Source of the DNA: Geosiphon pyriformis uo1 | Lineage: Eukaryota > Fungi > Glomeromycota | Direction: 5' to 3' | Length of the DNA: 64,000 bases | NCBI GenBank assembly: GCA_016748015.1 | Contig: JAAOMT010000029.1 | Location: forward strand, 236,896-300,895 | Shown: one piece after another, positions 1 to 64,000 of the stretch | How the letters are laid out: each line of letters opens with the position of its first letter | How positions within the stretch are numbered: the stretch's first letter is position 1 | Notes under the pieces: model-generated | Told to the model about the DNA's origin: nothing | Databases searched by the model: none | The model's input: the letters and a program-made list of their open reading frames with translations, nothing else | Made by a program: the position numbers and the translations under genes

Positions 1-529
1 AGAATACCGGGGCAGGGATGAAAAAGTTCAATTGAAATTAAATTTATTCGCTCAGTTTCCCAAATTCTAATTTTTCCTGATTCGAGGCCAATAGTGGGGG
101 ACTTCGTCGGATAAAATCTTATAATTCTGATATTTCAAAAAAAATTTAATTATAGAATACGTTATATGCTGATAATGGTTCATCTTGGGATGTATTTATT
201 TAATACCTCGCTGACGTTTGATAAAATATATTACATTAGAATAAATTATTTTGTCACTTCAGACTCCTTATTCTAAAAACCATTTCAAAACTATGTGGAG
301 TAAATTTGTTACTGTTTAAAAACCAAAAATCTTGCTTTCTTCTTGTACGGAAGTGTGATACAAAATTAGGATAATTTTCTTAAGACAGTAAAGAACTTAA
401 AAGATCGCAGTAATACTAACAATCTTAAATTGCACTTACGTGGTTATTTTTAATAACAAAAGACATTCTTATTTGTTTAATTTATTATTTAATTAAAGAG
501 CGACTCGAAAATTCGAAATGTATACACAA

Positions 530-1290
530 ATGGGTCCCCAAAAAGATCTCAAAAAACCAAGTATATAAGGCAAAAATGCTCAAGAAAGAGGACGCATTAT
601 TGGACGGTGTTAAAAATTGTCTTAAACGATTAGAATTAATAAAAAATACTGATTATTTAAAAAAGAAATAATAAAGGTCGAAAATCTCGGAGAAATTAAA
701 ATATCAAACTCCTATGTCCATTAGAACTTTAATGAAAATTCTAAAAAAAAAACAATATTAGATATTATATAAAGCGTAAGAAACGGCTAATTGGGGCTAA
801 AACCTACAAGCAATGGACCAAAGAGGATTAGTGACGTGTTCTTTTGACAGATGAATAAGCCCCAATTCTTATGGAAACTCTCATTTATGGTATCATATAA
901 GTGACGTAAAACTATCATGGTATAGGGGGATGTATTAGCAGAAAAGGGGGTGATCATTTGATTCGTACTCCCTCACGTATGACTCGTGAAGCATATGACT
1001 ATGACCAAAGAAGCAATATTCCAGGAAGATAACGCTCTAATTCACAATTATAAGTTTGTGAAAGAACTTCAAGGTAATTTTAACTTTGGAATGGCCTCGA
1101 CAATCTCCAGATTTTAGTCCAATAGAAAATATGTGGAGCAAGTAAAAATTGGATTCACCAGAACCGAAAGCCATGAACAGAAGGAGGCAGTCTTTACTGC
1201 TTGGAATGCTATTACATTAGATAATTCTTCAATTTATTGGCTCGATGCCAAAACTTGTTAAAGAATTTAGGTTTATATGACCCATTGGTA
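530..1290 (+). mobile_element. Decayed Tc1/mariner (Tc1-type DDE) transposase pseudogene
   Basis: Manual translation gives the Tc1 motifs in order: MGPQKDL (530), AKTYKQWTKED**RVLLTDE (about 796-855), IMV*G/CISRKG (about 915-950), IFQEDNALIH (about 1016-1045), LEWPRQSPDFSPIENMW (about 1086-1136). Several stops and frameshifts. No TIRs recognised. Confidence 0.9.
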
Positions 1291-1684
1291 GACGATAATA
1301 GTGAAAAAAGTTATCTTGAGAAAATCGTTCTTGAAGTTTTTAAAAAATATCACATGTCTTGTTAACAGAAATATAGATAGATCAGTTCTGAAACCTCATC
1401 TGCATTCCTTGCTCATTAAAAAAGAACATATTTGTATGATAGACCAAATATTTTTGGTTTAAAATGCTACAATTATCACGATTAGCAAATTTTTCATCAC
1501 GAGAACAAATTCTTTTTATCTTTAATCTAGCCAGGGGAGACTCTGATTATAATGATATGTATCATATAAACAAAAATTTATCCATTATAAATAAACGAAA
1601 CTTGATCTTGCCTAAATGTAAGAGGTATTACTTTTACCACTTCTCCATTCTTTTGCAAAGGTTAAAATTTTTCTATCAAGCAAA

Positions 1685-3167
1685 ATGGAATTTTTCGAAT
1701 TGTTCAGCCTCTCTGTAAAGGTATATTTAGATTTCCCTTGATTTTGTCAATTATAAGGTTCTGGCAATATGTGTAACCTTTTCTTATGTTTTTTAAATGT
1801 ACCTAGTCATGCTCTTTGATTATCACCGTGAGCTTGACAGGATTTTTTTGCGCTTGGAAAGGAATCATTACGCCCACTGTACAAGCGGTACGCTATCAAA
1901 GTTAAAATCAAATTAGAAGAAATTTTTATTCGATTGCTATTTTTAAAAGCTAAATTTTCCATTTTCTCAAACAGGGTCTTTGTAAATTAACGGTTCAGGT
2001 CCTTTTGCCATGCTTGCTTTTTGCTCAGGTTACTGTATGCATTGACAAAGAAAGCTTGATTCGTTTATGGCCACTGCCTACCTTTTTGTCAATTTTCTCG
2101 ATAATTAGTTCAATATTGGGAGCAATCGGTGGTAAAGCACTAGGTTTGCCAAAATCTCAAACCAAGTTTGTAATGACAGGCATTATTTTCAACAATGTCA
2201 CGAGTTTACCAATTGGGTTGATTCAAAGCTTAGTTTCAGCTGAGGCAATCAAGTTTTTGACTTGGGGTGATAATGACACTCCCCAAGAAGCTGCTTCCCG
2301 GGGAATATCTTATGCTTTATTAAATGTACTTTTGGCTAATATACTCAGGTTTGTTTTTTGTCAACCAGATTTCGTGATAAAAGTTCTAATATTGATATAA
2401 GTTTTTTTCTTGATTTACACTTCAGATTCAGTCTTGGAACTTGGCTTTTGAAGGAGGATTCTCAACCAAATGCTGATTTATATTCTGGTTTTGATGAAGA
2501 AAGAAGGAATTCCCACAGTTCAACTTCATTGTTAAACATACAATCACCTTTCAAGGGGACCAGTGAAAATACACCTTTGATCGGCCAGCCACTTGAAATT
2601 TCTCAAAGATCTGAAAATTCCAAAAAATGGATTTTGACAACGGTTGAATCAATTAAAAATTTTATGAATCCACCGTTGTACGCCGCGTTCTTTGCTATAC
2701 TAGTGGGTGGAATTCCCTCGTTGAAAAATCTATTCTTCGGTAAAGAGGCCTTATTTTATTCCACAATTACCAGGTCAATCGAATACATAGGAAATACTAC
2801 CGTTCCTGTGACACTTTTTGTCCTTGGTGCACAATTAAAAAATCTTGCGCCAGGGAAAAATCGGGAACTTCTTCCGGCAATAAGCTATATTTTATTTTGC
2901 AGATATTTGATCATGCCAATTTTCGGCATTTTTCTAGTGATAATGACTCAAAATTACTTTATCGATGATCCAATGCTTTGGTTCATCTTGATAATGGCAG
3001 CTGGTGGTCCATGTGCTATTGACCTTATGAATATGGCTAATGTGACAAACAACTTCCAAGAAGAGACAGCTACATTGCTATTTTATTCCTATGTAATACT
3101 TTCGCCAATTTTGACAGTTTATATGATGACTATTTTGACAATAATTGATAAATTGAGATCTAATTAA
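1685..3167 (+). CDS. Auxin-efflux-carrier / PIN-like (PILS, Mem_trans family) membrane transporter, about 410 aa, 4 exons
   Basis: Exons 1685-1720, 1807-1887, 1975-2348 and 2426-3167 join in frame through GT..AG introns. Motifs: LLPCLLF, FNNVTSLPIGL, RGISYALL, FMNPPLYA, IGNTTVPVTLFVLGAQL. Two TM blocks are separated by a hydrophilic loop. Confidence 0.9.
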
Positions 3168-6100
3168 AATTAATAGGCAGTCCATTGTGACACTAAAATT
3201 ACTTTACAACCCATTAATATAATAATAACAATCAAATAAATCTTATATACCGATTTTTTCCTTAGATTTAACATAATAATATGAAGAAATGTTAGAAGGT
3301 ATTCAAAAAATTAATTAATTTTAAAATAAAATCAACGGTCAAGATTTTACCTGGCACTATGGTAAAACCCACAGTTTCTGCTCTTCATATCGATATGTTT
3401 TGTGTTAATCTCTCTTTGGCAAATGAAGAATTTACCTTTTAAGATATTCTCTTTATTAAAGCGATTTACTAATTAATTCTTCGTTTCACAATCATTGAAT
3501 CTTTGACAACGTTTAATTATAAGAGCATTTTAGGGCTAGTTTGAACTTTTAAATTTTAAGGTAAAGCATTTGGATTGCTTTCGAAAATGATTGCCAAGAA
3601 GAAAGCAAATAATTGTGTTTGTCTAATAAATTTTCAGAAGGACAAATATTTTGAAAATACTGACTATTTTGTTAATAAATGCTAACATGTTAAATTTTTC
3701 CTAGCCTTCTTTAAGATCCACTGGAATCTTTAAAGCTCTAATCGGCTTTCTTTTCGTTAATATTTGAAAAGTGATTAAACATGATGAAATGTTCAAGATT
3801 ACTTGATAGTTTCAAGTGTCCTTTGTTGTTAATTAATTAAATTTTTTTTAATATTCGAATCCATTGTTTTGCGAAATGGAAAAGTTCTTTGATTTATTAT
3901 TATTTCGCCGATTTTGAACACGTATTGTTTGAATTTCCTTATCAAGATTTTTCATAATATTTTTGTTCAAAATTTCGATGAAAAGTTTAAAATTGGTCTT
4001 TAAAGTTTTGATTCATTTGAGAAGAAAATCATATGGTATTCTATAAAACGTATTTCGACGACAAATTGCTATTGATTTTCTCGATACCGAACGTAAAAAT
4101 TATTTTTCCTAAATCTTTCCAACTTTTCTCTTTTTGATTCCTTGGAGAAACCAAAAATTCACAATTAAAAAACTGGAATAACAATGCTTACTAAAGGTTT
4201 GCATAAACAAAAGTTTAGATTTTTATGATTAGGTGAAATAAATCACCATAAACTATCTAACCTCTAATATTTGTAAAAAGGTTTATGTGAATTAAATATC
4301 ATATAAACATCTTAAAAGTTTTCTTTTTCAGTAATTTTTCTGTCATATCCCAAACTATTTCATTTTTGTTGGCAAATCGAAAACACTTTTAAGGCTAACT
4401 AGAGGAATATTTAAGAATGAAATAATGGTTAGGTTTGTTTATGGTCTGGAAAGTTTTCCTATATCGGTTGATTCTTATTGCAGAGCATTTTTCTTTCTAC
4501 TCCATTTTTTTCATGTCACCTACCATCTCTTATACATGTCCTTACTTTGGCCACAGAGCTGCTTATCATACGTCGTTTACAAAACAGTTTGAATTGGCTA
4601 ATAGCTTTGTCAATTATTAAATTTAAAAACTTCTTCAATCTGCATTATTAAAATTACTTGGCGGGAAGGGTCTAGAGAACAATTAGCATTTAATTTTCAG
4701 CATTAAAGATGGCATTTTTGGATTCTCAAAATTTATAATCAGCTGTAACTTGAGACAAAAATTTGTGGCTCTTGATGAAAAAACTAGCTGTGACCCAAGC
4801 ATAACTTTAACACTGGGGATAATTAGGGCTTTCTTTCCTTCTGAATTTAAACCAATAAAATAGTTTACAAATTTCTCAGGTATGTTGAATCTAAACAACT
4901 ACTCTGAAATTGAAGGAGAAGATAACCACCCTTATACTTCTCATTGACTATTGTTTAAGTATTATATGCCTCAAAGCTTGAATATAATTTTAAAACTTTG
5001 CAGCATAGAAACCTTAGGCGTTATTGGCCATATAAATTCGTACTTGATAAATTTCTCCAATCACTCGTAGGTGATTTAGCAATTCGAGATGTCTTAAAAT
5101 TTTTCGAGACTACGCACCACACAAGAAACAATATAATTTTTATCAATTTGATCTAGTCTCGGGATGAAGTTGGACATCAATTGGTCTCGTAATATTTTTT
5201 GCCAATAATTAAATTATTCCTCGAGATCAAGATTCAAAAGGATTTACACGATTATTGGAGAAAACAATGAAAGGATTGCACTAAAAATTACAATCTTTAT
5301 ATATTTGGACTGAAACTGTCTCTTTTTGATTTAAAACCCTTTTGACGTTGATAAAAAAACGCTGCTAGAGACATACATAATGGCTATCCTAAAACAAACA
5401 GAATCACACAATTTGAATGATTTTCCTGATATTCGGAGAACTTTTCAAAAACATGCCAAGATCATCAAAGCAAACTAAAGTTGTTTTCATTCAGCTGTTC
5501 AAATTATTTTCTTAGTTGGTAAGCAAACGAATTCCATTGTTGTTCATTATTCAAAAAGATGATATGCCGATAAAATCTTTAGTTAGGTAATTTCAGCATG
5601 CTCAACAAAGTAAATATTAGGAAATAAAAATTAAACCCTTTTTTTCCGAGTCAAAGAAGCATATTTATCCTGAAAATCAAATTTCTTTTAGCTACCAATA
5701 ATTTATGTGTAATTAATTGCAATTTTGCCATTGTTTTTAAGGATCGAAACAACTCATGTTTTCTTTTGACGATGAAATGATTCAAGAATTATACAATCTT
5801 AGAAAGAAGTCAAAAAATTGCCAGGAAAGTTTTCCATTTAATTGAATAAAAAAAGAAAAAACAAAGCTTATTTTAAAAGTGTCAGGATATCAGCTCAATG
5901 AATGGGCTATGAAATGTCTAAATTTTTTGATTCCAAGTTTTTTCAGCCAATTTTAAACTCACAAAAAGTAGAAATAAATCAAGTTTTCTTTCTCAATAAA
6001 CTTATGGTACATTTTGATTATCCTTCCCCGATTCGTTTTTATGTGATATTTATTTAGCTCTTAAAACTTTTGTCATATGAACACCAATAAACTAACATTG

Positions 6101-8506
6101 CATCAATATTTATTACTGTTTGCTCAGAAGCTCTGAGTTGTTATTTTTTCGGATTTTTTCCTGTCGCCAACATGAAAAATTACAATGGAAAAAAATATTT
6201 ACTTTGAAACCAATAGTTTTTGTTAATTCCGAAATATTAGATAATTTACATTGGTATTGATTAAATAAATAAATAAATTTATGGCGTTTCTTTTAATATT
6301 AAATTCTCAGGAGGTGATCATTTAATTTGCAGAGTACCCCAACAGTTAGTTGAGTTCGATTATACTGCAGCAAATCGAAAAATGAGAGTTTTTCTTTCAA
6401 TTGCGCTGCAATTTGATTTGGGATCAAGAGCAAGGACCAATTTAGTGTTTCAGTAACTTCAAATACTTTAGGTTTTCCATCATAATAACGAAAGAAAGCT
6501 AAACAAGGGATCAATGCCTAGAAGAGTCAGGGTCAGATAAAGAGATAGGAAAATCCAGTTTGGAAAGAATTACTAGGGGCAAGCAAAGCTTTTGAAATTT
6601 ATGTTGTTTTGAAATCTTCAAAATTCTTCTTTACCTATTCTATTTATACAAGCTTTTTAATTAAAGAAATATTTATTTCCCCAAGTTTTTCAATAACAAG
6701 AACGAGCTAGTGAGTTATTTCCTTGCTATTTTAAATATTCTTTCAAGAACCAGAAGGATAAAAGTTCGATCCATTCAAATCATATATAAAGAACGGAAAT
6801 TATAAGCATTAAACGTTGGTGAACTATTCCTGCAGGAATAATTAATTCCCCACCTATCTTATTCACATTCTTTTGAATTTCCTCAAACAACCATTCTTAA
6901 AAGTTCACGTGGCTTAATATGAAATAGATGGACCCATCTACTCTATGAAACTTAAGAATTTTTGAGTCCTACTGTCTCATTCTAATTCAAAAGTTCTCCC
7001 GTGTGACAATGAATTGAAACATTTCATTAATCCGTTTGAAATATGGAGCGAAACATTGAATGGCTTAAGCAAGATTTGATTAAATATGATCACGTATTGC
7101 ATAACCAGGAAACTATTACAAATTTTGGCGCTTCAAATTTTGACAAGCAGCTTTGTGTCGATAATTCAACGCTTTTGTATGTATGCTTGCTAGGAAACTT
7201 CTCCTTTTGACATTTTATTTTGAACAAATTCGTTTTTTACTAATGATCTTTCGCCTTAAATAGATCTTGATCTATTCGTCATTTTTCCAAAATGTTAATC
7301 GATCGTTACACGATTGCGCCGAAAAACTTTAAATTAAGTGGGTTCTAATGATGGCAAATTTATATGATGTATTTTTTTTATGAACACAGCTCATGATGGC
7401 ATACCTTATACTTTTAAACCGATACTTTTTGTTTATTTTCGTTTCTTTGAACTATTTTTCGATACTTGCATTAAAAATACCAAATTTCCCTTTCGCTTTC
7501 GTATTTATTTCCTCTCGAAAAAATAGTAGTCATCGTATTACAGATACCCTTGATGTAGAGAATTTTCGTTCAACAAATAAAAATTTAGCCAATATATCAT
7601 TTTATCTTTATATCTTTAATGAAAAAAAATTTTAAATTGCTACAGTCGTTTCAAAAATATTTTGAAGTTTGAATATAATGGACTAGATCTATAACATTTA
7701 TACTTGAATATCTTTGTTGAATTATATCTGAAAAATGCTTATTAAATATATTTAGATGAGATCAAATACAAAACTCAGTAAGAGGAATGCCAGATTATTT
7801 GACATAGTCAAAGAGATCAATGCTATAGAAAAAATTTTACATTTGGCACAAAATGTTAATCCCATTAATTTCATTTTATTCTCACTGTAAAATTTCAATT
7901 CACGAAAGGATAAATTGTCAGCAAAGAAATTATTTCTTGCTTTTATTTATATAAAATGAAGCACTGAAATACTGCTTCAATAAAAAATACAAAATTTGAT
8001 AATATCAACGTTAACCTAAGGGATAAAAAATAAGGAATGGGTATATATTCACAAGGGTAAGGAAATATTCACAAAGGCAGAAATACAAAGATATAAGGAA
8101 AGTAAAATAAGAGAATTTTTGATACAAATTAGTTGGACGCAAACAAATTTTGTGAAAGAAAAATTTCAGAGTTAAGTAAATGCGGGGTTGCCCATAAAAA
8201 AGTGAAAAAACCCCAATTGCTTAGTGAAAGTCTAAATGGAAGCACAGTGAGATTGGTGGTCAAGGATAGGTTTACAGATAATTAATTAGATTCCCAAAAA
8301 TAATAGATAATAAAGGTTGGGTCAAAAGATTTCACAAAAATTAATAACTCTGTAAGCGAAACCCACCAAATATTGAACCATGAAAAAACGGCAAATGGCG
8401 GAAAAAACTCTCCCAAATGTAAGAGGTAAGGAGTATTGGATTCGGGTTCGGGTTCGGAAGAATGTCGCATCTATTATATCGACTTTTAATTGTTTATCTT
8501 CAAACT

Positions 8507-10648
8507 TTAGACGTCAAAACCAAATACGCCGGCCCTATGATGGGAATTGGCGTACTGCTTGATTTGTGAATGTTGTTGACGATAAGGGGGTGGTGAGAGT
8601 GGTGTTTGATAAAAAGCGTAAGGGAAAGAATTTTCCGATTTTTCATTATTACCATTGGGTCCAAGTGAATGCTGATTTGCCGATGATATACTAGAAGCGG
8701 CTAGCATATTCGTGATCGATGAAACAGAAGGTGGAGGGTGATGTGGCGGAGATTTTGGGGCGGCAGGTCTATTGAAAGTATGATTTAAATGTTTGTATTG
8801 TTGGTGAAATTTGGATAGATTGGCGAGTTCAAGATTTTGTTGATGGAGTAAATAATCAATGTCGTAGTCAAATCCAGGAGCGACATCGAGATCAAAGCCA
8901 TTTGATTTTTGATCAAAAATATTTCGATTAAAGGAGGTTTGACGTAGAAGAGAAGTAGAAGTGGAAGGGAATAAAGGATGATGATTATGTTTTAATTGAT
9001 TATATTGATTCTGTAAAGATTTGCGAGATAATTGATTTTTAATATTATGATGAGCAGCATACCCGTCGTATGGAAATGGTGGGGGCAAATCCACGTTAGA
9101 AGCCTGAGAGCTTCTTTGAGCATTTCCATTTATATGTTGCATTTGAGCAAGTTGTAGTTGTTGCTGTTGTTGTTGTTGTAGTTGTTGTTGCTGTTGCTGT
9201 TGCTGTTGTTGCTGCATTTGAATTAATTGCTGCAATTGAATTGCTTGCTGTTGTTGAAGAGATAAAGGTGGCACATGTAAATTTAAATTTCCAGAGGAAT
9301 TTGATTGTAATGATCCCTGAACAAACGATCGACTATCAATCAGTGGTCCTGAAACCAAAGGATTAAGGAAGCGGCTGTCGACTCCACGAAATTTCAAATC
9401 ACTTGCGTCAAGAACTTCAGGGGGTAATTGATCGGTAGTTTGATGTGGATGATAGGCATTAGGAGGAATTTGAAATCCACCATATAAAGATGGATTGATA
9501 CTATGTTGTGCAGGGATCAAGTGTGCCGGGATATTTGGAGGCATTTGTCCAAGAATGGTATTTGGAATTTGTGGTGGGGGTTGTGATAATAGAGTTGGGG
9601 ATAATTGATCTGCAGCCAAGTGCTTTTCAAGAATATTAGCCACACGTACGCTTTCCTCAACTTGGAAATCCAAATCAGCTCCCCACAGACAAAATTTAAT
9701 TTGAAGTTGATGAGTGATACTGATGAATCGACCAGAATAAGTTGGTTGGACGCTTCTCGGAATGAATAAATTAATTGTATGAACGCATTCACCATCATAC
9801 TCAGGAGATACAGGTTGAAGATAACGAATCTCTTGCCGAGGAACAACAAGCGCAGCTGCTTGTTCCTTAATATGACGCGTTTCATTTGGATTATTGCATC
9901 GGAAATCCATGCACGTCTTTAGTTGAATTTCGACACGTTCTACACTTATACCTGGCCGTAAAAATTTTATTCGCATTGGAATTGATACATAAGTTCCCAG
10001 ATTGAGATTCTTATTCGGTGGTAAAACAAAAGTATAATCGAGACCGCTCCGGGATTCACCACGTAATTTGTAGGGTGGATTATTTTGATTATCCATGACA
10101 AGAGTTTTCTTTAAAGGACATAAGACTTCGACAATGTGAGTGTTCCCAATAACCATGTTTGCCCTTCGATGAACCGTAGCGCGAAGTAAATAACCAACAG
10201 ACCCAATATCAGTTGTTACTGTTTCCGGTAGATTATAAGGGAGTTTAAATTTAAATGGGATATCTAGATTTTGAATCTCCCTCTGATCTTCAGACTCCCA
10301 AATTTTGTGAGAATCATCTACTAAAATTTGTTCACCCATATATAATGCTTTTGATCTAGCCTGCGCTTTAAACCAGGAAGTCTTCTCGGTTCCTTTCAAA
10401 TGAAGAATCACACTTCTTACTTGCCGTGGTTGTGCATAATTCAAATGTAAAACACCAACAAGATAGGTATCTGTGTCTCCTAATTGCCCTTGTTGAAATG
10501 TTGCTGCATCTTCAGCGTAAGAGAAAGAAATATGTTTATTAGCTTTAAGATATGAGCTAGGTGGAGGCCGAGTTTTTGAAGATGTAATTATGGGAGGTAG
10601 TTGTGTATCAGTTGAATGTATTGATGCTGCTGATGAAAGCATTGTCAT
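8507..10648 (-). CDS. Alpha-arrestin (ART-like ubiquitin-ligase adaptor) with long Q/H/P-rich tail and PPxY motif, 713 aa, intronless
   Basis: N-terminal arrestin-fold motifs: GVLHLNY...VRSVILHLKGTEKTSW, IPFKFKLPYNLPET, GSVGYLLRATV, ISITHQLQIK. PolyQ tract and C-terminal PPPY. Confidence 0.85.
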   Translation of the reverse strand: MTMLSSAASIHSTDTQLPPIITSSKTRPPPSSYLKANKHISFSYAEDAATFQQGQLGDTDTYLVGVLHLNYAQPRQVRSVILHLKGTEKTSWFKAQARSKALYMGEQILVDDSHKIWESEDQREIQNLDIPFKFKLPYNLPETVTTDIGSVGYLLRATVHRRANMVIGNTHIVEVLCPLKKTLVMDNQNNPPYKLRGESRSGLDYTFVLPPNKNLNLGTYVSIPMRIKFLRPGISVERVEIQLKTCMDFRCNNPNETRHIKEQAAALVVPRQEIRYLQPVSPEYDGECVHTINLFIPRSVQPTYSGRFISITHQLQIKFCLWGADLDFQVEESVRVANILEKHLAADQLSPTLLSQPPPQIPNTILGQMPPNIPAHLIPAQHSINPSLYGGFQIPPNAYHPHQTTDQLPPEVLDASDLKFRGVDSRFLNPLVSGPLIDSRSFVQGSLQSNSSGNLNLHVPPLSLQQQQAIQLQQLIQMQQQQQQQQQQQLQQQQQQQLQLAQMQHINGNAQRSSQASNVDLPPPFPYDGYAAHHNIKNQLSRKSLQNQYNQLKHNHHPLFPSTSTSLLRQTSFNRNIFDQKSNGFDLDVAPGFDYDIDYLLHQQNLELANLSKFHQQYKHLNHTFNRPAAPKSPPHHPPPSVSSITNMLAASSISSANQHSLGPNGNNEKSENSFPYAFYQTPLSPPPYRQQHSQIKQYANSHHRAGVFGFDV
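9150..9255 (-). repeat. CAA/CAG trinucleotide repeat encoding polyglutamine inside the arrestin gene
   Basis: (TTG/CTG)n on the + strand, in frame with the arrestin ORF. Confidence 0.9.
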
Positions 10649-12000
10649 ACTTTTGGTAGAATCGAAAGGAAAAAAGAATCGTTATCAACGAAGATGTCAA
10701 TTTCAAGATTTTTCGGTCTTCTGAATATATTAAAAAAAATAATAAAAATGTTAAGTTTGGGTGGTAGATATTGTTGAAAACCTCTTTTAACATCTATTGA
10801 GCCCATGATCCTGACCGAATAAAACCTACGCAGTTTATTCAAAGATATCAAATAATCAAAATAAATAGCCTTGACACTTTTTTTATGCTTGCAAACAAGG
10901 GCTTAAGTCTTTGGCAATAAAATATTTAATATTACCTTAGTATTATTAAACTTGTTTATTGCCTTGACCAAAACGTAGAGACTAATTAGGAAAATTTCTC
11001 ACTTACGAGTGTTTAAGTATACGAAGTTACTGTGTAAGGAACGTTTGAATCGTAATACTTTCAAAGATTCGAAATATCAGTTTGATTTATGCTGAAGTTT
11101 TACAGTATTCCGAGTTTGCTGCTTGATGGTATATTAAATAAAGAGTGGAGAAATTCTTAAAGAAGACGATTGTAGATTCGTGATAAACTTGGTTAAAGGC
11201 ATGAAATTACCAATCCAATAAATTGAAATGAAGATTTTAAATTTTTATAAGAGGTTTAACACTCGTAGCCAGTATTTGTGAAATAAAAAAAAAGAAGAGA
11301 AGCAATTTACAAAAATTTGATAGTTAAAATTAAATTAATGTTTAGCATTCAAAAAAAATCAAAATCAAAATGATTAAAGAGAAAAAACGGATGGACGTTT
11401 AAATTGATATTCCGTTTAAAAAGCTCTATAATATTACAAATTCCTGAGTTACACAATAACCAGCATTCAAAATATGTTTATATATATGGCTAATGGGAAA
11501 ATGCCAAGTTTTTTATTACACTTAACTAGTCTGGGACTCAAATATTCTGTGTAGAAATGTTTTAAGCAGGGTGTCGATCCATCAACAAATCTAGAGTGTC
11601 TAGAATCAAAAGTTTTTAATTATTTAAAAAAATGTTTGTTTTATTAAAGATCCAAAGATCTACTTCGTTTTGAAAGTCTTTTATTCTTATTTTTGTTACC
11701 ATTCCATGGCTTTCAGCATGTGATTACTTTCTGATTAGTTAATTTTTTGACCTACTTTTTGTTGGGGATTCATCATGATTAAGATTTCAATGAAAATTCT
11801 AATTTGGGCTTATCCTTTTGTTTGCAAAACAGTGCATCGGCTCACAAGCAGTTTTGGAAGTTTCCTTTTGTACATGTAATGCATCATATGTCCCACATAA
11901 GTTTATTGAAGAAATACTTTAAATCACGTGACAAATATTTGCTCATGTGTTTGAGAAGACTTGTATGTGTGAAAATTTTTGTTCTTATGTGGTTAGCTAT

Positions 12001-12404
12001 CATGCTTTGGCAAAGTTGCATTCTCCTATAATTATTAAAGCATGAAAGACATTTGTTCGCTCCACTGTTTACTTCAACTGCCCGCCTGAAAATTCGAGCG
12101 TTCTCGAGTATTACCACCAATACCTAAGGAAACAACTTGACTTTAGCGACCTGTTTAAGGATCTGGAGACTATTATGGGGGCTTCGAATTAAATTCTTAT
12201 TTCTTTACCGATAAGCAAATCAAAAGAGATGGGCTTTCAGTGATAACTATTAGCTACCATTTTGATGACCAATTATCTTTTTGTGGGAAATTAAACATAT
12301 ACCTTGTCTGAGTGCCTAATACTGACCTAGGGTTGCGTGCTAATTATAACCATGATTCAAAGATACCTGATTACCTGCATTTTGCCATTCAAAGATTGTC
12401 TTAG
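12001..12404 (+). pseudogene. Intronless coding-like relic, possibly a HAD-superfamily phosphatase
   Basis: The frame from 12165 reads GDYYGGFELNSYFFTDKQIKRDGLSVITISYHFDDQLSFCGKLNIYLV(TGA)VPNTDLG. FT..K......I.YHFDD resembles HAD motifs III/IV. A preceding frame, HALAKLHSPIIIKA(TGA)KTFVRSTVYFNCPP..., is also coding-like. HAD motif I was not found. Confidence 0.3.
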
Positions 12405-12530
12405 ATCTCCCAAAAGCCGGCAATCGTTGGATCACGCATTTGATTCTCAAAGATCCATCCTCAAAGATATAAAATTTCTGTTGTGCTCTCATGCTATTAG
12501 CATTTGCTTTCTTCATGATACTCCAGCAGA

Positions 12531-13161
12531 ATTGCTGAGAGACCAAGTAGTAACTAATGCAAAAGTGAAACCTTTCACTGATTAATTAAATATAAAATAT
12601 AAAGTACTAGATGTTCAGCACTGATTCTTCATTGCTTAAACTACATTGGAGAGAAGGAATTTATAGTCGCTTTAATACGCCTGACTAAATTGACAACACA
12701 ATTATTCAAAAGTTTAAAGCAATCTTATCTGTCCAAGGTAGCTACTGTTTCCGAAGAGAGCTAAATAAAGTCGATAATGTTGATTAGCCATATAATGTCA
12801 TGGTAGAGCAGCAGTTGAGAAAAGCAGATAAGGTAATCATACTTGAGGGAGGGTAAGGTTGAAGCATCTGATACAAGGAAATGATTGTAAACACGAAAGA
12901 AATTTTGGACAAAAATTGTCAGAAACTTTCAATCTATGAACTAATGTCTTTAAAATCAAAAAATACAACTATCTTCTCCCTGCTGGAAAACATACGGACT
13001 TGATGCTTCAACATAATAATTGGGGTGAATTTAATTGGAATATTGAGAAACTTGTTGATTTTGTGATTCTATACTTTGAAAATGAAGGAGCTGAGGGAGG
13101 AAAGAAGAAAGGAAGAATTGAAAAAAATTCAAAGAAACTAAGCAAGAATGGGAGAAAATAA
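12531..13161 (+). pseudogene. Uridine-kinase-like pseudogene, copy 1 (intronless, bacterial-type architecture)
   Basis: Motifs in order: eroded P-loop IA..PSSN*CKS (12531-12566), KVLDV/STDS, RFNTPD*IDNTIIQKFKAIL (cf. Udk NFDHPDAFD.LL...L..L), KADKVIILEG (12821-12850), YLLPAGKHTDLMLQHNNWGEFNWNIEKLVDFVILYF (cf. FIEPTK.YADIII). Contains stops and frameshifts. Confidence 0.65.
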
Positions 13162-13703
13162 GATGGTGTACCCTCACAATTTCACTTTGTCGGGTTTTGT
13201 TGTTAACTTTTGCCTAATGTAACAACCCAAAGTGTCAAAGATTTCCTTATATATATTGGTATTATCGATGGGGGTCTCATTTTTTGAATAAAAGTGAATG
13301 TGTTTGTCCAAAAATCAAATTACACTATAAGTTGTTTTTTTATAAACTTGATATTTTTTTGAAATTCTTAAAATTGACTTTTTCATTGTAAATAAAATTT
13401 GATTTGATTTCTAAAATAATAATATTTTTAATAAAATCCAATAGATAATTAAATTTAAAATGAGTAATATTTTATTTGAATTAGTCTGATATGTTTCAAA
13501 TGATTTTAATTAATTTTAAAATTTTAATACATTTAAAAGCTCAACTTTTATATAAATAAAATTGGTTAAGAAACTTAATTATTTATTAAATGAGTATATA
13601 AAAGTAGAAAAAAATTGATGATTGATTAATAAATAAACTAAAAATTTAATTAAATCAATCTAGAACAAGTTTTAAACCAAAATATTTATTTTATAAATAA
13701 ATG

Positions 13704-13742
<39 letters not shown>

Positions 13743-13766
13743 AATAATAATAATAATAATAATATA

Positions 13767-13812
<46 letters not shown>
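13704..13812 (+). repeat. Compound microsatellite (AAC)n(AAT)n
   Basis: Directly visible tandem trinucleotide runs. Confidence 0.95.
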
Positions 13813-14923
13813 TATAAATATTTTTAAAACAAATTTAATTTTTAATTTATAAATTAATACGATTGTTAATATTTCAATTAAAATATTATTCATTAAAAAA
13901 TTAGTATAAAAATTGTTAAAAATATTTATAATTATAATCAAAAATCAAAAATTATTTGATTTGACACATGATTACAATTTCAAAATTATATAAATACATT
14001 AATTGTAATTTATGTGATAATTATTCAAGATAAAATCTAATTATTTGAAATTAAATATTTTGAAATTCAATATAAATATTCTAATTTTTAAAAGTATCAA
14101 TAATTAGCTTCTTTTTTTTTGGAATTCAAGTTTTATGTTTAATTATATTAAGAAAATTTTTAATCATAATTTTATACTTCAGTTTTCATAATAATCAATA
14201 ATAGATTGGAACAATCCATGTAATATAACAATAAACATGTAATTAATAATCAGAAAAATAAATTTGATTAAAAGACACAAATCTGAATAGAGTTGGATGC
14301 GATCATGCACAGATATGATCCTTGAAAATATTTTTGATTTCTTCAAATATTTGTTTCATCCTAGGTCCAACAATTCGTAAAACCACATAATTAATTTTCT
14401 CTTGAGAGAGAAATTCGTTTTATAGATCAAAATATTGTGTAAATTGATTAGTTAATTTAATTTTTATTTATTTTAATCGGAAAAGAATATCGAGAGTAAA
14501 TACAAAAGAACAGAACAGAACGAGAACAAATTTTAAACGGATTATTGGAAAAAAAAGCGAAATTGCAAAAAGCCCGATTTTCGGATCTTTTTAAACGAGA
14601 AAAGTATAATGCTATTCGAAAATGTAAATTTTAAAAGGTTCGGAGTTTTTCTCAAGCTATGGAAGCTATAGAGAAGTTGAAAATGGGGAAATCGTTCCCA
14701 AACGGATAGGAAAAATAAATAGAAAATCTTAGAAAACTTGGCTTAATTTTTTTGCATAACATAGAATTTAGCAGTCTATAAATTAAAATATATATATATA
14801 ATACATTTTTAAAGAAATAGAACCAAAAGAATTTAGGCTACAATTATTTGTAATTTAAGTTTGATGTGAATCAAATTTCAATGAGAAAAGTGTATTTTAT
14901 AATTTCGCTATTAATCGATTGTA

Positions 14924-15706
14924 CTAAATTGCCGATAGTTGGCTGAAACTCATCTCCATTGCTTCAAAATTTAAAATACTGGAATTGATGAGATTATTTG
15001 GATTTATTTCATTGAATTTTAAATCAGATTTGATCATTGCCGAAAATCCCCAATCGAATTTTGTTGTTAAAAAATCATTGTTAAATGGGCTACAATCAAA
15101 AACATGAGGAGCATGATTAACCAAGAGATAGGAAAAGTTTTGTGAAATAGCTTCGAGGGTATTTTGGTTGGTGATTGATTTAGGAAAATCATCAACGACA
15201 AAGGGAAAATGTGGTAAAGCATTTGTTGGTTCAAGGGCTTGTGCTGGAATATAAAGTTCTTCCTCATCCAATTCCATATCCAAGTCTGTGCGTGCATGTA
15301 AATCGTGTTCCATGTGGTCATGAGATTCGAGGTAGATGTTGATCAAAGATTCTTTTTCTTCTTCACCACTGTTTAATATACCATATCTTGTATCCGTGTC
15401 TTCGATAGGTGAAAAATTTTCCGCATTTGTTTCATTTTTTGAAAGAAATTCGCTTTCCGAGAAAATGGGAGCAGCATTACTGTAATCGCAGTCATTAACG
15501 GTATCCAATATAATTGTTGAAAATTCAATCATGTTGAAAGGTTTTTGATTTGAATTTTGAAAAGTATCCTTTTTCAACATTTCAAATTTCCATTCAGTAT
15601 TCAATAATTGATTGTCATCTTTAAGCAAAGACTCTTCATTATTATTATTATTATTATTGTTGTTGTTGTTGTTGTTATTAAAGCTTGGTGAATCGATGGC
15701 AATCAT
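14924..15706 (-). CDS. Hypothetical acidic protein with N-terminal poly-Asn, 260 aa, intronless
   Basis: ATG-initiated 783-nt ORF with AAAATG context, more GC-rich than its flanks. No recognisable domain. Confidence 0.6.
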   Translation of the reverse strand: MIAIDSPSFNNNNNNNNNNNNNNEESLLKDDNQLLNTEWKFEMLKKDTFQNSNQKPFNMIEFSTIILDTVNDCDYSNAAPIFSESEFLSKNETNAENFSPIEDTDTRYGILNSGEEEKESLINIYLESHDHMEHDLHARTDLDMELDEEELYIPAQALEPTNALPHFPFVVDDFPKSITNQNTLEAISQNFSYLLVNHAPHVFDCSPFNNDFLTTKFDWGFSAMIKSDLKFNEINPNNLINSSILNFEAMEMSFSQLSAI

Positions 15707-18700
15707 TTTAAAAAATTTTCTTGTTTAATAGTTATTATTGACAATATCTTTTGAGCGTTGAACAATGTATAAAAGAAATATATATTTCTTTTGAAAAAGA
15801 TTAGATGAAGGTGAATATCTTTGAAAGGAATTCTCTTTTAAAAGTCAATATCGTGAAATCTTTTTTACTTTTCAAAATCTTGAAAAAAGTTCTTTATATA
15901 TTTTTTTATTTGGTGATCAGAGGATGTGACGAAACATGCAGAATTGAAATTAATCATCAAGCCACATCTTGTTTATTAAGCCCAGCTTTTCGGTATTTCA
16001 ATGTAATTTTTGGCGATGTTACTCAAGAGTTACTAATTTTAGAAATAAAGAGTTTACTATGCTGATTATAAACCTTCGGGAAACCGGATAAATTTTCCGC
16101 TTATTTTTTAATCAAATCAGGCATTAAATCAATATCAATAACAGGGAAATCAGAAACTATTTTTAGCTTAGCGAATCACTCCTTTCTTTTGATCAAATTA
16201 TTTTTAGCGTGGAGAGGCTGTTTAACAAACTCGCGGATTATATAAAGTTTCGAAATTTTATTATTATTAAGCTTTTAGTAGGTGAAATAGAACTTGAATT
16301 CCATGAATATTTGTAAGGTAAAAACTCTAGCCCAGCAGGATAATTGAACGTGGTTTTTGATGCTTTTCAGTTATAGCTTGTGAGAATTGTTGAATTAGTA
16401 AAATTGATTTGGATTTTTTAAATTTTAATGTTGATTCGTGATGGCCCAGAAGAGTTAAGAATCTTTTTAGATATCCTTTTTTAATAAATATATACATATA
16501 AAAGATTCATCAACAAATATATATGTGATTTGATAGATCTTTCTCTTTCTTTAATTTGAAAATTTTCTTGCTTGTTCAAACTGTGCACCCACCAATATTG
16601 AAGATTACCTTTTTCAAATTAATGAAAAATATTTTCATACGTTCATAAGCAAATATTTCTTAAAGTCATTTTTACCTATTATTTTTTGTAAAGAAAAAAC
16701 TCTACAGAATTAACAATATGTCTAATGCATTAACTTGAATGGAAAATATGTACAATTTACAGTAATAAATTGTTTGCAGAAATAAATATTGAAAAGGTAA
16801 TTAGTCTAATGCATCTTTTTTTCAAAACTATAAGCATTTCAAAAATTATGATGATTTATTTACAATTTAAAAAATTTTTTGTCATAATATAAATTTTTAT
16901 GAGTATTTTTAGAAGACACGTTTATGAAACAGATGCGTTTTAAAACAAACAAAAAAAATGTCGAAAATTACAATTATTTTTAAATGAGGTTCAAGAAAAA
17001 CAGAGAAGTGCGTTCTGCAAATAAATTTTCTAAGGCAGTAATATGTATCAAAGAAAAACTGATCATTAAAAAAAAAGCAAAAAATTTTTGTATTGAACTA
17101 AACCAGTTAAGACTGTAAATAAAAAAAGATAAGTTGTTTAAAGCTATTTTAAATCTCGAAAGATCAACCAACCACTCGAATAAGCTTTATTTTAATAGAA
17201 TGTTTAAAAATGTAACATTTCTTAAGCAAACCTTGGCATGATCACTTCCAGAAACTGTTGAATTGAAATATTAAAGGCCCAGTCATATAGTAGATTTATC
17301 AAAACAAGTCATTTAATTTTCATGTTTTAATTTTTACTTATTAAATCTTTTTTTAGAAATCATCTCTATTGTTTGTATATACATATAGTTATACCTTGTT
17401 ACATGATTAAACAAACAGTCATGAAATGGGTTATCTTCTATACGATGTGACAAACAAAAAACTGTCTGGATAGCTATAAAGACATTTTTGTAGTGTAAAG
17501 TTCAAAAAATGGAACCAAATCTATTTCTTTGTTTTCGGGTTTAAAGCAAACTAACCTCTTTATCGGCAATAACCAATCAACAATATAAAACCAAATGTTG
17601 TCATTGCTAAAAAATTTAAAATAATCCAATTTGTCCATTTTTTAAATTGAAATTTTTAATAAAAAACCTGATACTCTCCGAATTATTCCTTTTAAAAAAA
17701 AAAGCTTGGACATTTATAAGGAGCATATGAATGAAGTTCTGATGTTATTTTATTTTAAAAATACTTTTTTAGAAATTTGGAAACGAGATCTTTTCTATTT
17801 GTAACCTTGTTAAGATTTTTTCCTTTCACAAATTCGTCATTCCCAGCTCGTGGTGACAAGAGTAACTTTTATAGACATTTTTTCTATAAATTTCTAAAGA
17901 TCTGGCTGATGAAAAGTTTTGTACGACAATTTCATTAAATAATGTTTTATCCAATATCCAGGTTCCAAAATGAATTTGGAATTTTTTTTTAATTTAAAAT
18001 TTTTCCTTTGCTATAGTTAACTAAATATTCTGAATTTAAATGATTTGTTTTCAAGATTAAAATAACCAAAGTGACAACTAGTATATATCAATGATTCAGG
18101 ATAACATCTTCCACAATAAAATTCAAAAAGAAGTTTTTGACAAGTTTTCTATTTATTCATGAAAATATAACAAAAAAATTTTGATTTAGAAAAATATCTT
18201 TGAATTAATCACAAATTTTTTAACTTTTATATATTACCCAAGTATTATGCATAAAAAGGTTACCAAGCTGGCAAACTTCTTTCTCTATATAAAAATTGCA
18301 GCATTATGTGTAAGCATTGGTATTATCAAGTATTTAGCCCAAATATTGACAAGAATTCTCTTTAAAAATTGCCTCAATTTAATTCAAGCTCTATTAAATA
18401 TCCATTTGTTTGTTTGTTTATTTGTTCTTGATAAACTTGAAATATTTAAGATTTTGAAAAATAATCTGTATTTTGGAATAAGTAAATATTGAATTTTGTC
18501 TAAATGCTTCAAAACTTTGAAATCAAATTTCATCAAGTATTTTTTGTAAAAGCAGATATTTTGCCCAATTTTTAACATATAATTTATTCTTTTTCCTTTA
18601 AAAAAGGAACTTATTAAGGCAAAAGGAGAAATTGAGAAAGGAAATGGAAAGATTAGACAAGTTATTAAAAAAAGCAAAAAGAATGAATAGAATAAGATAT

Positions 18701-19677
18701 AGATTTTGCTCACCAAGGAAAAGAATATTACAAAAGCATGGCTCGACGCACATGTTATGTTTTCAATTTTGAAAAATTTTTTTTTCGAAATCTTGTGAAC
18801 CAAGTAAAGCAATTGAAAAATTTTATAAAGCATAGAAAACAGATGAGAAAATTTTCCAATTATATAAATTATTCTTAATATATCACAAATTTACTAAATG
18901 TATTTAACTTTCGAAAATCTTTTATGATAAAGTGATTAACATTTTAATAAATAAAGAAAGAGTTAATTTAAATATCTAAACCTTACAAGGAACTTTTAGT
19001 AAAATATTTTTAAACTTTCTTTTTAAGGGATCATGAAAAGATTCAGCTCAAAAAAATTTTTATATCATAAGCCAATTTAAACCTATTTTTGACAATTTGT
19101 AATTATTCCAATAGTCCCAAAAAGGATTGACTTTAAGAAGAGAGCTATCTCCTTGTTTTTCGGCTCGAATCGCCTTGTTGAATTAACATAAACTTTGTAC
19201 CCATTCAGCAACCAAATTTTCAGCTTTTCTTTTTTGTCTTTCTCATATTTTTTGTGCCACCAGTGTCTTTACCTTATCTAACGTTAAAACGCCTCTTTGT
19301 AAACAACTTTTTTTAATTACACCAGCTTTTTATACATAGAAGAGCTGTGCAGAATTTTTGTATTAAACAAAACACGAGTACATTTATCATTGGTGAGATC
19401 ATAACTTAATTTATGAAAGAATGAGATCATTTTATGTTTATATTTAGATTACTTAGCCTTTTATTAACCTAAAAAGGTTTAGATTTTTGTAGTAGCATAC
19501 ATATTTATTAAAATTATTTTTGACAGCTTTTTTTAAATTTCTCGCTGAGCTTTTCACATATTTAAGTTTAGGCTTTTCGAACTTTTTTTAATCTTAACCT
19601 CCTCCCTTTTATCGATTATTAGAATACACAAATATTTTTATCAAAAAACTTTTCAAAATTTAACACTTAATAAAATC

Positions 19678-20509
19678 ATGGCCACGACAGATATTGATTC
19701 AAAACCTATTCCACCAGTTGATTTTCGCAACGCAATTATAACGCAACATTGGAATGATCCACCCCAAACAGTAGGTTCCTCATGAAAAATTTCCTTCTCT
19801 ATAATATTTAAAAGGTTTTATATCGTGAAAAACTTTTTTATTAAAAAAAAAATGGATCAGTTTTTTCCAATGGTTATTTCAAACTTAACCTATCCGAATT
19901 CGTTTGATTCAAATAGATATTTCATAAACTAATTGATCACCATGAAAAATTATCTTCGGATGAAATCGTTCAAAAGTTAGGAAACATCTTGGAAGCTTGT
20001 AAGCAAGGGTTAAAAAATGTAAAATTTCATCTCTATTTAAATTTTGAAAGAATTTGAATTAAATTCATCAAATTTTATATCCTAACTTGAATCTATCTTT
20101 TCAGACATCTGACAAAAAAATTATTTCTGACACAGAGAAACGTGTTAAAACTTTGTTTGAACGATTAACCAACAATAATCTATCGGAAAGTATTCTTTAC
20201 CAACTGGGAAAAATTTGTATTTGTATGTATGAAACTTTTTTTTTTTTAAATTTTAATCTTTTATATGACCAAAGCTAGTTTCAATATTAGTGAACGGAAT
20301 TTTTGTTTTCAATTAAAGGCCTCTCAATAAATAAGCTATTAAAACTGAATATTAATTTTTTAGATCTCGACGAAAAAGATTTTACAAACGCCTTTATAAC
20401 CCATAGTAATTTGATGAAAAGAAATTTTGATAGTGAAGGAAAATGGCTGGTGGGTGTTCGACGATTAATAGATCTTTATCAGAAAAAAATTTCAGACTCT
20501 AACCAATAA
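19678..20509 (+). CDS. SRA1: SRA1/Sec31-domain mini-protein (SRAP-like), 152 aa, 4 exons
   Basis: Exons 19678-19770, 19917-20018, 20105-20222 and 20364-20509 splice in frame. N-terminal HWNDPP and C-terminal DTEKRVKTLF...WLVGVRRLI motifs are typical of the SRA1/Sec31 C-terminal domain. Confidence 0.8.
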
Positions 20510-21230
20510 CAGTGGCAAAGTTTTACAAAAAAATTAAAAATACAAAAGATTAGGCTTCAACAATCAAAGATCAAAATTATTTGACGGATATTGAGAAATG
20601 CAGGCTAGCCTAAATTTTTTTATTAAAAAACTGAATTCATTGATAGTGAGAAAGTGTTTTCAAAAAGCGTGAGAACGGGGACGTTCTAAAACTCATTTTA
20701 ACGATATAATAGGCAGCTTTCAAAGAAACCAAGATTTTCCTTTCCAAAATTTTTTCTGTTGCAATTTGGACCAAAACTAGATGTAACCTAAGCTCATGAC
20801 TAAATGGCAAAAACCTATTTTTCCGTACTCTTTGTAGATTTAATCTGTTCCCATGGTGTGTGTCAGTATTTTCCTCAATTGATGCCCCCATTGTGTTGAA
20901 AGATAAGTCAACTAATTTTTCTTTGTTTCCCAAACTTACATAATCTATTTAATTTATAATCAAATGGAGAAAGATAAGTGATAAAAAAAATTACAATTTG
21001 AAAATCTGCTTTCGTTGATCCGATAAAAAAGTACCCAACTGTAATCATTTGAGTAAGTATTTTAGACAAAAGCCTTGTATAAATTTAGTCGAATGTTTTT
21101 TCTTGACCCGTTAGAAACCTGAAAACCCATTAAACCGTTTATCAGGGAGATTTTTTAAATAAATCGAACTTTTGGTGGATGTAAAGCCTTTTTGAAATAT
21201 GTAAAAAAAATTTAAATTTTATATAATAAA

Positions 21231-21268
<38 letters not shown>

Positions 21269-21269
21269 G

Positions 21270-22588
21270 ATGAGCATTTTTTTCATTCAAAAAATCAACT
21301 TTAAAAGGAAAATTTTGTTTAATTCACCATTTCTTTTAATTAGCATTTGCTTTTTCATTTTAAGATTCTTACATAACGGGATTCAAGATAATATCGAAAA
21401 TTACATTGGTATCAAACCATTTGTTACGAATGAGTCAAAAATTTTCATAAAAAATGTCACGAAAACAATAAATCAACTCTATAACATGAACAATAATAAA
21501 AAGAAAAAACGAAAGCCAGATCATTTTGACCGAACCAATTTTCGACGAAAAGTGGAGAATCTTGATTTACTATACAAATTTGCAAAGTTTGCTTCTTATT
21601 CCAAAAGAGCTTCTTGCTTGATTGGTCATGAGAACAGAATGGCTGAAGGGATATATGGTAAGAAAAAAAATTTTAGAGAGTAAAACCTAAATTTTTAATG
21701 TTACTTATGCCATTATTTTTTGATTTTGGTTATCTACATTCATTTAAAAAAAAGCTTTTGCAGAATCACATGATCAAGAAGTCACAATAGCGATAAAAGG
21801 AACCAAATATGATTTTCAGAAATGGATGAACCGAAAAAATGTCTTAATTGAATATCCCGGAAATTTTGATCATGTTAAACCTCGAGTTGACCTTACATTT
21901 TATGACGATTACGTGAAATCAAGACACAATTTGATAGAACTAGTAAAAACTGAGTTATCGCGACACATAAAATCTTTTCCTCGCATTTCATTGGTTGGTC
22001 ACGGCTTAGGGGGTGGTAAGGAATTTTTATTTTCAATTATCGTCATTTTTTACTAAACTTCTCTTGAAATTTAAAATTATTCTTTTTTGGATCTAGTATA
22101 TGCAATATTTTTAGCTCTCGAATTACAAGAATCGAAAATCATGAATCCCTTAAATGTTTTTACTTTTGGTCAGCCGAGAATTGGAGATGTTGCCTTTGCC
22201 GATTATGTCAATAAAAAATTATTCATTTTTCGTATAACACTGGAAGGTGACTACGTTCCAGTGATTCCATTTCGAACAGATCCAGGACGAGGATATTTAC
22301 ATCATCGAAACGAATTTTTTATAGACGTACCTTGTGACTGTAATCAGGAATCTGTTGTTTACGAGTGTAGAGGTTTTAAAAATCCTGAATATGGATATTT
22401 TGATGAACCACCAGTATGTATTTTCAATGTATTTTTTTATTTTTTTGCGAAAATGGAATATGTTATATAAAATTCCTGTTTTTCTTTAGTATTGCATCAA
22501 TGCTTGTGAATTAAATGTGGATCAACGAATAAAGATTCATAATGGTCCTTATTTTGGTCAAATGATGGGACAATGCCAGGATGATTAA
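21270..22588 (+). CDS. Class-3 lipase-like protein A; nucleophile elbow GHGLGG (Ser replaced by Gly); 4 exons
   Basis: Exons 21270-21657, 21755-22015, 22096-22413, 22490-22588. Motifs: AIKGT, LVGHGLGG, VFTFGQPRIGD, GDYVPVIP, YLHHRNEFFI, IHNGPYFG. N-terminal hydrophobic anchor. Confidence 0.88.
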
Positions 22589-24340
22589 AAAAGCAAAGGA
22601 AATTTTTTGATCCGAACAAAATTTTGAACACTTTCATTGATATCGAAATGGAAAAGCAATCAAAAAAGCCTTTTAAATACAAATTTTTCTATTAAAGGAG
22701 GAATTCGAAGAGAGGATGTAATTATATCAAGTTTTAAAATTTTAAAAATGCTCAAGTATATATTAAGGATTGAATTTGATTGGGACTTTTCATATCTAGA
22801 AATTAAAAAAAATGGGAATTGCTTAGCACTTGAGTATTTTATAATACTTTTGTGATCCTCCTTAACTGAAATGTATCTATTTAATATTGATAGTATGGGA
22901 GAAGTTGAAAATGAAATTTCATGTAAAAAAATTTACAACAAACCAACCAATTATTTGGTTTTAGTATAATGGCAAATGACATGAGTATTAATGTCAATCA
23001 GAAAAGATTAATTAAGAGAATGCATATGAATTTTACAAAATATAATTATTTTTATTCATTGAACATTCATGAAAATGATAATATATAGTTAGATTGGATC
23101 TGGGTTGGTTGGAAGGATTTTTTTGAAAATTATAATTCATTGTTAAACCATTTTGATTATTAAATATTTTGATTTATGATTTAGTTAAAATTCTTTAATC
23201 CAAATATTTTTAACATTATTATGCTTATTTATTGCCACTTAAAAACACTATCTCGAATACATTTTTCAAAATACTCATCCTTACAGAGTTTCATATCGCA
23301 AGACATAGTGGAAGATATTGACCTCATGTGCTGGGACCAATCAAACCGATATTTGCGAGAATTAAGAAAAAGAGGTGTCAGGATAAGCTAAATCTGTAAT
23401 GAGTGGTTTAAAATAAGTCAACAATTATTATCAATCCGAATATGTGAATATGTAATAACAAATGTATGGGTAAATGCTCGTTTTCCATTAAAAAATTTTT
23501 TCGGGAGTTTCTCATTTTCTATCTTGTTTGTTTGTATAGACTCACTGAAATAGTGATGTAAATGCTGTTCGAAATATAATGGAATATCTTTCCGTCTATG
23601 AACTCTGGTGGTGAACTGGCACCAATACCATTTTCGGAACATTAGTCTTCTTTTGAAAATCCCATCATTTGCTTCTGATAAACATATTAAATTACATTAT
23701 TATTTAGATATTCATTAAGTTATTTTCAATAATATTTATCCTTTTATTTATTGATTTTATACAAAAAGATTATTTAATTATGTTTTTATTGGGAAATACA
23801 TTTTTATTTTTATTTTAATGTTTAAATTTTATAAATTTCAGTTGATTTCTATTATTTCTTTACAAATTTACATAATAAAATAAAAATTTAGCTGTAAATA
23901 TAACTTCTTTTTTTTTTAAAAAAAAAAATTACGACATATTATTATTTGTAAAGTAATATTAATTTTTTGCTTATTTACAAAATTGTAAATAAAATGGTTT
24001 TTTTTTTAATTATATTGACATAAAATTTTTTATCTTATTTTTAACAAAAAATAATATCTCATAAGTTTTAAATTTAAATTTATATTTTTACAAAAACTTT
24101 TTAAAAATAACTTAATAAAAGAAGAATAAAAATGTACTTTAAAATAAATAAAATCCAAATCACAAAGTTAATTATTTAATTTTTAACTTAAACAATAACT
24201 CTTTCTTATTAAGGATCAAATCAGTTTTTTTAATTTATTATGATGTTCGATCATCAGATAAGTATTCTATCATTAAAATGATCACTGAATCAATTCTTTT
24301 TTTTTTTTGTAAAAAAAGACCGTTATTTTTAATTCCTAAT

Positions 24341-25426
24341 ATGTTCAGGAAATTACCATTGTTATCAAGAAATTTTGCGATTCGCCATGATGCTTTAGGG
24401 TCCTTTCGATTTCAGTATCATCCAAAAATGACATCAAGCCTGGGTCCTATGCTTGGTACTTGCAGTTTTATTTGGATTTCTAGGAATTTATAACAGCTAA
24501 ATTCACAATCTCAAAAATATTTTGAGGAAACCCAAAATTCTCAAGCCATGACGCAAAAACTAATACCCTACATGATGAATCTTTGAATCAGAATTCTAAG
24601 GAATCAGTAATTTCAAGCTTTCAACGAACTCTCTTGGGACTTAGTTCAGCAATTACTGGATTCATTGATCCCACTCGACAAGGTAAGAATTTAAGATATA
24701 AATTTCAAAACTTTTTTCAATTTTGGTATGCTATAATTTTCTATATTTTGCAGATATGATTGCAACACTAGGTGAGACAACTGGCCAAATTTTCTTGGCA
24801 CGCCTTCGAGATATGATGCTCCTTGATACAACTGGGCGTCGTATTTTACGTGAACAACCGGTAGTCAATTCTTCCACAATTAACATTGTGAAATTGAGAC
24901 AGTACCCTCAGGGAACTTTCGGTAAGAAATATGTTGAGTTTTTGGATTCCTATAAGGTATCGCCCGATAGCCGAGTGAAAGTAAGAGCCCTCAAAATTGA
25001 TATCAATTCATGAAAAGTTTTATCATTCATAATCACATTGCTGATATTGCATTTCAATACTACTCAAAGGTTCAATACATCCAAGATCAAGAATTAGCCT
25101 ATGTGATGCAACGTTTCCGTGAATCCCATGACTTTTTCCACGCCTTAACAAATCTGTCCATAACTGTTGAAAGTGAAATTGCTTTGAAATGGTTCGAGTT
25201 AGCCCAGACTGGACTACCCGTTTCTTTGCTGAGCTCACTAGTTGGACCGTTGAGATTAACTTCGGCAGAACGTGCACGATTATTTAGTGTTTATGTTCCT
25301 TGGGCCATACAATGCGGCTCTGCAAGTAAATTCTTGATGAATGTGTATTTTGAAGAGTGGTTTGAAAAAGATTTAGAATCCATGAGACGAGAATTGGGAA
25401 TTTATTTGCCAGACTTGGGAGCATAA
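24341..25426 (+). CDS. COQ4: Ubiquinone biosynthesis protein Coq4 (mitochondrial), multi-exon
   Basis: Presequence-like MFRKLPLLSRNF; DPTRQ/DMIATLGETTG; GRRILREQP; YVMQRFRESHDFFHALT..ESEIALKWFELAQTGLP (HDxxH-x-E metal motif). The acceptor of the first intron is ambiguous. Confidence 0.95.
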
Positions 25427-25555
25427 TTTTTGTGTGATTTACAAAGATATATTTAATTATGAGGAAAAGCTTGTTCTAGGAATATATGATTGGTAAATTA
25501 AAAAAGTAATGCCAAGATACCCCCCTAAATACTCGACCAATACTCTGTTCAGTAG

Positions 25556-26540
25556 CTAGACATCTTTCAGCTGGATCAATAGAACAAAGCAATCAGCATT
25601 CTGTTGCTCAGTGTCATGAGATATTCTTTTACAATGAAGGTTATACTTATCCAGAAGATATTGAATGCTTCTCTTGGAACTTATTGAAAAGAATATGTTA
25701 GCATCCATCAATTAAATGTTCCAGAAAGTGATTTAAGATTGCACATAGCTACCTTCTTTCTTGATAAGACGTCAAGAATTTAGCACCTCGTGAATGGTGC
25801 GTTAAAATGAACGCTACCGTCGAAATAATGTCTTCGAAATCTAAGAATTAATAGGTTTCGTTGGATTGGATCGGGAATTTGGTGAACAAATCAAGGTCCA
25901 ATTACTCACCTTTAGGGTCGTAAAATGTATCACTTCCAAGGATCCAATCAATTTGAAGTCCCTCATCCTCTATCTTGTTCAATAATCCAAGAAGACCATC
26001 CATTTCGAATTCACCCCACATCAATCCCCATATCCAAAGTCTTTGATCATTGCTATCTCCATCTTCCGATATATTAATAGCATTTAATCTTGCTCCTTCA
26101 CGTATATTCTCCAGTATCTGGGGAACGTCCCCTCTATCTGTGAGAATCACGTGGGTATTTGATGAAAGGGATGCACAAAGAAGTCCAGGAAGCGATGTGC
26201 CTGCTCCAAGCTAATAAAATCAGTTGGAAAATCTAGGTTTTTATTTGACTGTCCTGATGTTGGATTTTGATAAGGAATTATTGATATTTCAAGAACTCAC
26301 TTCTAGAATAGTCTTACCCTGAAATAATTTACGCTCTTCCCATATATAATTGGAAAGTACAATAGCTGATGGCCATACATAGCATCCGTAGGACGGATCT
26401 AAAAGCTAATGCGAGAGATGGTTAAATATAGAATTTCCTAGCAAAAAGATTTTTCATAATACCTCCGTAATAATTACGGTTCGTTCATCATTTTCATCTT
26501 CAAAATGGAACTCTTTTGTGTTAAGTTGCCTTGAATCCAT
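25556..26540 (-). CDS. METTL23-like family-16 (seven-beta-strand) protein methyltransferase, multi-exon
   Basis: Spliced translation: MDSRQ..IITE/LLDPSYGCYVWPSAIVLS..FQGKTILE/LGAGTSLPGL..ILTD..WGEF..WILGSDTFYDP..YQERS..LLIQLKDV*. Confidence 0.88.
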
Positions 26541-26822
26541 TCCTGAATTAGCTGTGCCCAAGAAGCTTAATTGAAAATCATTGTCCCCTGCCAAGGATAA
26601 AAGGATAATATTTCCGAATTCGAATAATCCTTTATGCGCTGCAATGATAATCCTTCATTTACACAAATCAAATTGTGGGAAAATTGATACTACCCCTTGG
26701 TCAGCTAATTGAAAATGGCGTAACAATTTGAGTATAAAATTTATTTATAATGGTCAGTGCATTTCCAACAACTGTGAAAATTTATTTATTTCAAAATCGA
26801 CAACCTATCGTGATAGAAAAAA

Positions 26823-28319
26823 ATGGAAAATAAAGGAATCTCAATAATTGATGCGCGAGAACCTGATAAAATGAAGGGGGAATTTTCAAAGTATATTCCA
26901 TCCGAAATCTTTAGAGGAATTTTTAAATTGATTGACGACGTTCCCACATTATTTTCATGCCTATTCGTAAATCATCAATGGTGTCATGAGATTATTCAGA
27001 TTTTTTGGTTATCACCCTTTAACAAAAGTCCATCGCCAGAAATCATAAAATTTTATGCAGCCTCACTTTCCGAACTCTCTCAAAAAGCTCTATTAGACGA
27101 GGAATTTTTCCCACTGTTCGACATTAAAAAAACTACTTTTGTATATCCTTCCTTCCTCCGAAATCTACACTTTGGGGCTGTACAGTCGTCAATCATTGCC
27201 CTCCTATTCCCCAACAAAATTATGTTGACAAAGGACCAAAGAATTAAAGTTTCAATCGCTTTGCGTGAAATTATTAGTCTGATTTTTCAAACTTCCGAGG
27301 CGCTGAACGAATTAATTTTTGAGGTCTTCGCAGCACAAGTAGGAGAATTTCCTGAGGAAAATTTATTATTTACAGAATTTCCAGGATCACAAAATGCTTT
27401 AGAGCCTATCAAGAAATTTCACTTCCGAGGAGATTATTATAATCCTAATTTCTGGCCATCATTAACAAGAAGATGCCAGCAAATTACTCATTTCGGTTTT
27501 GACAAAGCCTCCATGTCAGTACATGAAGATGAACAAGAAGACATTGCTAATTTTATCAGGGCTCAGAAACGACTCTCACATCTTCAACTTTACAATTGTG
27601 ACAAACTACTTAGCACTATGATAGCTGCCCTGTCATCTTGCTCCCGTTCACTTAGGACTCTGAGCTTTAACAAAATGGATTTTACATCAATGGATGCAGA
27701 AGGCATAAAAGGGTTAAAATCTTGTGTCAACCTAGAAGCCTTAGATCTGGATTATTGTAGTAATTGTGATACTGCTGCTCTGGTTGAGGCCGCTGAATCA
27801 TTTCATCAACTTCGATATTTCTCTTATCTATCCACTCGAAGAACAATTCCAGTAGAATTAGTGAAAACAATTTTAATAGCGAGCAATAATCATCTCGAGT
27901 TTTTTTCATTGAATCCGTTATCCTGGACAACGTTTCTTGACCCTTTAATTAGTGAAACTTTTCATACCAACACCCAGAGTGTCAAGTTCTTGGAATTACC
28001 AAGATTAAGTTATGAACAAGTGTCTCAAATTCTCACTGCGTGTCCAAATTTGAAAGACTTCATATTTTCAGCAACGTTGGACTTCCCTTGTTTGGAGACT
28101 ATTGAAAAAGCCGCACCAGAAAGTCTTCAACATCTGCGTATCAATATTAATGGAGTTCAAAGATTTACTTTACCTGCTTTGCGATCATTTTTCAAAAGTG
28201 GAAGAATTAATCTGAAATCTTTTCATATTGGTGCACCTTTTAATGAACGAACTCGAGATTGTGTAAAAGAACATGGCATTGCTGATGTTTATCCTATGAA
28301 AAGGATTGAATGTAAGTGA
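26823..28319 (+). CDS. F-box / RNI-like leucine-rich-repeat protein, 498 aa, intronless
   Basis: F-box-like IPSEIFRGIF..TLFSCLFVNHQWC..W..PF, then FVYPSFLRNL, then LxxLxL repeats. This architecture is typical of the expanded glomeromycotan family. Confidence 0.85.
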   Translation: MENKGISIIDAREPDKMKGEFSKYIPSEIFRGIFKLIDDVPTLFSCLFVNHQWCHEIIQIFWLSPFNKSPSPEIIKFYAASLSELSQKALLDEEFFPLFDIKKTTFVYPSFLRNLHFGAVQSSIIALLFPNKIMLTKDQRIKVSIALREIISLIFQTSEALNELIFEVFAAQVGEFPEENLLFTEFPGSQNALEPIKKFHFRGDYYNPNFWPSLTRRCQQITHFGFDKASMSVHEDEQEDIANFIRAQKRLSHLQLYNCDKLLSTMIAALSSCSRSLRTLSFNKMDFTSMDAEGIKGLKSCVNLEALDLDYCSNCDTAALVEAAESFHQLRYFSYLSTRRTIPVELVKTILIASNNHLEFFSLNPLSWTTFLDPLISETFHTNTQSVKFLELPRLSYEQVSQILTACPNLKDFIFSATLDFPCLETIEKAAPESLQHLRININGVQRFTLPALRSFFKSGRINLKSFHIGAPFNERTRDCVKEHGIADVYPMKRIECK

Positions 28320-31300
28320 AGTTTTACAAATAATTTTATGACTTTCATAAAATGGGGATTTTAAACAAATCTTTTTGATATTTGGGTCTTTTTAGATTAC
28401 CGTAGAAATTACATTCCAGATTTCGGTATCAAAGATTTGAGATATACGCGGATTCCTGATGAATTTTTTGGGAGATAATATTGACAAATGTCTTTAAATT
28501 TGGAACCACACATTCTTATTGTTAAAATATTAAAGGTTATTTTCTTTTATCAAGCCGCCTTTCCAGCTAAGCATTAAAGAAATTTTTATTGTTTCATTTA
28601 TCGACTTTTAAAAGTTATCAGTGACAAAGTTATTAAAAATCATAAATTCAAATAAAATATATATTATGAGCTTCTCTTCTACTTTATTTATTTTTTGTTT
28701 GATATTTTATATGAAAAAAAAAACTCGCAATTTAAATAAGTTTTAATATGAAAAAATTATTAGTTAATATATAGTTAAAAGAATTTATGAGGCTATTTCT
28801 TGCATTTTAAAAGATCCAAAAAGCATAAAATTGGTAAAAAAACAAATAATCACTTTTTATAAATGATAATAATTATTATAAATTAAAAAGATTAAAAATA
28901 AAAGTAAAGAAAAATGAATTAGTTAACTTATATTAATACAATGTATTGTAATAGAATATATATTAAAAAAAAAATCATTTTCAAATTTTTAGAAAAATTA
29001 TTTGTAATTCAGATTTAAAAATAATAAAAATAATATACAATAATAAAATAAAATAAAATTTTACAGAATACATTAAATAATTAATTGAATTAATAAAAAA
29101 AAATTATTTGAATTAGTAATAAAAATAATAGATTTTTTATTATATATATTAATTCTAAGTTATTAAATAAAATATTAAGATTACATTTTGTCAAAGCAAT
29201 AAAAAAAAATTTTTTTTTTTAATTATTATAATTATTGTTAAAATTAGAATAATTAGTAGTAGAACTACACTTTGCTAAATCGAAAAAAAAAAATTTTAAA
29301 ATTTAAATAATTTTTTATAATAATTTTTTAAATATTTTCTATAATTAAATTTGTCATTTTTTAAATTTAATCATTATTAATATTTTATCTTAAATATTTT
29401 CTTTTATATAAGTTTTTTTTTTTTTGCAAATGTGAGAATTTCTTACTTATAATTTTTATTATATAAAACAATGGTTACATGTAATAATTGAAACGACGAT
29501 AACAATGACAACGACAATAACCACAATAATACCAATAATTAAGAAAACGATTCTGTTCATTCAAAAATCTTACATTTTAATTGTTGCTCTGTGAACTGAA
29601 AATTCAGTTCAACTTTTTGTCGAATGTCAGTTAGAAAGAATGAAAAATTATATCTAAATGTTTGTTATTTTAAAAAAAAAAATTTAATAATTTCCTTTCA
29701 TTTTACACTATCGAAAAAAAAGTTTTTAAAATAAGTCTCATAACTAAAACTTTTGGGGAGATTTTTTTTGACATCAACTTTTAATAATAATTAATCAAGG
29801 ATTCCAAAAAAGACTTTTGGTAATTTAATTGTATTTTAAGGTTTTACTTATTATTGTACTAGAATTTTTATTTGGAAACTACAAAAAAATAAAAATGAAA
29901 ATTGGGAAGATAATTTTCAGTTCAATGAGTTTAAAGCTTTTTGTCTCTAATACTGCAGGAAAAATAATTTGCTTTTTTTTTAAAATCAAAACTCTATTCA
30001 ATTATAATACTTTATAATTTGTAAAAAAAAAATTGAGCTTTTAAAGTCCTATTAGGTTTTACTCTTCTCTTATTCAAAAATGTTGGTAAATAGGAGTAAC
30101 ATTTTTTAAGTTCAAGTTTTGAATCCTTGATTAAATCTTGTCAATATGAAAATCTTCATAATTTATCGTTTTATACCAATTAAAGAAGTGAAGAAAATGT
30201 CATCAAGATTTCTTCCCTTCTATTTTTAAAATTTTCATTTCTTACTGTAACACTTTTAACTTATGAATTAGTTAGAAAATTATTTACCAAGAATCAACTT
30301 AGGAGTGCAAGAGAGAATCAAATTGTACCCCTAAAGATATATTCAAAATATTCAATGAAATTTTTTAGGAAAAGAAATAAAAATTTAGCTAGTCATTGGT
30401 TTGAGTATAATAAACTCCGGTATTGCTCATTCCTTAAAAGCATTTGATCACAAATTATCAGGCGATAAATCACAAAAAAGATTCCGAACCAATTATTTTA
30501 GCTTTATGTTCTGATCCTTTAATTCATAAAGATCTTCAATTAAAAGGGTCATGTGCTCAATGAGTTTATGTTGGGCTCCAGAAAACCACGAATTCCCAAT
30601 CATTAGGATATCTTTATGTGTACAATAAAGGTTAGAATCTGCATACTGTGCCATAAAGAATAAGTTACTGACATATGTTGACAGGTTCTTCAATTTCTCA
30701 AAATTAAAAACTCTGTGTCAAACCTGATGAAAATCAAATCAAAAATCGATATTTCCCATGTTTCGCCATATGATATAAAAAAACTTTAGAAAATGAGAAA
30801 AATATTCATAGAATAAAAATTTTATTCATGTACCTTATACATATAATGATTTTAACCCGAATGAACTATAAGACTTGGTCACAGTATTAATTTTCTCCTT
30901 TTGGTCAGGGAGTCCAAATTTTTTAAGGAATCTTATTATCGCGAGTGAAAACTATAAGTCTAGAATTTAATTTTCTTCTTACTCACTTAAACTTTTCAAC
31001 ATACTTTAAGCTGATTCAGATTTCAGAAAAGTGGCTGAATTCAATAAATTCAAAAACAGCATCATTTACTGATTTTACTTTTTACGAACCTGAAATGGCG
31101 ATTGAAAACCTGATTACAGTAAAAAAAAATGAGGGAATTTAAAAGCCGAATAATGAGGGGTAAAATTGACATCATTTGATTTTAACCCGTTATCTAAAAA
31201 TATATCTCATTTTAAAACTTTTTTTTGGTTAGAGATTAATGCAAATTTCTTTACGAAATGAGGGATTTTCTCGTAATAAATTTTCAAAATTCATTTTGAA

Positions 31301-31483
31301 ATAGTTTATAAATATGGAAAGTTTTTTGCTCAAAAAAAAAACCCCCCCCCCCAATTCTAACAATTTAATTCTTAACAAGTCAATTCTTGACAAAAAATAT
31401 TTAAAACTTCTCTCAAAGAAAAGTCTTGAACCAAATCTATCAATTCAACACCCGAATTTCTTCATTTAAAAAATTTTCTAAAA

Positions 31484-32017
31484 ATGTTTTCAAAAGTATC
31501 AATTTCTTTCGCTCTTCTCTTTTTAATTGTCGTTATCGTTTCATTATCAATGGTCTCGGCAGTACCACTTCCATATGAAAAAAGAGGTTACATTCTCAAT
31601 GGTGTCGATATATCTACATGTCCTCAAGATCGTTTCAACATTGGGTGTGGTAACAAAGGATACGGAAACATTGGGAATAATAATATCGGAGATCAAAATA
31701 TTGGAGATCAGAATAGTGGTAACCAGAATATTGGGGATAAAAATGGTGTAAAAGATAAGGTCGCTTATAACGGAAATCAAAATATTGGAAATGAGAATGG
31801 TGTGTCTAATATAGGTAAAAATAACGGGAACCAAAATATTGGAAATAAGAATGGGGTATCTAATATAGGTAAAGATAACGGGAACCAAAATGTTGGAACT
31901 GGTAACGGGTCTTATAATAATGGATCTTATAACGGAAATCGAAATGTCGGTGGAAAAAACGGGAAAGGTAATGGTTCCCACCGCGCTAGACCGCATAAGT
32001 CGCATTCAAGTTCATAA
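31484..32017 (+). CDS. Small secreted Gly/Asn-repeat protein, copy A (177 aa; signal peptide, KR site, CX8C, GxxNIGxxN repeats)
   Basis: Intact ORF with hydrophobic signal ending VSA, pro-peptide VPLPYEKR, then periodic Gly/Asn repeats. An intact paralogue lies nearby. Confidence 0.85.
   Translation: MFSKVSISFALLFLIVVIVSLSMVSAVPLPYEKRGYILNGVDISTCPQDRFNIGCGNKGYGNIGNNNIGDQNIGDQNSGNQNIGDKNGVKDKVAYNGNQNIGNENGVSNIGKNNGNQNIGNKNGVSNIGKDNGNQNVGTGNGSYNNGSYNGNRNVGGKNGKGNGSHRARPHKSHSSS
31769..31876 (+). repeat. 54-bp tandem duplication (18-codon unit) within Gly/Asn-repeat gene A
   Basis: 31769-31822 and 31823-31876 encode NGNQNIGNENGVSNIGKN and NGNQNIGNKNGVSNIGKD. Confidence 0.9.
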
Positions 32018-33084
32018 AATGTTGAATTCAAAGACTCCACAGATTTAGAATGTAGAATTTTGGAGATCAATTATCATTGTCAATTTAAACAGAAAAACTT
32101 TTTAAATCATGTTCCATAGAATAGAAACTTTTAATGTAGACATCATCAAGAAAGTATATAAATAACTCATTTCATACTCAATTAAGTTTAAATAAAAAAC
32201 TTTTTCGAATAATTTAATTATCAACAATTAACTTTTAACATTCACCAAATAAAGATGCGAAAATCTCCATTGATACCCACTTAAGCTTGGATTTCCTAAA
32301 CTGATTTTGATCAAATTGTTCGATCATCAAATGATATCATAAATTGAAGTCTAGCTTTTTCAACAGCACATCTTTCTATGATGATTAATCCTATACCTGT
32401 TTTTCAATTTAAGCAATAATTCACAACCCCATATCGAGAAATGTAAATCATAAAGTGAACAAACAAATATTGGGGCTATTCATTTTCGAATTTCTTGAAA
32501 AGGTTGAAACAATGTGTTTTGAATTTAGATTGTTCAGGCTCACAACAAAAGAATAAGATTTTTCCCAAATTTGAAAACGAACATTATAGCCAAATCATAT
32601 CACAAATTTATTAATCTTCGAGTTTGAAAAATTTGGATATAAAAGATTATTTTATATGGTCATTAAATTTAAAAGAAACAAAATTCTTTTTTTGTTTAAA
32701 TTAAAATGAAACAACACAAACCCCCATAATTATAAAGGAAGCTGGCTTATAAGATCAAAACCAAATTAAAAAAGTCTTCAAGACAAAATATTGTTGAAGT
32801 TAAAAAGTATGAATCTTTTAAAAACATATTTGGAATAGCAAAACGAAACTTCAAATTAAAACACAATATCCCCAAATTTGATATTTAAGTCGTGAGCTTG
32901 AAACAAAAAATTTTAAAGAGACTCAAAAATATTCACAGCAGATTAAAGTTTTAAAATTAAAGAAATTTTAAATTTTTTTTGAATACAAGCCAAATTTATA
33001 ATCAAAAATTTTAGTTCATCCAAAATTTTCTCGTAAATTCTAAAGGATTTATTTACCAGTTGATAAAAATAAATAAATAAATAA

Positions 33085-33122
<38 letters not shown>

Positions 33123-33289
33123 TACATAAAAATGAATCATTCTATGTGAATGTCTTTGATTTGATGCCTAATAAATATTGTAATTATGACAAGATTAATT
33201 AACTCGATTTTATGAATAAATATGCTGTTTGAATGTATTTTCTAAAATTTAAAGATCCTAATATAACTTTTTGAATTCTATCCTTTAGT

Positions 33290-33724
33290 CTAAGGTTGAG
33301 CATTAGATGTCCCGTTTTTGTTACCAACATTTCGATTTCCGTTATCAGATCCATTATTAAAAGACCCGTTACCATTACCAACATTTTGGTTTCCGTTATC
33401 TTTACCTATATTAGATACCCCATTATCATTTCCAACATTTTGATTTCCATTATGAGCATCACCATTTTTGCTCCCAACATTCTGATTACCCCTATTCTGA
33501 TCTCCAATATTTTGATCTCCGATATTATTATTCCCAATGTTTCCGTATCCTTTGTTACCACACCCAATGTTGAAGGGATCTTGAGGACATGTAGATATAT
33601 CGACACCATTGAGAATGTAACCTCTTTTTTCATATGAAAGTGGTACTGCCGAGACCATAGATAATGAAACGATAAAGACAATTAAAAAGAGAAGAGCGAA
33701 AGAAATTGATACTTTTGAAGACAT
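33290..33724 (-). CDS. Small secreted Gly/Asn-repeat protein, copy B (144 aa from the ATG at 33724)
   Basis: Near-identical to copy A over signal peptide, KR site and Cys cap. It has one 18-aa unit fewer and a different C-terminus, and is convergent with copy A. Confidence 0.85.
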   Translation of the reverse strand: MSSKVSISFALLFLIVFIVSLSMVSAVPLSYEKRGYILNGVDISTCPQDPFNIGCGNKGYGNIGNNNIGDQNIGDQNRGNQNVGSKNGDAHNGNQNVGNDNGVSNIGKDNGNQNVGNGNGSFNNGSDNGNRNVGNKNGTSNAQP

Positions 33725-36700
33725 TTTTAGAAAATTTTTAAATAGTTTAAATTTTTGACGGGTGGATATTGGCGATTTCAATAAAGTATTTTTTGGCAAA
33801 AAAAGTCTGTTTTAATTTATCTTTTTTGGGAGTTGTCAAGATTGATTTTGATTTTTTTCTTTGAAAGCTGTTTTGAAGCTTGTTGTAATTGACCTGATGA
33901 AGAATATTTCTCTCTCATATTTATACAAAATTTGGAAGAAAATTTCTAAAGTTAACGTGTCCAGAAAGTTAAAATATGAAATAAACATTGCAAATGAGTC
34001 ATTCCTAAAAACAGATGATAAGAGTACATCTAAATTTCTATTTAAAGTTAAAGTAATTTTCTGTTTTTAGGTATCGAGTGTATCTGCTAGATTTAGAGAA
34101 AAAGCTACTTTTATATTGCATACTTGAACCCACTATTGCGCCACGTTCTAACCGTTTTTTCATAAAGAAATCCTCTTTTATATCTTTTGTTAAAAAAAGA
34201 AAATCAGTTAAAAAACTTTAATTAAAAATTAATTATACTAAAAAACTTATTAATTTTGTAGTGAAAATTTTCTTTTTAAATTTAACTAACTAGTCTTAGA
34301 AATAATAAAGAAAATTAATCTGAGGTTTTCACGGGCATCTATTAATTTTAATATTTCATTCTAAATGCTTTACTTTTTTCATATTTGAGATTAAAAATTT
34401 TTGATTTGAAAAACTTAAAACCTGTTTAAAAGCCATTCAATAATAAAGATGCAGGATCTTAATTTAATGGGAAAACCACTTGACCATATTGTTGTCGTTG
34501 TAATTCATTTTTTTGGCTAGGTGAATGCTTTGTGTACCCTAATATAATATAATACATTAACTAAAAACCATTTTCAAAATCATTTTAAATGATTAAAATA
34601 ATTTTTCCTTTGCCTCATTATTAAAATTCCCTTTATAATTGATTTTTTCAGGGGTACATTTTTGATCTTTGAAAAATCTATTTTAATCAATTTATATAAT
34701 AATGTCACACACAATTACCGGCTTCTCTAAATTGGTGATAAATGGATCAGGGGAAAGCCATATACAAAAATATAACAACATGTCTTGATTACCTGATTCT
34801 CTATTAAATTTTTCTTTATCAACAAGTTGAGACGAGGTCTAGAACTATTAATTCCAAATTAAGCTGAAATTATACCAAATACGCAAAACTAAACGCTTAT
34901 TCATAGTTTTCCCTGCTCTTTGGATAAGTGCTGGCCTTAAAACTTAAGGCATTCATTGAAAAAGAAATTATTATTTTTTTTAGTACATAACCTTTTAGAA
35001 TATGCGAAATTGTCAAACTTGAACAGATTACAACCCTGACTGAAACAGTCAAACTTTTATATGCCATTTGAGGGGCACTAGAAGCTCTTGTAAGAGAAAA
35101 TAATTTCGGCAGGAGATTTGGAGGTGAATTCAGATAGCCATGAGTTACCAGAAGTTAAACAGGATTAAAGTATTACATGACGAAATTTTTTCAATTATTT
35201 GCCAAGCTTTTCGTAAAATCTCAATCTCCTGTTCGTTGATTAAATTTAATCCCAAGAAAATAAATTAAAAAAAAAAAAAACAGAATTTTAATCTTTGAAA
35301 TCATTCAAAAAATATATGAGGAACTAAATAAAATTATTTAAATTAGCTAATATTCATCCGATTATTGTGAAAAATGAAATTCAAAAGATACGAGATTTGT
35401 CATCTAGTCGATTATACAAGGAAATAAAAAGGTAAAATTGAAAAATTACAAGCCCTCAGTTCAGGGGAACTTCTATGAAGGCAAAAATTTTGAAAATTTT
35501 TTTTAATAAGTTTACATATCCACTGGACAAAATCAGACAAAGTGTGGCTTGGCCATAAGAATGACGTTTACTGTTTACTTCCTATGGTTCTTTTACGTGT
35601 ATATTACTTTAAATGTTTAAAATAATTTTCTTTCTTGCGATACCAAAAGGAAATGGCTGACAAAGCTACCGAGCATTTGCACAACAAAAAGCACTTTGGT
35701 ACATCGTTTCTGAAAACAAGGATTATTGTACTCAAGATCAAGGTGGAAACCCTGAGTAGCTGGCTTAGTTCATATTGCCAGTGATAGAGAGATCTGTTTT
35801 TCCTTGGAGAATAGAATCCCTTTGTATTGTCACATTGAAATAAGGGAGTCCATTCTCATTATTGTTAGACTCCGGGCTGTTTTGTGGTATACATTTTGGT
35901 CTTCAGTTATGATGGAGTTTTAGCTTAAGAAGTTGCTTGGTTTATTCAACTTTACGTCAACACCACCCTTTTCTGATTTCTGTGAAACAACGCGTCACTT
36001 GGCGGATTTTTGGGTATCAAACACAATTGAACTTATCAAAGCCATTGATGAAACATAGGAAATACACACAATAATGGCTGATAAAACAATAATTTTAAAT
36101 TGCTTAAACTATTGAGAGTAACAAAAAAAATTCTTGGTTGTTTTATTAAAAAAAATCTTTTTTAATGTTTATTATTACTTAACAAAAATTATCAAATTAA
36201 TCAATACAAATTATAATTATAAATTAACCAATTATTAAATAAAATATTAAAATAATAGTAATTTATAAAATAATTAATATATATATATAATTGAAGCACA
36301 ATTACATGCAATTACTGAGAAATTGGCCTTTTAATCACAAATATCTATAATTTATAATATTTTAGAAAATTATTCAAAGACATTTTTTTTTTAAAAAAAA
36401 CAGTAATTTTAATAAAGATAATATTAATAGTTAAATATTATTACTAGTTATATTATTGGAAAAATTATTGTATTTATTGGCAATTAAAATTATTTATAAA
36501 TTGATTTTCAAATTACAAAAATATTAAAAAAAATATTAACAGAAACCTAATATTTTTAAATATTAATAATCTAGTGTTTATAAAAATATATATATATATA
36601 TATATATATTTTATATTAATATTAAAAAAATTATATAAATTAAAACTAGTCTAAAGCCATATTAATTCTACTAGTGTTTTTAATATGAATTAATTGTAAT

Positions 36701-37211
36701 AATGTTAAAACTAAGTAAATAATATTTTAAACTATTAAAATTGTATTAAAAAAAAATTCTTTATTATGTTTTGTTAAAAATAAATTAATTTAATATAATT
36801 TATTAAAAATAATAGTTATTGTATATTTAATTATTTTAAAGACATTTATTATTTATATGTTGTTTTTTAATTTTTTTATAATTATTTTTCATTTGTAAAA
36901 ATTTTTTTTTTATTGTGTTTAAATACTGTAAACTTTTTAATATAATAAACAATTTTTTTCTGATTTTAACAGCAAAAAAATTCACAAATACATTAATTTA
37001 GATTTCAAATAGTTTACAAGCAGTTCGAAATTTCATTCAAAAAAAAAAATAAAAAAAAAAAAAAAAAAACGCTTTTTTATACAAATTTATGTAATATTAA
37101 ATAAAATGAATTTTTGTGAATTTTAGTAAATTTTTACAAAATTTTAATCTAAACTAATTGAAATTTTTCTAAACTACTTAAAAATTTTTTTTAAAATACA
37201 TAAATTTTAAC

Positions 37212-37290
37212 TTAAACTGCTTGAAATTCATTTAAACTGCTTGAATTCTAGCTTAAACTGTTTGAATTCTAGCTTAAACTGTTTGAAATT
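37212..37290 (+). repeat. Short minisatellite, about 4 copies of a 20-21-bp unit TTAAACTG(C/T)TTGAATTCTAGC
   Basis: Directly adjacent imperfect copies with no spacers. Confidence 0.8.
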
Positions 37291-37757
37291 GTTATTATTA
37301 CAAATTTTAAAGCTAATGCATATAATTTACATATAGCATTTAATTACTCCTTGTATATTAATGTGAATTATATTTAAAATTATTAAAATTTATAATTTAA
37401 CTTTTAAACTGGTAATAATGTTTGTAAAATAATTTTTAATTTAAAGCTTACAAAAAAAGATATAAAAAAACATTTAACCAAAACTAAGTTAAAATTAAAC
37501 AAGAGTTGACATTATAATAATTACAAAAGTTTTCATGGTTTGACATTATAAATTTGTTTAAAAACAATTTTAAAAAGTTATTTGATTTATAAAAATTTCG
37601 GCATTTTTTTTTACAAATGCTAACCCTAAAGTAGTCGAAATTCAAAAGTTTGTTGATGATTCTTTACAATAATATTTTTCCATTTGTAAAAGATAAGTTT
37701 AAAAATATTACTTGTCCAAAACCAATATACAGTAATAATGAATAAAAATATATTATT

Positions 37758-38553
37758 ATGATTAAACCAATGATAATCATCTTCTCTGGACCCAGTACCT
37801 TTGGAAAAGAAGTTATGCTAGAAAAGATAAACAAGTACTCCACGAGAAAGAATTAGCAACTGCTGCTAATATTTCAACTAATTGGTTTTTTTATTTTAAA
37901 GATGAATCAAGAACCTTCTCCTTCAGATGAGAGAGAAAGATTGACAAAGATTTTCTTCTCATTAAATTAAAAGAATTGCTCACTGGTCAAAATACCAAAG
38001 CCTCAGGTCTATTAAAAATGAATTTGTGGGCTGGGAAGAGAGTGTCAAGTATCCAAGTAAAATATTCAAGTTCACTCGAGTGAATAACAAAAGAAACATC
38101 AAAGCCTCTAAAGTAATTGTAATTGAAGGCCACTAATCAAGGCGCATTCTCGAACTGGTAGCCCTGGCTGACCTAAAAATCTATGTTGAAGCTGATCCTG
38201 ATAATTGTTTAATTTGGAAATTCCAACGGAATCCTTAATTACACAAAGGCGAAAGGTGAGGATACTGCAACCAAAGGTTCATTCATGGGAAGCTTCGGTG
38301 TTTCCAAAAAAGAAGGGATTGAAAGCTTTGCGGAGCGTGTAATACGAAGTTTAGAAATTTATTGGCCAGCAGTCAAGGAGTGAGAAGAGAAAGGTATAAT
38401 TTCCTACAATGTAATATGCTGATCTCATCTTTACCAATAATTCCTGGGAGGAACTAGCTTAGAATGCCGAAAAAATCAAACCCTAGATTGATTTTTTACT
38501 TCACCGATCCCGCTAAGTTTAAAGAGGTTTTTGTTGCAGTACGTCACATATGA
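37758..38553 (+). pseudogene. Uridine-kinase (Udk)-like pseudogene, copy 2 (intronless, bacterial-type architecture)
   Basis: Motifs in the correct order: MIKPMIIIFSGPSTFGK (Walker A relic), ISTNWFF, IDKDFLLIKLKELLTGQN, FTRVNNKRNIKASKVIVIEG, ELVALADLKIYVEADPDNCLIWKFQR, PTM*YADLIFTNNSWEELA*NAEK. Contains stops and frameshifts. Confidence 0.85.
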
Positions 38554-39223
38554 GTCTCTCCTATTATTTAAATTCAGAAATTATTTTCATATGGTCCCAT
38601 AAAAATATGTTAGAAACGTACTCTGTTCAAACGACAGTCCGTTATGATGGTTGACATGTTTTTAAGGCTGGATGGTTGTAACAATTTTTTCCAACTTTTT
38701 TTACAGTTTTTTCTGCTTCAATTCTTTCATTAAGAGTGTCTAAAGTAATCTATTACTATTGAATAAATGTTTCGCCTAGAATAAATGTGGAGATTCTTAA
38801 AAGATCAAAAATATGGTTTTACATATAAAATTTCCAAATCCTCTTTAGTTTTCTAAAATTAAGTGATCCCTGATAATTCATGACATTTTTATGCTGAATT
38901 AGATTTAAATACAGTTTTTTAGGGGAAAAATTAGATAATTGTTTTTTGAACTTGGTCCCTCTCTTACCAAACAAATATCCCTCCACAAAATGAAAAACTT
39001 TTATATGTTCAAAAATTGAAAAATTACAAAATTATATTGGTGTATAAAAGAATTTTATAAATCTTAAAAGGTAATGCTTCACATCGACACAAGGGAGAAA
39101 TAGTAGAAAAGAAACAGAAATGTAAAACTTGATAATTGCTCAATGTCTGGTCATGAAATAATTGCCAGTTTTTTTTTTAAAAATTAAAAAACTTTGAATT
39201 TCAATGCTTTATAGTCTTTCTCA

Positions 39224-40089
39224 TTATTTTCCATTTGATATATTGTATGGAGTAATTATAACCTCGTGAGCTTCTATATTTTCCGTTTCAAGAACATTTT
39301 TTTCAGTTTCTCCGTCGTCTTCCGACTGATGAATAGATTCAGTTGTCATTGGTGGTGAGGGATCCGTGGTGGGTTTAACTTCAGGTCTTGTTTGATTAAG
39401 TGGAGGAACTGGCAAAGGAGTTGAGCACGTACCGACATCATCAGAAGCAGAAGGACCCTTCGTTTCTGGAATTGATTCTTCGGTTGTGGTTGTTTGCGAT
39501 TCTCCGTATCTTATAGGAATCTCTACTGTACGCTGTCCCATATCTTGGTCTCCTGTATGATGACTATTACCGCCAATAGGTCTTAAATCTTCACGATATT
39601 TATAGACAATGTAGAAAGCATGAATAATTCCTATATATATAAAAGAATAATTAAAAATTAAAGTTAATTCATGTCACTTGAATTTTAGAATTAGAAATTT
39701 TTTGGAAAGTACCTGGAATATACCCTATATATTTTTAAAATTATACGACAAGGAAAAAAGAGAATTCTTTTAAAAATATAAAAAAAATTGCATGAAATAA
39801 ATAAGACAGATCTTCAGTACCAAAAAGTGTTAAGATAATATTGAACCTATAAAAAGAAAAATTTAAAAATCAATTCTAAAATTAAGCTTACAGTTTAACT
39901 TGAAAATTCGTATGCAAACTCATATATTATATATTTATATATATAATATATATATAAAATAAAAAAGAATGGAAACCAGGAATACCAAAAATCAGGATTA
40001 TAAAGTCCTCGTTTCATAAAAACCCCGACAGGGGGTAGTAACAAGGCCCCAATGAAAGCCAAGATATCAGCTCGATTATAATTTGTCAT
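39224..40089 (-). CDS. Pmp3/Sna (UPF0057) proteolipid with long acidic Thr/Pro-rich tail, 4 exons including 26-nt and 12-nt micro-exons
   Basis: Exons 40089-39986, 39846-39821, 39724-39713 and 39630-39224 give ALLLPPVGVFMKRG...DFWFNIILTLFGYIPGIIHAFYIV, matching the Pmp3 consensus. Confidence 0.9.
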
Positions 40090-40895
40090 TTTTTAAGATA
40101 GTAATGAAAAATAAAGAGAGCCTAAACTGGTCAATATATAATAAAATTGGATAGAAAGTTAATCTATCAACCATTGCTGATCGCATATAAATCATGAGTA
40201 AGCAATCAAAAGCTTAATAAATGGTTAAAATGATAGAATCTCAGTTTCTCATAATACCTCTAAATCTTTTAATCATAATGAATGAAAATTCATTATGGTT
40301 AAAAATAAAAGATGCAAAATAAATAGGTTCATAATCGAAAATCATTATTCGATAAAGTTATAAATCAATTGGCTGGGGGGTAAATTTGGTTTTTCATCAA
40401 TGCCAAGTGTAATTAGCGATTACATTTTTTTTAATACCCAAACATTGGTTTATGACATATTCAAAGCCTGAGAGATAAAAATATTGAGATTTTTGTTATT
40501 ATGATTATATATTTGACGATGGAATTACGTTTAGAAGATCATCTTTCAATGAAAGCAAATAGTAATGAGGTAACGAGAATAGAGAAAAAATGATTTGGAA
40601 ATAAATACTCCCACAATATAAGTAAGTAAGTTGAGAAGCTTGAATAATCATTTCAATATTCATTATAGATGGGATTCAAGATGAGATTTTTAAGGTTTCA
40701 AAATTTTTAACTGGTCGCAAATTCTTAAAAAATAAATTTTTTACTCAAATGAAGAGATGATATTTAATTTTGAATATAAATTTTAAAAGTTATCCGCAAT
40801 TAAAGAACAAAATTTTAGATCTTGATCAAATTTTATAAATATTAGATTTTATTAAAATTTAATTCTTTATAAAAAAAAAAAAAAAAAAAAAAAAA

Positions 40896-40915
40896 NNNNN
40901 NNNNNNNNNNNNNNN
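40896..40915. other. Assembly gap (20 N) inside a poly-A run
   Basis: Run of n characters flanked by homopolymer A. Confidence 1.
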
Positions 40916-41356
40916 AAAAAAAAAAAAAAAAAAAAAAAAAAATATTTTACATGGAAAATTAGGATTAAAGAGATCAAATTTTCCTCGAAAGATTTACTTT
41001 GAAAATTTTTAAAATGCTCCGGAAAAAGTTAATTCATAGAGACTAAAATTTTCAAAAAAAAAATAAAATTAAAAGAAAGTAATAAATCTAATTTTCTATT
41101 TGAATAATTTCATTTTGATTCCAATAATATTAGCTTACGTATTAGAATTTTTTTGCATCTTTTTTTATCTATAGCCTAAACTTTATTATTACGCTCATGT
41201 AAATTCTTTAATTCTTTAAAGTTTAAAAAAATAATTCACACACTTTCCAAGTTTATAAGTAATGACGAAGAAAATTTGAACTTAAAGTCATTGCAAAAAA
41301 AGTGAAAAAAATTGATACTGAATAAAAGGAAAATAAACTGTTGTGCTTATAGAAAA

Positions 41357-41457
41357 GATAGGATAGGATAGGATAGGATAGGATAGGATAGGATAGGATA
41401 GGATAGGATAGGATAGGATAGTATAGGATAGGATAGGATAGGATAGGATAGGATAGA
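41357..41457 (+). repeat. (GGATA)n pentanucleotide microsatellite, about 20 units
   Basis: Directly visible, with one variant unit (GTATA). Confidence 0.97.
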
Positions 41458-41826
41458 TTGGGAGCTTTTGACGAACCAGATAAAGCAAAGATTTAATTGC
41501 AAAATATTGATTTAAAATATCAATTTCAAAAAATTACAATATATAAACCTCTACATTATAAATGTTTAAAGAAAATTTTACTTTAGTCGATTTTGAAATA
41601 AAATAATTTGATTAAAATTCTCTTTACCTTTATTCTAAATTTATTCATCAAAATATTTTGTAAATACTTAGTAAAAAAAATTTACTAAATTTTACAGATC
41701 TCTGACCAAAGTTGAATTTATTAAAGTCCGAGGTTCCAAAATTTAAAATATTTTAATAATTGCACCAGCTTAATTATTGTATTCTTCTGAAAATAAAGCA
41801 GGTGCTTACTTTTGAGAATACGATAA

Positions 41827-43257
41827 ATGGTTTATATATTTATTGAAACTAAAAACAAAAAAAAACAAAAAAAAAAACCGTTTTTGTTTCTAACTCCGAT
41901 GTTATTAGTTTTTTTCCTAATAGCTCTTGATCTAATCATTTGCTTTTCAAAAGAATATACTTATGATAAATTATTAAACTTCCAACATATCAAATCTTAT
42001 CAGAAAAAAATTTATAATATTGATCAAATAAACAAAAGCAAAAGAAATGAGAAAAATTTTCTTGCAATAAGCGTCACATTAGATACTGATATTCCACCTC
42101 CAACAAGATTTACAGATCAAAAAGTTCTGTCATTGCTTCGCTCAAGTGCAATAAAAGCGGCTCAAATCTCAAAGAATTGGAATTTAACTCGACAAATTTC
42201 AAGCAATGTTTTTGGTATAAAGCATTTTTTTAGAATCTTAATTTGATTTGATTTAATTGACTAGAAAAATAATTGGAATCTCAATTAAAATATTAAAATA
42301 TTATTCATAGTCAGCATAGAACAAGTTCAATCATCAAACCAAGTCACAGATCCAAAATCAAAACCTACTCTGTACTTTTCATTTAAGGGACCTCATCTCA
42401 CTATTTCTGATTGGAGAATGTTCGACAGATTTGTAAGATATACTGATGGCCCAATTCAAGGATCTCTCATCTGTATTGGAATTTTAGAAACTTTTGAGGC
42501 AGGGAAAAAAAAGTTTGAAGATTTGCTTCTACCCTTAAATTTGAATAATATCAAGTTGACGGATAGTAATTCGGCTCATTACGTTTTTACTGGGTTCAGT
42601 ATTGGTGGTGGTAAGTTGCATTTACAAAGTTTCAAACTATTGAGATTCAACAATTTCCCCTTGTAATTTTTTTTTTTAACATGTACTCACTAATTCTATC
42701 AAACAAAATATTTATTCATAATTGATCTCACCAGCCATGGCAGTTCTTTTTGCACTCTTTTTTGCTCAAAAATATTCTATAAGACCTAAAGTAATCACTT
42801 TTGGGCAGCCACGAATAGGAGATATTGGATTTGCTCTCTTTATCAAAGAACATGTTGATGTTTATCGAGTGACACATGGAAATGATGAACTTACCTTGTT
42901 TCCTAACTATCCAAATTATCGACATCATGAGTTAGAGTACTGGATTCCAAATCAGAATCAATGTGAATGTGACAATTTACCTATTAATGATGATAGTGAA
43001 TACGAATTTCCAGTTGTATTCAAATGCCTTACAAGGAATTTCATTGAACATCCGGTAGGTAATTCTGATGAAATTAAATTAAAAACTTTGTCAAATTTTT
43101 TATGCTAAAATTTTTCGCTCATTTTCCCGACCTATAATCGAAGAATTGCAATTCAAATACTAATAGAGAATATGATAAATTCAACAATTCTGAAGAATGG
43201 TTAAGTTGGATGGAGGATATTCACAGAGGTCCTTATTTTGGTATTATGATGGGGTAA
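41827..43257 (+). CDS. Class-3 lipase-like protein B; elbow GFSIGG (Ser retained); 4 exons
   Basis: Exons 41827-42214, 42311-42610, 42735-43054, 43144-43257. Motifs: FSFKG, FTGFSIGG, ITFGQPRIGD, RVTHGND, YRHHELEYWI, IHRGPYFGIMMG. The start codon is uncertain. Confidence 0.85.
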
Positions 43258-45938
43258 ATTTTAGCTATTAAAAAAATAAACTTGATTAAAAATGTCTATT
43301 GTTTATGGGACATGCTGCGACAAAGCCAGATAAAGTGAAAATTATGCTATAAGCAGATTTCAGGCCCAAAACTTATTTTGCTAAAGAAATATTTTAATTT
43401 TAAAATATATGTTGTCAAAAACAGTCAAATTATAAATTTTAATGGGGGGAGTTTTTTTTTACAGCATCTGAAATTAAACTGTGACTTAAAGAAACTTATT
43501 AAAGATTTAAAGTAAAATGTATAAATTGTTTATAACAAACTTTATAAAATACATATATAAAGTTTTTTATTCTTTTTAAAATTTATTATTTATTTAATAC
43601 TTTATATATATATATATATTTGTTTGTTTGTTTGTTTGTTTTTTTGTTAAATATATTTGTAATAATTTATAAAATCGATATTATTATGTTATTTTTTATG
43701 GCTAACCATTAAAGAGGAATGGTAGGTCTTTGCAATTGCATCTTTCCAATATTTCATAACAAAAAGTTTAACAACTAAAATTTTTGAGTGTTTTCTTTAA
43801 ATGTGAATTAATTTTTAATTTTAATTTTTTTTCCTTCTCAATTAGGTCAATATGAATATCAAACCATTGTTTGGATCTGGCTTTTTTTTTTTTTGACTGC
43901 AAGTTGTTTCATTCAAACACAGTGCCGCTAATGCATAATACTTTTTATCTTTTCAAACCTTCAAAAATGCGAGGAGAAGGGTCATCTGGCTTATTAATAA
44001 AATGTAGCATCAAAATTTTCAACAGAACATGTTACAATAAACAAGATAGGCGGTGCACGCATGAATAAAGAAACCAGTAAATGTCTTTTTTATTATATGA
44101 ATGACAAATCTATACCAAATGTAGTAATTTTTCTTTGTGTAATGTTATCTTTCCAATAAACGTATGTGTTTTGCTTACTTTGATATTCTTGTATAATTTC
44201 TTTATTAATAGTTTGAGATTTTTATTAGAATGTAAACTTTATTATTATGAAAGAAACATATCTTTTTGTTAAAAAATGAATAATTTATTTTTTTGCTTTT
44301 TTTTCAAATTAAAAGAATTCAAAATTCAAATATAATGAATAATTTATTAAAATTATATTTTTGTGATTTTGTGATTTTAATGTGTTGATTAAGAATAAGA
44401 AAATTGATTTTTTGAAATTTATCAAGATTTTTTTTTATTTGTTAATAAATAAATAATTTTTGAAATTATAAAAAAAGATGATTTAAAATTTGATTTTTTA
44501 TTATAAAATGAACTGAATTTTTTTAATATTTTTAAATTAATTATACATTTTTTAATTACAAGATTATTTATTTTTATTAATATATAATTTATATTAAAAA
44601 TTATTTAAATTATATTTTAAAACAAATTTGAACATAATATTAATCTTGAATTGTAAAAAACAAAAATGATAAAATATAAATTATATAACATGAATTATTT
44701 CAAAATATTTTTACAACAAAGAAATGATAAAAATATTTTTAGATTCGTGAAGAAAATTTTTAAATTATTTCAAATATTAATAATAAACAGAATGATTTTT
44801 AAGTTAAAAATAATTTAAAATTTATATATAAATATGATAAAAAAAAGAAAGAAAAGAAAGAAAGATAAATGTGTTAAAACTAAGGAGTGCAGAAAACCAT
44901 TTTGATAATTTTAATCACGTTACCACAATTATAAATTTTAAACTCTTTGACCTAAAATTTTTTATTCAAATAATTAATGATTAAGTTTTAAATAAAATTT
45001 ATAACCAATTAAAAAACAGTCTTTGATTTTATTTTATTTTATTTTATTTTATTTTATTTTTTAACTCTAAAAATTTGGAATTCATATTGTTCTTTATAAA
45101 GTTTTTCCCAAAAATTATCATATAAATTTTTTTTAATTTGCTTTTGTAATTCAAGCATTCAGTCACAACATAATTCATCAAATATGCGAAACAAATTATC
45201 TGACACAAATGCTGCATAATAAAAAAAAAAAAAAAACGGAACACTGATAAGGAGTTGCATTACTTGCAGCAACTCCGTTTAAGAGATACTGCATAATGTT
45301 GAGATTTCACATCGTCGTTATGAATTTTCGAATATTTGAACTTTTATGTATATTCTCATTAGATTTTCTTTTCCGTCTCTAGCCTCTTCCAAAAGTTTTT
45401 TCAAGCAACAAAAGAACATGTATAACCCTGAATATTTATACTGGGTATTTGTTCTTTAAACCGGCATCCAGTCTTTTAATGAAGCTATTATCAACGGTGG
45501 CATCGAAAACTCCTGCTTTCTGTAACTTTTCTGTAAATAGTCTCACTCATTTTGTTGGCACAAAATTTTTAATGATAATCTAATATAAATGTAAATTTGA
45601 TAAATTGAGTCCTAATTTATTCCGAAATTAGACTTTCTATATTCCGCGCGATACAGTAAAAGTTCTTCATTTATATTAGAATAGAGAAATAATAATATAA
45701 ATCACATGTATTATGAAATACATCACTCTTAAAAATAAAATAAACTTATTCCCTAATATCATTTTTAATTTGTGTATATAATGCATGAATTATTTTATTT
45801 TCGTGTTGGTGTAAAAGTATTTAAGCACTTCTATAAATCATACAGAATATTTTTTATATTTTAATTCTTTACCCATTTTCTTTTTTCTTTTTTCTAAATT
45901 TATTTTGAAATTTTTTAAACTTTCATAAACTCAAAATT

Positions 45939-47072
45939 ATGAAAATGGTTTTTTCAATCTCTCGTATCAACACAGTTTTATCTGTATGTTTGGTCTTTAT
46001 GTTTGCTTCGGTATTGGCTCGTCAAACTTGTAAGTTAATTTTATTGAGTATAAAATATATATATATACTAATAAATAATTTTAAAACTTTCTACTGAATG
46101 CTGCTGAATTTAATAAACCAACCTTTAAACCTTGATACAAATTAATGAGAACTCGTTTTTATCCTTTTTTCTAACTTTCACTCCTATTTTAAATCCCCCA
46201 AATATAGCTATTAAAGTGCTTTATCCTTCAGAAAAATATTATCTCGTTGCAAACTCCACAATTAATATTGTATGGAGTTCTAATAGCACTGCTGATGATC
46301 CTAAAGCGTTTTCGATTGAATTGGAATATCCGGTAATTTATTTATTTATTTGTTTTTTTGTTTGTTTATTTATTTATTTATTTGTTTGTTTATTTACCTA
46401 AACTTTGTAAAATCTTTTCTTAAATTTGGCCTCATACCCTTTTCAAAGAATGAACCTTCCTTTGCTATCGCAAATAATGTAAAAACTTCACTGGGGGAAG
46501 TAACTGTTCTTGTTCAACAAGTTCCACCACGAAAAGGTATTTTAGAACTTTAATTTTTATAACGTTTCATCCCCTAATCATTATATTATTCATTTTTTTT
46601 GATGTGATTTCCTAATTGTTTGAAACAAAAGCCCAAATTTCAAGATTTTCTAAATACTACTTTATTCTCCTTGTTTCGCTAAATCTTCAGGGTATCGACT
46701 TGCATTTGTAAACATTTCCAATATCAACGACCCATATGCAGTATCTGAACTCTTTGAAATTAAGTCTTTAGGCACTGAAGGTATGATCTTTTAACTTTGT
46801 TTGATTACTTGAAAAGTTTTATTTTGAAAGTTTAAAGATTTTTTTTACAACGTGTTAATTTAACCTTTGTCAAAAAATCATTTAATCTAGTCATCAAATA
46901 CGAACCACCAAAAGAAAGCAGTTCCCAATCAACCATAAATAGTTCAAACAGCGGAAACAACACGAACTCTACAGCATCAAGTGCAACTACTTTGAACGTT
47001 CACACATCACGCTACGCAATTGTCACAACGTTGGCTTTGGTCGTCTTGGGTTTTTTCTTTTGCCAGCTTTAA
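45939..47072 (+). CDS. Predicted GPI-anchored Ser/Thr-rich surface protein (Kre9/Knh1-like N-terminal beta domain), about 5 exons
   Basis: Signal peptide MKMVFSISRINTVLSVCLVFMFASVLA; IKVLYP..INIVWS..DP..FSIEL; IANNV; GYRLAFVN...YAVSELFEIK; Ser/Thr/Asn-rich stalk; hydrophobic C-terminus YAIVTTLALVVLGFFFCQL*. Confidence 0.8.
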
Positions 47073-47947
47073 GAGTTCCCGTATTGAAAATTAAAAAATT
47101 GTAAAATTAAAATCAATCCCAAGAAAACAGGTTTGATTCCTCAACTGGATTGAATTTTTTTAGTTTTTACACATTATTTTAATGAATTCTTTTTAATAAT
47201 TCTTAATGGTTTAACCTTTTATAATTAATCTTATTATTCTGAAATGTATTATCCACAAGCTAATTTCAAAAATAATTGAATACAAGCATGATATTTTCAT
47301 CTAATGTTAAATTAAAAATTTAGCCATAGATTCAAAAAACATACTTTTTTTGTCTAACCCAATAGCTTTTTAATGGAACACTAATAATAATATTGAAATA
47401 AAATTGTTCATGATAAAAGTTTAAGGGAAATTACCTTAAAAAAAATATCTTAACCTTGTTAATTGGCTTTTGATTGTGCTTACAACTTCTAGGTACTACG
47501 ATATGAAATTTGAAGTTAAACTATAATTTGCCTATTTAATATTGAAAATTATGGAAATTTTTATGATTATTTTCTAATTTTGAATAAATGCTAATTAATC
47601 CAAAGATTTTCTTGGAAATTTTTTTGTAACCTCAATAAAAAAAATATATCAAAAATCACAAAATTATAAATTCTCTTAAAAATAAATCAATTGAGAAAAG
47701 ATTCTAAAAATTGATGTTTTGATATAATTCGATGAATTTAAAAAGGTGATGCATATATTTGTTGCATCCTTTATTGGGAGGTGAGGGAATTAGTTATGCC
47801 GAAATCTTTTTTATCAGCATTTTAATTAAAATCATGAAAATCGCTTATTATTTACTTTTAAAAAACCGTTTGTTGCTTGAATTCAATGTTTACTTGTAAT
47901 TCGCAAATTTTAGGAATACATGTAGCCTAATTTTTTTTTTAAAAAAA

Positions 47948-49506
47948 ATGAATTATTTTAAATCTGGTTTTCAACGGCTTTATCCCTCAAAATTTAGATC
48001 AATCCTAAATTTTTCCCTTTTAACAATATTTCTTGCTTTAATCTTAATAAATTTATTTAAATACGACCTTTACCTTTTTCCAAAAATTTTAAAAATTACC
48101 AATACTAAAAAAAATTTAAAAAACTTTACAAAAATTCAAGAGAAAATAAATATTGTTTTAAATTCAAATTTTTCTCAATTTCAACAACAACAACAACAGC
48201 AACAACAAGATTTTATAAATCGAAAAAGAGGTTTCAAAACTCGAAATCATCCACCCAAAACCCCATTAATAAATCAAGAAAATGAATTTATAAAGTATTA
48301 TTCAAAATTAGCTTTCTTTGCTAATTATGCATATTGTTATACGAGCCCGATGGATATCTCGAAAGGCCGAATAAAAGGTAGAATTATTTAAAGACTTTTT
48401 TTGATAATTTTCGCCATGAAAAAATTAAAAAATTATCAAAATATTTTTATTAATAATTTTTTGTTTGAATAGTGGGTATCCACATAAATCCTTCTTCAAA
48501 AGATATTTATGTATATTTTAAAGGAATGGAAATGACAAAAAATGACTGGCAACTGCGAAAAGTGAAATTAGTTCCATTTCAAGTTACAGAAATGAAAACA
48601 AATTTTTTAATCAGAGTTGATGAGGAATACTATAACGATGTGGTTTCGATATCTCGTTCTCTTTTCGGCCGAATATGTGCTCACATTCTTAGAGCTAGGA
48701 ATGAATTAGGTGTGCAAGTTTTTTTTATTGGACATGGCGTTGGTGGTGGTGAGTAAAATATGAATTTTACTCTTGTATTTAAAATTTACAAAAAAATATT
48801 CCTTTTAACTTTCTAATTCATTTATTTTTATAGCATATGCAGCAATTGCAGGCCTAATGTGGCAAATTGAAACAGGAATTGGGAGCTATCCAAAAACTTA
48901 TCCAAATGGATTTTATTCATCGGAAAATTATCACGTTGTGACATTCGGACAGCCACGTACTGGCAATGTCCCATTTGCGAAAATGGTCAACACATTATTA
49001 GATGTAACACGTATAACACACACAAACGATCCTGCCTCACATTTTCCTCCGGCAGAAAGTGGAATTGATTTTTTGGGACATCATGATTATGAATTTTGGT
49101 TAGCTACTCGGAATTGTGATTGCCCCGGAGATGTGCCAAGTGAAAAGGAGTTAGTTAATGAATATGCAGTATATTCATGCCCGGGGTACTTTTTGAAACA
49201 AAATGAGACGAAACGTGTAAAAAAACAAAATTTGCTTTTTGAAAAAAGATTCTTTGAAGTTGAGGATGAAGAATCAGGTGAAAATCAGGTAAGAATATTA
49301 TTGATCACATTTACCAAAAAATAAATTTCATTATTTAAAGGACTTCTAAAATAACATTGTAATTTATTTCGATTTTTAACCTTCAGGAATGTAGCATAGG
49401 ACAATCGATTTCTGAGCTCCCAAACAATTATATACATAAAGGAAGATATTTTGGCGTTACAATGAATGATTGTATTAATTTCCGACCTCGAAATTTAAAA
49501 GCATAA
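47948..49506 (+). CDS. Class-3 lipase-like protein C; elbow GHGVGG (Ser replaced by Gly); 4 exons
   Basis: Exons 47948-48377, 48473-48748, 48834-49288, 49387-49506. Motifs: ANYAYC, VYFKG, FIGHGVGG, VTFGQPRTGN, RITHTND, HHDYEFW, IHKGRYFG. N-terminal anchor, short polyQ and RKR site. Confidence 0.88.
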
Positions 49507-50657
49507 AAATTAATTACCACCATTTAGATGCATTTCTAGATGTTGTTTCAAATGTTGTTACTTAGATTAATCATAATGAAAGTATTTAAAAAAGAATATA
49601 AATAAAGTTCCACTTCCTACCTAGCCTCCCAAAAAAGCATACGAGATTTGATCAAAAAGGCGATATTTCTTTTGAAATATTTTAAGGATTTATAATAAAT
49701 CCCATTGCTTTATTTATTTTATATTTAAACCCAAAAATGAATTTTTAATTAAATTTATTGGTATTGAAAAGTCATTTAAATCAAAAAATTTCGTTAATAT
49801 TATTACCAATTACATTATTTAAAATTTAATCTGATGATTAATTTTTAAAAAATGGTGAAATTACTTACAGGATCACAATCTCGACGAAAAACCTTTTCGA
49901 ATTTAATTTTTCAGTTCAAAATAAATAAAGTAAAAAAAAAAAATGGCAGAAAAAGAAAAAAAAACAAAAAAAAATGGATAATTAAAAATTTCAAAGAAAT
50001 AAAATAGATACCTTTCTAGTTATATACTGTATATACTATATATACTATATATAATTCTTTTTTATCATAGAATATAAAATGAGTCAATATACATTTCCCT
50101 TAATTCTTCTTTCGTTTTCTCTAAATTACTCTAAAAAAAAAAATTTTGTATTTCTGTTGGAATACCCATTCTTTTTGATTAACTAGGGTGAACAAAGTTT
50201 GATATTCATTGTTTTGAAGATTTTTTACGTAAAACTTTTTTTTTTTTTTTTTTTTTTTTTTGATACACATGATTTTTAACTCTTAAAAATTCTTTTGTTT
50301 TTGTAAACTTTAATGATACAATCAAATAATCTCATCAAGTTTATTTTCAAGATCTTTTGTTATTTAAACGATTCCCAATCGCTCCTCTCATGATAGCTAT
50401 TGTAATAAAAGTTTCTTTTTTTTATGTTTGAAACATTTCAAAACAAACAAATAAATAATACTAGTCAATCATTTTTTTGTTTAGTTTGTGGTTTGCTTAT
50501 TACTTTTCCTTTAAAATGTACGAGACTCATTTTCAAGTCAAATTTAACCAGGACAATATAGAATTCTTTTAGATTTTGAGATGAAATTTTTAAATGTATT
50601 TACAAGTTATATTTGGATTTTTTAATGCATCTTCCTAGTTTAATCTTTTCCAACTAT

Positions 50658-52313
50658 TTATTTCGGAGTTGCAAATCCTACGCGCCTTGAATCTATGTCA
50701 AAGATACTATAGGTTGTGGTCAGGAATGCGTCACCTAGTATCCATTCCTGCAAAATTCAAAATTATGAATTATCCATGGTTATTCCAAAAGTTAAAAGTA
50801 TTTCTCAAATAAAAAAATATTGGTTAATTGTTACTCACAGTGTCTTCTTTATCCATCACATCCACCCAACTCTCACAATAGTCTTCGTCAATATTCTGCT
50901 TCTTATAATCCGATTTTAACCATGTCGGCTCACCTACAATATATTTCCACTGAATATCAAATTTTCGTCCGGCCAACGTGATAGAAATGGCGCTACCTTT
51001 GAGGTTTCTGAACCGACATGGAAACGCCCAAACCTTTCGCGTCGCGTCGAATTTGGCGTTTTTTATTTTAGTATGAAAATCCTCTACACTGTCGTGAGGT
51101 AAGATAATCGCGGTTGAACCAGTATCGATCATGGCATGACCCCCACCAATAACAATTTCTTGTGTTTTGGAGGTTGAGTCAGGATAAAGCTTCAAATTCT
51201 CAACCGGAATAATCCAATAACTTGGATCTTTACCAAGAGAAAGATCCACGTAGGTGATCGAACCTGAATAATTATTTGGATCTACACCACCGAAATGGTA
51301 TTCTCCCGTTTTCACATCAGGTTGATGAAAAAAGACGGAAAATATTCGACTTGGAATTTGAGACTGTTTAAATAAAACATCAATTAATGGTGGAGGTGAA
51401 TACGAAAGATTTTCCCCTCTTCTATTTTTGTGAGTATTAATTTTATCAGGAAATCCGAGTCCAATGATTCCATCTACACGTTTTTGATACTTCCATCCAA
51501 TCGATTCGGTCAAAGCTAATCCGATTGTGGCATTCACTGCTTTAGCGCTACCGATCGCAATGGTATCCTGAGCATAATATCCCGTCGCTTTATCCCCGTC
51601 AGAGTATTCGATTTTCCATGTAATATCAGCGTTTTTCAAGAATGTTTTAGAGCGTGAGGGATTGAACAATGAATGAGATTTACACGCTTCAGATTTACAT
51701 TCTATAGACGGAATCCAAAATTGAGCTGAGCCTGTGTCGAACTAGCGTATTGTAATTTTGATAAGTTTTAGAGCCAAGGTAAGAGATCGATTTTATTTCC
51801 CGAAAATTATTACACGAATAAAGAAATCTAAGTTAAGTTAGAAAGGAAAAACAATACCTGAACATGAAACTCTTGAGGAGGTGTTCCAACTTTAATAAGG
51901 GAATAATACTATTGAAAAAACATAAATTTATTTAAATTATTTTGAGATATCGTTCACAAAATATTGAATGAAAATGCTTTTATTTATTTTCCAGATATTT
52001 ACCTCGCCAGAAGTGTAGGTCGCGTCTGTTTTAAAAATTTTTGCTCTTTGTCTGAGACGACGATTTGGCGGAACAATTAATTTTCCCCGATCACATTTCT
52101 GAATTTGGACTCTTGATAATAAAGACCAAAAACAAATTCATGTGTTTAAATGAGTAAATATGAAAATTCAAAGGAGATAGATACAAGATCAATACATTTT
52201 TTTGTTTGGACTTACTTGAGAAGATTTTCACTCGCAGCTTTTACAATTGAACTCGAACCTGACAGCAACCAAAACGAAAAAAGGAAAAGAATGATAATAG
52301 CCCGAGGAACCAT
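50658..52313 (-). CDS. Secreted pepsin-like (A1) aspartic protease, 5 exons
   Basis: Signal MVPRAIIILFLFSFWLLSG; YYSLIKVGTPPQEFHVQ/FDTGSAQFWIP; DGIIGLGF; second AMIDTGST; final exon EWILGDAFLTTTYSIFDIDSRRVGFA. Confidence 0.93.
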
Positions 52314-55300
52314 AATTTTTTTATTGAATAATAATCTCAGCTTAATGTTCGTTTGGTCAAAGAATTGATTGAAGAGGAATAGAATTTGTAGGTGTTTTAT
52401 ATTTGAGAGTATTCAATGCTAGCTAAAAAAACTCAAATTTTGTAAAGATCTAACTATAACTGTAAGTTTCAAAGCAAAATTTTCGAAAAGTCCCTTTCTG
52501 AAGTTCCAATGGTTCTTTATCTTGACTATTCACTGAATAGCCCAAAAAACAACCTGATCACCCAATGTTTTTAAAATGTATTAAAATGTGACCTCGAAAG
52601 AAAAAAGAAAATCCAAAATAATGATTAATAGTGACACACCCACTCTAGAATAAAAAATAAAAAAATAAATGGAGAAATGACTTTTTCAGAACGCGTATTG
52701 ATGCACCGCGATTCAATACGTGATTGATCAAAGGAAAAATGAAAGTATGATGATGATTTTACAAAGTGAATTTTATTAGAAACCCATGCACAGCACAAAG
52801 CTCTAAATAATAACAAACCATAGTTCGTTTACGCTATTTATATTTTTTTCAATATGAGGTGAATTTACATCATTACAAAGACTGAAAACGGAAAAGTCTC
52901 TATTTAGAATATTCGGAATTGATTTCCTTTTTTAGGAATTTCTTCAGCTATCCATGAAAGCCCTATTCTCATCTATTACTCATAGAAAAATAATTAATGT
53001 CAGCATTCAATCATTGTACTGATATTTAATACAGAAAATTTAAATCCAATATTATTATGCAAGCCCAAAAAGTTGAATGTTTGATAAAAACAGGGTTCTG
53101 TATCCAAATCTGCTTGTATCTCTGCAGCTGTAACCAATTGATTGCTAAGATTCTATTGATTCGATTCAAACTGTTCCTCGTTCATGTACATAATGAGTGG
53201 TTCGTTTGTGCTTCTCACACTTGTAAACTTGTCATATTTCCCCGTTTTTTTCATTCCAGGATTCAAATTCTGTTTAACTGCCATTGCATGCTTGGCGTAA
53301 AGTTAAATAATAAACTTTTTCTGACATAGCAATAAGAATAGTAACTTGAATTTTTCCTAAGCTATATAGAAATAGAGTAATTCTAATATTTAAATTTTTT
53401 CAGTAATAGAATAGAATCGCTAAGATAGAATGATGAGAGAAACCAATAAAAATACAAATAACCGTGAAAATGTAACAAGATCTAATAAACAAAATGCAAG
53501 CAATTAAGTTCAATTTCTTTTTATAAAACTAACATAAGGGTACAGGAAATTAGCTCAAACATTAGAATTATGGTTAGTATCATTTTTGTAAAAGAGAGAC
53601 TTTGATTTTGTTCAATCTTTTATTTTAAGAATAATTTATGAGGGTAAAAAACATGACTGGTCAAAAAGTTTAAAAGAACACATATTTTTGAAGAAGAGTG
53701 GATGGTTAAATTTAAATAATAAAATCAATTGAAATTAAAAGCTTGAAATGAAAATTTGCTTTTATGTATTACTTTTTTCATTTTTTTGTTAAATTAAAAA
53801 AAGAACTAATCAACTAAGATAGCTTTTTTTTCTTGAACCTTCAAATAAATATTCCAAAAGATTTTTATTTTTTAATCAAATATTTCCATTCAAAAAAATT
53901 GCAATAATATATGTTTAAAAGAAGAAAATGCATGAAACTGCTAAAATACAATCTTTAATAAAGATACTATTAAAAAAAATTATTATCATATTCAGAAGGT
54001 TGAAAAAAAAGGGAACAAGTCTTTTATTCAACAGTTTCAGGCATCTGGCCAACTAGAATCAATTCAAAACATACTTACCAAATCTCTGAATTTGATACAA
54101 AAAAACAAAATTTTAAATTCATTCATTTTATTTGTATTGTGCTAAAAAATCGAAGCAAATGATTAATCGAACCTATCTAGAGAACGACAATACAATGCTG
54201 TTAAATATAAAATATTGCCATGAATAGACTATTGTTCCAAAATTCTGAAACTTTAAACTAAATAATCCTAAGCAGTCTTTCACTGAGATTCTCTGATGAT
54301 TTTTCCGGTTGATTTATGAGTTTTTTCACTGCTAGAAATTTTTTAATTGCAGTTCAGCAAAAAGCAAAATGTTTGAACTAATTCCTGGATTTGACAAATT
54401 AGGCAAAGAAGGTTCAGTAACGATAAGAGAATTTCCAAGATACAAAACGGAGGAACAATGATATCAATAAATTTGGTAAGCTACAAGTCTGTACTACGTG
54501 AAGCGTATAGCAATGAAAATACCCAAGAAATTTCAATCAATGCAAGTTCTCAAGAAATTGTTTTATGTAACAATCTAAATGAAAATATTTTTCTCAGCAA
54601 GCTTTAAAATAATTTGGAAACCGAAAAGTCAGTTGAATTCTCTGATAACGAAAATGAAATCATTCTGAAAATGCAAATCCTGAAAGAATATTTGAAAAAG
54701 ATACTCAATTCTAATAGAAGAAAGTCTTTGGAACTATTTCTTAGAACATTTGCCCTGAAGAAATTTTTAGAAACGAGAACTCACAAGATAATCTATACCA
54801 AACCAAAGTATAAACCTTGAGATGATACGTCTAAAAAATGTTAGAATTTAGTCCATTCCAGAGGCTGATAAAGAAAAAAGTATTAAAAAATCAGTTCTTC
54901 CAAGCGCACGGATCATCGAAAAAGATTGCGCAAAAATCTAAAAACTACTTCAAACCCTTCAAGATGCTACAAAAATATCTTGAGATTATCTCCAAATTCA
55001 AGGAAGAAGCTCGAATTTCCTTCTCACTCAAACCAACTCCATGTGCCACAAATTCGACAATACTATAGTGGAATGGATTAGGGAGCCGATTTAGTCCTTA
55101 TTGCGTTAATACAAAAAAGAGATGAATCGTCAATCAGTTGGTGGGATCGATCAGTGAATAAACATTAGATTGTTTAGTAGGGTTTTTTATGAAAAAGATC
55201 TGATTTCGGATTTTTCAATCGACTTCACTGGGTTCATGTATGGTTTCCTCGAAAATTTAACTAAAGGAAGAAAAGATACAAACAATCGTATAACTCAGAA

Positions 55301-55568
55301 AGAAAGAATCATTTACATGTTAGATATTAAGCAAAACACGAACGTCTTTACTGTCATGAAATGAGATTAATTGCTTAAAATTTTTGGGGAAGCCGCAAAA
55401 TTGAAAAGTATCCAAACAGATAGCAGACGCGTAGAATAATTGTGCCCCGAGGTCTTTATTATTTGTCGGGATCTTATGAAGTTTCGTTGCCTCGAATACT
55501 AGATTAGATATTAAAGTAGTAATGACTAATTTATTAAAAAAAAAATCATAATGATGATACGACAATGA

Positions 55569-55641
55569 GCATCTGTGGTGTAGTGGTTATCACGTGTGCC
55601 TCACACGCACAAGGTCCTCGGTTCGATCCCGAGCAGATGCA
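55569..55641 (+). tRNA. tRNA-Val, anticodon CAC
   Basis: 73-nt cloverleaf: acceptor GCATCTG/CAGATGC, anticodon stem TGTGC/GCACA with loop CTCACAC, T-arm CTCGG-TTCGATC-CCGAG, discriminator A. Confidence 0.97.
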
Positions 55642-56261
55642 ACTATCTGACCTTGGCCACAAGAGAGTGCTTTTACTAACTCTTTTGATAGTCGATATAA
55701 ATAATAACCTTATTTTCGTATATCAAACAATCAAGTTTTAGGCCCGAATCAAAAAATTATTATTAAAATTTCGGCTAAAATGCTTCTCTGTTATTAGATG
55801 ATCAGTTAATTTAAGCGAAGCGGATCAAAAAGGTGGCTTTTTGGTTTTTTGCCAATCTCAACCTTCCCCTTGATGTTTTGTGGAAGACAACATTTCAGCA
55901 AGAGAACTAAATAAACATTTGATGACTAATCAAAAATCTCATACGTTACGCTGACGATCAAAAATTACGCCCAATTCTCGTAAAATTTAAGGGTTAATGT
56001 TTTTATGAAAGGTGGACTTGAAATCATCCGGCCGATGGATCTGATGTTTCTGAGTAGAATCATATGTCAAGATCTCAGTTTAAAAATAAGTGTTGGGGCG
56101 TATAGAACAGGAAAAGTCAAAAGCCCCAAAAGATTAAGAAACTTTTAGATCTGAAATGAGATTGACATTATCATGTAATGACGTAAGTGATGTTCAAAAT
56201 TAATAAAATTTCTCGAACCACAAAAATTTTTCGTCGTAGATTCATCTTACCTATCCCAAAA

Positions 56262-57869
56262 ATGGCTGCTATCCAACCACCCCTTTCGTTCAATCAAATA
56301 CAACCTAGAGTTTTGAGACCGTTTGATGCAGGTGAAATTAGGATTTTGTTGGTTGAAAATGTTAATCAAAGTTCTGTTGAACTACTTTCTAAGGAGGGTT
56401 ATCAGGTAAAAAAAAAAAGCAGCTTAATACTAAGGGGATCATTTGAGTTTCTCACAAATTTCCGATTAAATAGGTTGAGCATATTTCTAAAGCTCTTTCA
56501 GAATCTGATCTGATTGAAAAAATTCGAGATGTACATGCAGTTGGAATTCGATCAAAAACTAAAATCACTCAAAAAGTTCTAGCAGAAGCCAAAAAGCTAT
56601 TGGTGATTGGATGTTTTTGTATTGGTACCAATCAAGTTGATCTTGAAGCTGCTGCTAGACAAGGAATTGCCGTTTTTAATTCTCCGTTCAGCAATAGTCG
56701 AAGTGTAGCTGAATTGGTTATTGCAGAGATTATTGCACTATCACGGCAATTGGGAGACAGAAATAATGAAATGCACCGGGGTGATTGGAATAAAGTCTCG
56801 AAAAAATGCTATGAAATTCGTGGAAAAAGTCTCGGTACGCAGCCTCATCCATTCAACGTCATATAATCTACCTTTTTCTAAATTATATTGATCCCAACAC
56901 GTTTAATATTAAGGCATTATCGGGTATGGTCATATCGGCTCTCAGCTTTCTGTATTAGCAGAAGCAATGGGCATGAAAGTATATTTTCACGATATAATAC
57001 AAATCATGCCACTTGGCTCTGCCAAACAATTAGGCAGTCTTTACGAATTATTGGAACTTGTAGATTTTGTAACTATACATGTGCCTGAAACCGAAGATAC
57101 GAAGAATATGATTGGAGATACCGAAATCAAACTTATGAAACCCGGTAGTTTCTTAATAAACGCTGCACGAGGCTCAGTTGTAGTAATAAATGCTTTGATT
57201 AAAGGATTAAAGAGCAAACATTTGGGGGGCGCAGCGATTGATGTATATCCACGTGAACCGGGGGCTAACGGAGTGGGGTTGTTCAATAAAGATTTAAATG
57301 ATTGGACACCTGAGCTATTGGAATGCGAAAATCTAATAATGACACCACATATAGGTTCGAAAAATTTTTTTCTTCTTGAAATGACCTTTAAACCAACTAC
57401 AGACCCTGAAAAATAGTATCTAGGTGGTTCCACCGAGGAAGCTCAAAAAATGATTGGGATCGAGGTGGCTACATATCTCACAAAATTCATAAATAATGGA
57501 ACTTCAATTGGCGCTGTCAACTTCCCTGAAGTAGATTTACGTGCGATCCAAGAGACACAAAATTCATGTCGTCTCTTATTTGCACATCAAAATATACCAG
57601 GTGTACTCAAGGTATTTTTATGAAGCCTTTTTAGTATCTCCATGTTCACACAGTAAGAAATTTCATTTTAGATTTTGAAATATGACATTTAATAGGAGAT
57701 CAATGATATCCTTTCCGATCACAATGTCGATAAGCAATTCTCAGATTCACGTGGTGACATTGCTTACTTGATGGCTGATATTTCCGACGTGACTTACGCA
57801 GATATTCGAAAGATTTATGACTACGTTAGCTCGGTCAAGGCTAATATATTAACAAGGATTGTGTACTAG
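56262..57869 (+). CDS. SER3: D-3-phosphoglycerate dehydrogenase (Ser3/Ser33 type), 5 exons
   Basis: Motifs: IRILLVENVN, VGIRSKT, IGCFCIGTNQVDL, VFNSPFSNSRSVAELVI, GYGHIGSQLS, INAARG, TPHIGGSTEEAQ, C-terminal ACT-like HQNIPGVL. Alternative upstream in-frame ATG at 56190. Confidence 0.96.
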
Positions 57870-57952
57870 GCACAAAAGCTTGGTAATAGAGAGAATTTCT
57901 ACTCAGAATGATATAGAAAAACGCCCAAACATCTAAATATTCGATCTGCAAA

Positions 57953-58294
57953 TCAAATTTTTAACAGCATTTCGTTATTCTTCGCAAACTCCAAAACCTG
58001 CCTAATGTCAGAGCATTGCTTCTTGACTTCCTGAATCATCTTCATCATCTGTTCCTTCATACTAACATGATTAACCTATGAAATAAATTTTAACTATCAA
58101 CGTTTATTTACTTTATTGTCCCATATAATCATTTCATAAGAAAATACCAATTTTTCAGCGGCAGCTCTTGTTTCCCCCATTGTCTGAATAGTTGTCTGCA
58201 AATTGTTCAAATGATCAATAATATCGGTTTTTCGAGAATCACTAGATTCAAGTCATTTCGAAGCAAATGTGTCTGACGGTGATTCTATTGGCAT
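57953..58294 (-). pseudogene. Two-exon small helical/coiled-coil gene (about 89 codons) with an in-frame TGA at codon 14
   Basis: Exons 58294-58148 and 58075-57953 are joined by a canonical phase-0 GT..AG intron. Translation: MPIESPSDTFASK*LESSDSRKTDIIDHLNNLQTTIQTMGETRAAAEKL/VNHVSMKEQMMKMIQEVKKQCSDIRQVLEFAKNNEMLLKI*. Confidence 0.5.
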
Positions 58295-59137
58295 TATAAA
58301 TTTTGTTTAACTAAAAAGACAGATTGAGAAAAATATTAATCCTTTCATTGAAAAATTCATGCATCCTTATCTTAAATTTGTTATTATCTTGCTTTGTTAA
58401 TAATTAATATTTTCATTAAAGCTTTTAACTTACCTAATTTAATTATATTATTTGTGACTTTCATATGAAAAAATTTTCGTTTTATAAATACATTGAAAAC
58501 TTAATGCTATTTTTTATTATTTTTAAAATATTTGCTGTAATTATTTTTTAAATGTTTTAATATCAATAAATCAAAAAATTATATTATTATGTTATTTAAA
58601 ATATTTAAACCAATATTTGTATTAGTGTTTTTTATTGCCAATACAAATCCAGTTTAACTACTAACTATTTTACATATAAACCAATTATTATACATTAAAT
58701 GTAAATTATATTGAAAAAATACATAATTGGTTACTTAAATTACTTTAATAAACTTATAAAATAAAATATTTGGCTTATACAATAATTTAAATAATTATTA
58801 TTTTAAAAAAACTTAGATTTAATATTAAAGTATTATGAATTCCAAAAATCAAAATATTTTAAATATTTTATTATTTACAAAAGATTTTATGTTATTATTT
58901 ATTTTTTTATTGTCTATTAAACATATATTATATATTTTTTGAATTTAATAAAACTTTTAACTATTTTAAAAAGATTTTTAATTTGGTTTTTTATTAAAAA
59001 AAAGCTAAATATTTGATGTTGTAATGAGTTTATGTTTAATAATTTAATAATTTAAACTATCAGAAAATTATTAAATTCTTAATTCTTATAAGTAAAATTT
59101 CAAAAAAATAACTTGGATTTAAACTTTTTATTTAGTA

Positions 59138-61282
59138 CAGTCAGACCTCCATAAAAAAACTTTCGATAAAAGAACAACCTCTTACAAAGAACATTTTTTT
59201 ATAGAACCAATTGATTAATTAACAATTTTCCCTTTATAAGAACAAGAACATAATTTTATCAAACGTTTATTCGAAATTTACCTTCATATAAGAACAAATA
59301 TCACGTGCTAGATTTTAATTGGTAATTGGGAAAAGAGTTAGAACGTATTGAATTGATTTTATCCTAACTTTCTTTTAAATTGATTTATATTGGACTTACT
59401 CTTTTTAATCTTGTCTGTTTTCATGTACAGCCACTTAGCCTCTATTGTATTATCACAATGTCAGAACCTTTATTCAAAAAACAAAAACAAGCAGCAGTTA
59501 GTAAAGAAATTTGTCAATATTCCAAAAATCACTATGGCACAAAACATGATAATATTGTAGCTTACTTCAATCATAAATATCCAGAACTCCATATTTCTCA
59601 TCCAACTGTCTCTAAGATAATCAAAAAGCATGCAAAGTGGTTGAATATTGAAATTGATGAAGTCTCAGAAAGATCTATTCGACACAAAAGCGTTAAATTT
59701 CCATTATTAGAACAAGTAACTGCAGCCACTATCGAATTCAATGATCAACTAATTAAAGAGAAAGAAAGAAAATTTGCCAAACTTCTTGGTATGCACAAAA
59801 ATGAAATACAATTCTCAAATGGATGGGTTCAAAAATTCAAAAAACAAAAACCAGTTACGTGTTTACCGATTTCATGGTGAAGCAGGAAGTGTATCAACTG
59901 AAAGTTTACCAGAAAAATGAAGAAAATTAAAAACCATTATATCCGAATTTGATCCTGCTGACATATATAATGCTGACGAAACAGGATTATTTTTTTGGTA
60001 TGGGACCAAATCAAACACTTGCAAAATGTTGAAATGCAGGAAAAAAATTGGTATATTATATTTACCAATTGTTATCGTTATATATTATTGTTATATTAAA
60101 TTAATTGGGTTTTTTATAGGATAAATCTCGGATTACAATTCTTCTTGCTACAAATTCAACTGGATCTCACAAATTGCAACCTTTAGTAATTGGACATGCA
60201 AAAAATCCAAGATGCTTTAAAGGAATTAATACTTCCAACCTACCTGTAATTTACAAATTCAATTCCAAAGCATGGATGCGCTCAGATATATGGAAAGCAT
60301 GGCTCAAATATATAAATGAAGGCTTTCGAATTCAAAATCGGCATATATTACTTTTGGTTGTAATACAACTTCTCATCATACTCAAATCGGGGAAGATTCA
60401 TTCCAATTAACCAATATTACTTTGCACTATTTTCCTCCAAATACAACATCACATCCTCAACCAATGGATGTTGACATTATCAAATTTTTCAAAGGCAAAT
60501 ATAAGCACTTATATTGTCAACATATTTTACATCAATTTGAACAAAAAATTAATATTGAACAGTTAAGTAATATAATATATACAGTATTATTATCATTATA
60601 TATTATAAAATTTTATCTAATATTAATTTATTTTTTAGAAATAAATTAAACATAAAACAAGTAATTGATTATGTTGTTCAATTATGGTTTCAAGTAACAC
60701 CTGTTACAATTCATAACTGTTGGCAAAAAATGGATATTCTTTTCTATAATCAAGAATTAGAAATTCAAGAATCCGAAACATCAATTGCTATAGATATATT
60801 CAACAATTTACCATCAAATGCACAACAATTGGTCAAAAATCTCGAAGATTATACTGTAGCAGTTGATGAATTATTGGCAACTGAAAATATTCTTGATGAT
60901 AATGAAATTGTAGATATGGTTTTACCCGATGCTCATATTGAAACTAATACAATTAATGACTCGGAAGAAGAATTAGAAGAATCTCCACCTGCTATAATTA
61001 CAATTACAGAAGCATAAAAAATGTAACTAGATTAGAAGAGCAATTAGCAAAAGAAAATTTTAGTATAGAAAACCAAAATTTACTTAGAAAAAAATTATAT
61101 AAATACGAGAAAATTCTAAAAAACAGGTAACAATTAATCAATATTTTAATAATAATAATTGATTGATTTAATAAATAAATATAGTTTATTTGATAATAAT
61201 TATAAAACTCTATAAAAGAACACCTTTATAATGGAACATAATTTGCATGTCCCAATTGTGTTCTTTTATAGAGGTCTGACTG
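59138..61282 (+). mobile_element. Full-length pogo/Tigger (CENP-B/DDE_1) DNA transposon with inactivated transposase
   Basis: TIRs CAGTCAGACCTC(C/T)ATAAAA at both ends, flanked by TA (59136-37 and 61283-84). Transposase motifs: HTH (ISHPTVSKII), FSNGWVQKFK, IYNADETGLF, NSKAWM, PPNTTSHPQPMD. Contains frameshifts and stops. Confidence 0.95.
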
Positions 61283-61284
61283 TA

Positions 61285-64000
61285 TAACAAAATAAAATAG
61301 AAATAAAATAATAGTTTTAATATAGAAAACTAAATTAAGAAAATTTTTTTATGTTTTAACAAAGTATAGTCTAATTATTATCTAATACAATTCAATAATA
61401 AATGTTTTAATAACAAATTAGTTAATGAAAATTTTTAGTATAATAAATAATTTAAAACCAAATTTTAATAGATCGAAAAAAACAGTTTTATAATTAAAAA
61501 TCAAATAATTTAAATTTAAATATTTGTAATAATATTACTATTTAAAAGTGTTAATTAAAATATAATTTTTTTTTAATCAAAGTTTTTAAAAAATTTTAAA
61601 CTCTTTTTCTCTTCTATTTTCATAAGCAAAAATAAAAATGTTGTGACTCTTTTATTTTCTAAAGCACTTTATAATATTTTATTGGTAATTAAGTTGGTTT
61701 TTTTTATTCTTTTTTTACTGTTGCTTAAATAACTAAAAAAGCCAAAATGGCTAAGAAACAACTTTTTTAATTATCTGTTATAATTAATAACAACTCTTTT
61801 AAATTGCTGAAAAAAAATTTCTGGTATTTTTGGTATTAGTTTTAATATTTTAAAACCAAGCTATTCTTATCAATTAAAAAATCCAGATTGCTTTTTTGAG
61901 CATTAATAAATTTTTAATTACAATAATAAAAAATAAATTACATAAGTATCTTGGTATTTTTTTTGGTAATTAATAGACTTTTCAGGTTTTGTTTAATTAA
62001 AGTACATTTAAATGTTAAATTTTTTTCAAACATGGTTTTAAAAAAAGCTATTTTGAATAAACAATTTCATTATTTGGTCTTAAAAGTTTTAAATTCTATT
62101 AGTAATTACAGATTTCAATTTAGCTTTGTGTTAAAAAATATGTACAATAAATAAGATATATTTTAATAATTCTTTTTTTATGAAAAAATTATTAAATAAA
62201 AAACAGTATTACTTTAACTAAAAGTGTTTTTAATATTAAAAAAACTTAATTTTAAAAATTTTATGTTTATTTAATCTATATTAATGATTAAATACTTGAA
62301 TAATTATGTATTTAATAATATTAATTTAATTTAATTGCATATTTTATGCTCTAATAACTTGTGATTTTAGTATAATTTATAAAAACTTAATAAAAACCAA
62401 TCTAATTAATATTAATATTTTTATAAATAAATCTTTAATAAATTTGAATTTTTTTATATAACCAATAGTACTTTAATATTTTTTAAGAATTTGGGTTTAA
62501 ACATTAATATAGAAATATATAATCTAATTTTATTTATAATAACTAAATTATAAATAATTGTTTTAGTTTTGAAATACATTTAATATTTAATAATATTATA
62601 ATAAACATAAATAATTAGACTGTTTTAAATATTTGTGTCTTAAAAACTTGTTTTTTTTTATTAGATTTTTAGATTTATTGTTAATTAAAAAAGCAATATA
62701 TAATAAATATTATAAAAAAAATTAAAAGTTATTTAAACCAAGATTAAGAGTTATTTAATTATTTTATTAGTTTAGTAATATTGTTATCTTTTTTATTTTT
62801 TGTTTTAGTATTAAAAAATATATAAAAACTAATATAATAGTAGTTTTTATTAATATTAAATATTTATTATATTTAAAGTAATTAGTTATTATTAAAAATT
62901 TAGTTTTAATACAAATATTATTAATTAAAAAATATAAATTGAATATATTTTTTTTTAGTTTAGCATTTTGACTTATATATAACTGCTAAATATATAAACA
63001 AATATTTTGTTAATTTGTATTTATACATTATAAAAATTATTTATAAAAGATTACTAATTATTATTAAAAAATATTTATAAAATAAATTATATTTTAATAT
63101 TTTGTATTTTTATTATAATAAAATAAAACTTTTTAATTATATGTTTATATATAATATAAATTTAAATATTTATAAAAATTTGTTAATTGTTCATATTATT
63201 TATTAAATTTTTCTAATTTATATATATGTCTTATTATTTTTAATATTTTAAATACTGCTTTTTAGTAAAATTAATATTAAATTATATATGATTTATATAA
63301 AAAATTTATTTTTAAGAAATAATTTTGTAAAGTATTTACAGTTTTAATATTGTTAAAAAAACAGTTTTTAAGTTAATTATTTTTATATATAATTTAGTAA
63401 TTAAATATTATGATAAAATTTAATTATATAAAAAATTAATATAAATAAATTTAATTTAATATACAATAATAATTTAATGCTTTTTGCTATTAGTAATTTG
63501 TTATTAAATAAAATAATTTAATTATTTGATATAATTAAAATTTTTGGCATAAGTTTTAAAACATATATATATTGTTTGTTTTATTTAAATCTAAATAATA
63601 ATATTACTATTAAAATAAATATATAGTATAATTTTAATTAATTCAAGTAATTAATTATATATAATAAATATATAAATTATATTAAGTTTAAAATACTTAA
63701 TTATTAAATTATATTAAATAATAATTAGACTTTATATATTAAAAAAAAATTATTAAGTTTATATAAATATTTTTATGTTTTTATATTTTAATTAAAATTT
63801 AATTATTTTTGGTTTTTGTATTTATTATTTATTATAAAAAATTATTATAATTTTAATATATTATAAAAATTATATTGATTTAAATAAATAATATTTTTAA
63901 AACTAATTAAAAAAATCTTTTTTCTTTCTTATATTCAAATATTTATTAAAAAGTACTTATTTTATAAAGAAGTTTTTAATTATTTAGTATGATAAATCCA
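61285..64000. other. Extremely AT-rich, G/C-eroded non-coding block
   Basis: Almost no G/C and no credible ORF. Similar blocks occur at about 13300-14200, 23700-24250, 28650-29500, 36100-37600, 43500-45100 and 58400-59135. Confidence 0.8.

Follow-up and report, generated by a model that had tools for sequence, protein, structure and literature searches.

Two small genes of the fungus Geosiphon pyriformis encode glycine- and asparagine-rich (G/N-rich) proteins built from short, strictly periodic repeats. What are these proteins related to, what fold might they adopt, and what could they do outside the cell? A first-pass annotation had suggested a new family of secreted beta-solenoid proteins. 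Here the two genes are considered in turn at the level of processing, repeat structure, predicted fold and relatives in fungi and bacteria. We call the whole 64-kb stretch of DNA that was analysed the window.

Gene organization and processing

The two genes are intronless and convergent (tail to tail), with 1272 bp between them (Table 1), and the window holds no third copy. The two genes agree at 94% over their 5' 294 nt, and 54-nt repeats are present in the genes at the DNA level. An in-frame difference of 22 codons separates gene 2 from gene 1, and gene 2 thereby lacks an irregular 9-residue unit. The adjoining arrestin gene has 100% identity, over 70% of the query, to G. pyriformis G9A89_005695. 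The exact sequences of both proteins are absent from the protein collection that was searched, and no Geosiphon protein is found among the matches of a profile search covering proteins of 67-310 aa; genes 1 and 2 may therefore be missing from the public proteome. X1, a sequencing run of uncertain type, spliced RNA or otherwise, contains a contig of 355 nt that matches gene 2 exactly across positions 33370-33724; the flanks are uncovered in this run.

Table 1. Position of the two genes and their parts in the window (residues are numbered from the initiator Met)
Feature	Position	Strand	Description
Gene 1	31484..32017	+	single-exon ORF, 177 aa; mature 143 aa, 47% G+N, pI 9.5
Gene 1 predicted signal peptide	31484..31561	+	residues 1-26; from hydropathy, putative cleavage site
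Gene 1 pro-peptide ending in KR, Kex2-type site	31562..31585	+	residues 27-34; from sequence, putative cleavage
Gene 1 cap, C46 and C55 (C-x5-N-I-G-C)	31586..31648	+	motif also present in Ambispora gerdemannii 7396_t
Gene 1 five-residue GxxNx zone (PF01469)	31637..31744	+	residues 52-87; ordered coil by prediction
Gene 1 irregular 9-residue junction unit	31745..31771	+	residues 88-96; matched in place and length by Ambispora 7396_t and the bacterial B-type genes
Gene 1 seven 9-residue units, 18-residue super-period	31772..31960	+	residues 97-159
Gene 1 C-terminal tail, basic (His, Arg, Lys)	31961..32014	+	low model confidence
Gene 2	33290..33724	-	single-exon ORF, 144 aa; mature 110 aa, 50% G+N, pI 4.9; in inverted orientation to its paralogue, gene 1
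Gene 2 signal peptide (predicted) and KR-ending pro-peptide	33623..33724	-	residues 1-34; putative cleavage
Gene 2 cap, C46 and C55	33560..33622	-	from sequence
Gene 2 five-residue zone and shortened junction	33449..33571	-	residues 52-92
Gene 2 five 9-residue units	33314..33448	-	residues 93-137

Both proteins begin with a hydrophobic segment (11-residue hydropathy peak of 3.5-3.7 over residues 9-19), have one KR, at residues 33-34, with no RR or KK, and contain C46 and C55 as their sole cysteines (Cys-x8-Cys). The signal-like segment, the KR-ending putative pro-peptide and the cap with one Cys pair, which the first-pass annotation had described for both genes, are thus confirmed in the sequence. 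Judged from these features, both products are predicted to be secreted and then cut by Kex2 at the KR. Signal peptide, KR site and repeats are also found in the KEX2-processed repeat proteins (KEPs). To count as a KEP, a protein must yield four or more fragments when cut at KR/RR (or KK) and contain three or more repeated motifs (PMC6339444). By that definition the window proteins are not KEPs: they have a single KR, and their repeats are not split by cleavage sites.

Repeat zones under selection

The repeats fall into two zones. In the first zone, the two proteins have a self-identity of 0.49 and 0.54 at lag 5; in the second it is 0.41 and 0.46 at lag 9, rising to 0.55 and 0.66 at lag 18. None of 20000 shuffles matched any of these six values, and the pattern G-x-x-N-[IVN]-G-x-x-N fits 12 of the 12 nine-residue units (seven in gene 1, five in gene 2). 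The succession of 5-residue and 9/18-residue repeats noted earlier therefore holds, with two corrections. The 5-residue units had been written GxxNI; the zone is real, but its Ile is not constant and alternates with K, S or R. The 9-residue units had been listed next, but gene 1 has an irregular 9-residue unit in between and gene 2 a shortened junction.

Between the paralogues, dN is 0.055 and dS 0.127 over 135 codons. The G/N scaffold is unchanged at 38 of 38 positions, against nine changes at the remaining 46 positions of the repeats (p 0.003 by Fisher test), while the scaffold codons themselves carry four silent changes. The scaffold is under purifying selection. The variable columns hold a mixture of K, D, E, Q, R and Y.

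A Pfam search at E <= 10 returned PF01469 (Pentapeptide_2) only, with no PPE domain (PF00823), DUF7666, curlin (PF07012), RTX or adhesin/ice-protein family. Gene 1 scores 27.7 bits over residues 52-87, above the curated cut-off of 26.4, and gene 2 scores 14 bits, below it; the proposed likeness to Pentapeptide_2 is upheld, with gene 1 alone passing the family threshold. Proteins with PF01469 (mycobacterial PPE-MPTR, phage DUF7666 and green-alga-like Cys-rich proteins) have an N-x-G-x-x repeat as in the first zone of the window proteins. The latter differ in that the Pfam stretch occurs once and leads into a 9/18-residue zone, which the former lack. The RTX beta-roll has the calcium-binding nonapeptide motif GGxGxDxUx. 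Membership in that group is rejected, as the units of the window proteins are without a fixed Asp and gave no Pfam RTX match. The curli proteins (CsgA/CsgB) are ruled out in the same search by the missing PF07012 match.

Predicted fold

The mean pLDDT of the AlphaFold2 model rises from 48 with a single sequence to 74.5 with 53 aligned sequences, most of them bacterial. In the alignment-based model it reaches 82-91 over mature residues 11-50 and 81-130, that is, over both repeat zones, and stays below 50 over mature residues 57-72. The model predicts a narrow parallel beta-solenoid with a tight coil in the 5-residue zone and an 18-residue coil in the 9-residue zone, and the geometry probably includes Asn ladders and Gly turns. 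The beta-solenoid put forward in the first-pass annotation is thus borne out as a prediction.

Among solved structures, the closest folds belong to narrow beta-rolls of surface proteins. With the alignment-based model, the best matches are the UspA1 head (Z 7.7) and the ryegrass ice-binding protein 3ult (Z 7.6, rmsd 3.4, 88 aligned residues, 24% identity), followed by the EibD, BoaA and YadA heads (Z 6.2-6.5), a beetle antifreeze protein (Z 5.8) and CsgA (Z 5.1); with all values below 8, these are graded by the search tool itself as a 'common arrangement'. The single-sequence model gave generic matches only, Foldseek gave no match at E <= 0.001, and no solved (PDB) sequence matched the profile. 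The YadA, UspA1 and EibD heads, 3ult and CsgA are extracellular and similar in width to the parallel beta-solenoid predicted for the window proteins; they differ from it in repeat length and motif, with Z of only 5-7.7.

Could the proteins then be monomeric beta-rolls that bind ice or inhibit its recrystallization, as in ryegrass? The tied score of 3ult and the match to the beetle protein, which is likewise stabilized by disulfides, point that way. In grass-type ice-binding beta-rolls, small residues (Thr or Ser, for example) line up in a flat and regular array. The mature window proteins contain just two Thr each, and their mixed variable columns form no regular Thr/Ser array; adhesin heads, moreover, score equally well, and the likeness of fold is generic. 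We consider an ice-binding role quite improbable.

A different reading denies the fold altogether: the proteins would be intrinsically disordered G/N-rich surface proteins whose period is a by-product of tandem duplication. The low pLDDT of the single-sequence model and the 54-nt repeats in the DNA agree with this, and the published classification of related AGL/IDP proteins as disordered (PMC8786786, as far as available) speaks against an ordered fold. Yet the scaffold is kept while silent and other positions drift, the register is conserved across fungi and bacteria, and the alignment-based model is confident. We hold disorder of this kind to be unlikely. The chain may also be disordered as a monomer and become ordered only upon assembly, which would fit the structural reading developed below.

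Fungal relatives

One study (PMC8786786), the only one on this fungal group found in literature searches for RIC function or the bacterial cassette, describes G/N-rich proteins with a signal peptide and KR in Geosiphon (GpRIC1-3), Ambispora and Paraglomus. They were classed as intrinsically disordered and specific to the Glomeromycotina lineage, and were proposed to be amyloid-prone surface proteins; none is functionally characterized there. GpRIC1-3 account for 22.3, 5.0 and 3.0% of cDNA library reads (Table S9 of PMC8786786); two short G/N-rich TSA contigs of Geosiphon, GGEK01012346 and GGEK01010044, appear in that table as well. The earlier reading, in which no characterized fungal family with this architecture was recognized, thus does not hold as worded for the secreted, KR-containing class, even though the published members, as given there, are uncapped and without a 5-residue zone. 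The protein class is not new; what is new is the short capped variant common to Geosiphon and Ambispora, the predicted ordered fold and the collinear bacterial counterpart.

GpRIC1-3 (MH580277-9), Amlep_AGL4/5 and Pabra_AGL1/2 resemble the window proteins, in the available source, in their signal peptide, short KR-ending pro-peptide followed by Gly, high G+N, low Pro, GxxN-built repeats and basal Glomeromycotina host (the identical species for RIC). The window proteins have a predicted ER signal (by hydropathy), a KR, 47-50% G+N and at most 6% Pro (2 of 143 and 3 of 110 residues for genes 1 and 2), as in the RIC group. They are not identical to RIC2 and RIC3, which are 456 and 470 aa long and fall outside the size range of the profile search. 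The window proteins are short, capped single units with 5- and then 9/18-residue periods, whereas the Ambispora and Paraglomus sequences of the available supplement have no Cys cap and no 5-residue zone and show, by eye, a 13-residue period; Pabra_AGL2 also has a repeated KR site in place of a single one. A link to GpRIC is suggested by organism, signal, KR and composition. The X1 run also has a 1664-nt contig of far higher depth with short related repeats; from its length, our guess is a RIC-type transcript.

A capped relative is found in Ambispora gerdemannii (7396_t, P0129; profile match E 2.9e-6). Its cap likeness is reached by 9 and 26 of 20000 shuffles. Composition-adjusted BLASTP did not link gene 2 to this protein; the Ambispora link follows from the shared cap together with the profile match. 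Outside this group, the description of Eac1 of Metarhizium, a G/N-rich, GPI-anchored spore-surface protein with 13% Asn (PMC13373891, in part), offers an analogy by description, not by sequence.

A bacterial counterpart

Alphaproteobacteria such as Mesorhizobium, Nordella, Methylobacterium and Aureimonas have a similar protein of ~150 aa (B-type), which has a signal peptide and is predicted to be free and secreted. These bacterial relatives had gone unnoticed in the first-pass annotation. In 66 of 78 loci it is encoded by the middle gene of three co-oriented G/N genes (A-B-C). In four of 12 scanned proteins (those four were chosen as adhesin-like) the domain precedes YadA_head repeats in a fusion, and one of the 12 carries a PEP-CTERM motif. 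No NCBIfam family was assigned to any of nine proteins, and no description of the cassette was found in the literature; the accessible part of PMC5922492 lists rhizobial proteins that are QN-rich and have YadA or RTX domains, but not this cassette. The three-gene cluster of soil alphaproteobacteria is apparently undescribed. Among five cassette genomes, four have no curlin repeat and four no CsgG.

Does this likeness reflect common descent? The B-type protein differs from the window proteins in having neither a KR pro-peptide nor a Cys cap, and the cap occurs in none of 232 bacterial G/N ORFs. On a bacteria-only profile the window proteins reach 31-34 bits; among 24 control proteins (PPE, phage-type and alga-like) the highest score is 21.3. 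Shuffles that keep the G and N scaffold fixed reach the real score in 204 of 500 cases for gene 1 and 73 of 500 for gene 2, so that the variable positions add no signal; the match rests on the scaffold, and transfer is therefore unproven. G/N repeats of 9 residues also occur in P0119, a bryozoan protein (28.9 bits), and in further unplaced proteins. These data favor convergence on one Asn/Gly solenoid grammar, but Ambispora P0129 beats the scaffold-fixed null (0 of 500, and 4 of 500 with I and V also fixed). Furthermore, the order of 5-residue units, a 4, an irregular 9 and 5-4 repeats is collinear in gene 1, Ambispora P0129 and the bacterial proteins P0086 and P0007, with a like order but shortened junction in gene 2; it is absent from P0025 (5-residue units leading to 9-residue units without the irregular one), P0002, P0119, a PPE and a phage-type protein. 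The fungal AGL4/AGL2 repeats, read by eye as 4-4-5 (13 residues) in the available source, resemble those of the bacterial A genes. Convergence is a serious possibility to which we give a little less than an even chance.

In the ESM Atlas the Nordella protein gives a value of 0.90 to an unnamed bacterial cluster, and the best value for gene 1, 0.79, is a lead only. A single-sequence protein search gave 160 candidates, none at E <= 0.001. A metagenome scan with the fungal alignment gave 325 pattern matches, of which the one confirmed is a phage-like pentapeptide protein without a cap, and a plasmid search gave one weak, unrelated pentapeptide match.

Models of function

The explanation we prefer, with roughly even confidence, is that the products are secreted, KR-trimmed, disulfide-capped narrow beta-solenoids that stack as structural subunits of the wall or surface matrix. 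Kex2 in the Golgi would remove the pro-peptide, and a C46-C55 bond would close the N-terminal end. The open C-terminal coil could then pack onto like subunits, end to end, in the hyphal wall or at the interface that holds Nostoc. Because they have a cap and a single unit, the proteins may act in a minor role, as cap, seed or adaptor subunits, next to the long, abundant, uncapped GpRIC-type proteins, whose read abundance would be typical of structural proteins. A cap at one end could also block polymerization altogether.

Alternatively, a folded monomer may serve not as a building block but as a diffusible or wall-bound ligand, lectin-like or an effector, that recognizes or signals to Nostoc. 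Consistent with this are the small size and single capped unit of the proteins, the opposite net charge of the mature products, the divergence of outward positions (9 of 46), and the position of the bacterial domain at the distal end of YadA-type adhesins. The Nostoc endosymbiosis of Geosiphon, for which RIC was named (PMC8786786, in part), provides a setting. Against it, a capped relative occurs in Ambispora gerdemannii, and uncapped ones in Ambispora and Paraglomus, which are plant symbionts without Nostoc, and units of 4-5 residues offer no evident binding pocket or variable loop. We regard a ligand role as unlikely and favor the stacking subunit.

Implications

On a wider and still tentative reading, which we hold to be rather unlikely, the alphaproteobacterial cassette, which lies beside a LuxR-type two-component pair, is a fiber system (13-residue major subunit A, two-geometry adaptor B and tailed subunit C) that a forerunner of the basal Glomeromycotina took up. 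A would have given rise to the abundant, Kex2-cut RIC/AGL proteins and B to the capped proteins, which would jointly build the matrix by which Geosiphon captures and houses Nostoc.

Among the transcripts reported for Geosiphon, the most abundant code for secreted proteins rich in G and N, which the literature treats as disordered and as restricted to Glomeromycotina (PMC8786786). Our analysis suggests that they make up a family of ordered beta-solenoids, that this family includes capped minor members, and that soil bacteria amenable to culture have counterparts. Geosiphon cannot, to our knowledge, be transformed; with counterparts in cultivable bacteria, the question becomes testable there by cassette deletion and imaging. 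If the cassette builds fibers, a new surface-fiber system would stand alongside curli and Fap in bacteria. It would then also be a candidate case of transfer from bacterium to fungus close to the base of the arbuscular mycorrhizal lineage.

Gene Structure and Selection

Gene 1 and gene 2 are convergent, with 1272 bp between them; similarity over the 5' 294 nt is 94%, and no third copy lies in the 64-kb window. Each encodes a hydrophobic N-terminal segment (read from sequence), a single KR at residues 33-34, two cysteines (positions 46 and 55) in the cap that precedes the repeats, a 5-residue repeat zone, and a 9-residue repeat zone with an 18-residue super-period. In each of six tests on the two proteins (lags 5, 9 and 18), not one of 20000 shuffles reached the observed self-identity, and G-x-x-N-[IVN]-G-x-x-N fits all 12 of their nine-mers, confirming in both genes the architecture given by the first-pass annotation. 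The likeness to Pentapeptide_2 that it also proposed is supported, PF01469 exceeding the Pfam cut-off for gene 1 and falling below it for gene 2; no other Pfam family was found in either. An in-frame 22 codons where the repeat zones join account for the length difference.

The 135 collinear codons give a dN of 0.055 and a dS of 0.127. Scaffold positions (the regularly placed G/N of the repeats) were set by the gene 1 period; the paralogues differ at 0 of 38 of these and at 9 of 46 others in the repeat zones (Fisher p 0.003), and four scaffold codons differ silently. The two are real genes and, judging from these comparisons, are under selection.

Long antisense frames, rich in Ile, Ser and Val, cross both genes and are most likely a by-product of repeat codons. 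At 27.5% GC, the fungal DNA of the window is AT-rich. A nearby arrestin gene matches Geosiphon pyriformis G9A89_005695 at 100% identity over 70% of the query, its second-best match being from Ambispora (57%). Three separate class 3 lipase genes lie inside 30 kb. In sequencing run X1, of uncertain type, a 1664-nt contig (depth 367) contains brief segments that resemble the 9-mer zone and is possibly a longer family member; the gene 2 contig has depth 9.5.

Features of the window and of bacterial loci (L numbers)
Feature	Position	Strand	Description
Gene 1	31484-32017	+	single open frame, 177 aa
Gene 2	33290-33724	-	single open frame, 144 aa
Antisense frame	31547-32005	-	across gene 1
Antisense frame	33275-33637	+	across gene 2
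Lipases	21216-22470, 41827-43108, 47900-49324		PF01764
Transposase	59368-61017		Tc5/pogo-type, broken; PF03221 match in first piece
AT-rich stretch	62001-64000		9.5% GC, no N
Cassette examples	L034:5188-6693; L033:5322-6656; L047:5183-7213		
B domain fusions	L036:5914-7383; L050:5791-7404; L057:1699-3111; L059:5911-7215		N-terminal to YadA_head repeats
B domain in longer proteins	L046:6001-7125; L052:5911-7536; L056:5932-7023; L066:5335-7221		glycine-rich RTX-like repeats by eye

Fungal Relatives

GN-rich secreted proteins are known from Ambispora leptoticha, Paraglomus brasilianum and Geosiphon (PMC8786786, here and below from the portion of the article available). KR sites occur in GpRIC1-3, which made up 22.3, 5.0 and 3.0% of cDNA library reads, respectively (PMC8786786). 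By length, the window proteins are neither RIC2 (456 aa) nor RIC3 (470 aa). In the supplementary Ambispora and Paraglomus sequences (PMC8786786), a signal and a short pro-peptide with KR-G at its end precede G/N repeats, which by eye form 4-4-5 units; neither cysteine cap nor 5-mer zone is present. The first-pass annotation had recognized no characterized fungal family. As far as this source goes, the window proteins do fall inside a described compositional group, yet that group is uncharacterized and they are built differently, in cap and 5-mer zone; they are a new capped variant within it. KEP identity was rejected, since KEPs, as defined in the available part of PMC6339444, yield at least four cleavage fragments and the window proteins have a single KR.

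A nearer relative than the proteins of PMC8786786 is P0129 (Ambispora gerdemannii 7396_t; E 2.9e-6, profile search). It has a signal and KR-G and shares the C-x5-N-[IV]-G-C cap. When its pre-repeat segment was aligned with those of the window proteins, only 9 and 26 shuffles in 20000 did as well. A search for the cap motif found it in a single one of 150 collected proteins and in none of 232 bacterial G/N ORFs.

Bacterial Relatives

Among 1.84 billion representatives, 43 matched at E <= 0.001, most being phage-type DUF7666 or alga-like proteins (14 scanned) in which the repeats are 5-mers; a few, one from Nordella, were small secreted proteins aligning over both repeat zones. A six-sequence profile of such small relatives recovered 74 proteins, a large share of them Mesorhizobium proteins some 150 aa long. 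A genome scan, with patterns derived from bacterial sequences, yielded 78 loci, with 140 confirmed places; the loci are titled nearly all as Alphaproteobacteria; 31 of the 78 are Mesorhizobium-type and syntenic, hence non-independent. The family is patchy (7/301 genomes of the order, centre included), 9 of 9 proteins lack an NCBIfam model, and we found no literature description of the A-B-C G/N cassette.

Outside fungi and Alphaproteobacteria stand P0119 (the bryozoan Watersipora subatra) and the unplaced P0002, P0025 and P0148, which all have a signal peptide and G/N repeats with a regular period of 9 residues. The alga-like P0020, P0022, P0035 and P0016 are Cys-rich and modular; a Cys-x-x-Asp segment before their PF01469 repeats loosely resembles the window-protein cap.

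Three or four G/N-rich ORFs occur in 69 of the 78 loci; in 66, three or more share an orientation within 400 bp, and A-B-C order was assigned in 47. All three types are secreted Gly/Asn repeat proteins. Type A has a 13-residue period, B, the window type, 5- plus 9/18-residue periods, and C a 9-residue period and a non-repeat tail. A LuxR-type response regulator lies within 2.5 kb in 63/78 loci (33/47 outside the core set); nearby are also a HisKA_3 kinase (49/78; 18/47 outside), an HlyD-type protein (7/78) and an autotransporter beta-domain (5/78). The multi-paralogue cassette is reminiscent of csgBAC and fapABC; curlin repeats were absent from 4 of 5 cassette genomes, as was CsgG. The B domain is fused in 5 of 12 proteins scanned, four times to YadA_head and once to a PEP-CTERM motif (L056). 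A free cassette is also present in L036, L050 and L059. The long proteins of L046 and L052 had no Pfam match.

Descent or Convergence

On a bacteria-only profile (36 B cores, after removal of six misclassed C-type rows), gene 1 scored 33.6 bits, gene 2 31.3, P0129 32.7 and the bryozoan protein 28.9; all controls (24 PPE, phage-type, alga-like) scored lower than the fungal proteins (maximum 21.3). Shuffles with G/N fixed reached the real score in 204/500 cases for gene 1 and 73/500 for gene 2, so the bacterial match of these two is that of the scaffold alone. P0129 exceeds this null, its score being reached by 0/500, and by 4/500 with I and V also fixed.

When GxxN is parsed as 4 and GxxNx as 5, gene 1, P0129, P0086 and P0007 have in common the order 5-mers, 4, irregular 9, 5-4 repeats; the junction is shortened in gene 2 and P0005. 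The B-type ORF count in this parse (64/72) is partly by construction. The irregular unit is missing from 78/78 A-type ORFs, P0002, P0119, one PPE and one phage-type protein, and also from P0025, where 5-mers run directly into 9-mers; geometry therefore does not force it. Common descent of the window proteins and bacterial type B is, we believe, somewhat better favoured than convergence. Transfer from bacterium to fungus is the simpler reading of the distribution, and no more than that.

Predicted Structure and Possible Function

AlphaFold2 gave mature gene 1 a pLDDT of 48 alone, and of 74.5 (pTM 0.65) with 53 sequences. Blocks at residues 11-50 and 81-130 then reached 82-91; residues 57-72, where few relatives align, stayed below 50. 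The earlier prediction of a beta-solenoid is supported by these blocks; a disordered chain, which the single-sequence value would suit, seems improbable. Because none of 48161 chains reached Z 8 against the model, the matches show a predicted narrow beta-solenoid, not a family or function. The best of them are the heads of UspA1 (Z 7.7, rmsd 3.3, 93 aligned) and of EibD, BoaA, AtaA, BpaC and YadA (Z 6.2-6.5), CsgA (Z 5.1), a ryegrass ice-binding protein (Z 7.6, rmsd 3.4, 88 aligned) and a beetle antifreeze protein (Z 5.8). Despite the last two, ice binding is improbable too, with just 2 Thr and mixed, charged faces.

The likeliest model, to which we give an even chance, is the following. The chain would be exported from the fungal cell and cleaved after KR; the disulfide would seal the N-terminal end, and the chain would fold into two stacked coils of unequal width. 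Its free C-terminal coil would pack against similar subunits, in a matrix of the wall or surface. We infer this assembly, its localization and its partner from the predicted fold, the bacterial domain's occurrence in surface proteins and a multi-paralogue cassette, and the abundance of the RIC proteins, which are long and have no cap (available portion of PMC8786786). A protein that is a single capped unit would fit as a seed, an adaptor or a cap, all of them minor roles. The same unit serving as a monomer, a ligand for Nostoc, is in our view unlikely, if less so than disorder or ice binding. The ordered fold predicted here and the bacterial counterparts both run counter to the published view of the GN-rich group (available portion of PMC8786786), which takes it to be disordered, limited to Glomeromycotina and, from its composition, prone to form amyloid.
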